From: Chloroflexota bacterium | GTDB taxonomy: Bacteria; Chloroflexota; Anaerolineae; JACRMK01 | DNA: 64,000 bases | Assembly (NCBI GenBank): GCA_016235055.1 | Contig: JACRMK010000066.1 | Span: 3,728-67,727 of the forward strand | Direction: 5' to 3' | In this document: positions 1 to 64,000 of the stretch, piece by piece | How positions within the stretch are numbered: the stretch's first letter is position 1 | How the letters are laid out: each line of letters opens with the position of its first letter | Made by a program: the position numbers and the translations under genes | Notes under the pieces: model-generated | Databases searched by the model: none | What the model was told of the DNA's origin: nothing | What the model saw: the letters and a program-made list of their open reading frames with translations, nothing else

Positions 1-27
1 CGTGATTTCAGACATGGGTGGCGCCGG

Positions 28-831
28 CTACCGCAGGCCGAGCACCCAGAGGGCGTACAGCGTTACGGCGGGGAACGCATACATCATACTGTCGATCCGG
101 TCGAGCACGCCGCCGTGCCCGGGAATGGTGTAGCCGGCGTCCTTGACGCCGACCTGCCGCTTGATCAGGCTTTCGGCCAGATCGCCAAAGTCGCCGGCGA
201 CGACGACCAGCAGGCTCATCAGCACGACATGCCAGAGCGGGATGCCCGGCAGCCACAGCCAGCCGGTCAGCAGGCCGACCAGCACGCCCGCCACGCCGCC
301 GCCGAGCGCGCCTTCCCACGACTTCTTCGGGCTGATGCGCGGCGCCAGCCGCCGCCGGCCCCAGCGCACGCCGACCACATAGGCCGCCGAGTCGTTCATC
401 CAGGTCACGAACGCCGCCAGCGCGACCAGCGGCAGTCCGACCGGTTCGAGTTGCCGCAGCCGCAGCACCTGCGCCAGCAGCACGCCGATGTACAGCGCCC
501 CGGCCAGCGTCAATCCCCAGCCGCTCAACGCGCCGCTCAGGTCGGCCCGGCGCATCGGCAGCACCAGCGACAGCATCACCGCCAGCGGCAGGCCCCACTC
601 GACCAGATGATAGCCGGGGAACGCCGTGTCCGCCAGGATCAGCGCGATCAGCCCCGCGCCGAGCAGGCGCTGGGTCTGATGCCCGCCGTGGCGCGCCAGC
701 CCGTCATACTCGAACGCGGCGATGCCCGCCGCGCCCAGCACCAGCACGAAGAACGGGACGCCCCCGAAATATGCGGGGACGGTCACCAGCACAATGAGGA
801 TGGCGCCGCTGATATACCGCCGCAGGTCCAA
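28..831 (-). CDS. cdsA: phosphatidate cytidylyltransferase (CDP-diglyceride synthase)
   Basis: The ORF is polytopic and hydrophobic. The C-terminal signature SLIKRQVGVKDAGYTIPGHGGVLDRIDS matches the CdsA active-site motif. The N-terminus aligns with E. coli CdsA (MLKYRLIS), using a TTG start. It follows uppS in the conserved order. Confidence 0.85.
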   Translation of the reverse strand: MDLRRYISGAILIVLVTVPAYFGGVPFFVLVLGAAGIAAFEYDGLARHGGHQTQRLLGAGLIALILADTAFPGYHLVEWGLPLAVMLSLVLPMRRADLSGALSGWGLTLAGALYIGVLLAQVLRLRQLEPVGLPLVALAAFVTWMNDSAAYVVGVRWGRRRLAPRISPKKSWEGALGGGVAGVLVGLLTGWLWLPGIPLWHVVLMSLLVVVAGDFGDLAESLIKRQVGVKDAGYTIPGHGGVLDRIDSMMYAFPAVTLYALWVLGLR

Positions 832-860
832 CGCTGTCCTTTCTGTCGGGCCGGCAGCGG

Positions 861-1622
861 TCAGAGCTTGCGGTTAACAGGCTCGGCGGGCGCGCCGGCG
901 AGGATTTGTTCCTGCGTCTTGCCGAACTTGCGCACCCGCTGGTCGAACGCCTCAAGCGCGCGGATCAGTTCGGCCCGGTTGAAATCGGGCCAGTAGGTCG
1001 GGGTGCTGTAGAACTCGGCGTACGCGGCCTGCCAGATCAGGAAGTTGCTCAGCCGCATTTCGCCGGCCGTGCGGATCACCAGGTCCGGATCGGCCTGGCC
1101 GGCCGTGTACAGGTGACTGCTGATCGTCTCTTCGCTGATCTGCTCGAGCGGGATGCCCGCGGCCATGATCCGGCGCACGGCGTCGACGATCTCGGTGCGG
1201 CCGCCATAGTTGAAAGCCACGTTCAGCGTGATGCGCGTGTTGTTGCGGGTGAGCGCGATCGCCGCTTTGACCTGCTCCTGCAGGTTCGGCGCGAGGCCCT
1301 CCAGCCGCCCGATATGCCACAGCCTCACGCCGTTCTTGTGCAGGTCGTTCACCTCGCGCTTGAGCATCATTTCGAGGATGCCCAGCAAGCCCTGCACCTC
1401 GTCGGACGGCCGGCTCCAGTTTTCCGTGGAAAACGAATAGAGCGTCAGCGTCTGGATGCCGAATTCCGCGCACGCTTCCAGCACGCCGCGAATATTCTCT
1501 GTGCCCGCGCGATGGCCTTCCAGCCGGATGCGCCCGCGCTGCTGGGCCCAGCGGCCGTTGCCGTCCATGATGATCGCGACGTGATGCGGGACGCGCGAGA
1601 ATGTAGGCTGGTTGTCCGCCAT
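861..1622 (-). CDS. uppS: isoprenyl transferase / undecaprenyl-diphosphate synthase
   Basis: [13 protein letters not shown] and the C-terminal RFG motif are typical of cis-prenyltransferases. It sits between frr and cdsA in the conserved position. Confidence 0.9.
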
Positions 1623-1804
1623 CGTCTCACCTCGTCAGCCATTATGCCACTCAACAGATGAACGGTCAAACGCTTTGGCCGCTTTCCGGCGGCGACCGGG
1701 CCACAAACAAAGCAGGAGGTGGCAGACTCGCTGCCACCTCCTGCTCTCGCTTAACCCGCAAACTCAACGCCCGCACTGCTGTTCCCGGCGCACCCGCTCT
1801 CCCG

Positions 1805-1878
1805 GTTGGGATTTGGGCTTGGGAGTTGTCGTTGGGTTTTGGGATTTGGAAGTTGGGGGTTGGGGGTTGGGGTTTTCC
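1805..1878. repeat. degenerate tandem heptamer tract (CCCAAAT-type units read on the minus strand) in the frr-uppS intergenic region
   Basis: The tract TTGGGATTTGGG CTTGGG ... TTGGGGGTTGGGG is seen directly. The same unit type recurs at 21966-22066 and 48801-48832. Confidence 0.5.
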
Positions 1879-1880
1879 CC

Positions 1881-2438
1881 CTAGACTTCCATCAGTTCCT
1901 TTTCTTTGTCCTTGCCGACCTCATTGGCCTGCGCGATGAAGCGGTCGGTAATCTCCTGCAGTTGCTCGCGGCCGCGGCGGTGGTCGTCCTCGGAGATCAT
2001 CTTTTCCTTCTCCATCTCCTTCAGGTCGTCCATCGCATGGTGTCGGATGTTGCGGATGGCGATATGCGCCTCTTCGATGCGCTTGTGCACGCGCTTGACG
2101 AGGTCGCGGCGGCGCTCCTCAGTCAGCGGCGGGATCGGCAGGCGGATGATCTTGCCATCGTTGGCCGGCGTCAGCCCGAGGTCGGACTTCAAGATCGCGC
2201 GCTCGATCGCCGTCAACGTGCTGGCGTCAAACGGCCGGATCGTCAGCATGCGCGCCTCGGGCGCGGAGATGGTCGCCAGTTGGATCAGCGGCGCGGTCGC
2301 GCCGTACGCCTCGACCGCCAGCTCCTCGACCAGCGCCGGCGACGCGCGGCCGGTGCGAATCGTCGTGAGGTCGTGCTTGAGCGAGTCGATCGCCTTCTTC
2401 ATCTTGGCTTCTTCTTCGCGTACCAGGTCCTTGATCAT
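1881..2438 (-). CDS. frr: ribosome recycling factor
   Basis: Full-length similarity to RRF (…RTGRASPALVEEL…IRLPIPPLTEERRRDLVK…). A GGAGG RBS lies upstream. Confidence 0.9.
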   Translation of the reverse strand: MIKDLVREEEAKMKKAIDSLKHDLTTIRTGRASPALVEELAVEAYGATAPLIQLATISAPEARMLTIRPFDASTLTAIERAILKSDLGLTPANDGKIIRLPIPPLTEERRRDLVKRVHKRIEEAHIAIRNIRHHAMDDLKEMEKEKMISEDDHRRGREQLQEITDRFIAQANEVGKDKEKELMEV

Positions 2439-2485
2439 CGTCTCCTCCGGTCACATTCGGCCCCCCCGCAGGTCGGCCCGTGTCC

Positions 2486-3199
2486 CTAGCATACAAGGGT
2501 TCCGATTTTTTCGCCAAAAACAACCTTGTCCACGCTGCCCGGCTCCCACAGGTCCACGACGATGATCGGCATCTGGTGCTCCATGCACAGCGAGATCGCC
2601 GTGACGTCCATCACGCCGACGCGCAGGTTGAGCGCGTCCATATACGACATCTGCTCGAACCGCTGCGCGTTCGGGTTGATGCGCGGGTCCTCCGCATAGA
2701 TGGCGTCCACTTTGGTTGCCTTGATGAACACGTCGGCCTTGATCTCGTTGGCGCGCAGCGCGCCGGCCGTGTCCGTGGTGAAGTACGGGTTGCCGGTGCC
2801 CGCGCCGAAGATGACCACGCGCCCTTTCTCCAGGTGGCGGATGGCGCGGCCGCGAATGTACGGCTCGGCCACCGAGCGCATCTCGATCGCGGTCTGCACG
2901 CGCGAGGGCACGTCGAACTGGTTGAGCGCGTCCTGCAGCGCCAGCGCGTTCATCACGGTAGCCAGCATGCCGATATGGTCGGCCGGGACGCGGTCCATGC
3001 CGAGCGCGGCGCCGTCCTTGCCGCGCCAGACGTTGCCGCCGCCGATCAGGATCGCCGTCTGCACGCCGAGCGAGCAGATGTGCTTGATCGTGTTGGCGAC
3101 GCGACGCGCGCTCTCCGGATCGATGCCGAAGCCGCCCTTGCCCGCCAGCGCCTCGCCGCCCAGCTTGAGCAGGATTCGCTTGTATTTTAGTTCACGCAC
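2486..3199 (-). CDS. pyrH: UMP kinase
   Basis: [12 protein letters not shown] glycine-rich loop and an amino-acid kinase fold. It has a GTG start preceded by GAGGAG. Confidence 0.9.
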
Positions 3200-3295
3200 A
3201 CGGACTCCTCGCGCGCAAGCGCAAAAAACGGGCCACCGGCCAGATGGAGCATGGCGCCCCGCTGTACCCGTGACCCGGCAGGCCCCAGGGCCATC

Positions 3296-4150
3296 TCAGT
3301 CGCCGAGTTCAAAACGGACGAAGCGTTTGACCTGCACCGCCTCGCCCAACTGCCCGCTCGCCTGCTTGATCAGAGCCGCGATCTTGACCTTGTCGTCGCG
3401 GATGAACGGCTGGTTGAGCAGGCACGCGTCCTCGTAGAACTTTTGCAGCTTGCCATCGATGATGCGCTCGATCACGTTCGCCGGCTTCTTCTCCTCGGCC
3501 AGTTGCGCGCGGTAGATGGCGCGCTCGGACTCGATCACGCCGGCCGGCACGTCCTCCGGGCGCACATACACCGGCTTGATCGCCGCGATCTGCAGCGCGA
3601 TGTCGTGCGCCAGCGCCTTGAACGCGGCGGACTGCGCCTTCTCGCTGGTCTGCGCGCTCAGCTCGACGAGCACGGCCACGCGCCCGCCCGCATGCACGTA
3701 CACTTCCAGCGCGCTGGCGCCCTCGCCCACGTCGTAGCGGGCGATGCGCCGCACCTGGATATTCTCGCCGAGCTGGGCGATCGCGGACTTGATCTGCTCC
3801 ACGTTCGGCATGTCGGCCGCTGTCGCGTACGGCGGGTTGGCGTCAAACACCTGCCCGGCCAGATCGGCGGCCAGGGCGCGGAAAGCGTCGGTGCGCGCCA
3901 CGAAATCGGTTTCGCAGTTGACTTCGACCAGCACGCCGCGCTTGCCGTCGGCGCCGACGCGCGCTTCGATGACGCCGTCTTTGGCCTCGCGCTCCGCCTT
4001 CTTGGCGGCGCGCGCCAGGCCCTTCTCGCGCAGCAGGTCGATGGCGCGCTGCATATCGCCCTGTGTGTCCTGCAGAGCCTTCTTGCTGTCGAGGATGCCC
4101 GCGCCGGTGCGCTGGCGCAACTCCTTGACCATCTCCGTCGTAATTTCCAT
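3296..4150 (-). CDS. tsf: translation elongation factor Ts
   Basis: N-terminal UBA-like MVKELRQRTGAGILDSKKAL is the EF-Ts signature. It is adjacent to rpsB. Confidence 0.9.
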   Translation of the reverse strand: MEITTEMVKELRQRTGAGILDSKKALQDTQGDMQRAIDLLREKGLARAAKKAEREAKDGVIEARVGADGKRGVLVEVNCETDFVARTDAFRALAADLAGQVFDANPPYATAADMPNVEQIKSAIAQLGENIQVRRIARYDVGEGASALEVYVHAGGRVAVLVELSAQTSEKAQSAAFKALAHDIALQIAAIKPVYVRPEDVPAGVIESERAIYRAQLAEEKKPANVIERIIDGKLQKFYEDACLLNQPFIRDDKVKIAALIKQASGQLGEAVQVKRFVRFELGD

Positions 4151-4224
4151 CGGGGGCTACTCCTCTAATGTTTGGCACTCACCATGAGGGGCGTAGTACT
4201 CTACGCCCCTCGCTGTGATTTCGC

Positions 4225-5091
4225 TTATGACAGGTCGTCGGCTACGTCTTCGGGGTCCGGTTCGAACACGGTGCCGTAGGTGCGGCTGCCCGCCACGGCC
4301 GGTTCGCCCTCGGCCGCGGGCGTCTCGCTGGTGGCGGCCTGGGCCTCGGCGACGGCTGCGGCGGCCTCGGCCGCGGGCGTCTGGTCGCGCTCCGGCGCGA
4401 CGGCGGCGCGCATCTGCGTGCCCTCGATACAGGCATCGGCCATTTTGCCGCACAGCAACTGCACGGCGCGGATGGCGTCGTCGTTGGCCGGAATCACGTA
4501 GTCGATCGGATCGGGGTCCGAGTTGGTGTCGACCATCGCCGCGACCGGAATGCCGAGCGATTTGGCTTCCTTGACGGCGAGCACTTCGCGGCGCGTGTCA
4601 ATCACAAACAGCAGGTCGGGCAGCTTCGTCATCGTCTTGATGCCGCCCAAGCGCATGTTCAGGCGCGTCATCTCGCGCTCGATCAGCAACTGTTCCTTCT
4701 TGGTCAGGCGCTCCAGATCGCCAAGCTGCTTGCGCGTCTCCAGATTGATCAGGTGGTCAATCCGCTTGCGAATGGTGACAAAGTTGGTCAGCGTGCCGCC
4801 GAGCCAGCGCTGGCTGACGTACGGCATGGACGCACGGGTGGACTCGGTGGCCACGATATCCTGCGCCTGCTTCTTCGTGCCAACGAACAGCACGGTGCCG
4901 CCTTTGCCAATCGTGTCGCGCACGGCCTCGTAGGCCTTGTCGAGACGCGACATCGTCTGCTGCAGGTCGATAATGTGGACGCCGTTGCGCTCGGTGAAGA
5001 TGTAGGTGCGCATCTTCGGGTTCCAGCGGCCGGTCTTGTGGCCGAAGTGGACGCCCGCCTCGAGCAGCGACTTCATGGATGTAACAGGCAT
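4225..5091 (-). CDS. rpsB: 30S ribosomal protein S2
   Basis: [27 protein letters not shown] aligns with E. coli S2 ([27 protein letters not shown]). The start was trimmed from the track ORF to ATG at 5091 and is frame-consistent. Confidence 0.9.
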
Positions 5092-5280
5092 GGGTACTCC
5101 GTCTCCTTGTTTTGGTCCTCCACCCCACATGGCGCACTGTCCCGGGGTGCGGGACGAGGCGACAAGGATGCGTGGCGGTGTGAGAAATGATCTGCCGAAC
5201 GGTGATTATATAGATCAAGGGGCGAATCCCCAAATGGCGGCTAGTCGCTAGTTGCTAGTTGCTAGCAGCTAGTCGCGATT

Positions 5281-5308
5281 TTGACATCTGCCCGGTCACA
5301 GATATAAT
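5281..5308 (+). promoter_or_regulatory. sigma70-type promoter (TTGACA-N16-TATAAT) driving the tRNA
   Basis: Both hexamers are exact consensus. The -10 box ends ~20 nt upstream of the tRNA 5' end. Confidence 0.5.
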
Positions 5309-5327
5309 ACTTTTCGCATGTCCGCAT

Positions 5328-5401
5328 GCGCCCGTAGCTCAGTTGGATAGAGCGTTGGGTTGCGGACCCAAAGGCCACAGATTCGAGTTCTGTCGGGCGC
5401 A
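5328..5401 (+). tRNA. tRNA-Arg. Anticodon loop reads TTGCGGA, so the anticodon is GCG; this needs tRNAscan confirmation.
   Basis: It is 74 nt with a perfect 7-bp acceptor stem GCGCCCG/CGGGCGC, a D-arm GCTCAGTTGGATAGAGC (Arg-like), an anticodon stem TTGGG/CCCAA, and a T-arm ACAGA-TTCGAGT-TCTGT. There is no encoded CCA. Confidence 0.8.
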
Positions 5402-5603
5402 TCGCGCAGCGGCGCTACCGGTTTTCCGGTAGCGCCGTTTGCTTTCCCTCCGTTGCGACCTCGGATGCGCCGGTGCACATTCGTGTGCGTTCTCCCCCTG
5501 GATCGCCTTGCCTGCGGCTCGCCAGCCGGTGGTAGAATAACCACACTGGACGATCGCAGGTTTTCGGCGCCGCCGCACAATTACTGAAAAGGCCGGTGTC
5601 TCC

Positions 5604-6980
5604 ATGACTGAGCCACAACTCCTCTCATTCCCCAGGGACTTCGTGTGGGGCGCCGGTTCCTCGGCGTACCAGATCGAAGGCGCGGCGCGAGAGGACGGGC
5701 GCGCGCCGTCCGTCTGGGACACGTTCGCGCGCCGGCGCGGCCGCGTCCGCAACGGCGAAACGGGCGACGCTGCCTGCGACCATTATCACCGCTGGGCCGA
5801 CGACATTCAAGTAATGAAGCGGCTCGGTCTTAAGGCGTACCGTTTTTCGGTCGCCTGGCCGCGCATTTTGCCTCAGGGGCGCGGCGCCGTCAACGCGGCC
5901 GGCCTCGACTTCTACGAGCGGCTGGTCGACGGATTGCTGGCGGCCGGCATCGAGCCGCTGCTGACGCTGTACCACTGGGACCTGCCGCAGCCGCTGCAGG
6001 ACGCGGGCGGCTGGCCCAAACGCGACACGGCGCGCTACTTCGCCGACTATGCCACGGTGGTCGCCGCGCGGCTGGGTGACCGCGTGGAAACCTGGATCAC
6101 GCAGAACGAGCCGTGGGTGCACGCTCTGGTCGGCCACCTGTACGGCGAGCACGCGCCCGGCCGGCGCAACCCGTTCGCGGCGCTGGCGGCACTCCATCAC
6201 CTGCTGCTCTCGCATGGCTACGCCGTGCCGGCCATCCGCAGCGCCGTGCGCCGGCCAGTCAAGGTTGGCATCGCACTGAACCTGACCCCGGTCTATCCCG
6301 CCAGCCCCGGCGGCCGGGACCGGAAGGCCATGCGTTTCAGCGACAACTTCCTCAACCGCCTCGCGCTCGAACCGGTGCTCAAGGGGCAGTATCCCGGCGA
6401 TTTCACCGGCTCGCGCATCTGGCGCTGGCTGACGCGCGGCGTGATCCAGCCGGACGACCTGAAGACGATCGGGGTCCCGATCGATTTCCTGGGCATCAAC
6501 TACTATTACCGCACCGTCATGCGCTACGCGCCGATCGTGCAGTCTGTGCCGGTCTTTCCGAAAGAGAACGAGTACACCGAGATGTGGGAAATCTACCCGA
6601 CGGGCCTGTACGACCTGCTGATGCGCGTCCGGCGCGATTACCCGCCGGTCGATATCGTGATCACGGAAAACGGCGCGGCCGTGCCGGATCGACTCGAGCC
6701 CGACGGGCGCGTCCACGATACACGCCGTATCCGCTACCTGCGCGATCACGTCGTGCAACTCCATCGCGCCATGTCGGACGGCGTGCCGGTGCGCGGCTAC
6801 GTGGTCTGGTCGCTCATGGACAACTTCGAGTGGGCGCTCGGCTACGCCAAACGCTTTGGGCTGGTGTACGTCGATTATGCGACGCAGGCGCGCATTCTCA
6901 AGGACAGCGCGCTGTGGTATGCGCAGGTCATGTGGCAGGGTGGCGTTGATCCGCGCAGCGAGCAAGCGCCGGCCGGGTAG
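5604..6980 (+). CDS. GH1 beta-glucosidase
   Basis: FVWGAGSSAYQIEGA is present, along with TQNEPW (acid/base) and ITENGA (nucleophile), the family 1 glycoside hydrolase signatures. Confidence 0.9.
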   Translation: MTEPQLLSFPRDFVWGAGSSAYQIEGAAREDGRAPSVWDTFARRRGRVRNGETGDAACDHYHRWADDIQVMKRLGLKAYRFSVAWPRILPQGRGAVNAAGLDFYERLVDGLLAAGIEPLLTLYHWDLPQPLQDAGGWPKRDTARYFADYATVVAARLGDRVETWITQNEPWVHALVGHLYGEHAPGRRNPFAALAALHHLLLSHGYAVPAIRSAVRRPVKVGIALNLTPVYPASPGGRDRKAMRFSDNFLNRLALEPVLKGQYPGDFTGSRIWRWLTRGVIQPDDLKTIGVPIDFLGINYYYRTVMRYAPIVQSVPVFPKENEYTEMWEIYPTGLYDLLMRVRRDYPPVDIVITENGAAVPDRLEPDGRVHDTRRIRYLRDHVVQLHRAMSDGVPVRGYVVWSLMDNFEWALGYAKRFGLVYVDYATQARILKDSALWYAQVMWQGGVDPRSEQAPAG

Positions 6981-7024
6981 ATCGCGCGGGTCGCCCACGC
7001 CGGCGCGCGACACGCCAAAGCAAA

Positions 7025-7061
7025 CCTCCCGCCATACGCCGACAAGGCGTATGGCGGGAGG
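7025..7061. terminator. bidirectional hairpin terminator between the convergent GH1 and lectin genes
   Basis: A perfect 16-bp stem CCTCCCGCCATACGCC/GGCGTATGGCGGGAGG with loop GACAA. T-rich tracts flank it on both strands. Confidence 0.6.
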
Positions 7062-7109
7062 CCTGTGCATTTCAGCGGCTCATCCGGCCGCGCTTGCGCT
7101 GTGCGCCGG

Positions 7110-8249
7110 TTATTTCTTGAACCACAACTCGTGAATGATATTGTCCGCGCCGCGGTACACGACGTGCTGCGAGTGGTCGCCTTCCCAGGCAAAGGCCACC
7201 GGATCGCTGTCGGCGGCCGGCGCGCCCGCCATGCGGTTGATCGCTGCGCCATACTTCCACGATCCGCCGGTGATCCCCTTCGAGAACCACAACTCGTGCA
7301 CCTGCTTGTCCTGCCCGCGATAGACGATGTGCATTGTCTTGTCGTTTTCCCAGGAATAGCCCCACGGCATGCCGTCGGCCAGTGGCGCGCCGGTCTTGGC
7401 GCTGATCGCGCCGCCGTTCTTCCACTGCCCGCCCGATGACTTGGTAAACCAGAGCTCGTTGATCTGGTTGTCCGGCGCCCGGTAGATCACGTGCTGGGTG
7501 TGGTCGGCTTCCCAGGCGAAGCCCATCGCATCGCTGGCCGCCCCTGAGCCGCCGGCCTTGCCGTTGATCGCGCCGCCGCGCTTCCACTCGCCGCCGCGCA
7601 TGCCTTTGGTGAACCAGAGTTCGTGGATATCGTTGTCGGTGCCGCGGTAGATGATGTGCTGCGAGTGGTCATGCTCCCAAACGAAGCCCGCGACGTCGCC
7701 CGCCACCGCGGGTGACGCGATCGTGGCGTTGATGGCGCCGCCATACTTCCACTGGCCGCCGCCGTCTTTGGTGAACCACAACTCGTGCACGTTGCCCTCG
7801 ACACCGCGGTAGACGACGTGCATCGTATGGTCGTCTTCCCACGTGAAGCCAAACGGGTCGCCTGCCGCAGCCGGCGCGCCGGCCTTCTGCGATACCGCGC
7901 CGCCGTACTGCCACTTCGGGTTGTTCCCGCCGGCCTTGAACCACAACTCGTGGATTTCGTTGTCCGTCCCGCGATAGACGACGTGCTGAGTCCCGTCATG
8001 TTCCCACGCGAAACCGTGCGGGTCGCCCGCAGCCGCCGGTGCGCCGGCAATCGTGCTGAGCGCGCCGCCATAGGTCCACTTCGGGTTGCGGCCACCCTTC
8101 TTGAACCACAGCTCGTGAATCTGGTTGTCCACGCCCTTATACACGACGTGCTGTGTGTGATCAGCCTCCCATGCATAGGCGCCGGGCTGTCCAGTCGCGG
8201 CCGGGCCGCCGGCCTCATGGCTGATCGGGTTGTGTTTCCAGTTGGGCAT
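7110..8249 (-). CDS. seven-bladed beta-propeller lectin-like protein (PLL/PVL-type repeats)
   Basis: Seven ~47-aa repeats each carry H(V/I)(V/I)YRGxDNxIHELWF plus a conserved W...G segment. No signal peptide is evident. A GGAGGAG RBS is present. Confidence 0.6.
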   Translation of the reverse strand: MPNWKHNPISHEAGGPAATGQPGAYAWEADHTQHVVYKGVDNQIHELWFKKGGRNPKWTYGGALSTIAGAPAAAGDPHGFAWEHDGTQHVVYRGTDNEIHELWFKAGGNNPKWQYGGAVSQKAGAPAAAGDPFGFTWEDDHTMHVVYRGVEGNVHELWFTKDGGGQWKYGGAINATIASPAVAGDVAGFVWEHDHSQHIIYRGTDNDIHELWFTKGMRGGEWKRGGAINGKAGGSGAASDAMGFAWEADHTQHVIYRAPDNQINELWFTKSSGGQWKNGGAISAKTGAPLADGMPWGYSWENDKTMHIVYRGQDKQVHELWFSKGITGGSWKYGAAINRMAGAPAADSDPVAFAWEGDHSQHVVYRGADNIIHELWFKK

Positions 8250-8360
8250 AATGGCTCCTCCGGTAGTCTGTCACTGCGGCGGCGCTCCGCGCCGCTCACC
8301 GAATGCAATGAATCTATGTGAAAATTGGCCGGCTGTCAATGCCGGACTGCGCCCGGCGGC

Positions 8361-9233
8361 TCAGTCCGGGTAGCTCGCGTACCACTCCCGGCGCGCCTCG
8401 AAATCATCCGGATAGAGCGTGACCTTGGCGGGTGCGAACTCGAAATCGAAGCCCTCGCGGGCAATCGTGTCGCAGATCGGGCCGGCATCGAAACGATAAC
8501 CGCTGAAGCGCCCGGGCGGCTGAGCCGCCAGCCAGACATACCCCGCGCCCAGCGCGACCGGGTCCGCCCAGCGCGCCTTCTCCTCAGTCGGCAGATGGTC
8601 AAACTCATTCCATGTGATGCGGGTTGTCTTGATCGGCTTACCCGGCCCCATGGTGTTGACCGCGATCCGGTCGGGCGCCGCTTCGAGCGATAGCGCTTTC
8701 ACGAACCCTTCCTGAGCGTGCTTGCCCGTGCAGTAGGTGACCTCGTCCTTGAAGCCACGGAAGCTCGAACCGCTGGCGACCCCAATGATGTGACCGCCGC
8801 CCTGCCGTTTCATCGCCGGCCAGACGGCCCGCGCGCCGTTGAACAGCCCGCCCAGGCTGACGTGCAACTGCCGCCACCAGAGGTCGAGTGTTGTGTCCTC
8901 GAAGCGCACCAGCGGCATCAGGATGGCGCAGTGCACCAGCACGTCGAGCCGTCCCCAGCGCGTAAGCACCCGTTCGACAACCGCTTGAAACGCCGCCGGG
9001 TCGCTGACATCCAGCAGCTCGGTCGCGCCGGTGCCGCCGTCGGCCTGCAGATCGCGGCCCGTGCGAGCCAGCTCAGCCGCGTCGATATCCGTGGCGCACA
9101 CGCACGCGCCGGCCAGTCCACATGCGCGCGCGATGCCCCAGCCCAGTCCCCGGCCAGCGCCGGTCACCAGTACCACACGCTCTTTCAATACGGTATTGCC
9201 TGTATGGCTCATCATAGCCTCCGGACGCATCAT
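8361..9233 (-). CDS. SDR-family oxidoreductase with a ~100-aa C-terminal extension
   Basis: VVLVTGAGRGLGWGIA Rossmann motif and an NNAG-like/YxxxK region. The exact start among the MMRPEAMM alternatives is uncertain. Confidence 0.8.
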   Translation of the reverse strand: MMRPEAMMSHTGNTVLKERVVLVTGAGRGLGWGIARACGLAGACVCATDIDAAELARTGRDLQADGGTGATELLDVSDPAAFQAVVERVLTRWGRLDVLVHCAILMPLVRFEDTTLDLWWRQLHVSLGGLFNGARAVWPAMKRQGGGHIIGVASGSSFRGFKDEVTYCTGKHAQEGFVKALSLEAAPDRIAVNTMGPGKPIKTTRITWNEFDHLPTEEKARWADPVALGAGYVWLAAQPPGRFSGYRFDAGPICDTIAREGFDFEFAPAKVTLYPDDFEARREWYASYPD

Positions 9234-9341
9234 ACCACAATTGCAGCGGGCCGCCGATCACGCAAGGGCAAAACAGACGAGCCGCCGTCTTTAACCATGT
9301 GGGAACCGCTGCGACCTGGGCGGCGCGTCAACGCCGCTCAT

Positions 9342-9376
9342 AAAAAAAACGCCCGGCGTTTTTCGCCGGGCGTTTG
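9342..9376 (-). terminator. rho-independent terminator downstream of the GH2 gene
   Basis: On the minus strand, AAACGCCCGGCG-AAAAA-CGCCGGGCGTTT is followed by TTTTTTTAT. Confidence 0.7.
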
Positions 9377-9395
9377 AGTTCGTTCGAGCGCAACG

Positions 9396-11618
9396 CTACA
9401 ATACGCGCACACGATAGCTGTTGACCAGCACCGATTCGCCATAGCGCAGCGTAAGCTCCAGCCGGTAGCTGCCCGCCCTCGCCAGTTGGAACGTCACGTC
9501 CTGCACGTGCTGCGCCAGGCAGTCGGGCCCCAGCGCCGTGGTCATATCCGGCGCCTGCCAGGCTGTCTGCCCGGCCTCGTCCAGCACACGCGCCGCGACG
9601 GTCACGCGCTCGTACGACCAGAGCGAGTCGTTGACGGCAAAAATGGACGCCGTGATCGCCTCGCCCGCGCGGTACGCATCCTGCTTGAACTGCGCGAACG
9701 CATACTCCGGGTTGAGCGCCGTCTTCATCGCGTCGTACGAGCGCTTCGGCACGCGCCAGTAGTCCACCAGCGACCACTGCACCGCCGGGTTGCTGTCAAG
9801 GAATACGAACGCCGCGAAGCCGCCGCACGGCCGGTACTTGTGGTAGCGCAGCCAGTCCACGTAATACTGGTTGAGGTCGATCTGGTACTCCTGCGACATG
9901 GCGATCAGGTCGGGCAGGCTGCGCGCCGAGCGCCAGTCATACCAGTCGGCCATTTGGTCGGGCTGGAAGTGATAGCGTTCCTGCATGAGCTTCCAGTCAA
10001 TCTTCTGGATGTCGGCGTCCATGAACTTGACCGCCGATTCGAGGTTCGGGAACGACTGCGCGCCAAACTCGGTAGCGAACTGCAACGTGCCGGGAAAGAT
10101 CCGCGTGAGCGTCTCGAACCGGCGCTTGGGGCCGTCCCCGGTCTTGTACCAGCCGAAGTAGAAGTGCGAGTCGGTGTCGCTCATCCACGGCAGCGCCCAC
10201 TTGCCCGAGGCGCGCAGCACAAACCGGGTCGGGTCGACGCGCTCGGCGACCCGCTTCAGGCGCGTGTCGAGCACGTTGCGATCCCACGAATAGATGTACG
10301 ACGAGAAACCGGCGCGCAGCAATGCCAGTGGGTTGTAATGGCTCGTGTCGACCAGGCCGATCGGCTCGTTGTGCATGCACCAGATACCGATCGACGGGTG
10401 GTTATACAGCGTGTTGATCATCAACTGCACCTGCCGCTCAGCCTGCGGCACGATGCAGTGATCGTACGCCCACTGCAGGGGGAAGTCCTGCCAGATCAGG
10501 ATGCCGAGCTCGTCGGCAACCTCGTAGAACTCGCGCTTCTCGACGTGGCCGTGGACGCGCAGGAAATTCATGTTGGCGTCCTTCGCCAGTTGCAGGTCCT
10601 GCGCGTACCGCTCGCGCGTCATCGTCGCCATGCGCGTGTCGCCCGGCGGGTAGTTATTGCCCTTCAGGAAGAAGCGGTGCCCGTTGAGATACGGCACGAA
10701 GTCGTGCATCTCGAACGTGCGCAGCCCCCAGCGGAACTCCCACGCATCGTAGCGCGAGCGCAGCAGCTCGTCGCCGAACGTCTCGACGCGCACGGTGTAG
10801 AGATTCGGATCGAGTAGGTCGTGCGTCCACCACAGCTTCGGGTGCTCCAGCTTGAAGAAGCGCGTGACCGTGTTGTCGCCCGGCGCGCAGTTGGCGCGCC
10901 ACGCGATGCTGAACGGCTTGCCCTCGAAGTTGTGCGGCGTGAAGGTGACGCGGTAGACCGGCGCCGACGGCGCCAGCGAATTGGCAACGATGTCCGCACG
11001 CAGCTCGAGCGTGTCCGGCGGGTTCTCATCGGCCAGCCGGATCACATCGTCATTGCGCACCGGGGTCAGCCGGAAATCGCTGATATAGACCGGCCCGGTC
11101 TCCACGATCTCAACCGACTGCCAGATGCCGCCCGGGTTGGCCGCCGGGTCCAGGCAGTCCCAGTGCGAGAAGACGCCGGTGATCTGTCGCTTGGCAGACT
11201 TGTTCGACTCGTCCGCGCACTCCACCTCGATCAGCAACTCGTTGTCAGGCGTCCGCGCGTTCAGGTGTGGCGTGATGTCAAACTCACGCCCGAAGGCATA
11301 GCCCTCGTTCTCGCCAAGCCGGAAGCCGTTGAGGTACGCAACATAGAAATAGAAGACGCCGTTCAGGCGCAGCCGGTAGCGCTTGCCTTTTTCCGGCGTC
11401 AGCGTGAACCGCTTGCGGTAAACCACCTTGCCGGTGTACGTCGCCAACTGCGGATGCTGCTGCCAGTGCCCCGGCACGCTGACGGTCAGCCACTGTTCGT
11501 CGGAGTAGTAGTTGCCGCGGAACGACGGCGTCGGGATCAGTTCCCACGCGCCATCGAGACAGGTCACTGTGCTGCGCGCCGGCGCTGGCGGCCGGCGATC
11601 GAGGATGTCCACATTCAT
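9396..11618 (-). CDS. glycoside hydrolase family 2 protein (beta-galactosidase/beta-mannosidase-like)
   Basis: It has the GH2 sugar-binding N-domain and a TIM-barrel region with NFLRVHGH...WQDFPLQW and WCMHNEP (catalytic NEP). Confidence 0.75.
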   Translation of the reverse strand: MNVDILDRRPPAPARSTVTCLDGAWELIPTPSFRGNYYSDEQWLTVSVPGHWQQHPQLATYTGKVVYRKRFTLTPEKGKRYRLRLNGVFYFYVAYLNGFRLGENEGYAFGREFDITPHLNARTPDNELLIEVECADESNKSAKRQITGVFSHWDCLDPAANPGGIWQSVEIVETGPVYISDFRLTPVRNDDVIRLADENPPDTLELRADIVANSLAPSAPVYRVTFTPHNFEGKPFSIAWRANCAPGDNTVTRFFKLEHPKLWWTHDLLDPNLYTVRVETFGDELLRSRYDAWEFRWGLRTFEMHDFVPYLNGHRFFLKGNNYPPGDTRMATMTRERYAQDLQLAKDANMNFLRVHGHVEKREFYEVADELGILIWQDFPLQWAYDHCIVPQAERQVQLMINTLYNHPSIGIWCMHNEPIGLVDTSHYNPLALLRAGFSSYIYSWDRNVLDTRLKRVAERVDPTRFVLRASGKWALPWMSDTDSHFYFGWYKTGDGPKRRFETLTRIFPGTLQFATEFGAQSFPNLESAVKFMDADIQKIDWKLMQERYHFQPDQMADWYDWRSARSLPDLIAMSQEYQIDLNQYYVDWLRYHKYRPCGGFAAFVFLDSNPAVQWSLVDYWRVPKRSYDAMKTALNPEYAFAQFKQDAYRAGEAITASIFAVNDSLWSYERVTVAARVLDEAGQTAWQAPDMTTALGPDCLAQHVQDVTFQLARAGSYRLELTLRYGESVLVNSYRVRVL

Positions 11619-11649
11619 GTTGATTTAACCACGCGGTGCGTGCCCATCC

Positions 11650-13137
11650 CTATTTTGATTTGAAATACATCAGCAGTTGGCCCGACGTCGTCTCGACCCG
11701 CTCGACGGCCGCCGGCGCACCGGCGTACGCCCGTTGCAGGCCGCGATTGGCGCCGGCCGCCACGATGTCGCCGATCACGAACGGCGTGACGCCATTCAGG
11801 TGCTCCCAGCGCACCTGCAGCGCACCGCTGATGACGTACAACTGCAGTTCGACGCTGAGCGCGGCATACGGCGTCTCGCCATACACGAAGATCGCATTGT
11901 TTGGCAGGATGCGCACCTGTCGGTTGCTCAGGCCGCCCAGCCCGTTGGCCGCCAGCCACGGATCCATCTGCGCCAGCAGCTCGCTTTCGTCCCAGACTTT
12001 CGGCTGCTCGCCGCGCGTGTCGCCCCACGGCCAGCCGTACTCGCCCAGGGTCCGCTCGGCGGTGCCTGCGCCGAGGTTGGCGGCGATCAGCGCGCCCGCC
12101 GATCCGAACGCCAACACGGCCAGCAACGCAATCCGCAGCGCGCGCCCCGCGCCGCCCAGCACGCGCCCCCCCGCCCGGCGCATCCGGCCGCGCACGGTCG
12201 GCGTCGATGGCGTCGTCTGCTCGTCGATAGCGGTGGAGGGCGTGCCGGTTCCGATCGTGTGCTCTTCGGCGTGGCTGGCTGCCGCCAGCGTGGACAGGTT
12301 CACCGGGGCCGGGCGAGCGCGCTTGAGCGTTTTGTCCAGCGCCTCGGAAAACTCGGCGGCGGTCGCGTAGCGATCCTTCCGGTCGCGCGCCAGCGCATGC
12401 AGCAGCACACTCTCGAGTTCGCGCGGGATGGCCGCATTGAACTGGCGCGGCGGCGGCAGCGGATCATACACGATCTGGTGCATGACATCCACCGCCGTGC
12501 TGCCTTCGAAGGCCGGCCGGCCGGCCAACAGCTCGTACAGCACCATCGCCAGCGAGTACTCGTCCGCGCGGCCGTCCAACTCGCCGCCCTGCGCCTGCTC
12601 CGGCGACATATAGGTCGGGGTGCCGACCGTGATGCCCGTCTCCGTGTGCAGCGACGTGCTCTCCCAGCGCACCAGGCCAAAATCGGTCAGCATCGGCCGG
12701 CCGTCGTTGTTCAGCAGTATGTTGCCCGGCTTCACGTCGCGATGCACGATGCCCTGCCGGTGCGCATAGTCGAGCGCGCGGCCGATCTGCGCGACGGCCG
12801 GCACGATCTCGGCGGGTGAGAGACGCCGGTGGCGCAAGCCGCTGAAGCTGCCGCCCGTCACCATCTCCATGACGATATACAGGATGCCGAGTTCGGCGTC
12901 GTCGCCGTAGTCGTAGACCGGCACGATATTCGGGTGGCTCAACTGCGCAACGGCCAGCGCCTCCTGCTCGAAACGCTTGCGCACCGTCTGGTCCATTGCA
13001 AATGAAGTGCCCAGCACCTTGAACGCGACCGCGCGGTTCAGCGATACCTGGCGCGCGCGATAGACGGTCGCCATGCCGCCATGCCCCAGCGTGGATTCGA
13101 TTTCGTAGTTGCCGAACCGCTTGTCGATCAGTTCCAT
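11650..13137 (-). CDS. Ser/Thr protein kinase with one TM helix and an extracytoplasmic C-terminal domain
   Basis: GHGGMATVYRA...AFKVL (ATP site), HRDVKPGNILL (catalytic loop) and DFGL (activation loop) are all present. A hydrophobic segment ALRIALLAVLAFGSAGALIAANL follows. Confidence 0.85.
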   Translation of the reverse strand: MELIDKRFGNYEIESTLGHGGMATVYRARQVSLNRAVAFKVLGTSFAMDQTVRKRFEQEALAVAQLSHPNIVPVYDYGDDAELGILYIVMEMVTGGSFSGLRHRRLSPAEIVPAVAQIGRALDYAHRQGIVHRDVKPGNILLNNDGRPMLTDFGLVRWESTSLHTETGITVGTPTYMSPEQAQGGELDGRADEYSLAMVLYELLAGRPAFEGSTAVDVMHQIVYDPLPPPRQFNAAIPRELESVLLHALARDRKDRYATAAEFSEALDKTLKRARPAPVNLSTLAAASHAEEHTIGTGTPSTAIDEQTTPSTPTVRGRMRRAGGRVLGGAGRALRIALLAVLAFGSAGALIAANLGAGTAERTLGEYGWPWGDTRGEQPKVWDESELLAQMDPWLAANGLGGLSNRQVRILPNNAIFVYGETPYAALSVELQLYVISGALQVRWEHLNGVTPFVIGDIVAAGANRGLQRAYAGAPAAVERVETTSGQLLMYFKSK

Positions 13138-13173
13138 GCGCGTCTCATCAGATCGTCCGGAAGGTGCATCATC

Positions 13174-14715
13174 CTACGGCCGCGGCGTGGGCGACGGCGC
13201 CAGCGCCGGGTCGGTGGCCGTCCGGTGCTTCGGGAAAAAAATCAGCGTGCCGGGCGCCGCCTCGATATGCTCCAGCCGGACCGGGCCCGACGCGAACAGC
13301 GTGCGCAACCCGCGATTGATGCCGTCGGAGATCAGCGTGCCGTACACGTACGGCATATAGCCGTTGACGCGCTCGATCTCCACCTGCACGGCGCCGCCCA
13401 TGACGAAAACCCGTCCATCCACCCGGAGCGGCCCCAGGATGCCATCGCCGCTCAAGGTCGCCGCGTCATCGCCGGCTAACTGCAATTGCGGGTTATTCAT
13501 CAGCAGCGTCAGGCCGTTGCGCGCCATGTACTGCTCGACCGCGCCTTCCACCCGCGCGCGGTCCATCAGCACCGGCTGATCGCCGCCGATGATGCCCCAG
13601 TCGGCGCGGCTGGCGCTGATCGTCCGCTCGGCGTAGTTCGAGAGCAGCAGCACCAAGCCAGCCGTGACCGCCACAGCGACAATCGCCGCGACGAGCGCCG
13701 CCCGCCACGTCCAGCGCCACAACCGGCTGAGGACACGCCGCGCACGCGGCATCAGCCATTCGGCCGCCTGCGCCCCGGCGGTGCGTGCCGCGGCGGCCAT
13801 GCGCGCCGGATGCAGCGCGGCCAGCCAGGGCAGCCGGTGCTTCGGCGGCGGCGGGATGGCACGCGTGCCGGCCACGCTGGCCAGCGAGACGGTGTTGCCT
13901 CCCAGCGTGCGCTCCAGCGCGGCGGCGAACTCGGCGGCGCTCGCGTAGCGGCCCTCGCGGTCTTTGCTCATCGCGCGCATCAGCACCTTCTCCAGCTTGC
14001 GCGGGATGCGCGGGTTCACCCGGCGCGGCGGCTCCGGCGCCTCGTACACCTGCTGGTGCAGCAGCGCCAGCGGCGTGTCGGAACGGAACGGCGCCCGGCC
14101 GGTCAGCAGTTCGTACAGCACCATCGCCAGCGAGTAGATATCGCTGCGTTTGTCAAGGTCGCCGCCCATCACCTGCTCCGGCGACATATAGGCCGGCGTG
14201 CCGATCGTCAGCCCCGCCTCGGTGAACTGCGGGTGCGAGTCCATTTTCGCCAGCCCGAAGTCGGTCAGCATCGGGCGGTGCAACTCGGTCAGCAGGATGT
14301 TGCCCGGCTTGATGTCGCGGTGGATGATGCCGTGCGTGTGCGCATAGTCCAGCCCGTAGGCCACCTGCGCGATCAGGCGGGTCGCTTCGTCGATGCCGGG
14401 CGCCCCGCTGACCAGATCCCGCAGGCTGCCGCCCGGCACATACTCCATCACAATGTACCACAAGCCGCGCGCATCGTCGCTGCCAAAATCGTAGATCGGC
14501 ACGATGTTCGGATGGCTCAGTTGCGCGACGGCCTTGGCCTCCCGGTCGAAACGCTGCCGGAAGACCTCATCGCCCGCGCTCAGACCCGAGAGCACTTTGA
14601 TCGCGACCGAGCGATTCAGCGCGACCTGGTTGGCGCGGTACACCGCCGCCATGCCGCCCTGCGCGATCAACTGCACGATCTCGTAATTGCCGAGTTTCTC
14701 TCCGAGCAGCTCCAC
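13174..14715 (-). CDS. Ser/Thr protein kinase, paralog of the preceding gene
   Basis: AQGGMAAVYRA..AIKVL, HRDIKPGNILL and DFGLAKMD motifs. It has a GTG start. The C-terminal ~120-aa domain is alignable with the kinase at 11650-13137 (…RVNGYMPYVYGTLISDGINRGL… versus …HLNGVTPFVIGDIVAAGANRGL…). Confidence 0.85.
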   Translation of the reverse strand: MELLGEKLGNYEIVQLIAQGGMAAVYRANQVALNRSVAIKVLSGLSAGDEVFRQRFDREAKAVAQLSHPNIVPIYDFGSDDARGLWYIVMEYVPGGSLRDLVSGAPGIDEATRLIAQVAYGLDYAHTHGIIHRDIKPGNILLTELHRPMLTDFGLAKMDSHPQFTEAGLTIGTPAYMSPEQVMGGDLDKRSDIYSLAMVLYELLTGRAPFRSDTPLALLHQQVYEAPEPPRRVNPRIPRKLEKVLMRAMSKDREGRYASAAEFAAALERTLGGNTVSLASVAGTRAIPPPPKHRLPWLAALHPARMAAAARTAGAQAAEWLMPRARRVLSRLWRWTWRAALVAAIVAVAVTAGLVLLLSNYAERTISASRADWGIIGGDQPVLMDRARVEGAVEQYMARNGLTLLMNNPQLQLAGDDAATLSGDGILGPLRVDGRVFVMGGAVQVEIERVNGYMPYVYGTLISDGINRGLRTLFASGPVRLEHIEAAPGTLIFFPKHRTATDPALAPSPTPRP

Positions 14716-14725
14716 GACGCCCCGT

Positions 14726-15721
14726 TCAACCGCGAAAATATGGTATGACCTCGCGCCCGATCACCGCGACCGCTTCCAGCGGGTCGGGGCCGAGCGGCGG
14801 GCCGAAACTGAAATGGCGCGCGCCCAACGCCGCCAACCGTTCCAGGCGTTGAATCACGTCGCGGGCCGTGCCCACGACGCCGATGCGCAGCATGGCATCC
14901 GTGACCAGTTGCTTGCCCTTGCGCAGGTCATCTTCGACGACGACCGCCTGGCGAATCGGCGCGAAGTCGGCCGCCGACAGCCCAAGCTGCGCGTAGATCG
15001 TCGGGCTTAGCGCATGGCCGTAGTAGGCGACCTTCTCTTTCAGCGCGTCGAGCGCCGCAGCGCGGTCCGCGGACACCGAGCACCAGATACACGCCGCCAG
15101 GTCGACCTGTTCCACATCGCGCCCGGCGCGGTGCGCTCCGGCCGCCACCAACGGCTGCACATTGGCGTAGTGCTCCGGCGGGAACAATAGTGGCAGGCCG
15201 CCGTCAGCCGCCTCGCCAATCAGTTCGAGCATACGCGGGCTCATCGCGCCGACGTAGATCGGCACGGGCCGCGCCGGTACCCGCAGATACGCCTCGTCGG
15301 TCCAGCCGCGCACAAAACGGCCGTCGTATGCCGCGCGCTCGCCGGCAAACAGGCGGCGCAGCACCGCCAGCGATTCGCGCATCGCCGTCAGCGGCGCATC
15401 CTGGACGATGCCGACCCATCCGAGGAAGTCGGCCGCCCCCGCGCCGATGCCGAGGTTGAAGCGCCCGCCCGACAACTCGTCGAGCGTGACCGCGCCCATG
15501 GCGATCTCGCCAAGGTTGGCCGTGTACGGGTTGACGATGCCGGTGCCGATGCGGATGCGCGTCGTCGCTTGCGCGACCGCCGACAGGATGACCCACGCCG
15601 AGCGCAGGAACAGGTCGTGGCTGACCCAGAACTGGTCGAAGCCGTACTGCTCGGCCGCCTGCGCCAGCGCGACGGTGCGCTCGACCGGCAGGTCGTTGTT
15701 CAGGCGGATGCTGAACTTCAT
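14726..15721 (-). CDS. LLM-class (luciferase-like) flavin-dependent oxidoreductase, possibly F420-dependent
   Basis: MKFSIRLNND...FDQFWVSHDLFL gives a TIM-barrel LLM fold. The start was trimmed to ATG at 15721. The ATGA overlap with the RidA stop is frame-consistent. Confidence 0.75.
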   Translation of the reverse strand: MKFSIRLNNDLPVERTVALAQAAEQYGFDQFWVSHDLFLRSAWVILSAVAQATTRIRIGTGIVNPYTANLGEIAMGAVTLDELSGGRFNLGIGAGAADFLGWVGIVQDAPLTAMRESLAVLRRLFAGERAAYDGRFVRGWTDEAYLRVPARPVPIYVGAMSPRMLELIGEAADGGLPLLFPPEHYANVQPLVAAGAHRAGRDVEQVDLAACIWCSVSADRAAALDALKEKVAYYGHALSPTIYAQLGLSAADFAPIRQAVVVEDDLRKGKQLVTDAMLRIGVVGTARDVIQRLERLAALGARHFSFGPPLGPDPLEAVAVIGREVIPYFRG

Positions 15722-16113
15722 GGCTCGCCGATCAATGCGTCGGCCTCGATCTCGACGAGTGCCTCGGACGGCACCAGCGAGCGCACGACGACGAGCGTAT
15801 TGGCCGGGTGGTACTGCGCGAACCGCTCGCCGTGCGCTCGCGCCACCGGCTCCCAGTGCGCGTAGTCGGTCACATAGATGCGCGTGCGCACCACGTCGGG
15901 CAGGCGAGCGCCGGCCGCCGCCAGCGTCCGCTCGATCTTGTCGAGAATGGTGCGCGCCTGCGCGCCCGGGTCGCCAGGCGCAACCACGCGGCCGGACTCG
16001 TCGCTGGCCGTCGTGCCCGACACCCAGATCAGGTTGCCGGCGCGCACGGCACGCGCGTAGCCCGCGATCGACTCCCACGGCGTGCCGGTCGAAATGCGCT
16101 GGCGCTCGCTCAT
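15718..16113 (-). CDS. ridA: RidA/YjgF family reactive-intermediate deaminase
   Basis: It is ~130 aa with …IWVSGTTA…RIYVTDY…VEIEADALI, the typical L-PSP endoribonuclease family pattern. The start was trimmed and is frame-consistent. Confidence 0.8.
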   Translation of the reverse strand: MSERQRISTGTPWESIAGYARAVRAGNLIWVSGTTASDESGRVVAPGDPGAQARTILDKIERTLAAAGARLPDVVRTRIYVTDYAHWEPVARAHGERFAQYHPANTLVVVRSLVPSEALVEIEADALIGEP

Positions 16114-16114
16114 G

Positions 16115-17461
16115 CTAATGCGCGAAGTCCATGAAGATCGTCGCGAAATATTTGATGCCGGCGATGTAGTCGTCCACGCGCACGTTTTCGTTCGGCGCAT
16201 GCACGTTGCACCCGGCATAGCCGATGCCGGCCGGCATGACCGTCGGAATGCCGAACTTTGCGCCGAGCGCGTGCATCGGGCCGGAGCCGGCCACCATCGG
16301 GTTGACGACCGGCGCGACGTTCCAGACCTTCTTGACGGCCTCGGCGCAGACCGCCGCGAACGGCGCGTCGATCGGCGTGCGCGCCGGCCTTTCGGCGGCC
16401 AGCAGTTCGACCTTAACGTCCTTGAAGCCGCGGCCGTCGAGGTGCCGCCGCAGCAGTCTGCCGACTTCTTCCGGGTCCTGGTCGGGCACGAGACGGAAAT
16501 CGACCTTGGCAAACGCCTCTTTGGGCAGCACCGTCTTGACGCCCGCGCCGGCATAACCGCTCCAGACGCCGCAGATGGTGCAGGTCGGCTGGAACGTCAG
16601 CCGCTCTTGCAGCGCGTCGCCTTTCACGCCGAGCACGTAATCCTTGAAGCCCCACAGCTTCTTGAGCTGTTTTTCGGAGGATTTGATACGCTTCATCGCG
16701 TCGCGGTCGGCGCGCGTCGGCTTGACGACCTTGTCATAGAAGCCCTTGATCTGCACGCGCTCTTTCTGGTCCTTCAGCGTCGCCAGCGCCCAGTTCAGCC
16801 GCCATGCGGCGTTCGGGATGATCGCCGCATACGCCGAGTGAATATCGACGTTCGATGTCTGCACACTCAACTGGAAGTAGGCGATGCCTTTCACGCCGAG
16901 GCCGATCTCCGGCACTTCGTTGGCATTCTTGCCGCCGCCCTCCCACATGCACGCGTCAGCCTTGAGCAGCGCAGCGTTCGCGTCCGCGAACTGCTCGAGA
17001 TTGGGTGAGCCGATCTCCTCTTCGCCCTCGACGATGAACTTGATGTTCAATGGCATGTGGCCGCGCAGCTTCTGGATCGCCTCGATCGCGCAGATGCGCG
17101 CCACAAAGTCGCCCTTGTCGTCGGCGATGCCGCGCCCGTAGATCTTGCCGTCGTGCATTTCGGCGCGCCACGGGTCATGCTGCCAGAGGTCGAGCGGCTC
17201 GGCGGGCTGCACGTCGTAATGGTTGTACAGCGACAGCGTGCGCGGCATGTTGGCCGCCAACTCGCCGTACACGACCGGCTGGCCTTTGGTTTCGATGCGG
17301 CGCGCCTTCGCGCCGACCGACTCGATCATCGCGATGACGATCGCGCTCGTCTCTTTGACGCCGACGCCCTGCGCCGCCACCGATGGCTGGCGCACCAGCT
17401 TCTGGGCGCGGCCGATGAAGTCGTTGCGATGCTCGTCAATGTACTTGTAGATATCTTGCAT
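16115..17461 (-). CDS. M20-family metallopeptidase (dipeptidase/ArgE/DapE-like)
   Basis: HYDVQPA, GRGIADDKG and EGEEEIGS metal-ligand motifs. The start is at MQDIYKY and is frame-consistent. Confidence 0.8.
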   Translation of the reverse strand: MQDIYKYIDEHRNDFIGRAQKLVRQPSVAAQGVGVKETSAIVIAMIESVGAKARRIETKGQPVVYGELAANMPRTLSLYNHYDVQPAEPLDLWQHDPWRAEMHDGKIYGRGIADDKGDFVARICAIEAIQKLRGHMPLNIKFIVEGEEEIGSPNLEQFADANAALLKADACMWEGGGKNANEVPEIGLGVKGIAYFQLSVQTSNVDIHSAYAAIIPNAAWRLNWALATLKDQKERVQIKGFYDKVVKPTRADRDAMKRIKSSEKQLKKLWGFKDYVLGVKGDALQERLTFQPTCTICGVWSGYAGAGVKTVLPKEAFAKVDFRLVPDQDPEEVGRLLRRHLDGRGFKDVKVELLAAERPARTPIDAPFAAVCAEAVKKVWNVAPVVNPMVAGSGPMHALGAKFGIPTVMPAGIGYAGCNVHAPNENVRVDDYIAGIKYFATIFMDFAH

Positions 17462-17508
17462 GGAATGCTCCTTGGATACCGGCCATGGCCGCAGACAGTG
17501 ATTGTACA

Positions 17509-18366
17509 CTATTCCGGCACGTTCTTGATCATTTCCCAGAGATCTTTGTCCACGCGGAAGCCAAACTCGCGCAGCATGACGGCCGCGCGGCTGTCGGCCG
17601 GCTCCAACCCCATGCGCAGCGTCTCGATGCCGGTCTCGCGCATCGCGGCGGCAGCCAGCACGCGCACATCGGTATGGGTCGTGTCGTTCGTCAGGGCGAG
17701 CAGGTCGATATTCAGCCGCCGCCGGTCGTCGGGCCAACTGCACGCCAGGCACGCCACTTCGCGGCCATCCGACAGCGCGGTCCACGCGGCCCGGTTGCGC
17801 CGGGCCAGCAGAGACGGCAGTTCGCGCTCCCAGGGGGGCGCGGCGACGAAGCGGGTGCCGTGCCAGCGCCGCACCGCATCACCCGACTCGTCGCGCGCAA
17901 CGGTCAGGCCCGACGGGCTGCGCATATAGCGCCAGCCGAGTCCATCCAGCGTCGCGATGTAGCACGGCAGGCGGCGGGTGTAGCGATAGCCGTTCTTCTC
18001 GTACACATGGCGCGCCGGGGCATTATCGTCGCGCACTTCCAGTTGCAGCGCGCGCAGACCGGCGCGCGCCGCCTCGGCATCGGCCCGGCGCATCAGCGCC
18101 TGCCCCAGCCCGCGATTCTGATGACTCGGCACGACCGCCACGTCGCAGCACCAGCCGCGCCGGTCGCGCATACCGAGCAGCACCATGCCCGCCACGGCGC
18201 CCGTCTCGTCGAGCGTAATCGGCGAGCGCGCCAGGTCAACATTGTGCGCGGCGACCATGGCGGAGTACCCATCCAGCGTCTCGCCGTCATCCGGGTACAC
18301 CAGGCAGAGCGCGTCGACAACGGCCCGTAAAGTCACCTGCGCGGCGGTGGTAAACGTGAATGGCAT
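17509..18366 (-). CDS. GNAT family N-acetyltransferase (two acetyltransferase-like halves)
   Basis: QNRGLGQALM (acetyl-CoA binding R/Q-x-x-G-x-G/A) is in the N-half. A second degenerate GNAT-like half follows. Confidence 0.7.
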   Translation of the reverse strand: MPFTFTTAAQVTLRAVVDALCLVYPDDGETLDGYSAMVAAHNVDLARSPITLDETGAVAGMVLLGMRDRRGWCCDVAVVPSHQNRGLGQALMRRADAEAARAGLRALQLEVRDDNAPARHVYEKNGYRYTRRLPCYIATLDGLGWRYMRSPSGLTVARDESGDAVRRWHGTRFVAAPPWERELPSLLARRNRAAWTALSDGREVACLACSWPDDRRRLNIDLLALTNDTTHTDVRVLAAAAMRETGIETLRMGLEPADSRAAVMLREFGFRVDKDLWEMIKNVPE

Positions 18367-18757
18367 AGGCGTAGTTTAGCAGAGGCGGCCGGTTTTGGCA
18401 CGCCAGAAGGTTTCGCTGAATGTATTCTACAATAGAGGAGCGTGTTCGTCACCGGCATCCGCCGGTGGGTGTCAGCGTCTTGCATACCCACGCCCAACCA
18501 TTGCTTAGGGCGTAGGGACAGGTCTCTGACCTGTTCACGTGTGCGTGGCGTCATAACGCGCTTCACAGACCTGTCTCTACCTCGGCATGACGTGGCGCCC
18601 GTAGGGGCGCATTGCACGCGCCTGGCGATCCCGTAGCAGATCGCAGGCCCGCGCCCACTTCAACTTGACGCCCCATCCGCGCGGCATACAATGGACGCGA
18701 AGCAGCAGCCTGCCCAGGACGCCCGGCACATATCCTGTTTCGCCCGAAAGGAACCGT

Positions 18758-20209
18758 ATGCCCCCCACCCGCACCCTCATCAAGGCTTCCCACATCATCG
18801 CCTATGACGGCAAGCGCCACCGCCACCTCAAGGACGGCGTCGTCGTGATCGAAGGCGACCGCATCATCCACGTCGGCAAAACGTGGACCGGCGCCGCCGA
18901 CGTGACGATCGACGCCGCCGGCCGCGTGGTGACGCCCGGCATGATCAACACACACACGCACCTGAGCGAGTCGCCGCTCGATCGCTCGCTCGTCGAGGAC
19001 ACCGGCAAGCGCAACTTCTACAACAGCGCACTATTCGATATGCTGCCCGGCCGCAGCGGAGCCGAGGACGAGGAGATGATGCAGATCTGCCTCGACTTCT
19101 CGTTCGCCGAACTCTTGCAGACCGGCACGACGACCGTCGTCGAGATGGGGCCAAAGGACCTGTACGACTACACCGCCGACACCGCCGCGCGCTACGGCGT
19201 CCGCGTTTACGTCGGCATGGGCTACCGTTCCGGCCGCTGGTACAGCGACGACGGCAAGGCGGTCAAGTATGAGTGGAACGAAGCGCAAGGCATACGCGAC
19301 ATGGACGACGGCGTCGCGTGGCTGGAGAAGAACCACGGCACGCGCGGCGGCCTGGTCAACGCCCTGCTGGCCCCGCGCCAGGTGGACACCTGCTCGGCAG
19401 CGCTGCTCAAGCGCACGCGCGAGGCGGCCAACCGGCTGAAGGCGCCGGTCACCCTGCACACCTCGCAGTCAGTGGTCGAGTTCCAGGAGATGATCCGCCG
19501 CAACGGCTGCACGCCGATCGAGTGGCTGCGCGACATCGGCTTCCTCGGCCCGGATGTATTGCTCGGCCATGCCATTATCATCAGCGGCCATTCGTGGGCC
19601 AACTACGCCGGCGACGACCTCGGCATCATGGCGTCAACCGGCGTGTCGGTCGCGCACGCGCCCTGGGTGTTCGTGCGGCGCGGCGTGACGATGGAGTCGT
19701 TCTATAAGTACATGCAGGCCGGCATCAACATGACGCTCGGCACCGACAGCGCGCCGCAGAACATGATCGAGTCGCTGCGCTACGCCAGCATCTTCGCCAA
19801 GCTGATCGAGCGGCAGACCGAGATCATGCGCGCCTCACACGTCTTCGACGCGGCGACGCTGGGCGGCGCGCGGGCGCTCGGCCGCGACGACCTCGGGCGG
19901 ATCGCCCCCGGCGCGAAGGCCGACCTGCTGATCTGGGAGGGCGCGAGCCACTCGATGGCCCCGCTGCGCGACCCGATCCGCAACATCGTCTATAATTCAC
20001 AGGCAAGCGACATCCGCACCACGATCGTCAATGGCCGCGTCGTCATGCATGACGGCGTGGTGGTCGGCGCGCCGGACATGCGGGCGCTGGCGCAGCGCAT
20101 GCAGGCTGCCGGCGAGCGCATGTGGCCGGCGATGCAGAAGGGCGACTGGGGCCACCGCACCGTCGACCAGATGTCGCCGATGAGCTACGCTGAGTGGGAC
20201 GGCGCGTGA
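18758..20209 (+). CDS. amidohydrolase-superfamily metal-dependent hydrolase (chlorohydrolase/aminohydrolase TRZ/ATZ-like)
   Basis: INTHTHLSESP (HxH metal site), a later HTSQS motif, and a C-terminal composite β-sandwich domain. The start ATG at 18758 is preceded by GAAAGGAA. Confidence 0.8.
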   Translation: MPPTRTLIKASHIIAYDGKRHRHLKDGVVVIEGDRIIHVGKTWTGAADVTIDAAGRVVTPGMINTHTHLSESPLDRSLVEDTGKRNFYNSALFDMLPGRSGAEDEEMMQICLDFSFAELLQTGTTTVVEMGPKDLYDYTADTAARYGVRVYVGMGYRSGRWYSDDGKAVKYEWNEAQGIRDMDDGVAWLEKNHGTRGGLVNALLAPRQVDTCSAALLKRTREAANRLKAPVTLHTSQSVVEFQEMIRRNGCTPIEWLRDIGFLGPDVLLGHAIIISGHSWANYAGDDLGIMASTGVSVAHAPWVFVRRGVTMESFYKYMQAGINMTLGTDSAPQNMIESLRYASIFAKLIERQTEIMRASHVFDAATLGGARALGRDDLGRIAPGAKADLLIWEGASHSMAPLRDPIRNIVYNSQASDIRTTIVNGRVVMHDGVVVGAPDMRALAQRMQAAGERMWPAMQKGDWGHRTVDQMSPMSYAEWDGA

Positions 20210-20210
20210 C

Positions 20211-20490
20211 AAGATGACACGATGACAAGATGACAAGATGACCGGATGACAAGGCGCCTTGGTGACAGGGTGACACAAGAGATCACAGAGTCGCCAGTCC
20301 AATGGCTTGTCATCCTGAGCGCGAAGGCAAGACGCTGTGCTTTTGGGGCGGTGCGCGCGCGAAGGATCTCGAATCTGTGATCTAATGTGACTAGGTGAGC
20401 ATCAGGCTATCGCTGGCGCCCCGTTTCTTGACGGGCATCGTCACCTTGTCATCCTGTCATCCTGTCATCTTGTCTTCTTGTCATTCTCTC
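20211..20490. repeat. composite intergenic element: long imperfect inverted repeats of GATGACAA/GG units flanking one GTCATCCTGAGCGCGAAGGC…GCGCGCGAAGGATCTCGAATCTG module
   Basis: The left arm at ~20211-20285 is the reverse complement of the right arm at ~20441-20487. The core module is at 20309-20378. All of this is seen directly. Confidence 0.6.
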
Positions 20491-20514
20491 GCCTTGCTCT
20501 AACATGGAGACCCG

Positions 20515-21960
20515 ATGGCCCCCGAACGCACACTGATCAAAGCATCGCACATCATCGCCTTTGACGGCAAACAGCACCGCTATCTGAAGGACGGCGTCGT
20601 CGTCTATGAGGGCGACAGCATCATCCACGTCGGCCGGAAATTCGACGGCACGCTTGACCACCTGATCGACGCGACCGGCAAGCTCGTGACGCCCGGCCTC
20701 ATCGACACACACATTCACATGGGCGGCTCGCCGCTCGACAAATCGTTCATCGAGGACCACGGCAAGCGCAACTTCTTCAACAGCGGCCTGTTCGAGATGC
20801 TGCCGGCGCGCGGCGCGGCGCAGGACCAGGCCGCCTCCGAGTGCTGCGTCGAGTTCTCGATGATGGAACTGCTGCACACCGGCACGACGACCGCGCTGGA
20901 GATGGGCAACGTGCACGACTACACGGCGGCGCAGGCGGCGCGCTTCGGCGTGCGCGCCTACATCGGGCCGATGTACCGCTCCGGCCGCTGGTACACCGAC
21001 GACGGCAAGACCGTCAAGTACCACTGGGACGAGGCGGCGGGCACGGCGGCGTTCGAGCGCGCGGTCAAGTGGATCGAGGAGAACGACGGCACGCACGGCG
21101 GGCTGGTCAAGGGCTTCCTCTCACCGGCGCAGGTCGACACGTGCAGCGAGGCGCTGCTGAAGCGCACGCGCGAGGCGGCCACCCGCATGCGCGTGCCGGT
21201 GCAGATGCACACCTCGCAGTCGGTCAACGAGTTTCGCGAGATGGTCAACCGGCACGGCCTGTCGCCGATCGAGTGGCTGGAGAGCATCGGCTTCCTCGGC
21301 CCCGACGTCTCGCTCGGGCACGCGATCATCGTGGCGGGCGGCGCGTGGGCGCAGTTTGCCGGCGACGACATCGCGATCATGGCGCGGCACGGCGTCTCGG
21401 TGGCGCACGCGCCGTGGGTGTTCGCGCGGCGCGGCATCGCTATGGAGTCGTTCGCGCGCTACCTGAAGGCGGGCATCAACATGACGCTCGGCACGGACAC
21501 CGCGCCGCAGTCGATGATCGAGGCGATGAAGTTCGCGGCCGTGATCAGCAAGATCATGGACCGCCAGACCGAAATCGCCACCGCCGCCGATATGTTCAAC
21601 GCGGCGACGCTCGGCGGCGCGCGCGCCGTCGGCCGCGACGACCTCGGGCGCATCAGCGCCGGGGCCAAGGCCGACATCGTCATCTGGGAGGCCGAAAGCC
21701 TCTGGATGTCGCCGCTGCGCGATCCGGCCAAGAACATCGTCTACAACGCGCAGGCCGAGGACGTCAAGACGGTTATCGTCAACGGGCGCGTCGTCATGCG
21801 CGACGGCGTCATCCCGAACGCGCCGAGCATCCAGCAGATGGCGCAGCGCCTGCAGGAAGCCGGCGGGCGCATGTGGCGCAACATCCCGGCCGGCGACTGG
21901 GCCGAGCGCGAAGCCGACGAACTAACGCCGCAGAGCTTTGACTACTGGGACGCCGCCTAA
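20515..21960 (+). CDS. amidohydrolase-superfamily hydrolase, tandem paralog of 18758-20209
   Basis: It is alignable end to end with the upstream gene (MAPERTLIKASHIIAFDGK… versus MPPTRTLIKASHIIAYDGK…) and has IDTHIHMGGSP. Confidence 0.8.
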   Translation: MAPERTLIKASHIIAFDGKQHRYLKDGVVVYEGDSIIHVGRKFDGTLDHLIDATGKLVTPGLIDTHIHMGGSPLDKSFIEDHGKRNFFNSGLFEMLPARGAAQDQAASECCVEFSMMELLHTGTTTALEMGNVHDYTAAQAARFGVRAYIGPMYRSGRWYTDDGKTVKYHWDEAAGTAAFERAVKWIEENDGTHGGLVKGFLSPAQVDTCSEALLKRTREAATRMRVPVQMHTSQSVNEFREMVNRHGLSPIEWLESIGFLGPDVSLGHAIIVAGGAWAQFAGDDIAIMARHGVSVAHAPWVFARRGIAMESFARYLKAGINMTLGTDTAPQSMIEAMKFAAVISKIMDRQTEIATAADMFNAATLGGARAVGRDDLGRISAGAKADIVIWEAESLWMSPLRDPAKNIVYNAQAEDVKTVIVNGRVVMRDGVIPNAPSIQQMAQRLQEAGGRMWRNIPAGDWAEREADELTPQSFDYWDAA

Positions 21961-21965
21961 TGGAA

Positions 21966-22066
21966 CCTCCAAATCCCAAACACCAAATCCCAAACGCTTC
22001 AAGCGTCGCGCTCTGCTCGCCGGGATCGGTGTTTTTGGGGCTTGGGATTTGAGATTTGGGATTTTT
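21966..22066. repeat. long imperfect hairpin of CCAAATCCCAAAC-type units
   Basis: CCAAATCCCAAACACCAAATCCCAAAC … GGGGCTTGGGATTTGAGATTTGGGATT. The arms are reverse-complementary. Confidence 0.5.
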
Positions 22067-22068
22067 AC

Positions 22069-22896
22069 GTGATCGATCATTTCATCCGCATCAACAACCT
22101 GCGCTTTCACTATCTGGAGTGGCCGCGTGACGGTGCGCCGGTCATGCTGCTCGTGCACGGCTTCAGCGGGCACGCGCTGACCTGGGATGTGTTCGCCGAA
22201 TCGATGGCGCGTCGCTTCCGCGTGATTGCGCTCGACCAGCGCGGCCACGGCGACAGCGACTGGGCCGACGAGTACGGCACGGAGCACTCGGTCAGCGATC
22301 TGCGCGAGTTCATCGCCGCGCTCGACCTGCACCAGATCACGCTCGTCGCGCACTCGATGGGCGCGCGCAACAGCATGGTCTACCTGAACCGTGAGCCGGC
22401 GCGGGTGGCGAAGTTTGTGATCGTGGACATCGGGCCGGAGTTGAGCACGGCCGGCGGCACGCGCATCCGCGACGGCTGGCAGAACTCTCAGGACGTGTTC
22501 GATTCGCCGGAGGAGGCGTTCGCGCAGTTGCGCGCCGTCAACCAGCGCCCGCCGCTGGAGCACCACCGCACGCGCGTCTATCACAGCCTCAAGCAGTTGC
22601 CCGACGGCCAATGGACGTGGAAGTACGACAAGAAGCTGCGCACGCCCGGCGGCCAGCACGCGCCGCATGCGCTGATCACCACCGCCGACTGGTGGCGCAT
22701 GTGGCAGAACATCGCCTGCCCGACCCTGCTCGTGCGCGGCGGCCTGTCCGACCTGCTGTCGCCCGAGACGGCGCAGAAGATGACCGAAACGAACCGGCAC
22801 TGCACGCTGGTCGAAATCCCCGGCGCGGGTCATTCCGTGCCGATGGATCGCCCGGCGGAGTTTGAAGCAGCCGTGCGGGAATGGCTGCAACCATGA
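22069..22896 (+). CDS. alpha/beta-fold hydrolase
   Basis: LLVHGFSGHA and VAHSMGAR (GxSxG nucleophile elbow). The track ORF begins at TTG 22042 inside the hairpin repeat. The in-frame GTG at 22069 is preferred, but the start is uncertain. Confidence 0.7.
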   Translation: MIDHFIRINNLRFHYLEWPRDGAPVMLLVHGFSGHALTWDVFAESMARRFRVIALDQRGHGDSDWADEYGTEHSVSDLREFIAALDLHQITLVAHSMGARNSMVYLNREPARVAKFVIVDIGPELSTAGGTRIRDGWQNSQDVFDSPEEAFAQLRAVNQRPPLEHHRTRVYHSLKQLPDGQWTWKYDKKLRTPGGQHAPHALITTADWWRMWQNIACPTLLVRGGLSDLLSPETAQKMTETNRHCTLVEIPGAGHSVPMDRPAEFEAAVREWLQP

Positions 22897-23624
22897 CACC
22901 ACGTAATTCCTATCTGATATTGGCCTGTGTGATGCTGTTCATGAGCGCCTGCTCCTTCGGCGGCTTGCTGGCGCCGGAGCCGACGCCCGCACCGACGCGC
23001 CGGCCGCGGCCGACCAACACGGCGACTCCGACCGAGACGCCCACGCCGACCGAGACGCCGACAGCGGTTCCAACCGCCACCGGCACGTCGACGCCAACCA
23101 GCGTGCCGCCGACCGCGACCAATACCAGCGTGCCGAGCGCGACGTTCACACGTCGCCCGCCGACGCTGACCTTCACCGCGACCGCGCCGCCTGCCCCGAC
23201 CAATACACCCGTGCCCGAATTCCCGCTGACCCACAACTGGGTCAACGCGGGCCGCCCGTATGACGCCAACGAGTGCGCAACCTTTCCGAACGGCACGCAC
23301 ATCGGCGGGCAGGTCAAGCGCGCCGACGGCAGCGTGGTCACCGGCGCGATCCGCACCGCCGCCATGCACCTCTGGATCAAAGGCGACAACGGCGGCATCT
23401 TCGCCTACCCGGGACTGTACCGCGACTTCCCAAACTGGAACGACGGCCGCTGGGACGCCGAATTCCCAAAACGGGCGCAGGACTTCGAGTGGCACATTTT
23501 TATCAGCGCTAAGGGTAGCGACGCGAGCATCTCCAGCGATCTGAGCGCCGTCGCCTCGGCGGTCGACAAGTGCGGGCAACCCGGCACGAAGAACTACTTT
23601 GTCGTTGACTGGGTCACGCGCTAA
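22893..23624 (+). CDS. lipoprotein with a Pro/Thr-rich linker and a conserved C-terminal domain of unknown function
   Basis: Lipobox LFMSAC is followed by a PTPT-rich low-complexity stretch. The C-domain carries DANEC…NGTHI…MHLWIKGD…AYPGLYRDFP…FPKRAQDFEWH…DKCGQPGT. The start shares an ATGA overlap with the upstream stop. Confidence 0.6.
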   Translation: MTPRNSYLILACVMLFMSACSFGGLLAPEPTPAPTRRPRPTNTATPTETPTPTETPTAVPTATGTSTPTSVPPTATNTSVPSATFTRRPPTLTFTATAPPAPTNTPVPEFPLTHNWVNAGRPYDANECATFPNGTHIGGQVKRADGSVVTGAIRTAAMHLWIKGDNGGIFAYPGLYRDFPNWNDGRWDAEFPKRAQDFEWHIFISAKGSDASISSDLSAVASAVDKCGQPGTKNYFVVDWVTR

Positions 23625-23640
23625 CGAAAGGAAGCAGGCG

Positions 23641-24441
23641 ATGCATCGCTGGTTGACGGTACTGCTGTGGACGGTCATCGTGCTGGCGACGGCCTGCACG
23701 CCGGACGACCTCGCCTCGCTGCGGCCCACGGCCACGCCGCCGCGCCCGCGCCCGACCGAGATCGTGCGGGCACTGCCGACGCCGACCGTCGAGGCAACAC
23801 TCACGCTCGTGCCGCTGCCGACCGCCACGGGCACCAGCACGCCGACCGCCACCAGTACGGTGACGCAAACGCCGGCCGCCACCGCAACCGGCACCAGCAC
23901 GCCGACGCGCCGGCCCCCAACGGCAACCTTCACGCGCCGGCCGCCCACGCTGACGTTTACGCCGCGCCCGCCGACGCTCACCTCCACACCGCGTCCGCCG
24001 ACCAACACGCCCGTCCCCACGAACACGCCGGTGCCGCCGTTCCCGCTCGTCGCGCGCTGGGTCAACAGCGGCCGTCCGTTCGATGCCAACGAATGCACGT
24101 GGCTCAACGGCACGCACATCGTCGGGATGGTACGCCACAAAGACGGCACGCCGGTGACCGGGCAGGCCAAGGCCGCGATCATGCACCTCTGGATCAAAGG
24201 CGACGGCGGCGGCCCGTACGCCTATCCAGGACTCTATCGGGACTTCCCGCAATGGTCGGACGGGCAATGGGACGCCGACTTTCCGAAACGCGCGCAGGAC
24301 TTCGAGTGGCACGTCTTCATCAGCGCAAAGAATAGCGACGACCCGATCTCGTCCGATCTGGCTGGCGTTTCGTCCGGGGCGGACAAGTGCGGGCAGCCGG
24401 GCACACGCAACTATTTTGTGGCGGACTGGTATCAGAATTGA
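23641..24441 (+). CDS. lipoprotein, tandem paralog of 22893-23624
   Basis: Lipobox LATAC, a PT-rich linker, and the same C-terminal domain with conserved Cys and Trp positions. A GAAAGGAAG RBS is present. Confidence 0.6.
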   Translation: MHRWLTVLLWTVIVLATACTPDDLASLRPTATPPRPRPTEIVRALPTPTVEATLTLVPLPTATGTSTPTATSTVTQTPAATATGTSTPTRRPPTATFTRRPPTLTFTPRPPTLTSTPRPPTNTPVPTNTPVPPFPLVARWVNSGRPFDANECTWLNGTHIVGMVRHKDGTPVTGQAKAAIMHLWIKGDGGGPYAYPGLYRDFPQWSDGQWDADFPKRAQDFEWHVFISAKNSDDPISSDLAGVSSGADKCGQPGTRNYFVADWYQN

Positions 24442-24532
24442 GATTGACTGCATAATAGAGTACGAGGGCAAGCATGGCGACCAAGAGCGAAAGCTGGCCT
24501 TGCGACAAGTTGCATAACACATTGGCGAAAAA

Positions 24533-24826
24533 ATGAAGACCCTGGATGAAATCAAGAGGGATTTGCGAGAGCAACGCGGCCTACTCGCCGAGCGGTACGG
24601 GGTCGCGGTCGTCGGCATCTTCGGATCACAGGTTCGCGGTGAAGCGAGGACTGACAGTGATGTGGACCTCCTGGCGGACATCGTGCGTCCCATCAGCCTG
24701 TTCGAACTGGTTGGCGCAGAGCTGTATTTGAGCGACCTGCTGGGCATGAAGGTTGACCTGGTGCCGAAGCGGAGCCTGCGGGCAGAACTGCGAGACATCA
24801 TTATCAACGAGGCGGTGGCGCTGTGA
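24533..24826 (+). CDS. nucleotidyltransferase (MNT-type antitoxin of the HepT/MNT module)
   Basis: GSQVRGEARTDSDVDLL is the Pol-beta-type NTase motif. The stop overlaps the HepT start (GTGA). Confidence 0.75.
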   Translation: MKTLDEIKRDLREQRGLLAERYGVAVVGIFGSQVRGEARTDSDVDLLADIVRPISLFELVGAELYLSDLLGMKVDLVPKRSLRAELRDIIINEAVAL

Positions 24827-25177
24827 ACCGCAAGATTTCGCTTTACTTACGAGACATTCTCGAGAACATGCGGAATACGGAGGAGTTCGTGACCGGCATG
24901 CCCAGGGAGCGCTTCGAGCGCGACAAAAAGACGCTGTATGCCGTTCTGCGCTCGATTGAAGTTATCGGCGAGGCGACCAAGCACGTTCCTCAAGAAATCA
25001 GGGATCGCTATCCGGATATCCCTTTGGAGGGAAATGGCGGGTATGCGTGACAAGCTGATTCATGATTACATTGCCGTGGACGTGGAGACGGTGTGGTTGG
25101 TCATCGCAGATCGCATACCGGCGATCATGCCGCGCGTGGAGCAGGTTCTGATCGACGTACAACGAACAGAGAAATAG
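24823..25177 (+). pseudogene. HepT (DUF86/HEPN) toxin gene disrupted by a +1 frameshift
   Basis: The N-part (…IGEATKHVPQEIRDRYPDIP) lies in frame 1. The C-part (WREMAGMRDKLIHDYIAVDVETVWLV…) lies in another frame. An extra T in the CCTTTGG run at ~25022-25026 separates them. Confidence 0.65.
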
Positions 25178-25216
25178 GCGACGATCGCCTGCAGAGAAAC
25201 CAAGGGGAACAACAGC

Positions 25217-25633
25217 ATGGACCGCACCTATATCGAACGCGTATTCGCCGCCGTCGCGGCCAAAGACCTGGAGACGGTGATGGCCGTCTTCGCCGACGAC
25301 GCGCTGTTGTACGACCCGCACTACCCCCAGCCGGAGATGCGCGGCAAGGCCGCCATCCGGCGCGGGCTGGAATGGGGCATGGGCAGCATGCAGAAGTTCG
25401 GCTTCCCGATCCGCAACTGCTGGATCGACGGCGACAAGGCCGTGATCGAGGTCGACACGCACCACGTGCTCAAAGGCGGCATGGAGCTCAAGTTCCCGCA
25501 GATCTTCGTGATCGAGACGCGCGACGGGCTGGTGACGCGCTTGCAGTCGTACGTACCATACCCGCCGCCGGGTATTCCCGGCATGATTGGCGGCCTCACC
25601 CGCTTGCAGTGGCGGCTGACCGGGAAGATGTAG
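25217..25633 (+). CDS. SnoaL-like / NTF2-like polyketide cyclase-fold protein
   Basis: The size and pattern (…VFAAVAAKDLETVMAVFADDALLYDP…) are typical of NTF2-like ketosteroid-isomerase-fold proteins. Confidence 0.6.
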   Translation: MDRTYIERVFAAVAAKDLETVMAVFADDALLYDPHYPQPEMRGKAAIRRGLEWGMGSMQKFGFPIRNCWIDGDKAVIEVDTHHVLKGGMELKFPQIFVIETRDGLVTRLQSYVPYPPPGIPGMIGGLTRLQWRLTGKM

Positions 25634-25644
25634 CACGGAATCAA

Positions 25645-25678
25645 GACCTCACAGGTCTTGGGGGACCTGTGAGGTCTC
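25645..25678 (+). terminator. stable hairpin after the SnoaL-like gene (candidate terminator or 5'-UTR structure of the following gene)
   Basis: A 14-bp stem AGACCTCACAGGTC/GACCTGTGAGGTCT with loop TTGGGG. No T-run follows it. Confidence 0.4.
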
Positions 25679-25698
25679 CTAAACACAAGGAGACACAC

Positions 25699-26556
25699 AT
25701 GGACAAACGACGATTCGGACGCACTAACCACAAGAGTTCGATCATCATCTTCGGCGCAGCAGCGCTCGGCGAGGTGTCGCAGGCCGACGCCGACCGCGCG
25801 ATCGAGGCGGCGGTCGCGCACGGCGTCAACCACATCGACATCGCGCCGTCGTACGGCGAGGCCGAACTGCGCATGGGCCCGTGGATGAAGACACACCGCA
25901 AAGACGTGTTTCTGGGCTGCAAGACCACTGAGCGCACGAAGCAGGGCGCGTGGGACGAACTGCGCCGCTCGCTCGACCGCCTGCAGACCGACCACTTCGA
26001 TCTCTACCAGATGCACTCGCTCAAGAGCATCGCGGACGCCGACGAGGCGCTCGGCCCCGGCGGCGCGCTCGAGGCGTTCCTCGAAGCGAAGGCGCAGGGG
26101 CTGACGAAGTACCTCGGCGTCACCGGCCACGGCCTGCACATCGCCGCGACGCACCTGCACGCGCTCAGCCGCTTCGACTTCGACTCGGTGCTGTTCCCGC
26201 TGAACCCGGTGCTGTGGGCGAACGAGACGTACCGCGCCGACGCCGAGCGCCTGCTGGAGACGGCGCGCACGCGCGACCTCGGCGTAATGTGCATCAAGGC
26301 GTGGACGAAGGGGCCGTGGGGCGCGCGCGCGCGCAGCTACCACACCTGGTACGAGCCGTTCGACGACGCGCCGACGCAGCGGGATGTCATGCGCTTTGCG
26401 CTCTCGCAGAACGGCGTGACCGGCCTGTGCAGCGCGGGCGACGTGCGGCTGATTGACAACATCCTGAACGCCGCCGAGACGTTCATGCCGATGAACCTGT
26501 TCGAGCAGTCCGAGATGCTGAAGCAGTCGGCGCAGTACGAGAACCTGTTCGCATAG
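25699..26556 (+). CDS. aldo/keto reductase
   Basis: …GVNHIDIAPSYGEAE…(catalytic Y), and the AKR TIM-barrel pattern. An AAGGAG RBS is present and the start is frame-consistent. Confidence 0.85.
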   Translation: MDKRRFGRTNHKSSIIIFGAAALGEVSQADADRAIEAAVAHGVNHIDIAPSYGEAELRMGPWMKTHRKDVFLGCKTTERTKQGAWDELRRSLDRLQTDHFDLYQMHSLKSIADADEALGPGGALEAFLEAKAQGLTKYLGVTGHGLHIAATHLHALSRFDFDSVLFPLNPVLWANETYRADAERLLETARTRDLGVMCIKAWTKGPWGARARSYHTWYEPFDDAPTQRDVMRFALSQNGVTGLCSAGDVRLIDNILNAAETFMPMNLFEQSEMLKQSAQYENLFA

Positions 26557-26562
26557 GAAAGT

Positions 26563-26780
26563 TCTACCGCAGAGGACGCGGAGAACGCAGAAAAGGGGCT
26601 AGCATTGTCGTAACGCGTGCGCGCCTGAAAAGGGTTGTCATGCTGAGCGCGGAGGCAAGACCGGCGGCGTACAACCCGCCGGTGGCGCGAAGCATCTTGT
26701 ATGCCGCAATTCAGATGCTTCGCGCGTGAGGCGTGCCATAGGCCGATCGTGCGACCTTCGCGTTCAGCATGACATTTCTA
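26563..26780. repeat. palindromic copy of the GTCATCCTGAGCG-type module family (variant GTCATGCTGAGCGCGGAGGC … GCGCGAAGCATCTTG … CAGATGCTTCGCGC … inverted partial copy)
   Basis: A purine-rich half-arm CCGCAGAGGACGCGGAGAACGCAGAAAAGG precedes it. An inverted partial copy ATGTCATGCTGAACGCGAAGG lies ~120 bp downstream. Confidence 0.5.
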
Positions 26781-26818
26781 GCGAGCATGGCTCGCTCAAT
26801 CCGAATTGCGATGGCACC

Positions 26819-27121
26819 ATGAGAGACGGAACACGTTACCACGCGCAATACCCGGTTTCGGCCTACACGTTTCCACGCGAAGCGCACATTCATGCTGTGC
26901 AATTTGACGCGGAATACATCCACGTCGATTTGACCGACGGTCGCCGTATCTCTATGCCGCTTTGGTGGATACCGACACTCTTCAATGCGCCAGCCGAAGA
27001 GCGCGAGAAATACGAGATTGACCGCAGTCGAAGCATGCTCGTCTGGAATCCGGCGCATTGCAGTATCAACGACGAGTTGCGCATCATAGACTACCTCGAG
27101 CCAGCGCGCGGTACAGAATAG
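26819..27121 (+). CDS. DUF2442-like small protein
   Basis: …DGRRISMPLWWIPTLFNAPAEEREKYEI… resembles the DUF2442 pattern. The start is uncertain. The upstream part of the track ORF is the repeat element, not coding. Confidence 0.5.
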   Translation: MRDGTRYHAQYPVSAYTFPREAHIHAVQFDAEYIHVDLTDGRRISMPLWWIPTLFNAPAEEREKYEIDRSRSMLVWNPAHCSINDELRIIDYLEPARGTE

Positions 27122-27157
27122 CAGGTGGCTACACCTACCGGCCGCACGGAATATCGG

Positions 27158-27200
27158 AAAGGCCCTCCGGGTTGTCGAAACCCAGAGGGCCTTTCTTGTG
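27158..27200 (+). terminator. hairpin terminator after the DUF2442-like gene
   Basis: A 10-bp stem AAAGGCCCTC/GAGGGCCTTT is followed by CTTGTGATT. Confidence 0.5.
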
Positions 27201-27209
27201 ATTCAGAAC

Positions 27210-27286
27210 AAAACACCAAGACACAAAGGCACAAAGAAATCAGATTGGTTTTCCTTTGTGTCTCTGTGCCTCTGTGTCTCTGTGGT
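27210..27286. repeat. CACAAAG-unit palindromic hairpin (family member)
   Basis: CACCAAGACACAAAGGCACAAAGAAA … TTTGTGTCTCTGTGCCTCTGTGTCTCTGTGGTG. It lies between convergent genes. Confidence 0.55.
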
Positions 27287-27301
27287 GAGTTTCCGAGTGC
27301 C

Positions 27302-28447
27302 TTATCCCGGCAGCGGCGCGTCGTGGCCGCGCGCGGCCATGCGCTCCATGCCCGTCACCTTGCCGTCCACCACCAGCAGCGCGTAGTCGTGCAGATTCAC
27401 CGTCGGGCAGACGTGGCGCGGCACCAGGTAGAGGTTCTCGCCGATCTCCGGCAGCTTCTCGCCTTCCGGCAAGTCGATCGGCAGGTGCTCCTCGCTGGGA
27501 CCGGCCGGCCTCCACGCGCCGTGCCCGATCACCGCGCAGGTCGGCACGCCCGCGTCGGCCGAGACCGCCTTGTGCCCGCCGTCGGCCGTCACGCGCGTCG
27601 GCGTCGGCCGGCTGATGACCGCCGCCATCACGACCGCGGCCGGCTTATAGTCGAAGCCAAGCGACTGCGGCAGGACCTCCATCGTCGTTGTATCGTGGAA
27701 ACCGACCGTGCCCGGCGAGATGCGGTGCACGAACGTTGCGTCGCCGAACGGCTTGTACGAGAGCGAGACCGGGAACGCCGGTGTGCCCGCCGTGATGACT
27801 TCCGGAATTGTGATGCCCGACCGCTCCAGCCCGGCGACGAGACCCAGCAGCGCGTCGTAGTCGGCATGCGCCAGCTTTTCGCGTTCGGCCATATCCTTCT
27901 GGTTGCGGTGCCCGTCGTACCAGTGCAGGCCGCGAAACTCCAATCCGGCGTTGCGTACCGCACGGATGATCGGCTCCAGTTGGCCGCGCAGGCCGACCGC
28001 CAGGCCGCTGCGATTCATGCCCGGGTTCACGTCGATGAACACGCCGACGTGCGCGCCGCGCCACTGCGCGACCTGCGCCTCCGATTCGAGCAGCACGCTA
28101 ATGCGCGTCTGCGGATACTGCTCGGCCAGCGCGCGCACGCGCCGCGCATTGGCGCCGACGACGGCAAACGAGAGCAGCGCGTCGGGCGCACCGACCTTGC
28201 ACAGCGTCTCCAGTTCGAGCGTCGTCGCGCACTTGAACTGCTGGATGCCGAGGCCCAGGTACTGCTTCATCACCGAGCCGAGCTTGACCGTCTTGACGTG
28301 CGGGCGCCAGCGGTTGACGTCGCCGTCGCAGAACTTCAGCGTGACCTTGACGTTGTGCTCGACCAGCTTCGGGTAGATCAGCAACGCGGGCGTGGCCAAC
28401 TCGGCCTCGTTGGCGACGCGATATTCGTTGAGCGGAATGTCCGGCAT
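27302..28447 (-). CDS. type III PLP-dependent enzyme, alanine racemase N-domain family (D-serine dehydratase/D-threonine aldolase-like)
   Basis: PHVKTVK (PLP-lysine region) and the DSD1/D-TA-like overall pattern. The start is at MPDIPL with a GGAGAG RBS and is frame-consistent. Confidence 0.7.
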   Translation of the reverse strand: MPDIPLNEYRVANEAELATPALLIYPKLVEHNVKVTLKFCDGDVNRWRPHVKTVKLGSVMKQYLGLGIQQFKCATTLELETLCKVGAPDALLSFAVVGANARRVRALAEQYPQTRISVLLESEAQVAQWRGAHVGVFIDVNPGMNRSGLAVGLRGQLEPIIRAVRNAGLEFRGLHWYDGHRNQKDMAEREKLAHADYDALLGLVAGLERSGITIPEVITAGTPAFPVSLSYKPFGDATFVHRISPGTVGFHDTTTMEVLPQSLGFDYKPAAVVMAAVISRPTPTRVTADGGHKAVSADAGVPTCAVIGHGAWRPAGPSEEHLPIDLPEGEKLPEIGENLYLVPRHVCPTVNLHDYALLVVDGKVTGMERMAARGHDAPLPG

Positions 28448-28735
28448 GGAACTCTCCTGTGGTTGGATGGATGCGCCTAATATAGCGGCAAATGCGCGCG
28501 GCGGCAAGACGCTGAAGCACTCGGGGAATACCTGCCAAGTCGGACCCGTGCGTATATGGTAGGGGCCGACCTGCGTGTCGGCCCGCAGCGTGTCAGGCGG
28601 GCGCACACGCCGGTGCGCCCCTACGTGATCCTGACAGTTCTTGGGTGTACCCCAAGCGCCCATGCACGCGCCGCGCCATCCGTTTCAGGTATAATGGGCG
28701 GGATACCACGGCTGATTCCAAATAGAGGAGACTAT

Positions 28736-29641
28736 ATGCCCTTGCATCCCGATGCCGCCGCATTCATGAAGCAGCGTGAAGCGTGGGGCGTCATACCGAC
28801 CAACGAACTGACGCCCGAAGCGGCGCGCGAACAGTCCATGCGCGTGACGAAGCTGCTCGGCCCCGGCGAGCCGGTCGCGCACGTCGAAAACCGCACGATC
28901 AAGACCCACGATGCCGAGGTGGATATTCGCATCTATCGCCCGGCCGGCGATGGCCCGTTCCCGGTCGTCGTGTACTATCATGGCGGCGGGTGGGTGCTCG
29001 GCAACCTCGACGTGGTGGACTTCTACTGCCGCGCATTGACCAACGCCAGCGGCTACATCGTCGTATCGTCCAACTACCGGCACGGCCCCGAGGATCGCTT
29101 CCCGGCCGCCCCCGAGGACTGCTACGCCGCGCTGGTCTGGGTGGCGCGCAACGCCGCGTCGTTCGGCGGCGATGCATCGCGCATCGCCGTGGCGGGCGCC
29201 AGCGCGGGCGGCAACCTGGCCGCCGTCGTCTGCCAGATGGCGCGCGACCGCAACGGCCCCGCGCTCAAGTTCCAACTGCTGATCGTGCCGGTCACCAATC
29301 ACTTCTTCAGCACCGCCTCGTACCGCGACAACGCCGAGGGCTACATGCTGACGACCGCCGCGATGAAGTGGTTCTGGGAGCGCTATCTGAAGGATCCGGC
29401 CGATGGCGCGCACCCGTACGCCTCTCCGCTGCGCGCGCAGAGCCTGGCCGGGCTGCCGCCCGCGTTCGTGCAGACTGCCGAGCTCGACCCGCTGCGCGAC
29501 GAGGGCGAGCAGTACGCCGAGCGGCTCAAGCAGGCCGGCGTGCCGGTCGTGCAGAAGCGCTACATCGGCATGATCCACGGATTCCTCGGCCCCGATGCCC
29601 TGCCCGACTCCGTCGCGCAACTACGGCAGGCGCTCGGATGA
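28736..29641 (+). CDS. alpha/beta hydrolase, HSL-family esterase/lipase
   Basis: YYHGGGW (oxyanion hole HGGG) and GASAGG (GxSxG). A GAGGAG RBS is present, and TATAAT lies ~40 nt upstream. Confidence 0.8.
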   Translation: MPLHPDAAAFMKQREAWGVIPTNELTPEAAREQSMRVTKLLGPGEPVAHVENRTIKTHDAEVDIRIYRPAGDGPFPVVVYYHGGGWVLGNLDVVDFYCRALTNASGYIVVSSNYRHGPEDRFPAAPEDCYAALVWVARNAASFGGDASRIAVAGASAGGNLAAVVCQMARDRNGPALKFQLLIVPVTNHFFSTASYRDNAEGYMLTTAAMKWFWERYLKDPADGAHPYASPLRAQSLAGLPPAFVQTAELDPLRDEGEQYAERLKQAGVPVVQKRYIGMIHGFLGPDALPDSVAQLRQALG

Positions 29642-30513
29642 TCGAGCTCCTGTCACCGGACGGCTGGCGCGACTATGCGCTCCTTGACTCCGGCGAGGGC
29701 ATGCGGCTGGAGCGCTTCGGTCCGCACACCTTGGCGCGCCCCGATTCGGAAGCGATCTGGCATCGGCGCCTGCCCGAATCCGCCTGGGCGCAGGCCGACG
29801 CCACCTACCAGCACGGCGAGGAGAAGGAGCGCTGGCACACGCGCAAGAAGCTCCCGGCGCAGTGGGCGCTGCGTCACCGCGATCTCGTCTTCTACGCGCG
29901 GCTGACGCCATTCAAGCACACCGGCGTATTCCCGGAGCAGGCCGCGCTGTGGGACTGGATGCGCGCACAGATCGAGGCGGCCGCCCGCCCGATCAACGTG
30001 CTGACGCTGTTCGGCTACACCGGCCTCGCCGCGCTATCGTGCGCGGCCGCCGGCGCCAGCGTGACCTATGTGGACGCTTCGAAGTGGGCGTCGGACTGGG
30101 CGCGCGAGAACCAGACCGCCTCCGGGCTCGACGACCGGCCGGTGCGCTGGATCGTGGAAGACGCGCTGAAGTACGCGCGGCGCGAAGCGCGGCGCGGCGT
30201 GCGCTACGACGCGCTGGTGATGGACCCGCCATCGTTCGGGCGCGGCCCCAAGGGCGAGGTGTGGAAGTTCGCCGACGACTTCCCGGCGCTGCTCGAAGCG
30301 AGCGTCGCGCTGCTGTCGGACACGCCGCTGTTCGTCACGATCACCGGCTATGCGATGGACGTCTCATCGGTGACGCTGGCGAACCTGCTCAACGACGCGA
30401 TGGGCCGCAAGCGCGGCGGGCATATCTGGCCGAGCGAGTTGACGCTGGCCGAGCAGTCCGGCGGCCGCACGCTCTCGACCGCCATCGTAGCGCGCTGGAT
30501 GGCGAAGCCGTAG
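29638..30513 (+). CDS. class I SAM-dependent (rRNA) methyltransferase, RlmI/YccW-like without PUA
   Basis: LTLFGYTGLAA (motif I-like) and VMDPPSFGRG (DPPxF motif IV of m5C/m6A-type MTases). The ATGA overlap with the upstream stop is frame-consistent. Confidence 0.6.
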   Translation: MIELLSPDGWRDYALLDSGEGMRLERFGPHTLARPDSEAIWHRRLPESAWAQADATYQHGEEKERWHTRKKLPAQWALRHRDLVFYARLTPFKHTGVFPEQAALWDWMRAQIEAAARPINVLTLFGYTGLAALSCAAAGASVTYVDASKWASDWARENQTASGLDDRPVRWIVEDALKYARREARRGVRYDALVMDPPSFGRGPKGEVWKFADDFPALLEASVALLSDTPLFVTITGYAMDVSSVTLANLLNDAMGRKRGGHIWPSELTLAEQSGGRTLSTAIVARWMAKP

Positions 30514-30523
30514 AGTTCAAACA

Positions 30524-30612
30524 AACCCAACACAAAGACACGGAGACACAAAGAAAAACCTGTGTTAAGGTGCTCTTGGTGCCTTTGTGACTTTGTGTTG
30601 GGTGTTGGGTTT
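30524..30612. repeat. CACAAAG-unit palindromic hairpin (family member)
   Basis: CCCAACACAAAGACACGGAGACACAAAGAAAAACC … GGTGCCTTTGTGACTTTGTGTTGGGTGTTGGG. It lies between convergent genes. Confidence 0.55.
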
Positions 30613-30616
30613 CGAC

Positions 30617-31876
30617 TCAGGCCGTGCGCGTGTCCTGCCGGGCGAAGAAAACGTACTGCAGGCCGATGCCGAGCACGTACGCTGCGGTCATCACGGCGAT
30701 AATCGGCTCCCAGCCGTACTCAAGCTGCACGCGGCCGGACAGCGGCGACGCGACCATCATGCCGAATGTCCACATCATCTGGTTTAAACTGGACAGCGAG
30801 GCGCGCGCGTCTTCGTGCACGTGCTCCATGCTAAACGCATCGAACAACGGGCCGCTCATCTGCATCAGTCCCGGACGCAGCATGAAGGCCAGCAGGCCAA
30901 GCCATGCCCACGGCGAGAAGCCGAGCAGCACGAGCATCACGACGCTGACCGCCTGTGTCAACACTACCGTGCGGATGCGGCCAAAGCGGTTGGCCAGCAC
31001 CGGCCCGGTCACAATGGCGATGCCGCCCATCAACGACATCAGCGCGAAGATGGTGCCGACCTGCGCATCGGTCAGCGCATAGCGGGTGCGCGCAAACAGG
31101 TTGTTGAACGGGATCAGCAGGCCCGCGCCGAGGCTGATCAGCAGGTTAGGGATCAGGATCTTGACGATCAGCCGCCAGTCGGCCCGCACGCCGGAGAAGG
31201 CGCGGCGCGCCACCTGTGCGCGGCCGCTATGTCCGGGCGACATGAGCACCAGCCCGCCCAGCGAGACGAGTACGAAGCACGCCGCCACCGCCAGCGCCTC
31301 CTGATACGCCTGCGGCGAGTCGGCGTGGAAGCCGCCGAGCGACGCGGCCCACTGCGGCGCGTTCCCGCCGATGAATCCGCCGGCGAAGCCCGCGCCGATC
31401 ACGGCCGCCTGGTTCATGCTGAACAGGTGAGTGCGCTCGGCCGGCGTGCTGTTCTCCATCAGGAACGGCAGCATCGCGACGACCATGATCGCCAGGCCCG
31501 CGCCGTACAGCACCAACATCAGCGCGATCCCTTCCGGCGCAACGACGAGCGTCAGGCCGAACAACGCCGCCGCGATCAGTACGGTCGAGACGGCCAGCGC
31601 GCGCCGCAGCCCGATGCGCACCGCGATAATGCTGGCGGGCAGCGCGATGACGAAGATGACGCCTTGCAGCAGGCTGGCCATTTGCCCGACGAAATCCGCG
31701 CGGTGACCCAGGCTGACCAGGTAGAAATTAAAGACGACATCGACGATCCGCAGGCCGATGCTGGTGATGAACGCGCCCAGCAGGTAAAGTCGCGCATTGC
31801 GGCTGAACCCGGCCAGATGCATTCCGTAGTTGCGCAGGCCGCGCGACACGGCGGCGGACAGATTGCTCATGCGCAC
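30617..31876 (-). CDS. MFS transporter
   Basis: It has ~12 predicted TM segments with MFS-like G-rich loops. Confidence 0.8.
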   Translation of the reverse strand: MRMSNLSAAVSRGLRNYGMHLAGFSRNARLYLLGAFITSIGLRIVDVVFNFYLVSLGHRADFVGQMASLLQGVIFVIALPASIIAVRIGLRRALAVSTVLIAAALFGLTLVVAPEGIALMLVLYGAGLAIMVVAMLPFLMENSTPAERTHLFSMNQAAVIGAGFAGGFIGGNAPQWAASLGGFHADSPQAYQEALAVAACFVLVSLGGLVLMSPGHSGRAQVARRAFSGVRADWRLIVKILIPNLLISLGAGLLIPFNNLFARTRYALTDAQVGTIFALMSLMGGIAIVTGPVLANRFGRIRTVVLTQAVSVVMLVLLGFSPWAWLGLLAFMLRPGLMQMSGPLFDAFSMEHVHEDARASLSSLNQMMWTFGMMVASPLSGRVQLEYGWEPIIAVMTAAYVLGIGLQYVFFARQDTRTA

Positions 31877-31877
31877 A

Positions 31878-33131
31878 TCAGGCCGCCGGTTCGGCGCCGC
31901 TCTTCCAAAAGAAGCTGTAGTTGAGGGCGATGCCGGTCACGTACAGCGCGGCCATGCCGAGCACCAGCGGCGACCAGCCATAGCGCACCTGGATCAGTCC
32001 GGCGAACACCGGGCAGACCACCGAGCCGAAGGTCCAGATCATGTGGTTCAGGCTGGCGGCGGTTGTGCGCGTTTCCGGCTGCAGCACTTCCATCAGGTAG
32101 GTGTTGAAGATCGGGCCGTTCATCTGCATGAACGCCATGCGCATCAGCCAGCCGAATACGCCGAGCTCGAACCACGGCGAGAAGCCGGCCAGCAGCAGCA
32201 TCGGGACGCTCAGCGCTTCCTCGATGATGACGGCGCGGATCTTGCCGAAGCGCGCAGCGGTCAGCGGCCCGAACGCGATCGCCGTGCTGCAGACGACCGC
32301 CGTGAGCGAGAAGACCAGTCCGACCTGCGCGTCGCTGGCATTGTACTGCGAGCGGATGAAGACGCCGGCGAACGGCATCAGCAGGCCGGCGCCGATCGAC
32401 AGCACGAAGACCGGCAAGAACAGGCGCAGCAACAGGCGCCGTTCTTGGCGTATGCCTGAGAGCGGGCTCGCCATCACACGCTTCTCGCCGCCGGCCACTG
32501 TGCGCACGCGCAGCAGCGGCAGCACGCCGACCATCTGCAGCGCGATGACGGCCAGTAGCGCCGATTGATACGCCTGCGGCGCCTGCGCGCCGACGCCGAG
32601 GAACCCAGCGGCCAGCGACGGGAAGTTGCCGCCGATGAAGCCGCCCAGCATGCCCGCCGCGGCGCTGATCGCGGCGTAGATGCTGAACAGGTGCTGGCGC
32701 TCGGCCGGGCGGCTGTTGTCCATCAGGAACGGCGAACCCATCACGATCAGGATGGCGAAGGTCGCGCCATACAGGCTGCTGGACAGCAGCAAACCGGCCT
32801 GACTGGTGAACAGCACCATGCCGACGAACGAGAGCATGTTCCCGGCCATGCCGATCAGCAGCGTGTTGCGGCGGCCGATCCGGTTGCCGAGCATGCCGCC
32901 CGGCAGCGAGGCCAGCAGCACGACCAGTTGGTTCAAGCTGGCCGAGAGACCGAGGAAGTCCTGCTGGTAGCCGAGGCTGACCAGGTAGAAGTTGAACAGC
33001 AGGCTGTAGACGCTGTAGACCAGCCCGTTGAACAGGCTGGCGATGAGGAAGTAGCGCGCATTGGGGCTGAAGTTGCGCACGTGCGACAGGTAGTCGCGCG
33101 CCCCGCGCGAAATCGCAGACGCGAATTGCAT
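31878..33131 (-). CDS. MFS transporter, tandem paralog of 30617-31876
   Basis: The N-terminus is alignable with the neighbour (…SRGARDYLSHVRNFSPNARYFLIASLFNGL… versus …SRGLRNYGMHLAGFSRNARLYLLGAFITSI…). The start was trimmed from the track ORF and is frame-consistent. Confidence 0.8.
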   Translation of the reverse strand: MQFASAISRGARDYLSHVRNFSPNARYFLIASLFNGLVYSVYSLLFNFYLVSLGYQQDFLGLSASLNQLVVLLASLPGGMLGNRIGRRNTLLIGMAGNMLSFVGMVLFTSQAGLLLSSSLYGATFAILIVMGSPFLMDNSRPAERQHLFSIYAAISAAAGMLGGFIGGNFPSLAAGFLGVGAQAPQAYQSALLAVIALQMVGVLPLLRVRTVAGGEKRVMASPLSGIRQERRLLLRLFLPVFVLSIGAGLLMPFAGVFIRSQYNASDAQVGLVFSLTAVVCSTAIAFGPLTAARFGKIRAVIIEEALSVPMLLLAGFSPWFELGVFGWLMRMAFMQMNGPIFNTYLMEVLQPETRTTAASLNHMIWTFGSVVCPVFAGLIQVRYGWSPLVLGMAALYVTGIALNYSFFWKSGAEPAA

Positions 33132-33155
33132 GTGTGAAAGTGTACACAATCCGGC

Positions 33156-33530
33156 ATGAATGCACAAACGACCGTAGATAGTTTCCTCGCAGCCTTCGCG
33201 CGTATGGATCTCGACGCGATGATCGCCTGCTTTGACGCGGATGCCACCAGCTTCTTTCCGACCGCGCACCACGCCGAGCGGCTGGCCGGCCGCGACGCGA
33301 TCCGCGCCGGATTCGCGCGCGTGATCGAGCGCGCCCGCGCGCGGGGGCTTGATCACATCGACCTGCCGGTTTCCGACGTGCAGGCGCAGAGCTGGGGCGA
33401 TGCCGCGCTCGTCACGTGCCACCTGCGCGATGCGCGCCTCGGCCGCCGCAGTTTCGTCCTGCGCCGCAACGGCGACGCATGGCGCATCCTTCACCTGCAC
33501 GCATCCAACGAGAACGGAACGTCCCGATGA
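33156..33530 (+). CDS. SnoaL-like / NTF2-like (DUF4440-like) protein
   Basis: It is ~120 aa, with the …FLAAFARMDLDAMIACFDADATSF… pattern. Confidence 0.55.
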   Translation: MNAQTTVDSFLAAFARMDLDAMIACFDADATSFFPTAHHAERLAGRDAIRAGFARVIERARARGLDHIDLPVSDVQAQSWGDAALVTCHLRDARLGRRSFVLRRNGDAWRILHLHASNENGTSR

Positions 33531-34396
33531 ACTCCCCGACTGTCAACCGCACCGTCCCGCTGCTGGTCACCGCCCTGCTGGCCGTGGATGGCCTGCATTT
33601 CGTGTTCGCGCGCGCGCTCTCCGGCATCCTGCCGGCGACGACGTCTGCCATGCTCGTGACCGGCACCGCATCGGTCATCATGATCGTCTACGCCGCTTCG
33701 CAGGGCAAGCTGCGAATCCAGACGTTGCGCAAGCACCTCGGATTCTTCCTCACGATCGGCTCGCTCCCGGCGCTGAGCACCGCGCTCTCGTACACGGCCG
33801 TGTTCTATATCGATCCGGGCACCGCCTCGCTATTGCAGCAGACCGCCGTGATCTACGGCGTGCTGATCGGCGTCATCTGGCTGCGCGAAAAGCTGGCATG
33901 GCGGCAGGTGATCGGTGCGCTGGTCTGCCTCGTGGGCGTCGGCATTATCACCTTCCAGCCGGGCGACTACTTGCGCGCAGGCGCAATGCTCGTGCTCGTC
34001 AGCACGTTCCTGTATGCGCTGCACGCCGCGATCACCAAGCGCTACGGCGGCCCCATCGACTTCGTCGAGTTCTTCTTGTGGCGCGTAACAACGATGACGG
34101 CGTTCCTCTTCATCGGCGCGCTGGCGCAGGGCATCGTGCGCGGACCCGCCGAGCCGGCCGGCTGGGGGCTCGTCGTGTTCACCGGCACGCTGGACGTGGT
34201 CGTCAGCCGGTCGCTGTACTACCTGACGCTGCGGCGGATGCCGGTCTCGGTCTTCTCGCTGGTGTTGACATTGAGCCCGGTCGTGGCGATTCTTTGGTCA
34301 CTCGGGCTGTTCGGCATCCAGCCGACGCTGGTGCAGGCGGCCGGCGGCGCGGCCGTCCTGATCGGCGTCGCCATCGTCACCACCGGCCGCGCGTAG
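33527..34396 (+). CDS. EamA/DMT-family transporter
   Basis: It has ten TM segments in two EamA-like halves. The ATGA overlap with the upstream stop is frame-consistent. Confidence 0.75.
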   Translation: MNSPTVNRTVPLLVTALLAVDGLHFVFARALSGILPATTSAMLVTGTASVIMIVYAASQGKLRIQTLRKHLGFFLTIGSLPALSTALSYTAVFYIDPGTASLLQQTAVIYGVLIGVIWLREKLAWRQVIGALVCLVGVGIITFQPGDYLRAGAMLVLVSTFLYALHAAITKRYGGPIDFVEFFLWRVTTMTAFLFIGALAQGIVRGPAEPAGWGLVVFTGTLDVVVSRSLYYLTLRRMPVSVFSLVLTLSPVVAILWSLGLFGIQPTLVQAAGGAAVLIGVAIVTTGRA

Positions 34397-34528
34397 AAGC
34401 GCGCATGGTCGGGGCGCACAGGTTGGGCAAACATGTTGGGGCGCACGGCCGTGCGCCCCTATCGCCCATGTGTATGTGGGGCATCGTGTTCTGTGTGTGA
34501 TTTCGTGTTCCTTCGTGGAGAAGATCAA

Positions 34529-35122
34529 ATGACCCGCATGGCGCTGATCGTGATCGACATCCAGAAAGACTTCTGGCAGCCGCTGGCGCACGAGCCGGGA
34601 TTGACGGTATTCCCGGAGAACGTCCACGCTCTGCTCGCCACGGCGCGGCGGCACGGCCTGCTGGTCGTGCACACGCAGGCGATCTTCCAGCCCGACCGCA
34701 GCGACTGGATGCTGTTCTACCGCCCGGAGGGGCGCGGCCAGGTGCCGTGCATCGCCGGCACGCCGGGGGTCGCGTTCGAGCCGTTCGCCGCGCCGCTGCC
34801 CGGTGAGCCGGTCATCCAGAAGCAGACGTTCGACGGCTTCGCCGGCACCGGCCTCGCGGACCTGCTGGCACAGCACGGCATCCGCGCCGCGCTGATCGCC
34901 GGGCTGGAGACCTCGGTCTGCGTGCTGTTCACGGCGACCTCGGCGTACCTGCGGCGCATCGTGCCGCTGGTCGTGCGCGATGCCTGCGGCGACAGCGCCG
35001 ATCGCCACGCCGTGACCCTGCAGATGTACGACCGGCTCTCGTTCCAGACGGTGACGACCGACGACGTAGTGAACGACCTCGACGGCGTCGTGCAGCGCGC
35101 GGCCGTCTTCACAATCGAGTAG
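34529..35122 (+). CDS. isochorismatase-family cysteine hydrolase
   Basis: ALIVIDIQKDF (catalytic Asp region) and …ETSVCVLFTA (catalytic Cys). A GGAG RBS is present. Confidence 0.8.
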   Translation: MTRMALIVIDIQKDFWQPLAHEPGLTVFPENVHALLATARRHGLLVVHTQAIFQPDRSDWMLFYRPEGRGQVPCIAGTPGVAFEPFAAPLPGEPVIQKQTFDGFAGTGLADLLAQHGIRAALIAGLETSVCVLFTATSAYLRRIVPLVVRDACGDSADRHAVTLQMYDRLSFQTVTTDDVVNDLDGVVQRAAVFTIE

Positions 35123-35129
35123 AAACGAT

Positions 35130-35370
35130 CGCCATCCTGAGCGTGAAGGCAGCACCGCGACTTTCAGCCGCGTCACGCGCGCGAAGGAGCCGAGCACCAC
35201 GCGCCGGGTTGTCATCCTGAGCGCGAAAGCAGCACGACACACTTACCAACACGCCATGCGCGCGAAGGACCTAAAATCGTCGCAGTCAAGCACCACACTG
35301 AGTAGAACTGGTTTGCAGCCATGCGCAGCTACTACGTCTACATCATGACCAACCCGCCGCGCGCCATCGT
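35130..35370. repeat. two tandem partial copies of the mini-element end. The second copy includes the GIY-YIG 5' UTR and the first ~17 codons.
   Basis: Module copies start at 35130 and 35211. A stub ATGCGCAGCTACTACGTCTACATCATGACCAACCCGCCG at 35321 diverges at the next module. Confidence 0.6.
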
Positions 35371-35878
35371 GTCATCCTGAGCGCGAAGGCAACACCTTGT
35401 TTTACACATCCGCCACGCGCGCGAAGGACCTAAAATCTTCTCAGCCAAGCACCACACTGAGTAGAATTAGCTTGCAGCCATGCGCAACTACTACGTCTAC
35501 ATTATGACCAACCCGCCGCATACGACGCTGTATGTTGGTATGACGAACGACCTGAAGCGCCGGATCAGCGAGCACAAGGGCAAACTCATCAAGGGTTATA
35601 CGAACGCGTACAACGCGACCTACCTGGTTCACTACGAGATTGCCGAGGACGCTGCAACGGCGATCGCGCGCGAGAAACAGATCAAAAGGTGGCTGCGAGC
35701 AAAGAAGATCGCCCTGATCGAATCGAACAATCCGGAGTGGAAGGATTTGAGCGTCGAGTGGCTGGACGATGAAGGCTGAGCCCGTTACGGGAAGATTCGG
35801 CCATTCGCAGATTTCAGGTCCTTCGCGCGCGAGGCGTTCTTGAACGGCAGCGCGTTGCCTTCGCGCTCAGGATGACAG
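35371..35878. mobile_element. ~510-bp mini-element: ~65-75-bp terminal inverted repeats (GTCATCCTGAGCGCGAAGGC-N27-CGCGCGAAGGACCTAAAATC) flanking a GIY-YIG nuclease gene
   Basis: The left end is at 35371-35445. The right end at ~35815-35878 is its reverse complement, with a different 27-nt internal segment. Confidence 0.55.
35480..35779 (+). CDS. GIY-YIG nuclease family protein (COG2827/YhbQ-like URI domain, ~99 aa)
   Basis: YYVYIMTNPPHTTLYVGMTNDLKRRISEH is the GIY…YIG…R…E signature. Confidence 0.85.
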   Translation: MRNYYVYIMTNPPHTTLYVGMTNDLKRRISEHKGKLIKGYTNAYNATYLVHYEIAEDAATAIAREKQIKRWLRAKKIALIESNNPEWKDLSVEWLDDEG

Positions 35879-35953
35879 GTTGGTGATTCGCGCAACCTTA
35901 CAATCACCCATGTCGCATAGCCATCAATCGAAGAATACACAAGGAACACTTCC

Positions 35954-36769
35954 ATGTCCGACCTGATCTCCCTCATGCAGGGCGCGCGCGTGTTCGACCT
36001 CGAACAATCGCGCCACGCCGGTATGCCGGTCCACCCGTCGCACAAGCCGGGCTACCTTTACACGCTCTACCGCCGGCACCAGGACACCTACGCACCGGAG
36101 CGCGACGGGCCGCGCTCGTCGGCCTCCGGCATGTTGTCGATGATGGAGCACACCGGCACGCACATCGACGCGCACGCGCACCAGGCCGACTCGCTGACGT
36201 TGTGCGGCGGCATCGCCGTCACGCCGCAGGTGCAAACGCCGGCCGGCTTCACGCGCGGCGGCGTCGAGGAGATCGCGCCGATCGTCGCGCGCGGCGTCCT
36301 GCTCGACGTGGCCGCCCAGCGCGGCGTGGACGAACTGCCCGCGCGCGAAGAGGTGCATGCGAACGAGCTGCAGGCGTGCGTTGCCCGGCAGGGCGTTTCG
36401 GTCGCGCGCGGCGATGTCCTGCTGGTGCGCGTCGGCAACGCGCGGCGCTGGGGCGACGAACCGGCCTATCTCGCCAGCGCCGGCATGGCGCGCGATGCGT
36501 CGCTCTGGGCGGCGGAGCGCGGCGTCGTCGCCGTCGGCGCGGACAACATGGCGTGGGACGTGATCGGCGCACGCGACCCGGAGGTCGGCCTCCTGCCGGG
36601 GCACCTCGAACTGCTGGCCCGGCGCGGCATCTACATCATCGAGAACCTCAACCTCGACGACCTGAGCCGCGAGCGTATTTACTCTTTCGTGTGCGTCTGC
36701 CTGCCGCTCAAGTTTCGCGGCGCGACCGGCTCGCCCGTGCGGCCAGTGGCGATCGTCCAGCAGGCGTAG
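35954..36769 (+). CDS. putative cyclase-family metal-dependent hydrolase (kynurenine formamidase-like)
   Basis: HTGTHIDAHAH matches the HxGTHxDxPxH cyclase-family motif. Confidence 0.7.
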   Translation: MSDLISLMQGARVFDLEQSRHAGMPVHPSHKPGYLYTLYRRHQDTYAPERDGPRSSASGMLSMMEHTGTHIDAHAHQADSLTLCGGIAVTPQVQTPAGFTRGGVEEIAPIVARGVLLDVAAQRGVDELPAREEVHANELQACVARQGVSVARGDVLLVRVGNARRWGDEPAYLASAGMARDASLWAAERGVVAVGADNMAWDVIGARDPEVGLLPGHLELLARRGIYIIENLNLDDLSRERIYSFVCVCLPLKFRGATGSPVRPVAIVQQA

Positions 36770-36879
36770 ACCCGAATGGTTTGGCGAAAGCGCCTCGCAG
36801 AGCAAATACCCTGCTGTACACCGTTCGTGTCTCGGTGCACGCGTGCGTCTCGATCTGTGCAATCAGCGCGTTGTGCGAT

Positions 36880-36908
36880 TTGTTCCCATTTTGGGAACAC
36901 GATATAAT
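36880..36908 (+). promoter_or_regulatory. higBA promoter (TTGTTC-N17-TATAAT) with an embedded 7-bp-arm palindrome GTTCCCA-TTT-TGGGAAC (candidate HigA operator)
   Basis: TATAAT ends 6 nt before the ATG, implying a leaderless or near-leaderless transcript. Confidence 0.45.
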
Positions 36909-36914
36909 GGTGGC

Positions 36915-37208
36915 ATGCGGATTATTGCACGCAGGACATTGCGTGAATTCTGGCAACGACACTCGGCCGCCGAACAGCCATTGCGCGCCTGGTATGCGCA
37001 GGTGCGCAGCGCCGTCTGGCGCACGCCCGCGGACGTGAAAAATGACTACCGCAATGCCAGCCTGCTGGCTAATCAGCGCGTCATATTTAATATCAAGGGA
37101 AACAGCTACCGCCTGGTTACCATGCTCAATTACCAGCATGGCATCGTGTTTATTCGGTTTATTGGCACCCATGCCGATTATGACCGGATTGATGCAGGCA
37201 AGATTTGA
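36915..37208 (+). CDS. higB: type II toxin HigB (RelE/ParE superfamily, HigB_toxin family)
   Basis: …VIFNIKGNSYRLVTMLNYQHGIVFIRFIGTHADYDRID matches the HigB family consensus. The start is frame-consistent. Confidence 0.8.
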   Translation: MRIIARRTLREFWQRHSAAEQPLRAWYAQVRSAVWRTPADVKNDYRNASLLANQRVIFNIKGNSYRLVTMLNYQHGIVFIRFIGTHADYDRIDAGKI

Positions 37209-37214
37209 GGCCGT

Positions 37215-37586
37215 ATGACAGTGAAAATTCACCCGATCCGCGATGAGGCAGACTACGATGCTGCTCTGCACGCCATTGAGACGCTGTGGGACGCCGCACC
37301 CGGGACACCGCGCGGCGACGCGCTTGATGTGCTGACGACACTGGTCGCGGTATATGAAGATGAGCATCATCCGGTGCCACCGCCCGATCCGATCGAAGCG
37401 ATCCAGCACTATCTGGAAAGCCGGGGCCTGACGCGCCGCGATCTCGAGCCATATTTTGGCTCGCGCGCGCGCGTATCGGAAGTGCTGGCGCGCCGCCGGC
37501 GGCTGACGTTGCCCATGATTCGCCGGCTGAAACGGGGACTCGGCATCCCGGCCGACGTCCTGATACAGCCATACGATCTGCGCTGA
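37215..37586 (+). CDS. higA: HigA-family HTH antitoxin
   Basis: …DPIEAIQHYLESRGLTRRDLEPYFGSRARVSEVLARRRRLTLPMIRRLKRGLGIPADVL gives the XRE-type HTH. It lies 6 nt downstream of higB. Confidence 0.8.
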   Translation: MTVKIHPIRDEADYDAALHAIETLWDAAPGTPRGDALDVLTTLVAVYEDEHHPVPPPDPIEAIQHYLESRGLTRRDLEPYFGSRARVSEVLARRRRLTLPMIRRLKRGLGIPADVLIQPYDLR

Positions 37587-37646
37587 TAAGGGCGCTGACG
37601 GGGACGCGCTCGCCAATCGTGCTGCACGGCGTTAAACGGTAGACCC

Positions 37647-39257
37647 ATGGATCTCCTCACCTCCGCGCTCCGCAGTGACGACGCCGAGTTCGTTGCCAAC
37701 GAGGCATACCACCGCGCGCTGGCCGCTGAACTGCGCGACCGGCTGGCGCAGGCGCGCCGGGGCGGCGACGCCCCCGCGCATGCCCGACACCGCGAGCAGG
37801 GCAAAATGCCGGTGCGCGAGCGCATCGACCGCCTGCTCGACGACGGCGCGCCGTTCCTCGAACTCTCGCCGCTGGCCGCCGACGGCATGTACGATGGCGA
37901 CGCGCCGTGCGCCGGCATCGTCACCGGCATCGGCGTCGTCTCCGGGTGCGAGGTCGTCATTGTCGCCAACGACGCCACGGTCAAAGGCGGCACCTACTAC
38001 CCGCTGACGGTCAAGAAGCACCTGCGCGCGCAGGACGTCGCCGCGCAGAACCGCCTGCCGTGCCTCTACCTGGTCGATTCGGGCGGCGCGTTCCTGCCGA
38101 TGCAGGACGAGGTCTTCCCCGACCGCGACGACTTCGGGCGCATCTTCTTCAATCAGGCGCGGCTCTCGGCGGCAGGCATCGCGCAGATCGCGGTCGTGAT
38201 GGGCAGTTGCACGGCAGGCGGCGCGTACGTCCCGGCGATGAGCGACGAGACGATCATCGTCAAAGGCACCGGCACGATCTTCATCGGCGGGCCGCCGCTG
38301 GTGAAGGCCGCCACCGGCGTCGACGTCAGCGCCGAGGAGTTGGGCGGCGCCGACGTGCACACGCGCCTGAGCGGCGTGGCCGACCACTTCGCCGAGGACG
38401 ACGCGCACGCGCTCGAGATCGCGCGCGCCATCGTCGCCACACTCAACACGCGCAAGCCGGTCGCGCTCGACCTCGCGCCGCCGGAGGAGCCGCGCTACGA
38501 CCCGCAGGAGTTGTACGGCGTCCTGCCGCGCAACCCGAAGGCGCTCTACGACGTGCGCGAGGTGATCGCCCGGCTGGTGGACGGCTCGCGCTTCCGCGAG
38601 TTCAAGGCGCGCTACGGCACGACGCTCGTCTGCGGCTTCGCGCGCATCCACGGCTACCCGCTCGGCATCGTTGCCAACAACGGCGTGCTGTTCAGCGAGT
38701 CGTCGCTGAAAGGCGCACACTTCGTGGAACTGTGCACCACGCGCGGCATCCCCCTGCTCTTCCTGCAGAATATCACCGGCTTCATGGTCGGCAAGGAGTA
38801 CGAGGTCGGCGGCATCGCCCGCGACGGCGCGAAGATGGTGCATGCCGTCGCCAACGCCAATGTGCCGAAGCTGACGGTCGTGATCGGCGGCTCGTTCGGC
38901 GCGGGCAACTACGGCATGTGCGGCCGCGCCTACGATCCGCGCTTCCTCTGGATGTGGCCGAACAGCCGTATCAGCGTCATGGGCGGCGAGCAGGCCGCCA
39001 ACGTCCTGCTGACCGTCAAGCAGGATCAACTGGCGCGGCGCAGCCAGCCGCCGCTGCTGCCCGCCGAGGCCGACGAGTTCCGCCGGCCGACCCTCGAAAA
39101 GTACGAGCGCGAGGGCAGCCCGTACTACTCGACCGCGCGGCTCTGGGACGATGGCATCTTGGACCCACCGGAGACGCGCCGCGTGCTGGCATTGGCGCTG
39201 TCGGCCTGCCTCAACGCGCCGATCGCGCCGACGACTTACGGCGTGTTCCGGATGTAA
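37647..39257 (+). CDS. acyl-CoA carboxylase carboxyltransferase (beta) subunit, methylcrotonyl-CoA carboxylase-like
   Basis: Two crotonase-like CT domains, with …[24 protein letters not shown]… and …[10 protein letters not shown]… typical of MCC/PCC beta. Confidence 0.85.
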
Positions 39258-39320
39258 CCTTGCGATGTCGCTTTGGGGCGAAGCGCCGCTCGTGCTACAA
39301 TCGGCCCGAGAGAACATCGG

Positions 39321-39656
39321 ATGTATACGCTCACCCAACGCCAATCACTGCTGGACGAATTGGTGCGCCGGATTGTGGACGCCTATCAACCGGAGCGCAT
39401 CATCCTGTTCGGCTCCATGGCGCACGGTAACCCTGACGACGATAGCGATGTTGACATGCTGATTGTCAAGGATACCACCGAGCCGCCGTTGGAACGCCGG
39501 GTGCATGTCCGGCGGCTGGCCGCCGATGCTCACCGCCGCGTACCCTTCTCGCCGCTGGTGTTGACGCCGGACGAGTTGGCATCGCGCATCGCGGCGCGCG
39601 ACGCGTTCTACGCCGACATTCTTCGCAGCGGCATCGTCCTGTATGAGCGACGCTGA
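39321..39656 (+). CDS. nucleotidyltransferase-domain protein (MNT-like partner of the downstream HEPN)
   Basis: ILFGSMAHGNPDDDSDVDMLIV carries the GS…D.D NTase motif. Confidence 0.75.
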   Translation: MYTLTQRQSLLDELVRRIVDAYQPERIILFGSMAHGNPDDDSDVDMLIVKDTTEPPLERRVHVRRLAADAHRRVPFSPLVLTPDELASRIAARDAFYADILRSGIVLYERR

Positions 39657-40047
39657 TCCAGCCGTTCCAGGCAGTTGGTACGCTCAAGGCGACGTTGACT
39701 TCCGTGCCGCCGAGATTTTGCTGGCGGCGGGCGAAAGCTTGCCGGTCTCTGCGTTCCTAATCCAGCAAACGGCAGAGAAATACCTCAAGGGCTACTTACT
39801 GGCGCATGGCTGGAATCTGCGGCGGACTCACGATCTCGAAATCCTTGTTCAGGACGCGATCGCGCGCGACCAGGAATTCGATCGCTTTCTGATCGCCTGC
39901 CAGCGCATCACGGAATACTACATCGAATCACGATATCCGCTCGGGGTACTGACATCATTTGAGTCTGCTCAACTTGCCGCCGATTTCGCTATCGTGAACG
40001 ACCTCGCTGATCTGATCCGACGTAAAACGCCTCCCGCTGCACCCTGA
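39643..40047 (+). CDS. HEPN-domain protein
   Basis: It has the Rx4-6H motif (RRTHDLEIL) and ESRYP. It overlaps the NTase gene by 14 nt. Confidence 0.75.
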   Translation: MSDADPAVPGSWYAQGDVDFRAAEILLAAGESLPVSAFLIQQTAEKYLKGYLLAHGWNLRRTHDLEILVQDAIARDQEFDRFLIACQRITEYYIESRYPLGVLTSFESAQLAADFAIVNDLADLIRRKTPPAAP

Positions 40048-41576
40048 TGTCGCGCGCGCCGCAACCTCACATGTTCCGCAAGCTCCTGATTGCCAATCGC
40101 GGCGAGATCGCCGTCCGCATCGCGCGCGCCTGCCGCGAAATGGGCATCGCGACGGTCGCCGTCTACTCCGAGGCCGACCGCGACGCGCTCCACCTGTCGC
40201 ACGCCGACGAAGCGGTACTGATCGGTCCACCGCCCGCCGCGCAGTCATACCTCCAGATCGAGCGCATCATCGCGGCCGCGCGCGACAGTGGCTGCGACGC
40301 GGTCCACCCCGGCTACGGCTTCCTCGCCGAGCGCGCCGAGTTCGCGCAGGCCGTCGCCGACGCCGGGCTGATCTTCGTCGGGCCGCCTGCGTCCGCGATC
40401 CGCGCGATGGGCGACAAGACCAGCGCGCGCGCGCTCATGCAGGCAGCCGGCGTGCCGACCGTGCCCGGCTACCAGCGCGCCGCCCCTCGTGACGACGACC
40501 GCGACTTCGTTGAGGCCGCGGAACGGCTCGGTTACCCCGTGCTCGTCAAGGCCTCGGCCGGCGGCGGCGGCAAAGGCATGCGCACCGTCGCGGACGCCGG
40601 CGGACTGGCCGATGCGCTCGAATCGGCGCGCCGCGAGGCGCTCAACGCGTTCGGCGATGCGGCGGTCTACCTTGAGAAGCTGCTCGTCGCGCCGCACCAC
40701 GTCGAGTTTCAGGTGCTGGCCGACGCGCACGGCGGCATCGTGCACCTGCTGGAGCGCGAGTGCTCCGTGCAGCGCCGCCACCAGAAGATCATCGAGGAGA
40801 CGCCGTCGCCGCTGCTGACGCCGGAACTGCGCGCGCAGATGGGCGCGGCGGCGGTCGCGGCGGCGCGCGCCTGCGGTTACGTCAACGCCGGCACGATCGA
40901 GTTCCTGGTGGACAGCGAGCGGCGCTTCTACTTCCTCGAAATGAACACGCGCCTGCAGGTCGAACACCCGATCACCGAAGCCATCACCGGCATCGATCTG
41001 GTGCAGGCGCAGTTGCGCATCGCCTCGGGCGAGCCGCTCTGGTTCGCGCAGGACGACGTGCGCGGGCGCGGCCACGCGATCGAGTGCCGCGTCTACGCCG
41101 AAGACCCCGCGAATGGCTTCCTGCCGTCGATCGGCGACGTGCGGCTGGCCGAGGAGCCGCGCGGCCCCGGCATCCGCGTCGATGCGGGCGTCGCGACCGG
41201 CCGTGCCGTGACGCGCTTCTACGACCCGCTGATCGCCAAGGTCATCGCGCACGCCGAGACACGCGATGGCGCGCTGGCGCGCATGCAGCGCGCGCTGGCC
41301 GACTATGCGATTATCGGCGTGACGACCAACATCCGCTTCCTGCGCGCCGTGCTCGCCCATCCGGCGTTCCGGCGCGGCGAGACGACCACACAGTTCGTCG
41401 ACGAGCAGTTCGCCAACTGGACGCTGCCCGCCGCCCCCCTGCCCGACGAGGTGCTGATCGCAGCGGCCATCGCGGAGTTGCAGGCGCGGCCAGCCGCAGT
41501 GCCAGCGACCGCCGAAGGCGACGCTTACAATCCATGGCGCGTCAGTGACGGCTTCCGATTGGGGCGGGGCAGCTAA
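40047..41576 (+). CDS. acyl-CoA carboxylase biotin carboxylase subunit (BC plus BT region of the alpha subunit)
   Basis: MFRKLLIANRGEIAVRIARA… and an ATP-grasp domain. It ends in a TAA that overlaps the next ATG (TAATG). Confidence 0.85.
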   Translation: MSRAPQPHMFRKLLIANRGEIAVRIARACREMGIATVAVYSEADRDALHLSHADEAVLIGPPPAAQSYLQIERIIAAARDSGCDAVHPGYGFLAERAEFAQAVADAGLIFVGPPASAIRAMGDKTSARALMQAAGVPTVPGYQRAAPRDDDRDFVEAAERLGYPVLVKASAGGGGKGMRTVADAGGLADALESARREALNAFGDAAVYLEKLLVAPHHVEFQVLADAHGGIVHLLERECSVQRRHQKIIEETPSPLLTPELRAQMGAAAVAAARACGYVNAGTIEFLVDSERRFYFLEMNTRLQVEHPITEAITGIDLVQAQLRIASGEPLWFAQDDVRGRGHAIECRVYAEDPANGFLPSIGDVRLAEEPRGPGIRVDAGVATGRAVTRFYDPLIAKVIAHAETRDGALARMQRALADYAIIGVTTNIRFLRAVLAHPAFRRGETTTQFVDEQFANWTLPAAPLPDEVLIAAAIAELQARPAAVPATAEGDAYNPWRVSDGFRLGRGS

Positions 41577-42073
41577 TGGAATACCGCTACCAGGTCGTGG
41601 ATACCGTGCGCGTCGTGCGCGTCGAGCGCGTCGAGCGCGACGGCGACGCTTACCGTGTGTCAATCGACGGCGGCGAGGATGTCGCGGTGCGCATGGCCGA
41701 CATGGAGGGTTCCACACTCGAGCTCGACCTCTACGGATCGCGGCGGCGCGTGCACGTCGTGCGCGATGGGGGCCGGCGCTTAGCGGCCGTTGGCTCGGAC
41801 GTGTTTGAGTTCGCGCTCGCGGAGCGCAGCGGCTCGCGCCGGGCGCAGGCCGCCGGCGGCGCGGGCGACCTGACGGCGCAGATGCCGGGGCAGGTCGTCG
41901 CCGTGCATGTCGCGGAGGGCGACATGGTCACGCACGGCCAGACGCTCGTCGTGCTCGAAGCGATGAAGATGGAGATGCGGGTCGTCGCGCCGCGCGCGGG
42001 CACGGTGCAGAAGGTGCTCGTCAGCGTTGGGCAGGTCGTCGAGCGAGGGCAGGTGCTGGTGGAGCTTGATTAG
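41576..42073 (+). CDS. biotin carboxyl carrier (biotinyl/lipoyl) domain protein, the C-terminal part of the carboxylase alpha subunit as a separate ORF
   Basis: VLEAMKMEMRV carries the AMKM biotinylation motif. Confidence 0.8.
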   Translation: MEYRYQVVDTVRVVRVERVERDGDAYRVSIDGGEDVAVRMADMEGSTLELDLYGSRRRVHVVRDGGRRLAAVGSDVFEFALAERSGSRRAQAAGGAGDLTAQMPGQVVAVHVAEGDMVTHGQTLVVLEAMKMEMRVVAPRAGTVQKVLVSVGQVVERGQVLVELD

Positions 42074-42083
42074 AAGAAATGAC

Positions 42084-42130
42084 AACACCAAGACACAAAG
42101 GCACAAAGAAAACCTGTTCCTTGTGCCTTC
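42084..42130. repeat. CACAAAG-unit hairpin (family member)
   Basis: CACCAAGACACAAAGGCACAAAGAAAACCTGTTCCTTGTGCC, between convergent genes. Confidence 0.5.
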
Positions 42131-42166
42131 GCACCGGGCAGATATTTGTGTCGGATGCGGCGAGTT

Positions 42167-42412
42167 CTATACCGCAAGCGCCATCGGACGTGTCGTCATC
42201 ACATCGGTTGCAGACAACCGCCGCACCTGCTCGGGCGCGAGCGTCAAAAGCGCGCGCGTGGAGCCATCGGGATTGACAAACTCAACATCGTAGGCCCGCG
42301 TCGGGACGGTGTAGATCTCGACCACGGTGCCTATATCGCCCGCCAGCACGCCATCCGCCGGAGCGCTTATCGTAGCCACAATCACTTCAAGCAGCGCTAT
42401 TTGGTCGCTCAT
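42167..42412 (-). CDS. DUF4926-like small protein
   Basis: …GDIGTVVEIYTVPTRAYDVEFVNPDGSTRALLTLAPEQV matches the DUF4926 pattern. Confidence 0.6.
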   Translation of the reverse strand: MSDQIALLEVIVATISAPADGVLAGDIGTVVEIYTVPTRAYDVEFVNPDGSTRALLTLAPEQVRRLSATDVMTTRPMALAV

Positions 42413-42771
42413 TGCTCCCTCTCATCTGACCGCGGTGCCGGTTCAATCGTCACCAGTTCGGCGTAGCCATTATCCCCTCGAAATATCCACACGACCGTCA
42501 CCTGGCGCACGGCTCCATTGGGTCCGGCTAAGGGTCCTGTGATCGTAAACTTACGCCCAAATAGTGATGGGCTACCCGGCTCGGCGCCGCGCGTAATCAA
42601 CTGCGATCGAATGTCATCAGCGAGTTCGTGCCACCGATCTCTCGAATAGCCCATCGCACGAAAGAATGCAGCCTTGTGTCTGCCGACCGCATGCTCGGGA
42701 TTGAGAACGTAATCCCTCAATTTCCGAGAGTCAATAACTGCGTTTTCGGCGTTCGGCAGTAGTTCGGGCAC
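42409..42771 (-). CDS. DUF6883-like protein (usual upstream partner of DUF4926)
   Basis: …SRKLRDYVLNPEHAVGRHKAAFFRAMGY… Its stop overlaps the DUF4926-like start (ATGA). Confidence 0.55.
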   Translation of the reverse strand: MPELLPNAENAVIDSRKLRDYVLNPEHAVGRHKAAFFRAMGYSRDRWHELADDIRSQLITRGAEPGSPSLFGRKFTITGPLAGPNGAVRQVTVVWIFRGDNGYAELVTIEPAPRSDEREQ

Positions 42772-42812
42772 AAGGCAATTATATCATGGCGTCCGTGATG
42801 GGTTCCATGCCA

Positions 42813-43712
42813 CTAGCCGGTGCCCGCGCCCGCCCGCGCGATCACCTTTTGCGCGGCGCGCAGCATCGGCATGTCCACCATCTTCCCCTCGTACGCGAAT
42901 GCGCCGGCGCCGGCGCGCTGGTTCGCCTCGAACGCCGCGATCAGCGCCTGCGCACGCGCCACGTCCTCGGCGGTCGGCGTGAACGCATCCATGATGACGG
43001 GCACCTGCCGCGGGTGGATCGCCGACTTGCCGCCGTAGCCCATGCCCAGCACCCGGCCGCACTCGGCGCGCAGGCCGTCGGTATCCTGCAGGTCGACGTA
43101 CACGCCGTCGAGCGCCTGCAGGCCGTTAGCCGCCGCCGCCGTCACAACCGCGCTGCGCGCGTAGAACACCTCCCAGCCTTCACGCGTGCGCGTCGCGCCC
43201 AGGTCGCCCGCCAGATCCTCCGAGCCGAGCAGAATTGCGTCCACGCGCGGGTCGGCCTCCGCAATCGGCGCGACGTTCAGCACCCCGCGCGCCGTCTCGA
43301 TCATCGCGATCAGGCGGATGCCGCCGGCTGGGAAGCCGTGCAGCGCCTCCAGTTGCCCGATCCACTCGCTGACAGCCTGCACCGTCTCGGCCGACTCGAC
43401 CTTCGGCACAACGTAGCCGTCGGGCTTGCCCGCGACGGTGCTCAGGATGTCCTCGCGCGTCCAGCCGGTGTCGAACGCGTTGACGCGCACCAGTTTCTCG
43501 GTGCGCCCGAACGCCACGCTGCCGAGCGCGGAGCGGATCGTGTCGCGCGCGGCTTGCTTGCGGTTGAGCGCAGTGCCGTCCTCGATGTCCATGATAACGG
43601 AATCGGGGCCGAGCGCGGCGCCCTTGGCGATCTTGTGCGCGTCGTCGCCCGGCATAAACAGCACGCAGCGGCGCGGGCGGCGGGCGGCGGGAACGGCAGG
43701 CAGTGGGGTCAT
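42813..43712 (-). CDS. HpcH/HpaI aldolase / CitE-like (citryl-/malyl-CoA lyase family)
   Basis: CVLFMPGDD…, MIETARGV and EDL signatures of CitE-like lyases. Confidence 0.8.
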   Translation of the reverse strand: MTPLPAVPAARRPRRCVLFMPGDDAHKIAKGAALGPDSVIMDIEDGTALNRKQAARDTIRSALGSVAFGRTEKLVRVNAFDTGWTREDILSTVAGKPDGYVVPKVESAETVQAVSEWIGQLEALHGFPAGGIRLIAMIETARGVLNVAPIAEADPRVDAILLGSEDLAGDLGATRTREGWEVFYARSAVVTAAAANGLQALDGVYVDLQDTDGLRAECGRVLGMGYGGKSAIHPRQVPVIMDAFTPTAEDVARAQALIAAFEANQRAGAGAFAYEGKMVDMPMLRAAQKVIARAGAGTG

Positions 43713-44182
43713 GGCAGGTCCGTTGCGGTTGATCGGGGCTTCTTGTAGAACAGCACCATGCGCTCGACTTCGAGCACAATCGCGCCGTGCTGGTTGCGGC
43801 CGAAGTGGCGCAGGCGCACCACGCCGCAGTCGGGCCGCGAGCGCGACTCGCGCTTCTCGACGACCTCGCTGGAGACGTAGAGCGTGTCGCCGTGGAAGAC
43901 CGGGTGCGGGTAAACGACCTTCTCGTACGACAGGTTCGCGACGATCGTGCCCTCGGTCAGGTCGGGCACCGTCATGCCGACCGCCAGGCCGAGCGTGAAG
44001 ATGCCGTTCATGATGCGGCGGCCAAACGGCGTGCGCGCGGCGAAGTCCTCATTGAGGTGCAACGGCTGCGTGTTCATCGTCAGCGACGAGAACAGCACGT
44101 TGTCCATCTCGGAGACGGTGCGCCCCATCGCGTGTTGGAACGCGTCGCCGACCGTCAGTTCGTCAAAGTATTTGCCGGGCAT
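43709..44182 (-). CDS. MaoC-like (R)-specific enoyl-CoA hydratase/dehydratase (single hotdog)
   Basis: …HLNEDFAARTPFGRRIMNGIFTLGL… gives the hotdog fold. It shares an ATGA overlap with the CitE-like gene. Confidence 0.8.
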   Translation of the reverse strand: MPGKYFDELTVGDAFQHAMGRTVSEMDNVLFSSLTMNTQPLHLNEDFAARTPFGRRIMNGIFTLGLAVGMTVPDLTEGTIVANLSYEKVVYPHPVFHGDTLYVSSEVVEKRESRSRPDCGVVRLRHFGRNQHGAIVLEVERMVLFYKKPRSTATDLP

Positions 44183-44520
44183 GGTTCAGTGCGCCCTTTC
44201 AGCAAAACCGTTTGGAACACGAATACCACGAAAGAACGCGAATGACACGAAACGGCGCGCCCCTTTCGCGTGCTTCGCGGCATCTCGTGTCGCTCGTGGT
44301 CCAATGCTTCTTCCCATCGCGTGCTGGAACGCGTCGCCGACCGCCAGTTCGTCAAAGGATTTGATGGGCATGGTTCAGTGCGCCCCTTCAGCAAAACCGT
44401 TTGGAACATGATTATCACGAAAGAACATGAAGACCACGAAACGAGATCAGCCGGTGGGACTCGTTCGCGTAATCGCTTGGAACCGAAACCCGCGATAGGA
44501 CGCGAATGACACGAAGTTGT
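44140..44520. repeat. direct ~125-bp duplication of the MaoC gene start plus the adjacent CACGAAA-unit hairpin, with a further degenerate hairpin copy
   Basis: Copy 1 is at 44140-44240 and copy 2 at 44320-44440 at ~90% identity. The stub ORF 44186..44371 begins MPIKSFDELAVGDAFQHAMGR, matching the MaoC N-terminus. Confidence 0.6.
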
Positions 44521-44543
44521 ATAACATACAGATGGCAGTAGCA

Positions 44544-46238
44544 TTAGACTCCAAGAAAGGAATTGAGCTTTTCAACCAAGAGACGATCTCTGGCTTGCAA
44601 GAACCTGTCGAAGTTCTTCACATGCCATAGCTTTCTGTCCAGTGGAACACACTGCTTCTCCAACTCCGTTCGATCGTAAGTAAGTCGGTCAAGATAGGTT
44701 GCCGGCTCTTCCATACTTATATCCAGATTTGTGTCCGCACGGATGATTGTGAGGTTGCCGAATATATTAATGGTCCCAGATTGATATCCGTGCCTACTGA
44801 GGAGTGCGCGTGGAAAGAAGTGATGAACCTGCAATTTCGCATTCTGTCCAATCACACTTCCATCTAGTGGCGTGCTATTGACCCAGTCGCTTCCGTTTTG
44901 GTTGCGAAGCATCGAGATGAACAATGCCATGATGGAGCCACTACGGCTGTTAGACTTTGACCGGAAATAACTTGCCCAGTTTGCAAATTGGATCCATCGA
45001 AACACGCCTATTTCCGGGCGTTTTCGCACTCAAGTGGGCAGATTGTTTCCGGTCAAACCCTTAGTATCAAAATCATCGACACTGAGTTTGCGAAGATAAC
45101 GGCGCGTTATGTCCCACAACTGATCAACAGATGCATTGGCTTCAAGTTTTCGTAGGATCTGATCAAGCTCAGAATACACTGAGCCGCTAAAGTATGTGCG
45201 AACGCCAGCAAGAAGAAGCCACTTACGAGCAACTTCACGCTCGGCCTTTGTCCACCCGCGTTTTTGCGCTTTGATATACACGAGTGGGATCAAAGCGTTA
45301 AATGATGGAACCCATGCCCCTGAATCCCATCTTACGGTCCCAGTCACAAAATCGATGACATCCTCCAAGCCACGAACAGTCCTGTGCCACGAGGCTCTGA
45401 TATCGCTTGGGCTTGAGTCGCCAAAGAGCTTTTCAGGCTTGCTGAAATTCATTCGATTTGTATGCACAGCCGCGAGACATTGCATAAGAAATGAGCGGCT
45501 GAATTGAAAATGCGGTCGATACTTGCTAAGAACATCAGACATCTCTTTGGAGGTCAGCCCCTCAACGCGATTGGCTAACTCAGCAAGGACAAGATCGCTC
45601 TTGTTCAGTTTGCGGCCAGTCGAATTGAACCGTATGAACAACTCGGTTGCATCTCTATAGTCGTCCGATTCATATTCGATGACGCTTATCACATAGTTGA
45701 GAACGTTTTGAAGTTGTGCGAGCATCTTGCGCACGGTCTCAGCATGCCGATCCTCATAATAGTCGTCTTCTTCCAGACGGTGCAGGTGCGCCGTGACGTC
45801 GAAATCCTTCGACAACACATCTGCGACGGATACATACCAAGGATCTGAGTCGTCTAGAAACTTGTCCCAATAAAACCGGCTATCTTCACGTTCACCATCA
45901 GTCCACAAATTGAACATTAAAGGATACTCGTCGCAAGCGTCTCGCACCTGTGAAACCGCCGTAAGCCGCTGTTGTCCATCGAGCAAATAGCCATAGAATC
46001 CGTCGAGCTTGCTGGGGGTCCGCCGACGTTTCTGTCCGTGGAACGCCTTACCTTTCACCTCGGTTTTGGGTTTCCAAACTAGCATTTGGCCAATCGGCAG
46101 GCCGCGATAGAGCGAATCAAAGAGGAGTTTGACGCTCTGCTTAGGCCACACAAAATCTCGTTGAATTTCTGGCAACTGAAGACGTTCGGAATCTTTGTAG
46201 TCAAGAAGTTCACAAAGTGTTTTGGTTGTCAGTCCCAT
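44544..46238 (-). pseudogene. GmrSD-family type IV restriction endonuclease gene (DUF262 plus DUF1524-like HNH) interrupted by an in-frame TGA at 45030-45032, lying in a low-GC island
   Basis: N-part: LPEIQRDFVW and LLDGQQRL (DUF262). C-part: VHHFFPRALL…N motif region (DUF1524-like). The two track ORFs abut in the same frame. GC here is ~45-50% against ~68% elsewhere. Confidence 0.65.
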
Positions 46239-46310
46239 TGTTTCGCCCCTTGAATGTGAAATGGCACGGCATTCGAGACTATTGCCAAGCCTATCTGAGT
46301 GCCCGAAATA

Positions 46311-46565
46311 TCACTGGAGACAGTCATCACAAGCCAATCTCGATCGGCATAAAGATTCGGCAATCAGTTCTTTCTCCATGTCGTCCAGCGAGATCGTGCC
46401 AGATGCTTCGATTGTGTCTAACCATTCGCGCACGATCTCGCGGTCTTCGGCGTGCTGCATGCGCCTGCGCGCGGCCATCAGCCACGCCAGCAACCGTGCG
46501 CGGCGCTTGCAGTTATGGACGCGACAGGAGATCAATGGCTTCCTGCGCTGGCCGACGTTCATCAT
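46311..46565 (-). CDS. hypothetical small protein in the low-GC island
   Basis: It is 84 aa with no recognisable domain. The RBS spacing is poor, so coding status is doubtful. Confidence 0.2.
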   Translation of the reverse strand: MMNVGQRRKPLISCRVHNCKRRARLLAWLMAARRRMQHAEDREIVREWLDTIEASGTISLDDMEKELIAESLCRSRLACDDCLQ

Positions 46566-46956
46566 GCCCTCCCGGTAAACGGTGCGATGCCGTTGGCAAG
46601 CAGTATACGCCGTTTTGCGCCGGCGCTCAAACTATTACGCCGTTCGTGGGGCTACCAGCAGAGTGCCGGTAGCCCTCAAAATATCGAGACCCGAAGGGTT
46701 TCGCCGGCACGGCCTTATCGCGATTGGTCCCTCAGGAACCCTTCGGGTCTGCCTAAACCGAAGCGCGCGGGAAGCGCCGTTTTGTCGGCGCTGCCATTTG
46801 GTGCTATTCTATGGCTAGTGAAGGCTCGCGGTCGTGGGCAGTTGCGCCACGACCGTTTTCTGTGCCTGCCAACCCGGACGGGTCAGAGACCCGTCCCTAC
46901 GCGCTGTTCACCGTTCACTGTTCACTGTCTTCTGACGACTGGCTACTGAGGCTCCC

Positions 46957-48798
<1,842 letters not shown>

Positions 48799-48800
48799 CG

Positions 48801-48832
48801 GAAATCCCAACTCCCAATGTCCAAATCCCAAA
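48801..48832. repeat. CCAAATCCCAAAC-type unit tract (half-hairpin) after typA
   Basis: ATCCCAACTCCCAATGTCCAAATCCCAAAC. Confidence 0.4.
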
Positions 48833-48871
48833 CAGCCCTCCGGGTCAACCCCGCGAGGGCTGTTGTTCTTT
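48833..48871 (+). terminator. intrinsic terminator after typA
   Basis: Stem CAGCCCTC/GAGGGCTG with a 14-nt loop, followed by TTGTTCTTT. Confidence 0.6.
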
Positions 48872-49260
48872 AGCCTGTCATTCTGAGAATATCCATACGG
48901 CCCCACGGTATGCGATGCGGCAGAAACTTAAGCATGGCCTATGCGAGTCGTCATTCCGGCGAAAGCCGGAATCCAGGCGCGCGCATCACGGCCTGTAAGC
49001 GCGCCAGATGTCGGCGTGGATGCCGGCTAACGACATGCCGGCATGACGAATTGGAGTGTGCGATCATGCCCTCAGTGGCGATGAAGTTTCTGAGCAGCGC
49101 AAAAGCATGGCCTCCTGAATCCGGTGCACTTCGCGCGCGAAGGATCTCGAATCTGCAACGGCCATGGCATCTCCGCACCTCGCTGCGCCACAATCGAGAT
49201 GCTTCGCGCATGAAACACACCTGATTCTCTCTGTGCCTCCGTGCCTCTGTGGTTTGCGCT
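48870..49260. repeat. ~390-bp block of degenerate GTCAT(T/C)C(T/C)GAG / CGCGCGAAGGATCTCGAATCTG / GATGCTTCGCGC modules
   Basis: GTCATTCTGAGAAT…, GTCGTCATTCCGGCGAAAGCCGGAATCC, an inverted CACTCCAATTCGTCATGCC, and CTTCGCGCGCGAAGGATCTCGAATCTGCAACGG (near-identical to 20351-20378). Confidence 0.5.
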
Positions 49261-49265
49261 ATGTC

Positions 49266-49685
49266 TTACCCTCGCGCGCGCAGGATTTCCAGTATCCGGC
49301 GGTTCCGCTCCGTTTCCTTGAACCACTCGAACTCCAGCACGTACCCTTCCGGGTCCTGCGCCATAAAGCCGCGCACCTGCGAGCGGTCGCTGTCGTACTT
49401 CGGCATGAAGATCGTCACGCCGTTCGCCACGAGGTGATCGTACCAGCCGTCCGGGTCCTCGGTCACGAACGCGATGATGACCGGCTTGGTGTCCGACGCC
49501 TTCAGCGTGCCGTGCTCGCTGTCCACCAGGCCGATGTACGACTGGTCGGTCACGCGGAAGATCTTGGCAAAGCCCTGATCGACGGTCAGATCGAGTCCCA
49601 TCACGCGTGCGTAGAAATCAGCCGCACGCGCCAGGTCCTTGTAGTAGACGAAAACGATGTTGGCGGAAACGGCCTTACTCGGCAT
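49266..49685 (-). CDS. VOC-family (glyoxalase/bleomycin-resistance/dioxygenase fold) protein
   Basis: …ARVMGLDLTVDQGFAKIF…GYVLEFEW… gives the βαβββ VOC module pattern. Confidence 0.7.
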   Translation of the reverse strand: MPSKAVSANIVFVYYKDLARAADFYARVMGLDLTVDQGFAKIFRVTDQSYIGLVDSEHGTLKASDTKPVIIAFVTEDPDGWYDHLVANGVTIFMPKYDSDRSQVRGFMAQDPEGYVLEFEWFKETERNRRILEILRARG

Positions 49686-49703
49686 CGATACTCCTGTAAG
49701 TCT

Positions 49704-49776
49704 TCAACACAAAGCCACAAAGGCACAAAGAAATCTGAAATGTTCTTGGTGACTTTGTGTCTTGGTGTTGGCTTTT
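49704..49776. repeat. CACAAAG-unit palindromic hairpin (family member)
   Basis: CAACACAAAGCCACAAAGGCACAAAGAAATC … TTGGTGACTTTGTGTCTTGGTGTTGG. Confidence 0.55.
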
Positions 49777-49803
49777 GGTATATGCCCAAGGCTTGCCCTG
49801 GGA

Positions 49804-50232
49804 CTAATCGTCTGCTGCCGCGCGCCGCCGGGCCTTGATCTGGCCGCGCTCCTTCTTCGCCTGTATGCGCCGCTCGCGCGAGGCGCCGGTCGGCGCGGTT
49901 GGGCGGCGCTTCCTCGCCGGCTTCAGCGCGGCGGCCACGAGCGCGACGAAGCGCGCCGTCGCGTCCGCGCGGTTTTCCAGTTGGCTGCGTGTCGCGTGCG
50001 AGACGAGGTGCAGCACGCCGTCGCCGTCGATCCGGTTCGCCAGCTTGCGGAGCAATAGGTCGCGCTGCGTGTCGGACAGCGACGGCGAATGCGCCACGTC
50101 GAACAGCAACTCGACCTGCGTCGCCGTCTTGTTGACGTTCTGCCCGCCGGGACCGCCGCTGCGCGCAAAACGAAAGCGCAACTCGGTTGCCGGCAGGGAC
50201 AGCGCGGGTGTGATCTCCAGCAGTTCAGTCAT
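49804..50232 (-). CDS. arfB: alternative ribosome-rescue factor ArfB (peptidyl-tRNA hydrolase, GGQ motif)
   Basis: RSGGPGGQNVNKTATQVELLFDV and a basic C-terminal tail (KKERGQIKARRR). The start was trimmed and is frame-consistent. Confidence 0.8.
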   Translation of the reverse strand: MTELLEITPALSLPATELRFRFARSGGPGGQNVNKTATQVELLFDVAHSPSLSDTQRDLLLRKLANRIDGDGVLHLVSHATRSQLENRADATARFVALVAAALKPARKRRPTAPTGASRERRIQAKKERGQIKARRRAAADD

Positions 50233-50340
50233 GCTATACCATGGGCCGGCGCGCGGCCAGCCGGTGCTCGATGTCGGGTAGGTGTTGGTGAAGGTGCTCG
50301 ATGGAGCCGTCACTACTTGAGTGCGTCGAACACGCGAAGC

Positions 50341-50412
50341 GTAGCATAAGTGTTTGCATAAAGCAAACCTGCGGGGAAATACCGGGCCAGGTGATTGACC
50401 TGGGTTTTTCTT
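50341..50412 (+). promoter_or_regulatory. candidate promoter TTGACC-N17-TAAGAT for the CDF transporter gene, with two palindromes (GTTTGC-ATAAA-GCAAAC and CCAGGT-N5-ACCTGG, the latter overlapping the -35)
   Basis: Both palindromes and both hexamers are seen directly. It lies ~60 nt upstream of the ATG. Confidence 0.45.
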
Positions 50413-50470
50413 TGTGATAAGATGCCGCGTGACGCTGGCTCACTATGACCATTGCAGCCTGGAGAACCAC

Positions 50471-51613
50471 ATGTCCGACATGCCGGAGCATAGCCACTTA
50501 CACGACGAAGGCCATGCTCATCCACACGATGGCGGCCACGCCCATCCACACGACGAAGGCCATCCTCACCCGCATGAGCATAGCCATGATCACGGCCACT
50601 CGCACGGACACGGCGTGCTGGCGACTCTGCGCGAGGCGATCCCGTTTCTGCACGGCCATAGCCACGGCGAAGTGAATATCGACAATGCGCTCGAAACGAG
50701 CGCGCGCGGCATATGGGCGCTCAAAGTCTCGCTGGTTGGCCTGGGCATCACCGCGGTATTCCAAGTGGTGATCGTCATGATTAGCGGAAGCGTCGCCCTG
50801 CTGGCGGACACGATTCACAACTTCTCCGACGCACTGACCGCCGTGCCGCTCGGCATTGCGTTTGTGCTGGGGCGCCGCGCGGCAAGCCGGCGCTATACCT
50901 ACGGCTACGGACGCGCCGAGGACATCGCGGGAGTCATCATCGTTGGCATGATCTTTGCCAGCGCGGTGATCGCGGGCTACGAAACCTACCTCAAATTTGT
51001 CAGCCCGGAGCCGCTGCGTAACGTCGAATGGGTCATCGTGGCCGCGATTGTCGGGTTTATCGGCAACGAAGCGGTGGCCATCTTCCGCATCCGCGTTGGG
51101 CGCGAGATCGGATCGGCCGCACTGATTGCCGACGGTCAGCATGCACGCATTGATGGTCTGACTTCGCTGGCCGTCCTGTTCGGAGCGGTCGGCAGTCTGA
51201 TGGGCTTCCCGCTGGCTGATCCGCTTATCGGCTTGTTGATTTCGGCCACGATTCTACTGATCGTCAAGGACACGGCGGTCATCATGTGGCGCCGGCTCAT
51301 GGATGCGGTGGATCCGGCCGTTGTGAGCGCGATTGAACAGACCGCCGCCGGGGTGCCCGGCGTCCAGGATGTGCATGCCGTACGCGTGCGGTGGGTCGGG
51401 CACAAGCTGCACACTGAGTTGCATGTCGCTATCGATGAAGACCTGACCACGCGAGAGGCTCATCGGATCGTCGAGGAAGTGCGCCACGCGTTGTTCCACA
51501 GCCAGGCGCGCTTGACCGGCATCAATGTGCATGCCGATCCATGCGGGCACGGCGGAGAAGACACTCACGCCATTAACGCGCACCACGAGCAGCGCGCACT
51601 TTCCCCTATGTAG
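50471..51613 (+). CDS. cation diffusion facilitator (CDF) family divalent-metal efflux transporter with a His-rich N-terminal extension
   Basis: HSHLHDEGHAHPHDGGHAHPHDEGHPHPHEHSHDHGHSHGHG, then CDF TM signature (…ADTIHNFSDAL…) and a C-terminal cytoplasmic domain. Confidence 0.85.
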   Translation: MSDMPEHSHLHDEGHAHPHDGGHAHPHDEGHPHPHEHSHDHGHSHGHGVLATLREAIPFLHGHSHGEVNIDNALETSARGIWALKVSLVGLGITAVFQVVIVMISGSVALLADTIHNFSDALTAVPLGIAFVLGRRAASRRYTYGYGRAEDIAGVIIVGMIFASAVIAGYETYLKFVSPEPLRNVEWVIVAAIVGFIGNEAVAIFRIRVGREIGSAALIADGQHARIDGLTSLAVLFGAVGSLMGFPLADPLIGLLISATILLIVKDTAVIMWRRLMDAVDPAVVSAIEQTAAGVPGVQDVHAVRVRWVGHKLHTELHVAIDEDLTTREAHRIVEEVRHALFHSQARLTGINVHADPCGHGGEDTHAINAHHEQRALSPM

Positions 51614-51622
51614 AGCAGGCAG

Positions 51623-52135
51623 TTATCGACTGGCCTTCCCGCGCGCAGCCAGCCAGCGCTCGATGTCAGGCAGGTGCTGCTGGCGATGCTCGACGGAGTC
51701 GTTGACGATGCACTGCCAGAGCGCCTGCGGACGCCCCCAGCGCGGCACGACAAACCAGGCGCTCGCCTCGGCGTCGTTGAGATCGGCGTAACTCAGCGCG
51801 GCGACACGCGCTTCCAGGTCGGCGGCGGTCTGCGCATACTCCTGCGCGACCTCGGCGGCCGGGCGTCCGTGATTGGCTGCGTACACGACCGCGTTACGCG
51901 CGTCGAGGTCCGGCCGATCGACCACCGGATCGACATAGACACGCCCCGCGCCTGCCACATCGAGCCAAGTCACCAGCGCGCGCTCATACGCCAGCAGATG
52001 CGCGACGATGTCCTTGAGCGAGTAGTCATCGGATACGCCGGGTGCGTCCATGCCATCCTGGCCGGCGGCATCGATCAACGCTTGGAGGTGCTTGCGTGTA
52101 TCGCGCAGCAGCGACAGTAGTTGTGCTGTGTCCAT
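51623..52135 (-). CDS. DinB/YfiT-like (DinB_2 superfamily) protein
   Basis: A four-helix-bundle family pattern with …DIVAHLLAYE… and a C-terminal HRQQH metal-ligand-like motif. Confidence 0.6.
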   Translation of the reverse strand: MDTAQLLSLLRDTRKHLQALIDAAGQDGMDAPGVSDDYSLKDIVAHLLAYERALVTWLDVAGAGRVYVDPVVDRPDLDARNAVVYAANHGRPAAEVAQEYAQTAADLEARVAALSYADLNDAEASAWFVVPRWGRPQALWQCIVNDSVEHRQQHLPDIERWLAARGKASR

Positions 52136-52169
52136 ATGGTCAAGCCAGCCTGATGTCCCGCGAAGAATA

Positions 52170-52598
52170 TCAGCGCAAAGCGTCCTGAACGGCCTTCAAC
52201 AGCGGGTAGATGTGCGGCTCGTAGAATCCCGGCTCCCACGCTTCTTCATCGTAGAGGGGATACCACCCCAGCGCATCGATCGTGTGGGTCGCGCTGTTTT
52301 CAGCCTCGTGCCCCGCGACTGCCTCGCCGGACTGCGTCGTGCACAGGTAGGTTGCGTACGCTCGGTATTGGTACGCACGACTCGCATCCTCAATTTCAAA
52401 CAACAACCGCTCAACCGATACGGTCAGGCGTGTCTCCTCGTGCAACTCACGCGCGACGCAGGCTTCGCGGCTTTCGCCGGCTTCGAGCCCACCGCCCGGC
52501 AGCCACCAGTATTCGACACCTGTCCGGTGATTGGTGTGGCGGACGAGCAGCAGACGCCCGTCGCGCATCACCACGCCCTGGCATCGCGTATCTCTCAC
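52170..52598 (-). CDS. NUDIX hydrolase
   Basis: PGGGLEAGESREACVARELHEETRL is the Nudix box GX5EX7REUXEEXGU. Confidence 0.8.
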   Translation of the reverse strand: MRDTRCQGVVMRDGRLLLVRHTNHRTGVEYWWLPGGGLEAGESREACVARELHEETRLTVSVERLLFEIEDASRAYQYRAYATYLCTTQSGEAVAGHEAENSATHTIDALGWYPLYDEEAWEPGFYEPHIYPLLKAVQDALR

Positions 52599-52635
52599 CG
52601 GATCGTCCTTGTTATCGACGCTGAATTGACCACCG

Positions 52636-53826
52636 CTATATGAGTCGCTCGACCGCCCGCGTCATCGTCTCGATCTCCGCGTCGGTGTTGAACGCGTGTA
52701 CCGAGGCGCGCACAATCGCCGTCAGGCCGCGCGCCTGCATGTCGAGCATCGTGCCGCGGTCGGTCGTCGTCGTGACGTTGATGCGCGGCGTGTGCGCCGC
52801 CAGCGCGGCGCGCACCTCGTTCGGCGTCTTCCCGCGCACGCTGAACGTCACGATGCCGGACTTGACCGGCCCCGCGTCGGTAACCGTCACGCCGTCGATT
52901 TGCGCCAGCCGCGCGCGAAGCGCACCTGACACCTGCTGGATGCGCGCCCAGATGGCGTCCATGCCGAGCGACAGCGCGTAATCCACCGCCGCGCCCATGC
53001 CGAGCTTCGCGGCGACGTTGTACTCCCAGTTCTCGAAGCGGCGCGCGCCCGGCGCGATCGTAAACGTGTCCGGCGTCTCCAGCGTCGCGGCGTGCAGGTC
53101 GAGCAGCACCGGCTCCAGCCGGTCGGCCAGCTCGCGCTCGACGTACAGGAAGCCCATGCCGCGCGGCCCGCGCAGGTACTTGCGGCTGGTGGCCGAGAGC
53201 ATGTGGCAACCGATGCGCCGCACGTCGAGCGGCACCTGCCCCGCGCCCTGGCAGGCGTCGAGCAGGAACCAGACGCCGGCCGCGCGCGCCGCCGCGCCAA
53301 TCGCCTCGACCGGCTGCACCGGCCCGCCGTTCGTGCCGATCATCGGCAGCGAGACCAGCCGCACGCGCTTGTCCGCCAGCATCGCGCGCAGCGCGGCGAC
53401 CGAGACCTGCCCCTGCTCGTCGTTCGGGATGACGCGCACCTCGACGCCGAGCCGCCGCTTCATCTGGAGGTACGGGATGTAGTTGCCGGCGTACTCGTTG
53501 GCCGCCGTCAGGATCACGTCGCCCGCCCTCAGCGGCAGCGTGTAGAACGCCATGTCCCACGCGCGCGTCGCGTTCTCGACGACGGCGATCTCGGCGGGAT
53601 CGGCGTTCAGCAGGCGGCCAATCGAGCGGTAGACGCCGTCCAGCCGCTCATGCGCCTCATCGGCCGACTCGTAGCCGCCGATCTCCGACTCGCGCCGCAG
53701 GTGCGCCGCGACCGTCTCCACGACCACGCGCGGCATCAGCGACGCGCCCGCGCTATTGAAATGAATGACACTTTCCACGTTGGGCGTGTCGGCGCGTAGT
53801 TTGTTGATATCGAGCATGAACGTCAC
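52636..53826 (-). CDS. class V aminotransferase / cysteine desulfurase-like PLP enzyme
   Basis: …HMLSATSRKYLRGPRGMGFLYV gives the PLP-lysine region and fold type I pattern. Confidence 0.8.
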   Translation of the reverse strand: MTFMLDINKLRADTPNVESVIHFNSAGASLMPRVVVETVAAHLRRESEIGGYESADEAHERLDGVYRSIGRLLNADPAEIAVVENATRAWDMAFYTLPLRAGDVILTAANEYAGNYIPYLQMKRRLGVEVRVIPNDEQGQVSVAALRAMLADKRVRLVSLPMIGTNGGPVQPVEAIGAAARAAGVWFLLDACQGAGQVPLDVRRIGCHMLSATSRKYLRGPRGMGFLYVERELADRLEPVLLDLHAATLETPDTFTIAPGARRFENWEYNVAAKLGMGAAVDYALSLGMDAIWARIQQVSGALRARLAQIDGVTVTDAGPVKSGIVTFSVRGKTPNEVRAALAAHTPRINVTTTTDRGTMLDMQARGLTAIVRASVHAFNTDAEIETMTRAVERLI

Positions 53827-53950
53827 CTTTCAGGCATGTCAGGACGGCCGGTGTACACCTCGCGGGTTTTTGAAACCCGCGAGGTGTTGCTGTGCGCATA
53901 GTACCACACTCGCCGCTGTGGCGCAATCGGCGGTAAAATATACGAGTCCC

Positions 53951-55756
53951 ATGCTCAAATTTCTCTGGGCCATGCGCCCCTACTTCCGGCAGGTCGCCGG
54001 CGAACTCCTGCTCGGCTCACTGGCGGGCATCCTGATGAACACGGCGGTCGTCCTGCCCGCGATCATGCTGGGCCGAGCGATTGACACCGCGCTGGCGTAT
54101 TCGCGCGGCGAGGCCGGCGGCGACGCACTGCTGATGGCCGCGCTCGCCTTCATCGGCGGCACGCTGGCGACCGAGTTCCCGCGCATCTTCAAGCGCTGGT
54201 TCCTGATCACCGCCAACGCCCGCATCCGCGCCAACCTGCGCGCCGACCTGCTGCGCGGCGCGCTCGGCTGGCCGATGGAGCGCGTGCACCAGACGCCGAT
54301 CGGCGACACGATGGCGCGCATCATCGGCGATGTCGAGACGCTGAGCCTCGGCGTGCGCCGCTTCACCATCGAGACGTGGGACACGCTCCTGTTCTCGATC
54401 TCGTTCGTCATCGCCATGCTCTGGTTCGACGCCGGGCTGACGCTGATCGTGCTGAGCACCACGCCGCTGGCCGTCGTGCTGTCGTACGCCAGCGGCCGCT
54501 GGGTGCGCGCCCGCACGACCAGGGCGCGCCAGGCCAACGCTGCATATATCGCTGCCCTGCAGGAACGGCTGGCCGGCGTGCGCGTGCTGCGGCTGTTTGG
54601 CCGCGCCGAGGCGGCCGTCACGCATGTGGCCGGGCTGTCGCAGGCGCAGGCCGAGGCCAACCTCGCCAGCGAGCGGCTACGCCTCACGATGCAGCCGGTC
54701 TATTACTTCTTCATGGTGCTCGGCTCCGTGCTGCTCGTCTGGCAGGGTGGCGAGCGCGTGCTGGCCGGCGCCATGACTGTCGGCGGCTTCGTCGCCTACG
54801 TCGAGCTCTACCTGCGGGCCGTCAATCGCGGCCTGCGCGAACTGCCGGTCGTCGTCAACCAACTGCAGGCCAGCGTCGCGGTCTACGCGCGCCTGCAATC
54901 GATGCTGACCCGGCCGCTGGCGATGCGCGGCGAGCCACAACTCGCGTCGTTCCGCCCCGATCATGTCGTCGGGTTGGGCGCGCCGCCCCCCGCCGCGGCC
55001 GGCGTGCAGCCAGGCGGCGCGGCGCCGGTCGCCGTGCGCGACGTCACTTTCCGCTTCCCGGGCGCGCCCGTGCCCGCGCTCAACGGCCTCTCGCTCGACA
55101 TTCCGGCCGGCGCGTTCATCGCCGTCACCGGCCCGATCGGCTCCGGCAAGTCGGCGCTGGCGCGCGCCCTGCTCGGACTCTACCCGCTCGAAGCCGGCTG
55201 CATCGAGATCGGCGGCGCGCGGCGCATCGGCTACCTGCCGCAGGAGCCGTTCCTGTTCTCCGGCAGCGTGCGCGAAAACATCCTGTTCGGCGCGCCGGGC
55301 GACGACGGGCTGGAGCGCACCGTGGAACTCGCCGCGCTCGCGCCCGACGTGCGCGACTTCGCGCAGGGGCTCGACACGCCGATCGGCGAGCTCGGCGTGC
55401 GCGTCTCCGGCGGGCAGCGCCAGCGCATCGCGCTGGCCCGCGCGCTCGCCGCCTTCGCGCCGGACGCGCCCGGCCTGCTCGTGCTCGACGACCCGTTCTC
55501 GGCGGTCGACGTGACGACCGAGGCGCAGTTGATCGCGTCGCTGCGCGAGGCGTTCGGCCCCGACTCGCCGCCGGAGCGCCGCGCCACGATCGTGCTCTGC
55601 TCGCACCGCCTGGCGGCGTTCCCGCACGCCGACCGGATCATCGTGCTGGACGGCGGGCGCATCGTGGAGCAGGGCACGCACGGCGAGTTGATGCAGTCGA
55701 GCGGGCTTTACACGCGCATCTTCACCGCGCAGCAGCAAGTCGAGGCGCGCGCATGA
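53951..55756 (+). CDS. ABC transporter permease/ATP-binding protein (exporter half-transporter)
   Basis: Six-TM exporter domain, then GPIGSGKS (Walker A), LSGGQRQRIALARAL (signature) and LLVLDDPFSAVD (Walker B). The start was trimmed and is frame-consistent. Confidence 0.85.
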   Translation: MLKFLWAMRPYFRQVAGELLLGSLAGILMNTAVVLPAIMLGRAIDTALAYSRGEAGGDALLMAALAFIGGTLATEFPRIFKRWFLITANARIRANLRADLLRGALGWPMERVHQTPIGDTMARIIGDVETLSLGVRRFTIETWDTLLFSISFVIAMLWFDAGLTLIVLSTTPLAVVLSYASGRWVRARTTRARQANAAYIAALQERLAGVRVLRLFGRAEAAVTHVAGLSQAQAEANLASERLRLTMQPVYYFFMVLGSVLLVWQGGERVLAGAMTVGGFVAYVELYLRAVNRGLRELPVVVNQLQASVAVYARLQSMLTRPLAMRGEPQLASFRPDHVVGLGAPPPAAAGVQPGGAAPVAVRDVTFRFPGAPVPALNGLSLDIPAGAFIAVTGPIGSGKSALARALLGLYPLEAGCIEIGGARRIGYLPQEPFLFSGSVRENILFGAPGDDGLERTVELAALAPDVRDFAQGLDTPIGELGVRVSGGQRQRIALARALAAFAPDAPGLLVLDDPFSAVDVTTEAQLIASLREAFGPDSPPERRATIVLCSHRLAAFPHADRIIVLDGGRIVEQGTHGELMQSSGLYTRIFTAQQQVEARA

Positions 55757-57498
55757 TCGCCGATCTGCTGCGCCCGCGCCGTATACTGCTCGCCGCCACG
55801 GCGCTGTTGTTCCTGCTCGCCCAAGCGCTCGACACACTGCCGCCGCTGATCATCGGCGCGATCGTGGACGGGCCGCTCACACGCGGCGATACCGGCGCGC
55901 TCTGGTCGCTCGCCTGGCTCTACTTCGGCGCGACGGTCGGCACGCGCGCCATGAACGGTTTGGCGATCTATCTGACGGCGGTCGCCGCGCAGAGCGCGCT
56001 GCACGACCTGCGCGTGACGCTCTTCCGGCGCCTGCAGCGCCTGCCGATGCGCTACTATGACCGCACGCCGCTCGGCGACATCATCAGCCGCGGCACGGCC
56101 GACGTCGAGACGGTCGATGCGCTGTTCACCTCCGGCGTGGCCACCCTCGTGTCGAGCCTGTTCAGCCTCGTGACCATTTCCATCGCGCTCGCTTTCCTGA
56201 GCCTGCCACTCACGCTGTTGACGGCATTACTGACGCCGGTGGTTGTCGTTATTACGCAGTTCTTCCGCCTGCGCGTGCGCGAAGCGGAGAACGCTAACCG
56301 GGTGTCGCTCGGGCTGGTCAACACGCATCTGCAGGAGATCCTCGGCGGCATCGAGGTGATACGCGCTTTCGGCCGCGAGCACACGTTTATCGCGCGCTTC
56401 CGCGCCGCCCTGCACCGCAACCTGCTGGCGTACAATCGCGCGACGGCGTACAACTCGTTCTACCCGCCGCTGATGTCGATGCTGTCGTCGCTGATCGCGG
56501 CCGGGCTGCTCTGGCTCGGCGCCAGCAACGCGCTGGCCTCGCTCGGCGTCAGCATCGGCACATTGACGGCGTTCGTCCTGCTGTTCCGCCGCTTCTTCGC
56601 CGTGCTCATCGACCTGGGCGACGAATGGCAGACGGTGCAGAGCGCGCTGTCCGGCCTCCAGCGCATCCGCGAGGTGCTGTCGGAGCCGGTTGACGTGATT
56701 CTGCCCGCCGCGCCGATGCCGGCCAACGCCGTGCCGGGCGCGGTCACGCTGGATGGCGTGACGTTCGGCTATCTCGACGGCCGCCCGGTACTACACGGCC
56801 TGTCGCTCGCCGTCGGACCCGGCGAGCATGTGGCGGTGGTCGGCCGCACCGGCGCGGGCAAGACGAGCGCCCTGCACCTGCTCGCCGGGCTGTACGCGCC
56901 GTGGACGGGCACTGTGCGTGTCGCGGGCCGCGACCCCGCCGCCGTGCCGCCGGACGGGCGACGGCGGCTGGTCGGCGTTGTGCCGCAGCAGGTGCAGCTG
57001 TTCGGCGGCACCGTGCACGACAACCTGACGCTCGGCGATACGGCGGTGCCGCGCGCCGACGTGGAGCGCGCCGCGCGCATCGCCGGGGCCGACGCGTTCA
57101 TCCGCGCGCTACCGCAGGGTTACGACACGCCATTGAGCGGCGCGGGGCGCGGCGGCGGCGCGCAACTTTCGGCCGGGCAGCGGCAACTGCTGGCGCTGGC
57201 GCGCGCGCTGGTCTGGAACCCGCAGCTGCTCCTGCTCGACGAGGCGACGGCCGCGGTGGACAACGCAAGCGAGGCGGCGTTCCGCGAATCACTGCGCGCC
57301 GATCTCTCGGCCGGGCGGCGCGCCGTCGTCACCGTCGCGCACCGACTCTCGACCGCGCGCGAGGCCGACCGCGTGATCGTGATGGAAGCGGGGCGCGTCG
57401 TCGAGGAAGGCGCGCCGCGCGAGTTGATCGCGCGCGGCGGGCGCTTCGCCGCGTTGGTCGAGCTCGAGGCCGCCGGCTGGGACTGGCAGGCCACTTAA
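55753..57498 (+). CDS. ABC transporter permease/ATP-binding protein, partner half-transporter
   Basis: GRTGAGKTS (Walker A), LSAGQRQLLALARAL and LLLLDEATAAVD. ATGA overlap with the upstream gene. The long N-terminal extension of the track ORF is rejected. Confidence 0.85.
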   Translation: MIADLLRPRRILLAATALLFLLAQALDTLPPLIIGAIVDGPLTRGDTGALWSLAWLYFGATVGTRAMNGLAIYLTAVAAQSALHDLRVTLFRRLQRLPMRYYDRTPLGDIISRGTADVETVDALFTSGVATLVSSLFSLVTISIALAFLSLPLTLLTALLTPVVVVITQFFRLRVREAENANRVSLGLVNTHLQEILGGIEVIRAFGREHTFIARFRAALHRNLLAYNRATAYNSFYPPLMSMLSSLIAAGLLWLGASNALASLGVSIGTLTAFVLLFRRFFAVLIDLGDEWQTVQSALSGLQRIREVLSEPVDVILPAAPMPANAVPGAVTLDGVTFGYLDGRPVLHGLSLAVGPGEHVAVVGRTGAGKTSALHLLAGLYAPWTGTVRVAGRDPAAVPPDGRRRLVGVVPQQVQLFGGTVHDNLTLGDTAVPRADVERAARIAGADAFIRALPQGYDTPLSGAGRGGGAQLSAGQRQLLALARALVWNPQLLLLDEATAAVDNASEAAFRESLRADLSAGRRAVVTVAHRLSTAREADRVIVMEAGRVVEEGAPRELIARGGRFAALVELEAAGWDWQAT

Positions 57499-57506
57499 AA
57501 GCGTTT

Positions 57507-57574
57507 ACCGCAGAGAACGCAAAGAGCGCAGAGAAGAACCTTTCTATCTTTGCGTGCTCTGCGCTCTCTGCGGT
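57507..57574. repeat. palindromic hairpin, G/C-substituted variant of the CACAAAG-unit family
   Basis: ACCGCAGAGAACGCAAAGAGCGCAGAGAAGAA … TCTTTGCGTGCTCTGCGCTCTCTGCGGT. Confidence 0.55.
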
Positions 57575-57602
57575 TAGCTGGTTTTGGAATAAGGGGGAGT
57601 AT

Positions 57603-58532
57603 ATGCCGCGTGACACCTATTCGCAGCCGCATCTGCCGGATCCGGTGCTGGAGCCAGCCGTGGTGCTGGAACTGGCGCGCTGGTTTGAGCCGCACGTGGA
57701 GGCGGTGACCGCTGTGGACGAGACCGGCGGCGAGGCGCGCACCTACCTGATCGACGACCGGTTGGTGTTCAAGACGCAGCGGCCGCACCGCCTGCGCCCG
57801 CGCACCAGCCTGGCGAAAGAGGTCTTCTTCCTTCAACACATCGCGCAGCACGCGCCCGATCTGCCGGTGCCGCGCGCGCTTGGATACGGGCACGCCGAGG
57901 CGCACATCGAGTACAGCCTGCTGACACGCATGCCGGGCGCGGCGCTGCTGCGCACTACGCTCTCTCTCGCGCAGCGGGTGGAGGTGGCGCGTGCGCTCGG
58001 TCGCACGCTGCGGCGTGTGCACCAGTTGCCGCAGTTGCCGCTGGCCGAGAGCGGCTTGTTGCCCGTCGACCGCGATGCGGTCGACGTGCGCGCCCGCTTT
58101 CGCGAGTTGCTCGAGGAAAGCGCCGCGCGCATCGAATTGGAGGGCAAACCGTGGACGCTGCCGCTCGCACCGCGCGCCGTCGCGGGGCGGGCGCTGGCCG
58201 CGCTGCCCGAAGAGCTTGAGCGCGCAGCGCTACACTCCAACCCGTGGCACGAGCACACGTTCGTCAATCCGGACAGCGGTACGTACATCGGCCTGATCGA
58301 CTTCGGTGACGCGTACATCAGTCATCCGTCGTTCGATCTGCGCCGCTGGCGCTCGACGGAGGAGCGCGCTGCGCTGATCAGCGGCTACACGGAAACCGGA
58401 CCCGTCAGCGCGGACTTCCGGCAGGCATGGCGCGTCGCCCAGATCGCCGGCAGTCTCGCCGCGATCGCCAACGCGCCCGACCTCGCGCCCGCTGCGCTGG
58501 CGGAGTTGCCGCGCTTGCTGTCCAGCTTGTAG
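57603..58532 (+). CDS. phosphotransferase-family kinase (APH/choline kinase fold)
   Basis: LHSNPWHEHTFV (HxDxxxxN-like catalytic loop) and IDFGDAYISHPSFDL (DFG-like). An AAGGGGGAG RBS is present. Confidence 0.7.
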   Translation: MPRDTYSQPHLPDPVLEPAVVLELARWFEPHVEAVTAVDETGGEARTYLIDDRLVFKTQRPHRLRPRTSLAKEVFFLQHIAQHAPDLPVPRALGYGHAEAHIEYSLLTRMPGAALLRTTLSLAQRVEVARALGRTLRRVHQLPQLPLAESGLLPVDRDAVDVRARFRELLEESAARIELEGKPWTLPLAPRAVAGRALAALPEELERAALHSNPWHEHTFVNPDSGTYIGLIDFGDAYISHPSFDLRRWRSTEERAALISGYTETGPVSADFRQAWRVAQIAGSLAAIANAPDLAPAALAELPRLLSSL

Positions 58533-58579
58533 GGGCGACCCTCGCGGTCGCCCGATTCGGGCGCGGGCAAGCCGCGCCC

Positions 58580-59299
58580 CTACGATATGCTCGCCCTCCG
58601 CCGCATGACGATCAGCGCCCCCAACGCCGCCGCCAGCCACACGACCTGCATCGCGCGCACGCCGTCGGCGACGAGCCAACTGTCGCCGCGAAACGCTTCG
58701 ATGAAGACGCGCCCGATGCCGTAGAGCGCAACAGCGGCGAGGAACGTGGAGCCGTCTGACGCGCCCCGCATGCGCAACACGACCGCCAACGCGGCGAGCG
58801 CAACGAGCAACTCATACACCTGGCTCGGGTGGCGGTGCGAATCCCACAGCACAATTGCCCACGGCAGGTCGGTCGCCGCGCCGTAGGCGTCGCCGCTAGC
58901 CAACGCGCCGACGCTCGCCAACGCAAACGCGGCCAGCAGGCCCGGCGCGTATGCGTCGAAGAACGGCGCCAGCGGCGCCCGCTTCCAGCGCAGGTAGATG
59001 GCCGCGCCGATCAGCCCGACGATCAGCCCCTCACCGAACGCGATCGTGCTGATGCTTGTCGCAAACAGTCCGAGCGGGTTCATCTGGTACGCCGCCCAGT
59101 TCGTGACGGCGTAATAGAGCCGCCCGCCGATCACCGCGCCGAGCGCCGCGATCAACCCGGCGTTCCAGGCGTGCTCGCTCGGCTGGCCGTAACGCGGCAT
59201 GCGCCGCTCGGCCCAGCCGACCGCGATGTACCACGCAATCAGCATCAACAGCGGCCGCACCGGCAGCGCGGCCGGGCCAATCTGGATGGTGGGCAGCAT
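58580..59299 (-). CDS. lgt: prolipoprotein diacylglyceryl transferase
   Basis: N-terminal MLPTIQIGP…, the Lgt signature region G…IGGRLYY, and seven TM segments. Confidence 0.85.
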   Translation of the reverse strand: MLPTIQIGPAALPVRPLLMLIAWYIAVGWAERRMPRYGQPSEHAWNAGLIAALGAVIGGRLYYAVTNWAAYQMNPLGLFATSISTIAFGEGLIVGLIGAAIYLRWKRAPLAPFFDAYAPGLLAAFALASVGALASGDAYGAATDLPWAIVLWDSHRHPSQVYELLVALAALAVVLRMRGASDGSTFLAAVALYGIGRVFIEAFRGDSWLVADGVRAMQVVWLAAALGALIVMRRRASIS

Positions 59300-59303
59300 A
59301 GCG

Positions 59304-59852
59304 TTACTCCCGCAGCAGCGCGTCGATCTTGCTAGCCAGCAGGGCCGGGTCCATCGGCCCGCCGAAGACGACGTCGCGGATGACGCCCTGCCGGTTGATG
59401 AAATAGGTCGTCGGCAGGCCGAGCACGCGGTAGCGCTGGCTCCAGTCGCCGGTCGGGTCGAGTGCGACGGGGAACGTCAGTTGATACTGCGCCAGGAACG
59501 GCGCGATCGTGCCCGGGTCTTCCATCTGATTGACGCCGACCAGCGCCAACCCGTCACCCTTGCGGCGTTCATACACACTCTGCATCGCCGGCATTTCGGC
59601 GCGGCACGGCGCGCACCAGGTCGCCCAGAAGTTCAGCACCACCACCTGCCCGCGCAGCGCCTGCAGGTCGAACACCTCGCCGCTCAACAGCGTCGTGTGC
59701 AGGCGCGGCGCGAGGAACCCGGCGCGCGGCGACTCGCGCGGGTCGTTCCCCGCCGCCGCGCCCGCATCCGGCACGCGCGACACGGCAATCCACACGACGC
59801 CCAGCACGGCGACGACCAGAATCAACACAGGACCAATACGCTGCGATGTCAT
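59304..59852 (-). CDS. TlpA/ResA-like thiol-disulfide oxidoreductase (thioredoxin fold, membrane-anchored)
   Basis: NFWATWCAPCRAEMP carries the CxxC motif, with an N-terminal TM anchor. Confidence 0.8.
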   Translation of the reverse strand: MTSQRIGPVLILVVAVLGVVWIAVSRVPDAGAAAGNDPRESPRAGFLAPRLHTTLLSGEVFDLQALRGQVVVLNFWATWCAPCRAEMPAMQSVYERRKGDGLALVGVNQMEDPGTIAPFLAQYQLTFPVALDPTGDWSQRYRVLGLPTTYFINRQGVIRDVVFGGPMDPALLASKIDALLRE

Positions 59853-59867
59853 GAAAAACCTTCTTAT

Positions 59868-59937
59868 CCGCGAATAACGCGAATGAACGCGAATAGAAAC
59901 AGCGCGTTGTAGTCGTGAAGATTCGCGTTATTCGCGG
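59868..59937. repeat. GCGAATA-unit palindromic hairpin (family member)
   Basis: CCGCGAATAACGCGAATGAACGCGAATAG … ATTCGCGTTATTCGCGG. Confidence 0.55.
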
Positions 59938-59942
59938 ATGGT

Positions 59943-62576
59943 TCATTTCCACGTAAACGTCCGCGTCGCGCTCATCGGGCTGGCGATGCGGCCCTCGCGT
60001 GAACCATTGGGGTTCACGCGTGTCTGCTGGAGGATCGTCACGTCCCACTCGACCTGCGAGCCTTTCCACGCGGGCGACAGGCGGTACGATGGCGCTTTGA
60101 GCCAGACGTTTTCGCTGCGCGCACCGTCGCTGGAGCGCACCCGCAGGACGTAATACTGGTCATCGGCCAGCACGCCGACCGCCGTCCAGTTCATCACAAT
60201 CGCCTCGGTGCTCGTCAGCACCGCACTGTTGGCGGGGTACAACAGCACGGGCGCGGCAAACGGCAGTCCCGCCGTCGGCGTCGCGGTTGGCAGCGGCGTC
60301 TGCGTGATGGTCGGTGTCGGCGTCGGCCCGGGGATGATCAACTGCTGGCCGACGCGCAATAGCGTGTCGCTCATGCCGTTGGCGCGCATGATCTCGTCGA
60401 CCGGGATGCCGTACTTGACGGCGATCGCGCTCAACACGTCGCCCGGCTTGACGACGTAGATGATCGGCGTCGGCCCCGGCGTCGGGCTCGGCAGGCGCGG
60501 GTCAAGCGTCGGCGGTAATGTGGCGGTCGGCGTCGGCGTCGGCAGCGGGATCGTCAAGACCTGCCCGACGCGCACGAAGCGCGGATCGGTGATGCCGTTC
60601 GCCTGCATGATCGCCTCAGCCGTCGTGCCGAACTTGAGGGCAATCGCGCCGAGCGTATCGTTCGGCTGGACGGTGTACTGTGTCGTCGCGGGGCGGGCGG
60701 TCGCGGTGGCGGTCGCGGTCGGCGCCGGCGTGCTGGTCGCGGTCGGTGTGGGCGGCGCGGGCGCGTCGGTGGCGGTCGCCGGCGGCGCGCTCGTGACGGC
60801 CACGGTCGCCGTGGGCGTCGGATCGGAACCGCAGGCCGCGAGCATGGCGATCAGCACCAGCAGCGCGGCGGGCAGCGCGCCGCGCCGCGCCTTGCGCCAC
60901 CAACCGAAGCCGATCCACGCCAGCATGCCCAGCAGGCTCACAACCGTCGTTCCTTTCGCCACGGCGCGCACCAACGTGTGCTCAAAGCGCAGTTCGACCG
61001 TGTGATCGCCGGGCGGCGCCGCCAGCGTGTTCAGCGCCTGCGGCCCGGCCGGCCAGAGCGCCGCCGGCTGCCCATCGACATACGCGCGCCATCCGGGAAA
61101 ATAATACACCCGAAACTGAATCACAGCCTCACCGGCAGCGCGCACGCGCAGGCGGTGCACCTCGCCGCCATAGTACAGCGGCTCGATCTGCGCGTCGCCG
61201 CTGACGACGACCGCGCGCGTCAACGGCGCGCCCGACTGGTACTCCTCGACCAGCGGCGAGCGCTGCGGCTGCTCGCTCGCCCACGTCATGTAGCCGGTGC
61301 GGTCGCGGTAGCTGACCAGTTCGAAATCCACCGAGGCGCGCGCGCTTTCACCGTCGAGCGAGCGCGCCGTGTACTGCGGCAGGGTATACGCCGCGCTCGC
61401 CAGCGCGATCACGATCATCAGCAGTGCGGCGTGCATGCCGTCGCGGCCGTCCGCCGCCATGAAGCCGTCCAGCGCCGCACCGGCCAGCCAGGCCAGCGTG
61501 ATCGCGCTCAGCGCCAGCAGCCGCCACGGGAACTGCACCAGCGACGCGATCGGCACGGCGAACCAGAAGCCAGCCGAGACCGGCGACATCGCGATGACTA
61601 CGAGCGCGCTCGCCGCCAGGAAGAAGCCAGTGCGCGCTCGCTGCCGGCCCGGCAGCACCAGCGCGACAATCGCCGCGCACACCGGCAGCAGGCCGAGTTG
61701 GAACGCCATGTCGTCGGCCAGCCCCTCGCCGCTATAGCCGTAGCCCCAGAACGGCGAGAAAAACTGGTTGAGGTAGACGAAGTGCTTCTGGTAGTTGTAC
61801 GCTACGCTCGTCCACTGCTCGACGACGATATAGCGCTGTTCCAGCAGCATCGGCAGCCAGAAGATCGCCGAGAGGCCGAGCGTCAGCACGGCCGCCGCCG
61901 CGCCGTGCCCGATCAGCGACAGCCAGCGAACGCCACCGGCCCGCAGGCGCACGACGAGCGCGAACACGATATACGAGGCCAGCAGCATCGCGAAGATGAA
62001 CGCCGCCCCGTGATGCGTCAGGATCAGCCCGGCGGTCACGAGCGCTGCGAGGATGGCGTTTCGGCGGCCCGGCGCTTCCACGAGCGCCTCCCAGCGCCAG
62101 AGCGCGAGCGGGAAGAAGACGAACGTCAGGTACTCGGCCGCCGCGGAGCGCACATACAGATCGAGCAGGTGATACGGCGCGTATGTGTAGACGAGCGCAG
62201 CAAACGCCGCGCCCCATCCGCCGAAGTGCCGTCGCGCCCAGCCATACATCGCCAGCGTCGCGCCGAGCGTCGCCACGAGGTCCACCAGCTTCATCGCGGT
62301 TGTGAGGCTCGCGCCGAGCAGATGAAACGCCTCGCCGAGAAAGTAGGTCAGCGGCGCGTAGAAGATCCAGAGTGGGTAGCCGTAGCCAAATGCGAAGTGC
62401 GGTCCCCACGCCGGCCACCAGTGCCCGTCGCGGATCACCGCATCGAACGCCTGCAGGAAGAAGAGCGAGTGCGGCGCATCGTGCGCGCGCATGAAATAGC
62501 CGGGCGTCGCCAGCGGCAGCCACGCGAACGCCGCCAGCGCCAGCATCAGCACGACCGGCGCGTCAGGCTTGCGCAT
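59943..62576 (-). CDS. large polytopic membrane protein (GT-C-like/PMT-YfhO-like N-terminal region) with two LysM domains and PT-rich linkers in the extracytoplasmic C-terminal part
   Basis: About 12 TM segments. LysM: YTVQPNDTLGAIALKFGTTAEAIMQANGI… and YVVKPGDVLSAIAVKYGIPVDEIMRANGM… The family assignment of the membrane domain is inferred only. Confidence 0.6.
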   Translation of the reverse strand: MRKPDAPVVLMLALAAFAWLPLATPGYFMRAHDAPHSLFFLQAFDAVIRDGHWWPAWGPHFAFGYGYPLWIFYAPLTYFLGEAFHLLGASLTTAMKLVDLVATLGATLAMYGWARRHFGGWGAAFAALVYTYAPYHLLDLYVRSAAAEYLTFVFFPLALWRWEALVEAPGRRNAILAALVTAGLILTHHGAAFIFAMLLASYIVFALVVRLRAGGVRWLSLIGHGAAAAVLTLGLSAIFWLPMLLEQRYIVVEQWTSVAYNYQKHFVYLNQFFSPFWGYGYSGEGLADDMAFQLGLLPVCAAIVALVLPGRQRARTGFFLAASALVVIAMSPVSAGFWFAVPIASLVQFPWRLLALSAITLAWLAGAALDGFMAADGRDGMHAALLMIVIALASAAYTLPQYTARSLDGESARASVDFELVSYRDRTGYMTWASEQPQRSPLVEEYQSGAPLTRAVVVSGDAQIEPLYYGGEVHRLRVRAAGEAVIQFRVYYFPGWRAYVDGQPAALWPAGPQALNTLAAPPGDHTVELRFEHTLVRAVAKGTTVVSLLGMLAWIGFGWWRKARRGALPAALLVLIAMLAACGSDPTPTATVAVTSAPPATATDAPAPPTPTATSTPAPTATATATARPATTQYTVQPNDTLGAIALKFGTTAEAIMQANGITDPRFVRVGQVLTIPLPTPTPTATLPPTLDPRLPSPTPGPTPIIYVVKPGDVLSAIAVKYGIPVDEIMRANGMSDTLLRVGQQLIIPGPTPTPTITQTPLPTATPTAGLPFAAPVLLYPANSAVLTSTEAIVMNWTAVGVLADDQYYVLRVRSSDGARSENVWLKAPSYRLSPAWKGSQVEWDVTILQQTRVNPNGSREGRIASPMSATRTFTWK

Positions 62577-64000
62577 GCGAACGCCCCTTGAGCGCGACCG
62601 CCGCGCGCCACAACGCCCACGCGCCCATACCCGTCAGGCTGATGACCGACAGCCACGCGCCGAGCGTGCGGGCCAGTGTGTCCTCAAAGCGCAGCAGCAG
62701 GAAATGCTCGCCGGCCGGCACCGGCACATTGATCAGCCCGAGCTTGCCGCGCGGCTCGACCGGCAGGCGGCGCACCGGCGCGCCACCGGGCGCGTCGAGC
62801 AGGTAGGCGTGCCAGCCGGGGTACATGAAGCGCGTGAACGGCACCACGGAGTCTTTGTCGGCGCGGAACCAGAGCAGGTCGCTGACCGAGTCGTGCGCGC
62901 GCGAGTCCACCACGACCTCGGGCGGCAGCGCGCCGTAGTCCACCTGCGTCGTCGGCGCGTCGTTCGTCAGGTAGACGTCGCCCAGCGGACCCCACGTCGG
63001 GATCGTCTCCACCCACGCCGTCGAGCCGGTCAGTTCGCCGGCGTTGCGCTGGAACGTCATCAGCCCCGCGAACGAGACCGGCCCTTCCTCCGGGTCCACG
63101 ATCTCGGCAGTGACGTACGGGTAACTGCTCAGCAGCACCAGCGCAGCCAGCGCCAGCACGGGCAGGCCGGGCACGCGGCTGCGGTCGAACGCCAGCGCCG
63201 CGCCGGCCAGCGGCGCCATCGTCAGCGCGGCCAGCGCGAGGAAACGCCATGGGAACTGCGCCCACGCCACCAGCGGCAGCCGGTCCCAGACCGTCACCGA
63301 CAGCGGCAGGGTCATCAGCACCAGTACAACCGTCGATACTTGGAAGAAGATCAGCGCCGGGCGCCACGGCGTACCCTTTCGCACGACGACGATCAGCGAA
63401 ACGAGCGCCAGCACGGTCGCCGCCGCACCAAGCTGGAACGACATCGTGTCGTCCGGGCCCGGCACGCTCAGCCCGAAGCCCCAGCGCGGCGAGAATAGCT
63501 GAAAGAAGTACACGAAATGGTTGTGGAAATCGTAGTAGTTCAGCCGCTCGCGCGTGCCGGTCGTGTACTGGTCGACCCGCACGAAGTTCAGTTCGAGCAG
63601 CGACGGCAGCATGAAGATCGCGCTGGTCGCGATGCCGAGCACGAGCGCCAGCAGCGGCGCGACGCTGCGGTGGATCAGGTGCGCGCCGAGCGGGATCAGC
63701 GAATAGCGCGTCAGTCGGTTCAGCGGCTGGTCGCGGTGCATGCGCGCCAGCGCCAGTACCGCCATGTACGGCGCGAGCAGCAGCGAGAACAGCAGCGCGA
63801 CGCCGCTGTGCGCCAGCATCAGGCCGCCGTACGCCAGCGCCGCCCCGAAGACCGCCGCGCCGCGCGGCCGCTCGATCGCCTCGGCGAACGCCCACAGGCA
63901 GAGCGGCAGGAAGACCAGCGCGACCGTCTCGGCCAGCGCAGCCCGCACGTACACGTCGACCAAGTGATACGGCGCGTACACGTAGACGAGCCCGGCGACG
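62563..64000 (-). CDS. paralogous large polytopic membrane protein, 5' end beyond the window
   Basis: It is alignable with 59943-62576 (…YAPYHLVDVYVRAALAE… versus …YAPYHLLDLYVRSAAAE…, and C-terminal …GEHFLLLRFEDTLART… versus …GDHTVELRFEHTLVRA…). The reading frame stays open to nt 64000. Confidence 0.55.
   Translation of the reverse strand, partial: VAGLVYVYAPYHLVDVYVRAALAETVALVFLPLCLWAFAEAIERPRGAAVFGAALAYGGLMLAHSGVALLFSLLLAPYMAVLALARMHRDQPLNRLTRYSLIPLGAHLIHRSVAPLLALVLGIATSAIFMLPSLLELNFVRVDQYTTGTRERLNYYDFHNHFVYFFQLFSPRWGFGLSVPGPDDTMSFQLGAAATVLALVSLIVVVRKGTPWRPALIFFQVSTVVLVLMTLPLSVTVWDRLPLVAWAQFPWRFLALAALTMAPLAGAALAFDRSRVPGLPVLALAALVLLSSYPYVTAEIVDPEEGPVSFAGLMTFQRNAGELTGSTAWVETIPTWGPLGDVYLTNDAPTTQVDYGALPPEVVVDSRAHDSVSDLLWFRADKDSVVPFTRFMYPGWHAYLLDAPGGAPVRRLPVEPRGKLGLINVPVPAGEHFLLLRFEDTLARTLGAWLSVISLTGMGAWALWRAAVALKGRSHAQA

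What the first reader, a model, noticed from the sequence alone, without database searches (positions are those of the whole stretch)
44530..46700. Low-GC island carrying a GmrSD-like type IV restriction gene broken by an in-frame TGA
GC drops from ~68% to roughly 45-50% over ~2.2 kb, inserted between the MaoC/CitE genes and typA and flanked by repeat and hairpin clutter. The island encodes a DUF262 (DGQQR, IQRDFVW) plus DUF1524-like protein. The reading frame is interrupted by one TGA at 45030-45032, with both halves otherwise intact. This is a recently acquired and very recently inactivated defence gene.
Basis: partly seen in the sequence, partly recalled or inferred. Interest (0 to 1): 0.55.

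Follow-up and report, generated by a model that had tools for sequence, protein, structure and literature searches.

The report
Defence gene broken by tiny transposon
A foreign, low-GC gene for a BrxU/GmrSD-type anti-phage nuclease sits between two housekeeping genes of a high-GC Chloroflexi genome and was knocked out by a 107-base miniature transposon-like insert that carries the stop codon, not by a point mutation; this is an ordinary case of defence-gene gain and decay.

Summary
GC falls to 0.45-0.52 over about 44350-46420, against a window mean of 0.657. On the minus strand lies a DUF262/GmrSD_N gene (46238->44544) with an in-frame TGA at 45030-45032.

The cause of the break is not the one proposed. 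All 44 aligned homologues are single proteins of about 526-565 aa. The window gene carries an extra 37 codons (111 nt) that none of them has, and the TGA lies inside that insert. The insert is a 107-nt element (44954-45060) with 26-nt terminal inverted repeats, flanked by a 4-bp direct repeat TTAG. Removing the element and one TTAG gives an intact 527-aa ORF that aligns without gaps to the family. So this is a MITE-like insertion, not a nonsense mutation.

The repaired protein models well (pLDDT 83.5). Its best structural match is BrxU (7P9K), a type IV restriction enzyme.

Relatives have typA directly beside maoC, with spacers of 270-654 bp. One relative has a toxin-antitoxin pair in that spacer, so the spacer is a variable hotspot and the island is a real insertion. 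No integrase or att repeats were found, and no second copy of the element was found anywhere.

Novelty is low: a new member of known kinds.

The parts
44444..46420 (.). Low-GC foreign cargo (about 2.0 kb; borders approximate) inserted in the typA|maoC intergenic spacer
   Evidence: GC profile; GC3 0.515 against 0.91 in host genes. Relatives have typA and maoC divergently adjacent, with spacers of 270-654 bp.
44544..46238 (-). Disrupted BrxU/GmrSD-like type IV restriction gene (527 native codons plus a 37-codon insert; TAA stop at 44544-44546)
   Evidence: Translation. Pfam GmrSD_N 1.2e-28 and PADLOC HEC-05 9.7e-37. 868 homologues with E<=1e-5 among the 8000 candidates scored; the closest intact one is 63-68% identical. 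BrxU 7p9k by sequence profile at 1e-22 and by fold at 4e-13.
45033..46238 (-). N-terminal fragment, 402 codons: DUF262 NTPase domain (QR at 26-27, DGQQR at 87-91, F201xxxN205) plus helical linker, ending in 10 codons encoded by the TSD copy and the element
   Evidence: Identical to the annotated NCBI protein P0001, a 'DUF262 domain-containing protein' from a Chloroflexi MAG on a 69,697-bp contig.
45030..45032 (-). In-frame TGA, located inside the inserted element
   Evidence: and alignment A1.
44954..45060 (.). 107-nt MITE-like insertion (GC 0.486), non-coding, folds into one long hairpin
   Evidence: A 37-codon gap in all homologues at exactly this place. DNA fold -26.3 kcal/mol, z = -6.3, 0 of 200 shuffles as stable.
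44956..44981 (.). Left terminal inverted repeat (TTTGACCGGAAATAACTTGCCCAGTT)
   Evidence: the repeat finder I1: 26 nt, 85% complementary, arms 50 nt apart. The pattern occurs only at these two places in the window, against 0.00 expected.
45032..45057 (.). Right terminal inverted repeat (AAGTGGGCAGATTGTTTCCGGTCAAA)
44950..44953 (.). Target-site duplication TTAG, left copy (CTAA on the gene strand)
   Evidence: Read from the sequence. Excision of 44954-45064 restores ...DDFDT|NSRSG..., collinear with DFDTTNRSG of P0002 and P0003.
45061..45064 (.). Target-site duplication TTAG, right copy
44544..45029 (-). C-terminal fragment, 161 codons counted from a GTG that directly follows the TGA. The first 26 codons come from the element and its TSD; the rest is the His-Me-finger (DUF1524-like) nuclease domain with HHFFP, N and TN
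   Evidence: Family-invariant H, N, N columns. 20 of 45 family members hit Pfam GmrSD_C.
44124..44254 (.). Direct repeat copy 1: the true maoC start (first 59 nt of the CDS) plus 72 nt upstream
44313..44443 (.). Direct repeat copy 2 (89% identical): a decaying duplicate of the maoC 5' end. It reads MPIKSF where all relatives have the conserved MPGKY
44484..44515 (.). Third, partial copy of the maoC-upstream motif (…GCGAATGACACGAA), abutting the 3' end of the foreign gene
46311..46565 (-). 84-codon ORF straddling the GC boundary; probably not a gene
   Evidence: No Pfam or PADLOC hit. No homologue other than itself among 1.84 billion representative proteins. GC3 is 0.72, intermediate between cargo and host.
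46687..46750 (.). Hairpin with a perfect 14-bp stem and a 36-nt loop in the host-like typA upstream region
   Evidence: No Rfam match.
43709..44182 (-). Host flank: maoC-family dehydratase, followed by citE-like lyase at 42813-43712
46957..48798 (+). Host flank: typA/bipA GTPase
   Evidence: 83-86% nt identity to the typA genes of L089-L094, whose products carry GTP_EFTU and BipA_C domains.

Best explanation
A single-gene anti-phage system was acquired horizontally by a high-GC Chloroflexi genome. [quoted passage not shown] It landed in the divergent intergenic spacer between typA and maoC-citE, a spacer that holds different cargo in different relatives.

The intact enzyme would be a 527-aa protein with three parts: an N-terminal DUF262 (ParB-like NTPase) domain that regulates the enzyme, a helical linker, and a C-terminal His-Me-finger nuclease that cuts modified phage DNA.

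The gene was then hit by a 107-nt miniature inverted-repeat transposable element (MITE-like). The element inserted at a CTAA/TTAG site and duplicated 4 bp. The insertion lies in the loop just before the first helix of the nuclease domain. Element plus duplication add 111 nt, which stays in frame but contains a TGA. Translation therefore stops after residue 402, and the NTPase/linker part is separated from the nuclease. The gene is a young pseudogene.

Shown: composition, synteny, domain content, the insert with its inverted repeats and duplication, and restoration of the ORF by in-silico excision.

Inferred: the enzymatic activity and substrate, loss of function, transposase-mediated origin of the insert, and the order of transfer and insertion.
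For: Foreign origin:
- GC 0.48 against 0.657 for the window; GC3 0.515 against 0.91 in host genes.
- Relatives with 79-82% identical MaoC have typA directly next to maoC. The spacer is 270 bp in L089/L090 and 654 bp in L093/L094. In L091 the same spacer holds an MNT/HepT toxin-antitoxin pair.

Family:
- GmrSD_N at 101 bits, against a cut-off of 33.2.
- PADLOC HEC-05 at 9.7e-37 for the N half and 4e-5 for the C-terminal end. HEC-05 corresponds to BrxU according to bioRxiv 10.1101/2024.01.29.577857.
- A profile of the family hits BrxU 7p9k at 1e-22.
- The AF2 model of the repaired protein has pLDDT 83.5. Its top Foldseek hits are BrxU at 4e-13 over the full length, then DndI at 4.8e-5.
- Motifs QR, DGQQR and FxxxN, and the H/N/N of the nuclease, are invariant in the family and retained here (motif definitions from PMC11411939).

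Insertion:
- A 37-codon insert is absent from 14, and then 44, homologues, in a stretch that is otherwise length-invariant.
- 26-nt terminal inverted repeats, unique in the window.
- Hairpin z-score -6.3.
- TTAG on both sides.
- In-silico excision gives a 527-aa ORF with no stop.
- The duplicated site fits YTAR, the 4-bp duplication typical of IS5 (PMC5009759).
- Natural IS and MITE insertions that inactivate cas genes are documented (PMC10359306).

Youth of the lesion: only 4 of 113 conserved columns deviate, all conservatively, within the range of intact homologues.
Against: - No second copy of the element and no parent IS with these ends was found. Searches covered the 64-kb window, GTDB representative genomes, JGI metagenome contigs, IMG/VR and PLSDB plasmids; all hits were single-arm chance matches. 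The 'transposable' label therefore rests on structure alone.
- The 4-bp duplication could be only TA plus two chance matches.
- The C-terminal domain of this particular protein is below Pfam's gathering score (18.9 and 17.4 bits against 23).
- Its nuclease motif reads HHFFP, where BrxU has DHIYP.
- No reads were available, so assembly or sequencing error cannot be excluded directly.
- Loss of function is not shown: a GTG follows the TGA immediately.
Confidence: 0.8

Rival explanations
1. A simple nonsense mutation (for example TGG to TGA) in an otherwise native reading frame.
For: There is exactly one in-frame stop, and long open frames lie on either side of it.
Against: The stop lies inside a 37-codon segment that none of 44 homologues has. 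That segment has inverted-repeat ends and a 4-bp flanking duplication. Reverting the TGA would still leave a 37-residue insertion in front of the nuclease domain.
Confidence: 0.02
2. A functional split system. The insertion converted the fused enzyme into a two-gene, GmrS-like plus GmrD-like arrangement. The C-terminal nuclease would be translated from the GTG that directly follows the TGA (stop-start coupling) and would assemble with the N-terminal NTPase fragment.
For: - TGA is followed at once by GTG, and both fragments are undecayed.
- A two-protein GmrSD-family system exists (TgvAB, PMC11411939).
- A sigma-70-like match (TTGATA-17-AACAAT) spans the element's edge at 45070-45042.
Against: - No Shine-Dalgarno-like purine run precedes the GTG.
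- The count of promoter-like matches is within chance: 4 found against 2.2 +/- 1.7.
- Every other listed family member is one fused protein of 493-565 aa.
- GmrSD of E. coli CT596, first reported as two genes, was later found to be a single protein.
- BrxU works as an intertwined homodimer, so cutting the chain before the nuclease domain is likely to be disruptive.
Confidence: 0.07
3. An assembly artefact. Either the low-GC segment is a chimeric join in a metagenome-assembled contig, or the 111-nt hairpin segment is a mis-assembly.
For: The source is a MAG contig. Composition changes abruptly. The element has no other copy anywhere.
Against: - The host sequence resumes on both sides at genes that are neighbours in four related contigs. 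A chimera would need two junctions returning to the same locus.
- The foreign gene is complete, with its own upstream region.
- The insert has a clean TIR and TSD structure and sits exactly between two codons of a conserved motif. Assemblers do not produce this.
Confidence: 0.04
4. The gene was already broken when it was transferred. The MITE would have inserted in a previous, lower-GC host, so the Chloroflexi host never had an active copy. This is a variant of the best explanation, not an exclusive rival.
For: The element's GC is 0.486, equal to the cargo (0.48) and unlike the host (0.657). No copy of its ends occurs elsewhere in 64 kb of host DNA.
Against: Only 64 kb of the host genome could be inspected. 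Neither cargo nor element has ameliorated, so the timing cannot be resolved. No donor allele, with or without the element, was found; the closest homologue is 68% identical.
Confidence: 0.5

Closest known systems
BrxU (Escherichia fergusonii pEFER; PDB 7P9K/7P9M), which corresponds to PADLOC HEC-05; a GmrSD-family type IV restriction enzyme
   Same: The domain order is the same: DUF262 NTPase with QR, DGQQR and FxxxN motifs, then a helical linker, then a C-terminal His-Me-finger nuclease. It is the best PDB hit by sequence profile (1e-22) and by fold (4e-13, full-length alignment). The best PADLOC model is HEC-05. Both are single-gene systems.
   Different: - Only about 17% identity in the structural alignment.
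- 527 aa against 587 aa.
- The nuclease motif is HHFFP here and DHIYP in BrxU.
- The gene is not embedded in BREX.
- This copy is interrupted, and no activity has been tested.
Classical GmrSD (Eco94GmrSD / EcoCT596 GmrSD) and SspE / DndI
   Same: They share the Pfam N-terminal domain GmrSD_N and the DGQQR motif. DndI (9jfl) is the second structural match at 4.8e-5.
   Different: The C-terminal domain of the window protein scores below the GmrSD_C gathering cut-off. There is no dnd or ssp neighbourhood.
GmrSD-like genes embedded in type I R-M or Hma operons (Payne et al., bioRxiv 10.1101/2024.01.29.577857; TgvAB in Vibrio cholerae VPI-2, PMC11411939)
   Same: The closest intact homologue P0002 (63-68% identical) and homologue P0012 (54-57%) sit between hsdR and hsdM-hsdS in the same orientation.
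   Different: In the window the gene is solo, with no hsd genes nearby. The same is true of 4 of the 6 homologue contexts inspected. TgvAB needs two proteins.
MITEs derived from IS5-group insertion sequences (4-bp YTAR target duplication)
   Same: Small (107 nt) and non-coding. It has 26-nt terminal inverted repeats and a 4-bp duplication, TTAG/CTAA, that fits 5'-YTAR-3' (PMC5009759).
   Different: No parent IS and no sibling copies were found. The inverted-repeat sequence could not be compared with ISfinder. The assignment to the IS5 group rests on the duplication alone.
IS and MITE insertions that inactivate defence genes (cas genes; PMC10359306)
   Same: A mobile element sits inside the coding sequence of an immune nuclease and truncates it.
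   Different: The target here is a type IV restriction gene in an uncultured Chloroflexi genome. No selective context, such as self-targeting, is demonstrated.

Membership tests
GmrSD family (type IV restriction; BrxU-like branch) | N-terminal DUF262 / GmrSD_N domain | tested here: met
   PF03235 at 101 bits against a cut-off of 33.2, residues 11-221. All 45 aligned family members match.
GmrSD family (type IV restriction; BrxU-like branch) | DUF262 motifs QR, DGQQR and FxxxN (nucleotide binding and hydrolysis) | tested here: met
   Q26-R27, D87-G-Q-Q-R91 and F201..N205 are all present, and are invariant or nearly invariant in A1 and A3. Motif list from PMC11411939.
GmrSD family (type IV restriction; BrxU-like branch) | C-terminal DUF1524 / GmrSD_C His-Me-finger nuclease with catalytic H and two N | tested here: inconclusive
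   - By sequence, this protein is below the cut-off: 18.9 and 17.4 bits against 23.
- 20 of 45 homologues hit PF07510, the best at 3.3e-6.
- H, N and N are invariant.
- The full-length Foldseek alignment to BrxU has probability 1.00.
- The motif is HHFFP rather than (D/E)HxxP.
GmrSD family (type IV restriction; BrxU-like branch) | Both domains in one uninterrupted polypeptide | tested here: not met
   A TGA after codon 402, inside a 111-nt insertion, breaks the chain. The condition is met only after in-silico excision.
GmrSD family (type IV restriction; BrxU-like branch) | Modification-dependent DNA cleavage and phage protection | not testable with these tools
   This needs biochemistry or plaque assays.
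Bacterial MITE (non-autonomous IS derivative) | Terminal inverted repeats | tested here: met
   26 nt, 85% complementary, at 44956-44981 and 45032-45057. Chance expectation is 0.00.
Bacterial MITE (non-autonomous IS derivative) | Target-site duplication directly flanking the element, with the target restored on excision | tested here: met
   TTAG at 44950-44953 and 45061-45064. Excision restores a gap-free ORF.
Bacterial MITE (non-autonomous IS derivative) | Small size and no coding capacity | tested here: met
   107 nt, folding into a single long hairpin.
Bacterial MITE (non-autonomous IS derivative) | Multiple dispersed copies and/or a parent IS with the same ends | tested here: not met
   There are no further copies in the window. 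Scans of GTDB representative genomes, JGI metagenomes, IMG/VR and PLSDB gave only chance single-arm hits or nothing. The rest of this MAG could not be searched.
Integrase-type genomic island | Atypical composition and absence from the same site in relatives | tested here: met
Integrase-type genomic island | Integrase or recombinase gene, flanking att direct repeats, tRNA or other defined target | tested here: not met
   The only ORFs in the cargo are the broken gene and an ORFan. The only tRNA in the window is at 5327. The two borders share no more than 8-9 nt, as shuffled sequence does.

The most novel reading that the evidence does not exclude
The hairpin element could act as a reversible switch or a domain splitter rather than as a dead end. 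The insertion is exactly in frame (111 nt). It sits in a loop between the regulatory NTPase/linker part and the nuclease, and it places a GTG directly after its TGA.

Two readings follow. Precise excision would regenerate an active BrxU-like enzyme, giving on/off control of a potentially self-toxic type IV nuclease. Alternatively, the two fragments could be co-expressed as a GmrS/GmrD-like two-subunit enzyme.

The element would also be the first member of a MITE family that is so far unsampled.
Probability: 0.06. Interest if true: 0.55.

Novelty: new member of a known kind. Interest (0 to 1): 0.27.

Why it matters
This is mainly a correction of annotation and interpretation. The public record calls only a 402-aa 'DUF262 protein'. 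In fact the locus is a complete 527-codon BrxU-like type IV restriction gene, split by a miniature transposon.

It is a clean natural example of three things:
- a single-gene defence system captured in a housekeeping intergenic hotspot, which holds a toxin-antitoxin pair in a relative;
- a mobile element disabling an immune nuclease, as reported for cas genes;
- a family whose closest members sit inside type I R-M operons also occurring solo.

None of this changes current understanding. It would matter more only if the split or excision proved functional.

Tried and rejected
1. Other copies of the 107-nt element or a parent IS. The pattern TTGACCGGAAANAANNTGCCC gave 36 loci in genome contigs, 52 in metagenome contigs and 0 in viral contigs. 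BLAST of the whole element against all of these loci found only the 21-27-nt pattern itself, on one arm, in unrelated taxa. blastn against PLSDB plasmids found nothing. The element also does not occur in the loci of the homologues.

2. Attachment sites. No direct or inverted repeats link the two borders above what shuffles give. An 18-nt, 78% inverted match (44491-44508 and 46423-46440) is no better than several others in the region.

3. tRNA or RNA genes at the borders. There are none: ARAGORN found one tRNA at 5327, and Rfam at E<=1 found nothing in 43500-47500.

4. The upstream 84-codon ORF as a regulator or antitoxin. It has no Pfam or PADLOC hit and no homologue in 1.84 billion representatives. 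It was rejected as a gene.

5. Alignment of the intergenic DNA with relatives to fix the exact borders of the cargo. Only the coding flanks align, at 79-86%.

6. A donor copy as the origin of the duplicated maoC 5' end. Copy 2 differs from every relative at conserved residues (G3I, Y5S). It therefore looks like a decaying local duplicate, not a functional donor allele.

7. A promoter created at the MITE junction. The number of consensus matches is within chance.
Full report
OBSERVATION

The compositional island is real. In 300-nt windows, GC is 0.68-0.74 in the citE and maoC genes. It falls to 0.45-0.52 from about 44350 to 46450 and returns to 0.61-0.70 in typA. Among all 1-kb windows of the 64-kb sequence the minimum is here: 0.477, against a mean of 0.657 and sd of 0.044. 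Third-position GC is 0.515 for the gene, against 0.91 for maoC, citE and typA.

The gene lies on the minus strand (46238->44544). A 402-codon ORF ends at a TGA, the complement of 45030-45032. The same frame then runs for 161 more codons to a TAA at 44544-44546. TGA is an ordinary stop in this host, because maoC and typA both end in TGA.

The N half is Pfam GmrSD_N (DUF262) at 1.2e-28 and carries EIQRDFVW and DGQQR. The C half hits GmrSD_C (DUF1524) only at 0.0014, below the gathering score. In PADLOC the N half is HEC-05 (9.7e-37, model positions 25-430 of 600), and the C half matches the end of the same model (positions 518-593).

The window is a contig of an NCBI 'Chloroflexi bacterium' MAG. 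Only the 402-aa fragment is annotated there (P0001).

WHAT BROKE THE GENE

A search with the read-through translation found 868 homologues with E<=1e-5 among the 8000 candidates scored. Apart from P0001, every one of the 120 listed is a single protein of 493-565 aa covering at least 93% of the query.

In alignments with 14 and then 44 of these homologues, the window protein has 37 extra codons that no homologue has. They lie in a stretch (…DDFDT|xRxSGPxMSLF…) that is otherwise free of length variation. The TGA lies inside this insert.

At the DNA level the extra 111 nt have a clear structure:
- a 107-nt element (44954-45060);
- terminal inverted repeats of 26 nt (44956-44981 and 45032-45057), 85% complementary;
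- a direct repeat TTAG on both sides (44950-44953 and 45061-45064).

The inverted-repeat pattern occurs nowhere else in the window, against 0.00 expected. The segment folds into one long hairpin of -26.3 kcal/mol, with z = -6.3.

Deleting 44954-45064 in silico gives a 527-codon ORF with no internal stop. It reads …SVDDFDTNSRSGSIMALF… and aligns gap-free with …DDFDTTNRSGPVMASF… of the nearest homologues.

Two independent lines, the protein-alignment gap and the DNA repeat structure, thus define the same 111 nt. This is the signature of a miniature inverted-repeat transposable element with a 4-bp target duplication. It is not a point nonsense mutation. TTAG/CTAA fits the 5'-YTAR-3' duplication typical of IS5 (PMC5009759). 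That is a lead to the parent family, not a test.

WHAT THE GENE IS

A profile of the family hits BrxU (PDB 7p9k) at 1e-22 over the DUF262 domain and linker. The weak second stretch of that match aligns the family's LQVHHFFP with BrxU's FHVDHIYP.

An AlphaFold2 model of the repaired protein, built from 45 sequences, has mean pLDDT 83.5. Its best PDB matches are BrxU (4e-13, probability 1.00, full-length alignment) and then DndI (4.8e-5). Isolated ParB and Cas9-HNH domains appear far below.

The motifs that mutagenesis has shown to be needed in relatives are conserved in the family and retained here: QR, DGQQR and FxxxN in DUF262, and H…N…N in the nuclease (literature).

The insertion site, T392|N393 of the repaired protein, falls in a loop between helix 387-390 and helix 396-409, just before the nuclease domain. 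The truncated product therefore lacks the nuclease.

Inferred mechanism of the intact enzyme, from the BrxU/GmrSD literature: NTP-regulated, modification-dependent cleavage of phage DNA that carries modified cytosines.

HOW YOUNG THE LESION IS

Apart from the insert there is no other stop or frameshift. At 113 columns that are at least 95% conserved among the other sequences, the repaired protein deviates at 4: T247S, W272F, I494V and Y506F. Intact homologues deviate at 2.7 +/- 2.4, with a maximum of 11. No decay is therefore detectable.

The element's GC (0.486) matches the cargo and not the host, and no other copy exists in the 64 kb. The insertion may therefore pre-date the transfer. I rate this at about even odds.

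THE ISLAND AND ITS SITE

Relatives whose MaoC is 79-82% identical show the ancestral arrangement, with typA divergently adjacent to maoC-citE:
- The spacer is 270 bp in L089 and L090.
- It is 654 bp in L093 and L094.
- In L091 the same spacer holds two small ORFs and an MNT (Polbeta)/HepT toxin-antitoxin pair.
- In the window the spacer is 2,774 bp.

Only the coding flanks align at the DNA level, at 79-86%. The return to syntenic host genes on both sides rules out a chimeric contig. It also makes this spacer a small hotspot for defence and TA cargo.

The cargo is about 2.0 kb. It comprises the gene, about 180 bp upstream and at most about 100 bp downstream.

No mechanism of integration is visible. 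There is no integrase or transposase, no tRNA, no Rfam hit, and no border repeats above chance. The 84-codon ORF that straddles the right GC boundary has no homologue among 1.84 billion representatives and is probably not a gene.

On the left, a 131-nt block is duplicated 189 bp away at 89% identity, with a third partial copy at 44484-44515. The block consists of 72 nt upstream of maoC plus its first 59 nt. The duplicate reads MPIKSF where all relatives have MPGKY, so it is a decaying local duplicate. All copies lie on one side of the cargo, so they are not its target duplication. Their origin is unexplained.

FAMILY CONTEXT

The closest intact homologue P0002 (63-68% identical) and homologue P0012 (54-57%) are embedded between hsdR and hsdM-hsdS of type I R-M operons. 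This matches the published observation that GmrSD-like genes are often nested in Hma and type I R-M systems. Four other homologues (P0003, P0033, P0069, P0098) are solo genes in unrelated neighbourhoods. A solo copy, as found here, is therefore normal for the family.

In the three homologue loci where it was computed, the gene also has lower GC than its flanks: 0.39-0.50 against 0.52-0.60.

THE ELEMENT IS AN ORPHAN

Exact-pattern scans with the consensus of the two arms found 36 loci in GTDB representative genomes, 52 in JGI metagenome contigs and none in IMG/VR. BLAST of the full element against all these loci extends no further than 21-27 nt of one arm, in unrelated taxa. None has the partner arm at a plausible distance. 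PLSDB gave nothing.

The multi-copy criterion for a MITE is therefore not met with the data at hand. The rest of the MAG could not be examined.

VERDICT

'Recently acquired' is well supported. 'Broken by an in-frame TGA' is true only superficially, because the lesion is a 111-nt MITE-like insertion.

This is a new member of known kinds: a BrxU-like type IV restriction gene, and the disruption of a defence gene by a mobile element, as documented for cas genes (PMC10359306). Interest is modest.

The only reading with more novelty is that the in-frame insertion, with a TGA followed directly by a GTG, acts as a reversible switch or produces a working two-piece enzyme. That reading is unsupported: no ribosome-binding site precedes the GTG, and the promoter-like matches are within chance.

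Noticed in passing
window 42167-42771 (-), within the lower-GC patch 41950-42850: A second small inserted islet. A DUF6883 ORF (42409-42771, Pfam 5.3e-26) overlaps by 4 nt a DUF4926 ORF (42167-42412, 2.2e-16). This TA-like pair lies between citE and the biotin-carboxyl-carrier gene. GC is 0.57-0.60, and GC3 of the DUF6883 ORF is 0.57. In relatives L089 and L090, citE and the carrier gene are only 12 bp apart.
   Followed up: partly
L091 4563-5998 and L092 284-715: In a related Chloroflexi contig the same typA|maoC spacer holds two small ORFs and an MNT (Polbeta)/HepT toxin-antitoxin pair. The HepT gene ends 3 nt before the maoC start. The spacer is therefore a recurrent landing site for defence and TA cargo.
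   Followed up: partly
window 20311, 26639, 35133, 35373, 49096: A dispersed intergenic repeat family of about 56-60 nt (CATCCTGAGCGCGAAGGCA…GCGCGCGAAGGATCTCGAATCTG), possibly a REP-like element of this genome.
   Followed up: no
window 27204-27244, 30529-30561, 42084-42116, 49706-49738: A dispersed A-rich repeat of about 33 nt (AACACCAAGACACAAAGGCACAAAGAAA) in intergenic regions, 73-91% identical between copies. The 'CACGAAAGAAC…GACACGAAA' motif upstream of maoC has a similar style.
   Followed up: no
window 7114-8227: Seven tandem copies of a unit of about 162-165 nt (55 codons), 65-72% identical. This is presumably a repeat-domain protein.
   Followed up: no
L098 6715-7293 and L099 5022-5600: In the type I R-M operon that carries homologue P0012, a Y1 transposase gene (PF01797, IS200/IS605-type) sits between the GmrSD-like gene and hsdM. 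It is another mobile element lodged inside a defence operon of this family.
   Followed up: no
window 46687-46750: A perfect 14-bp inverted repeat (AGACCCGAAGGGTT…AACCCTTCGGGTCT) with a 36-nt loop lies about 200 nt upstream of typA. One near-copy of the arm occurs at 36768. There is no Rfam match.
   Followed up: partly
window 35243-35360 and 35402-35519: A 118-nt direct repeat at 89% identity, spaced 159 nt apart. This is another local tandem duplication, similar in kind to the one at the maoC 5' end.
   Followed up: no
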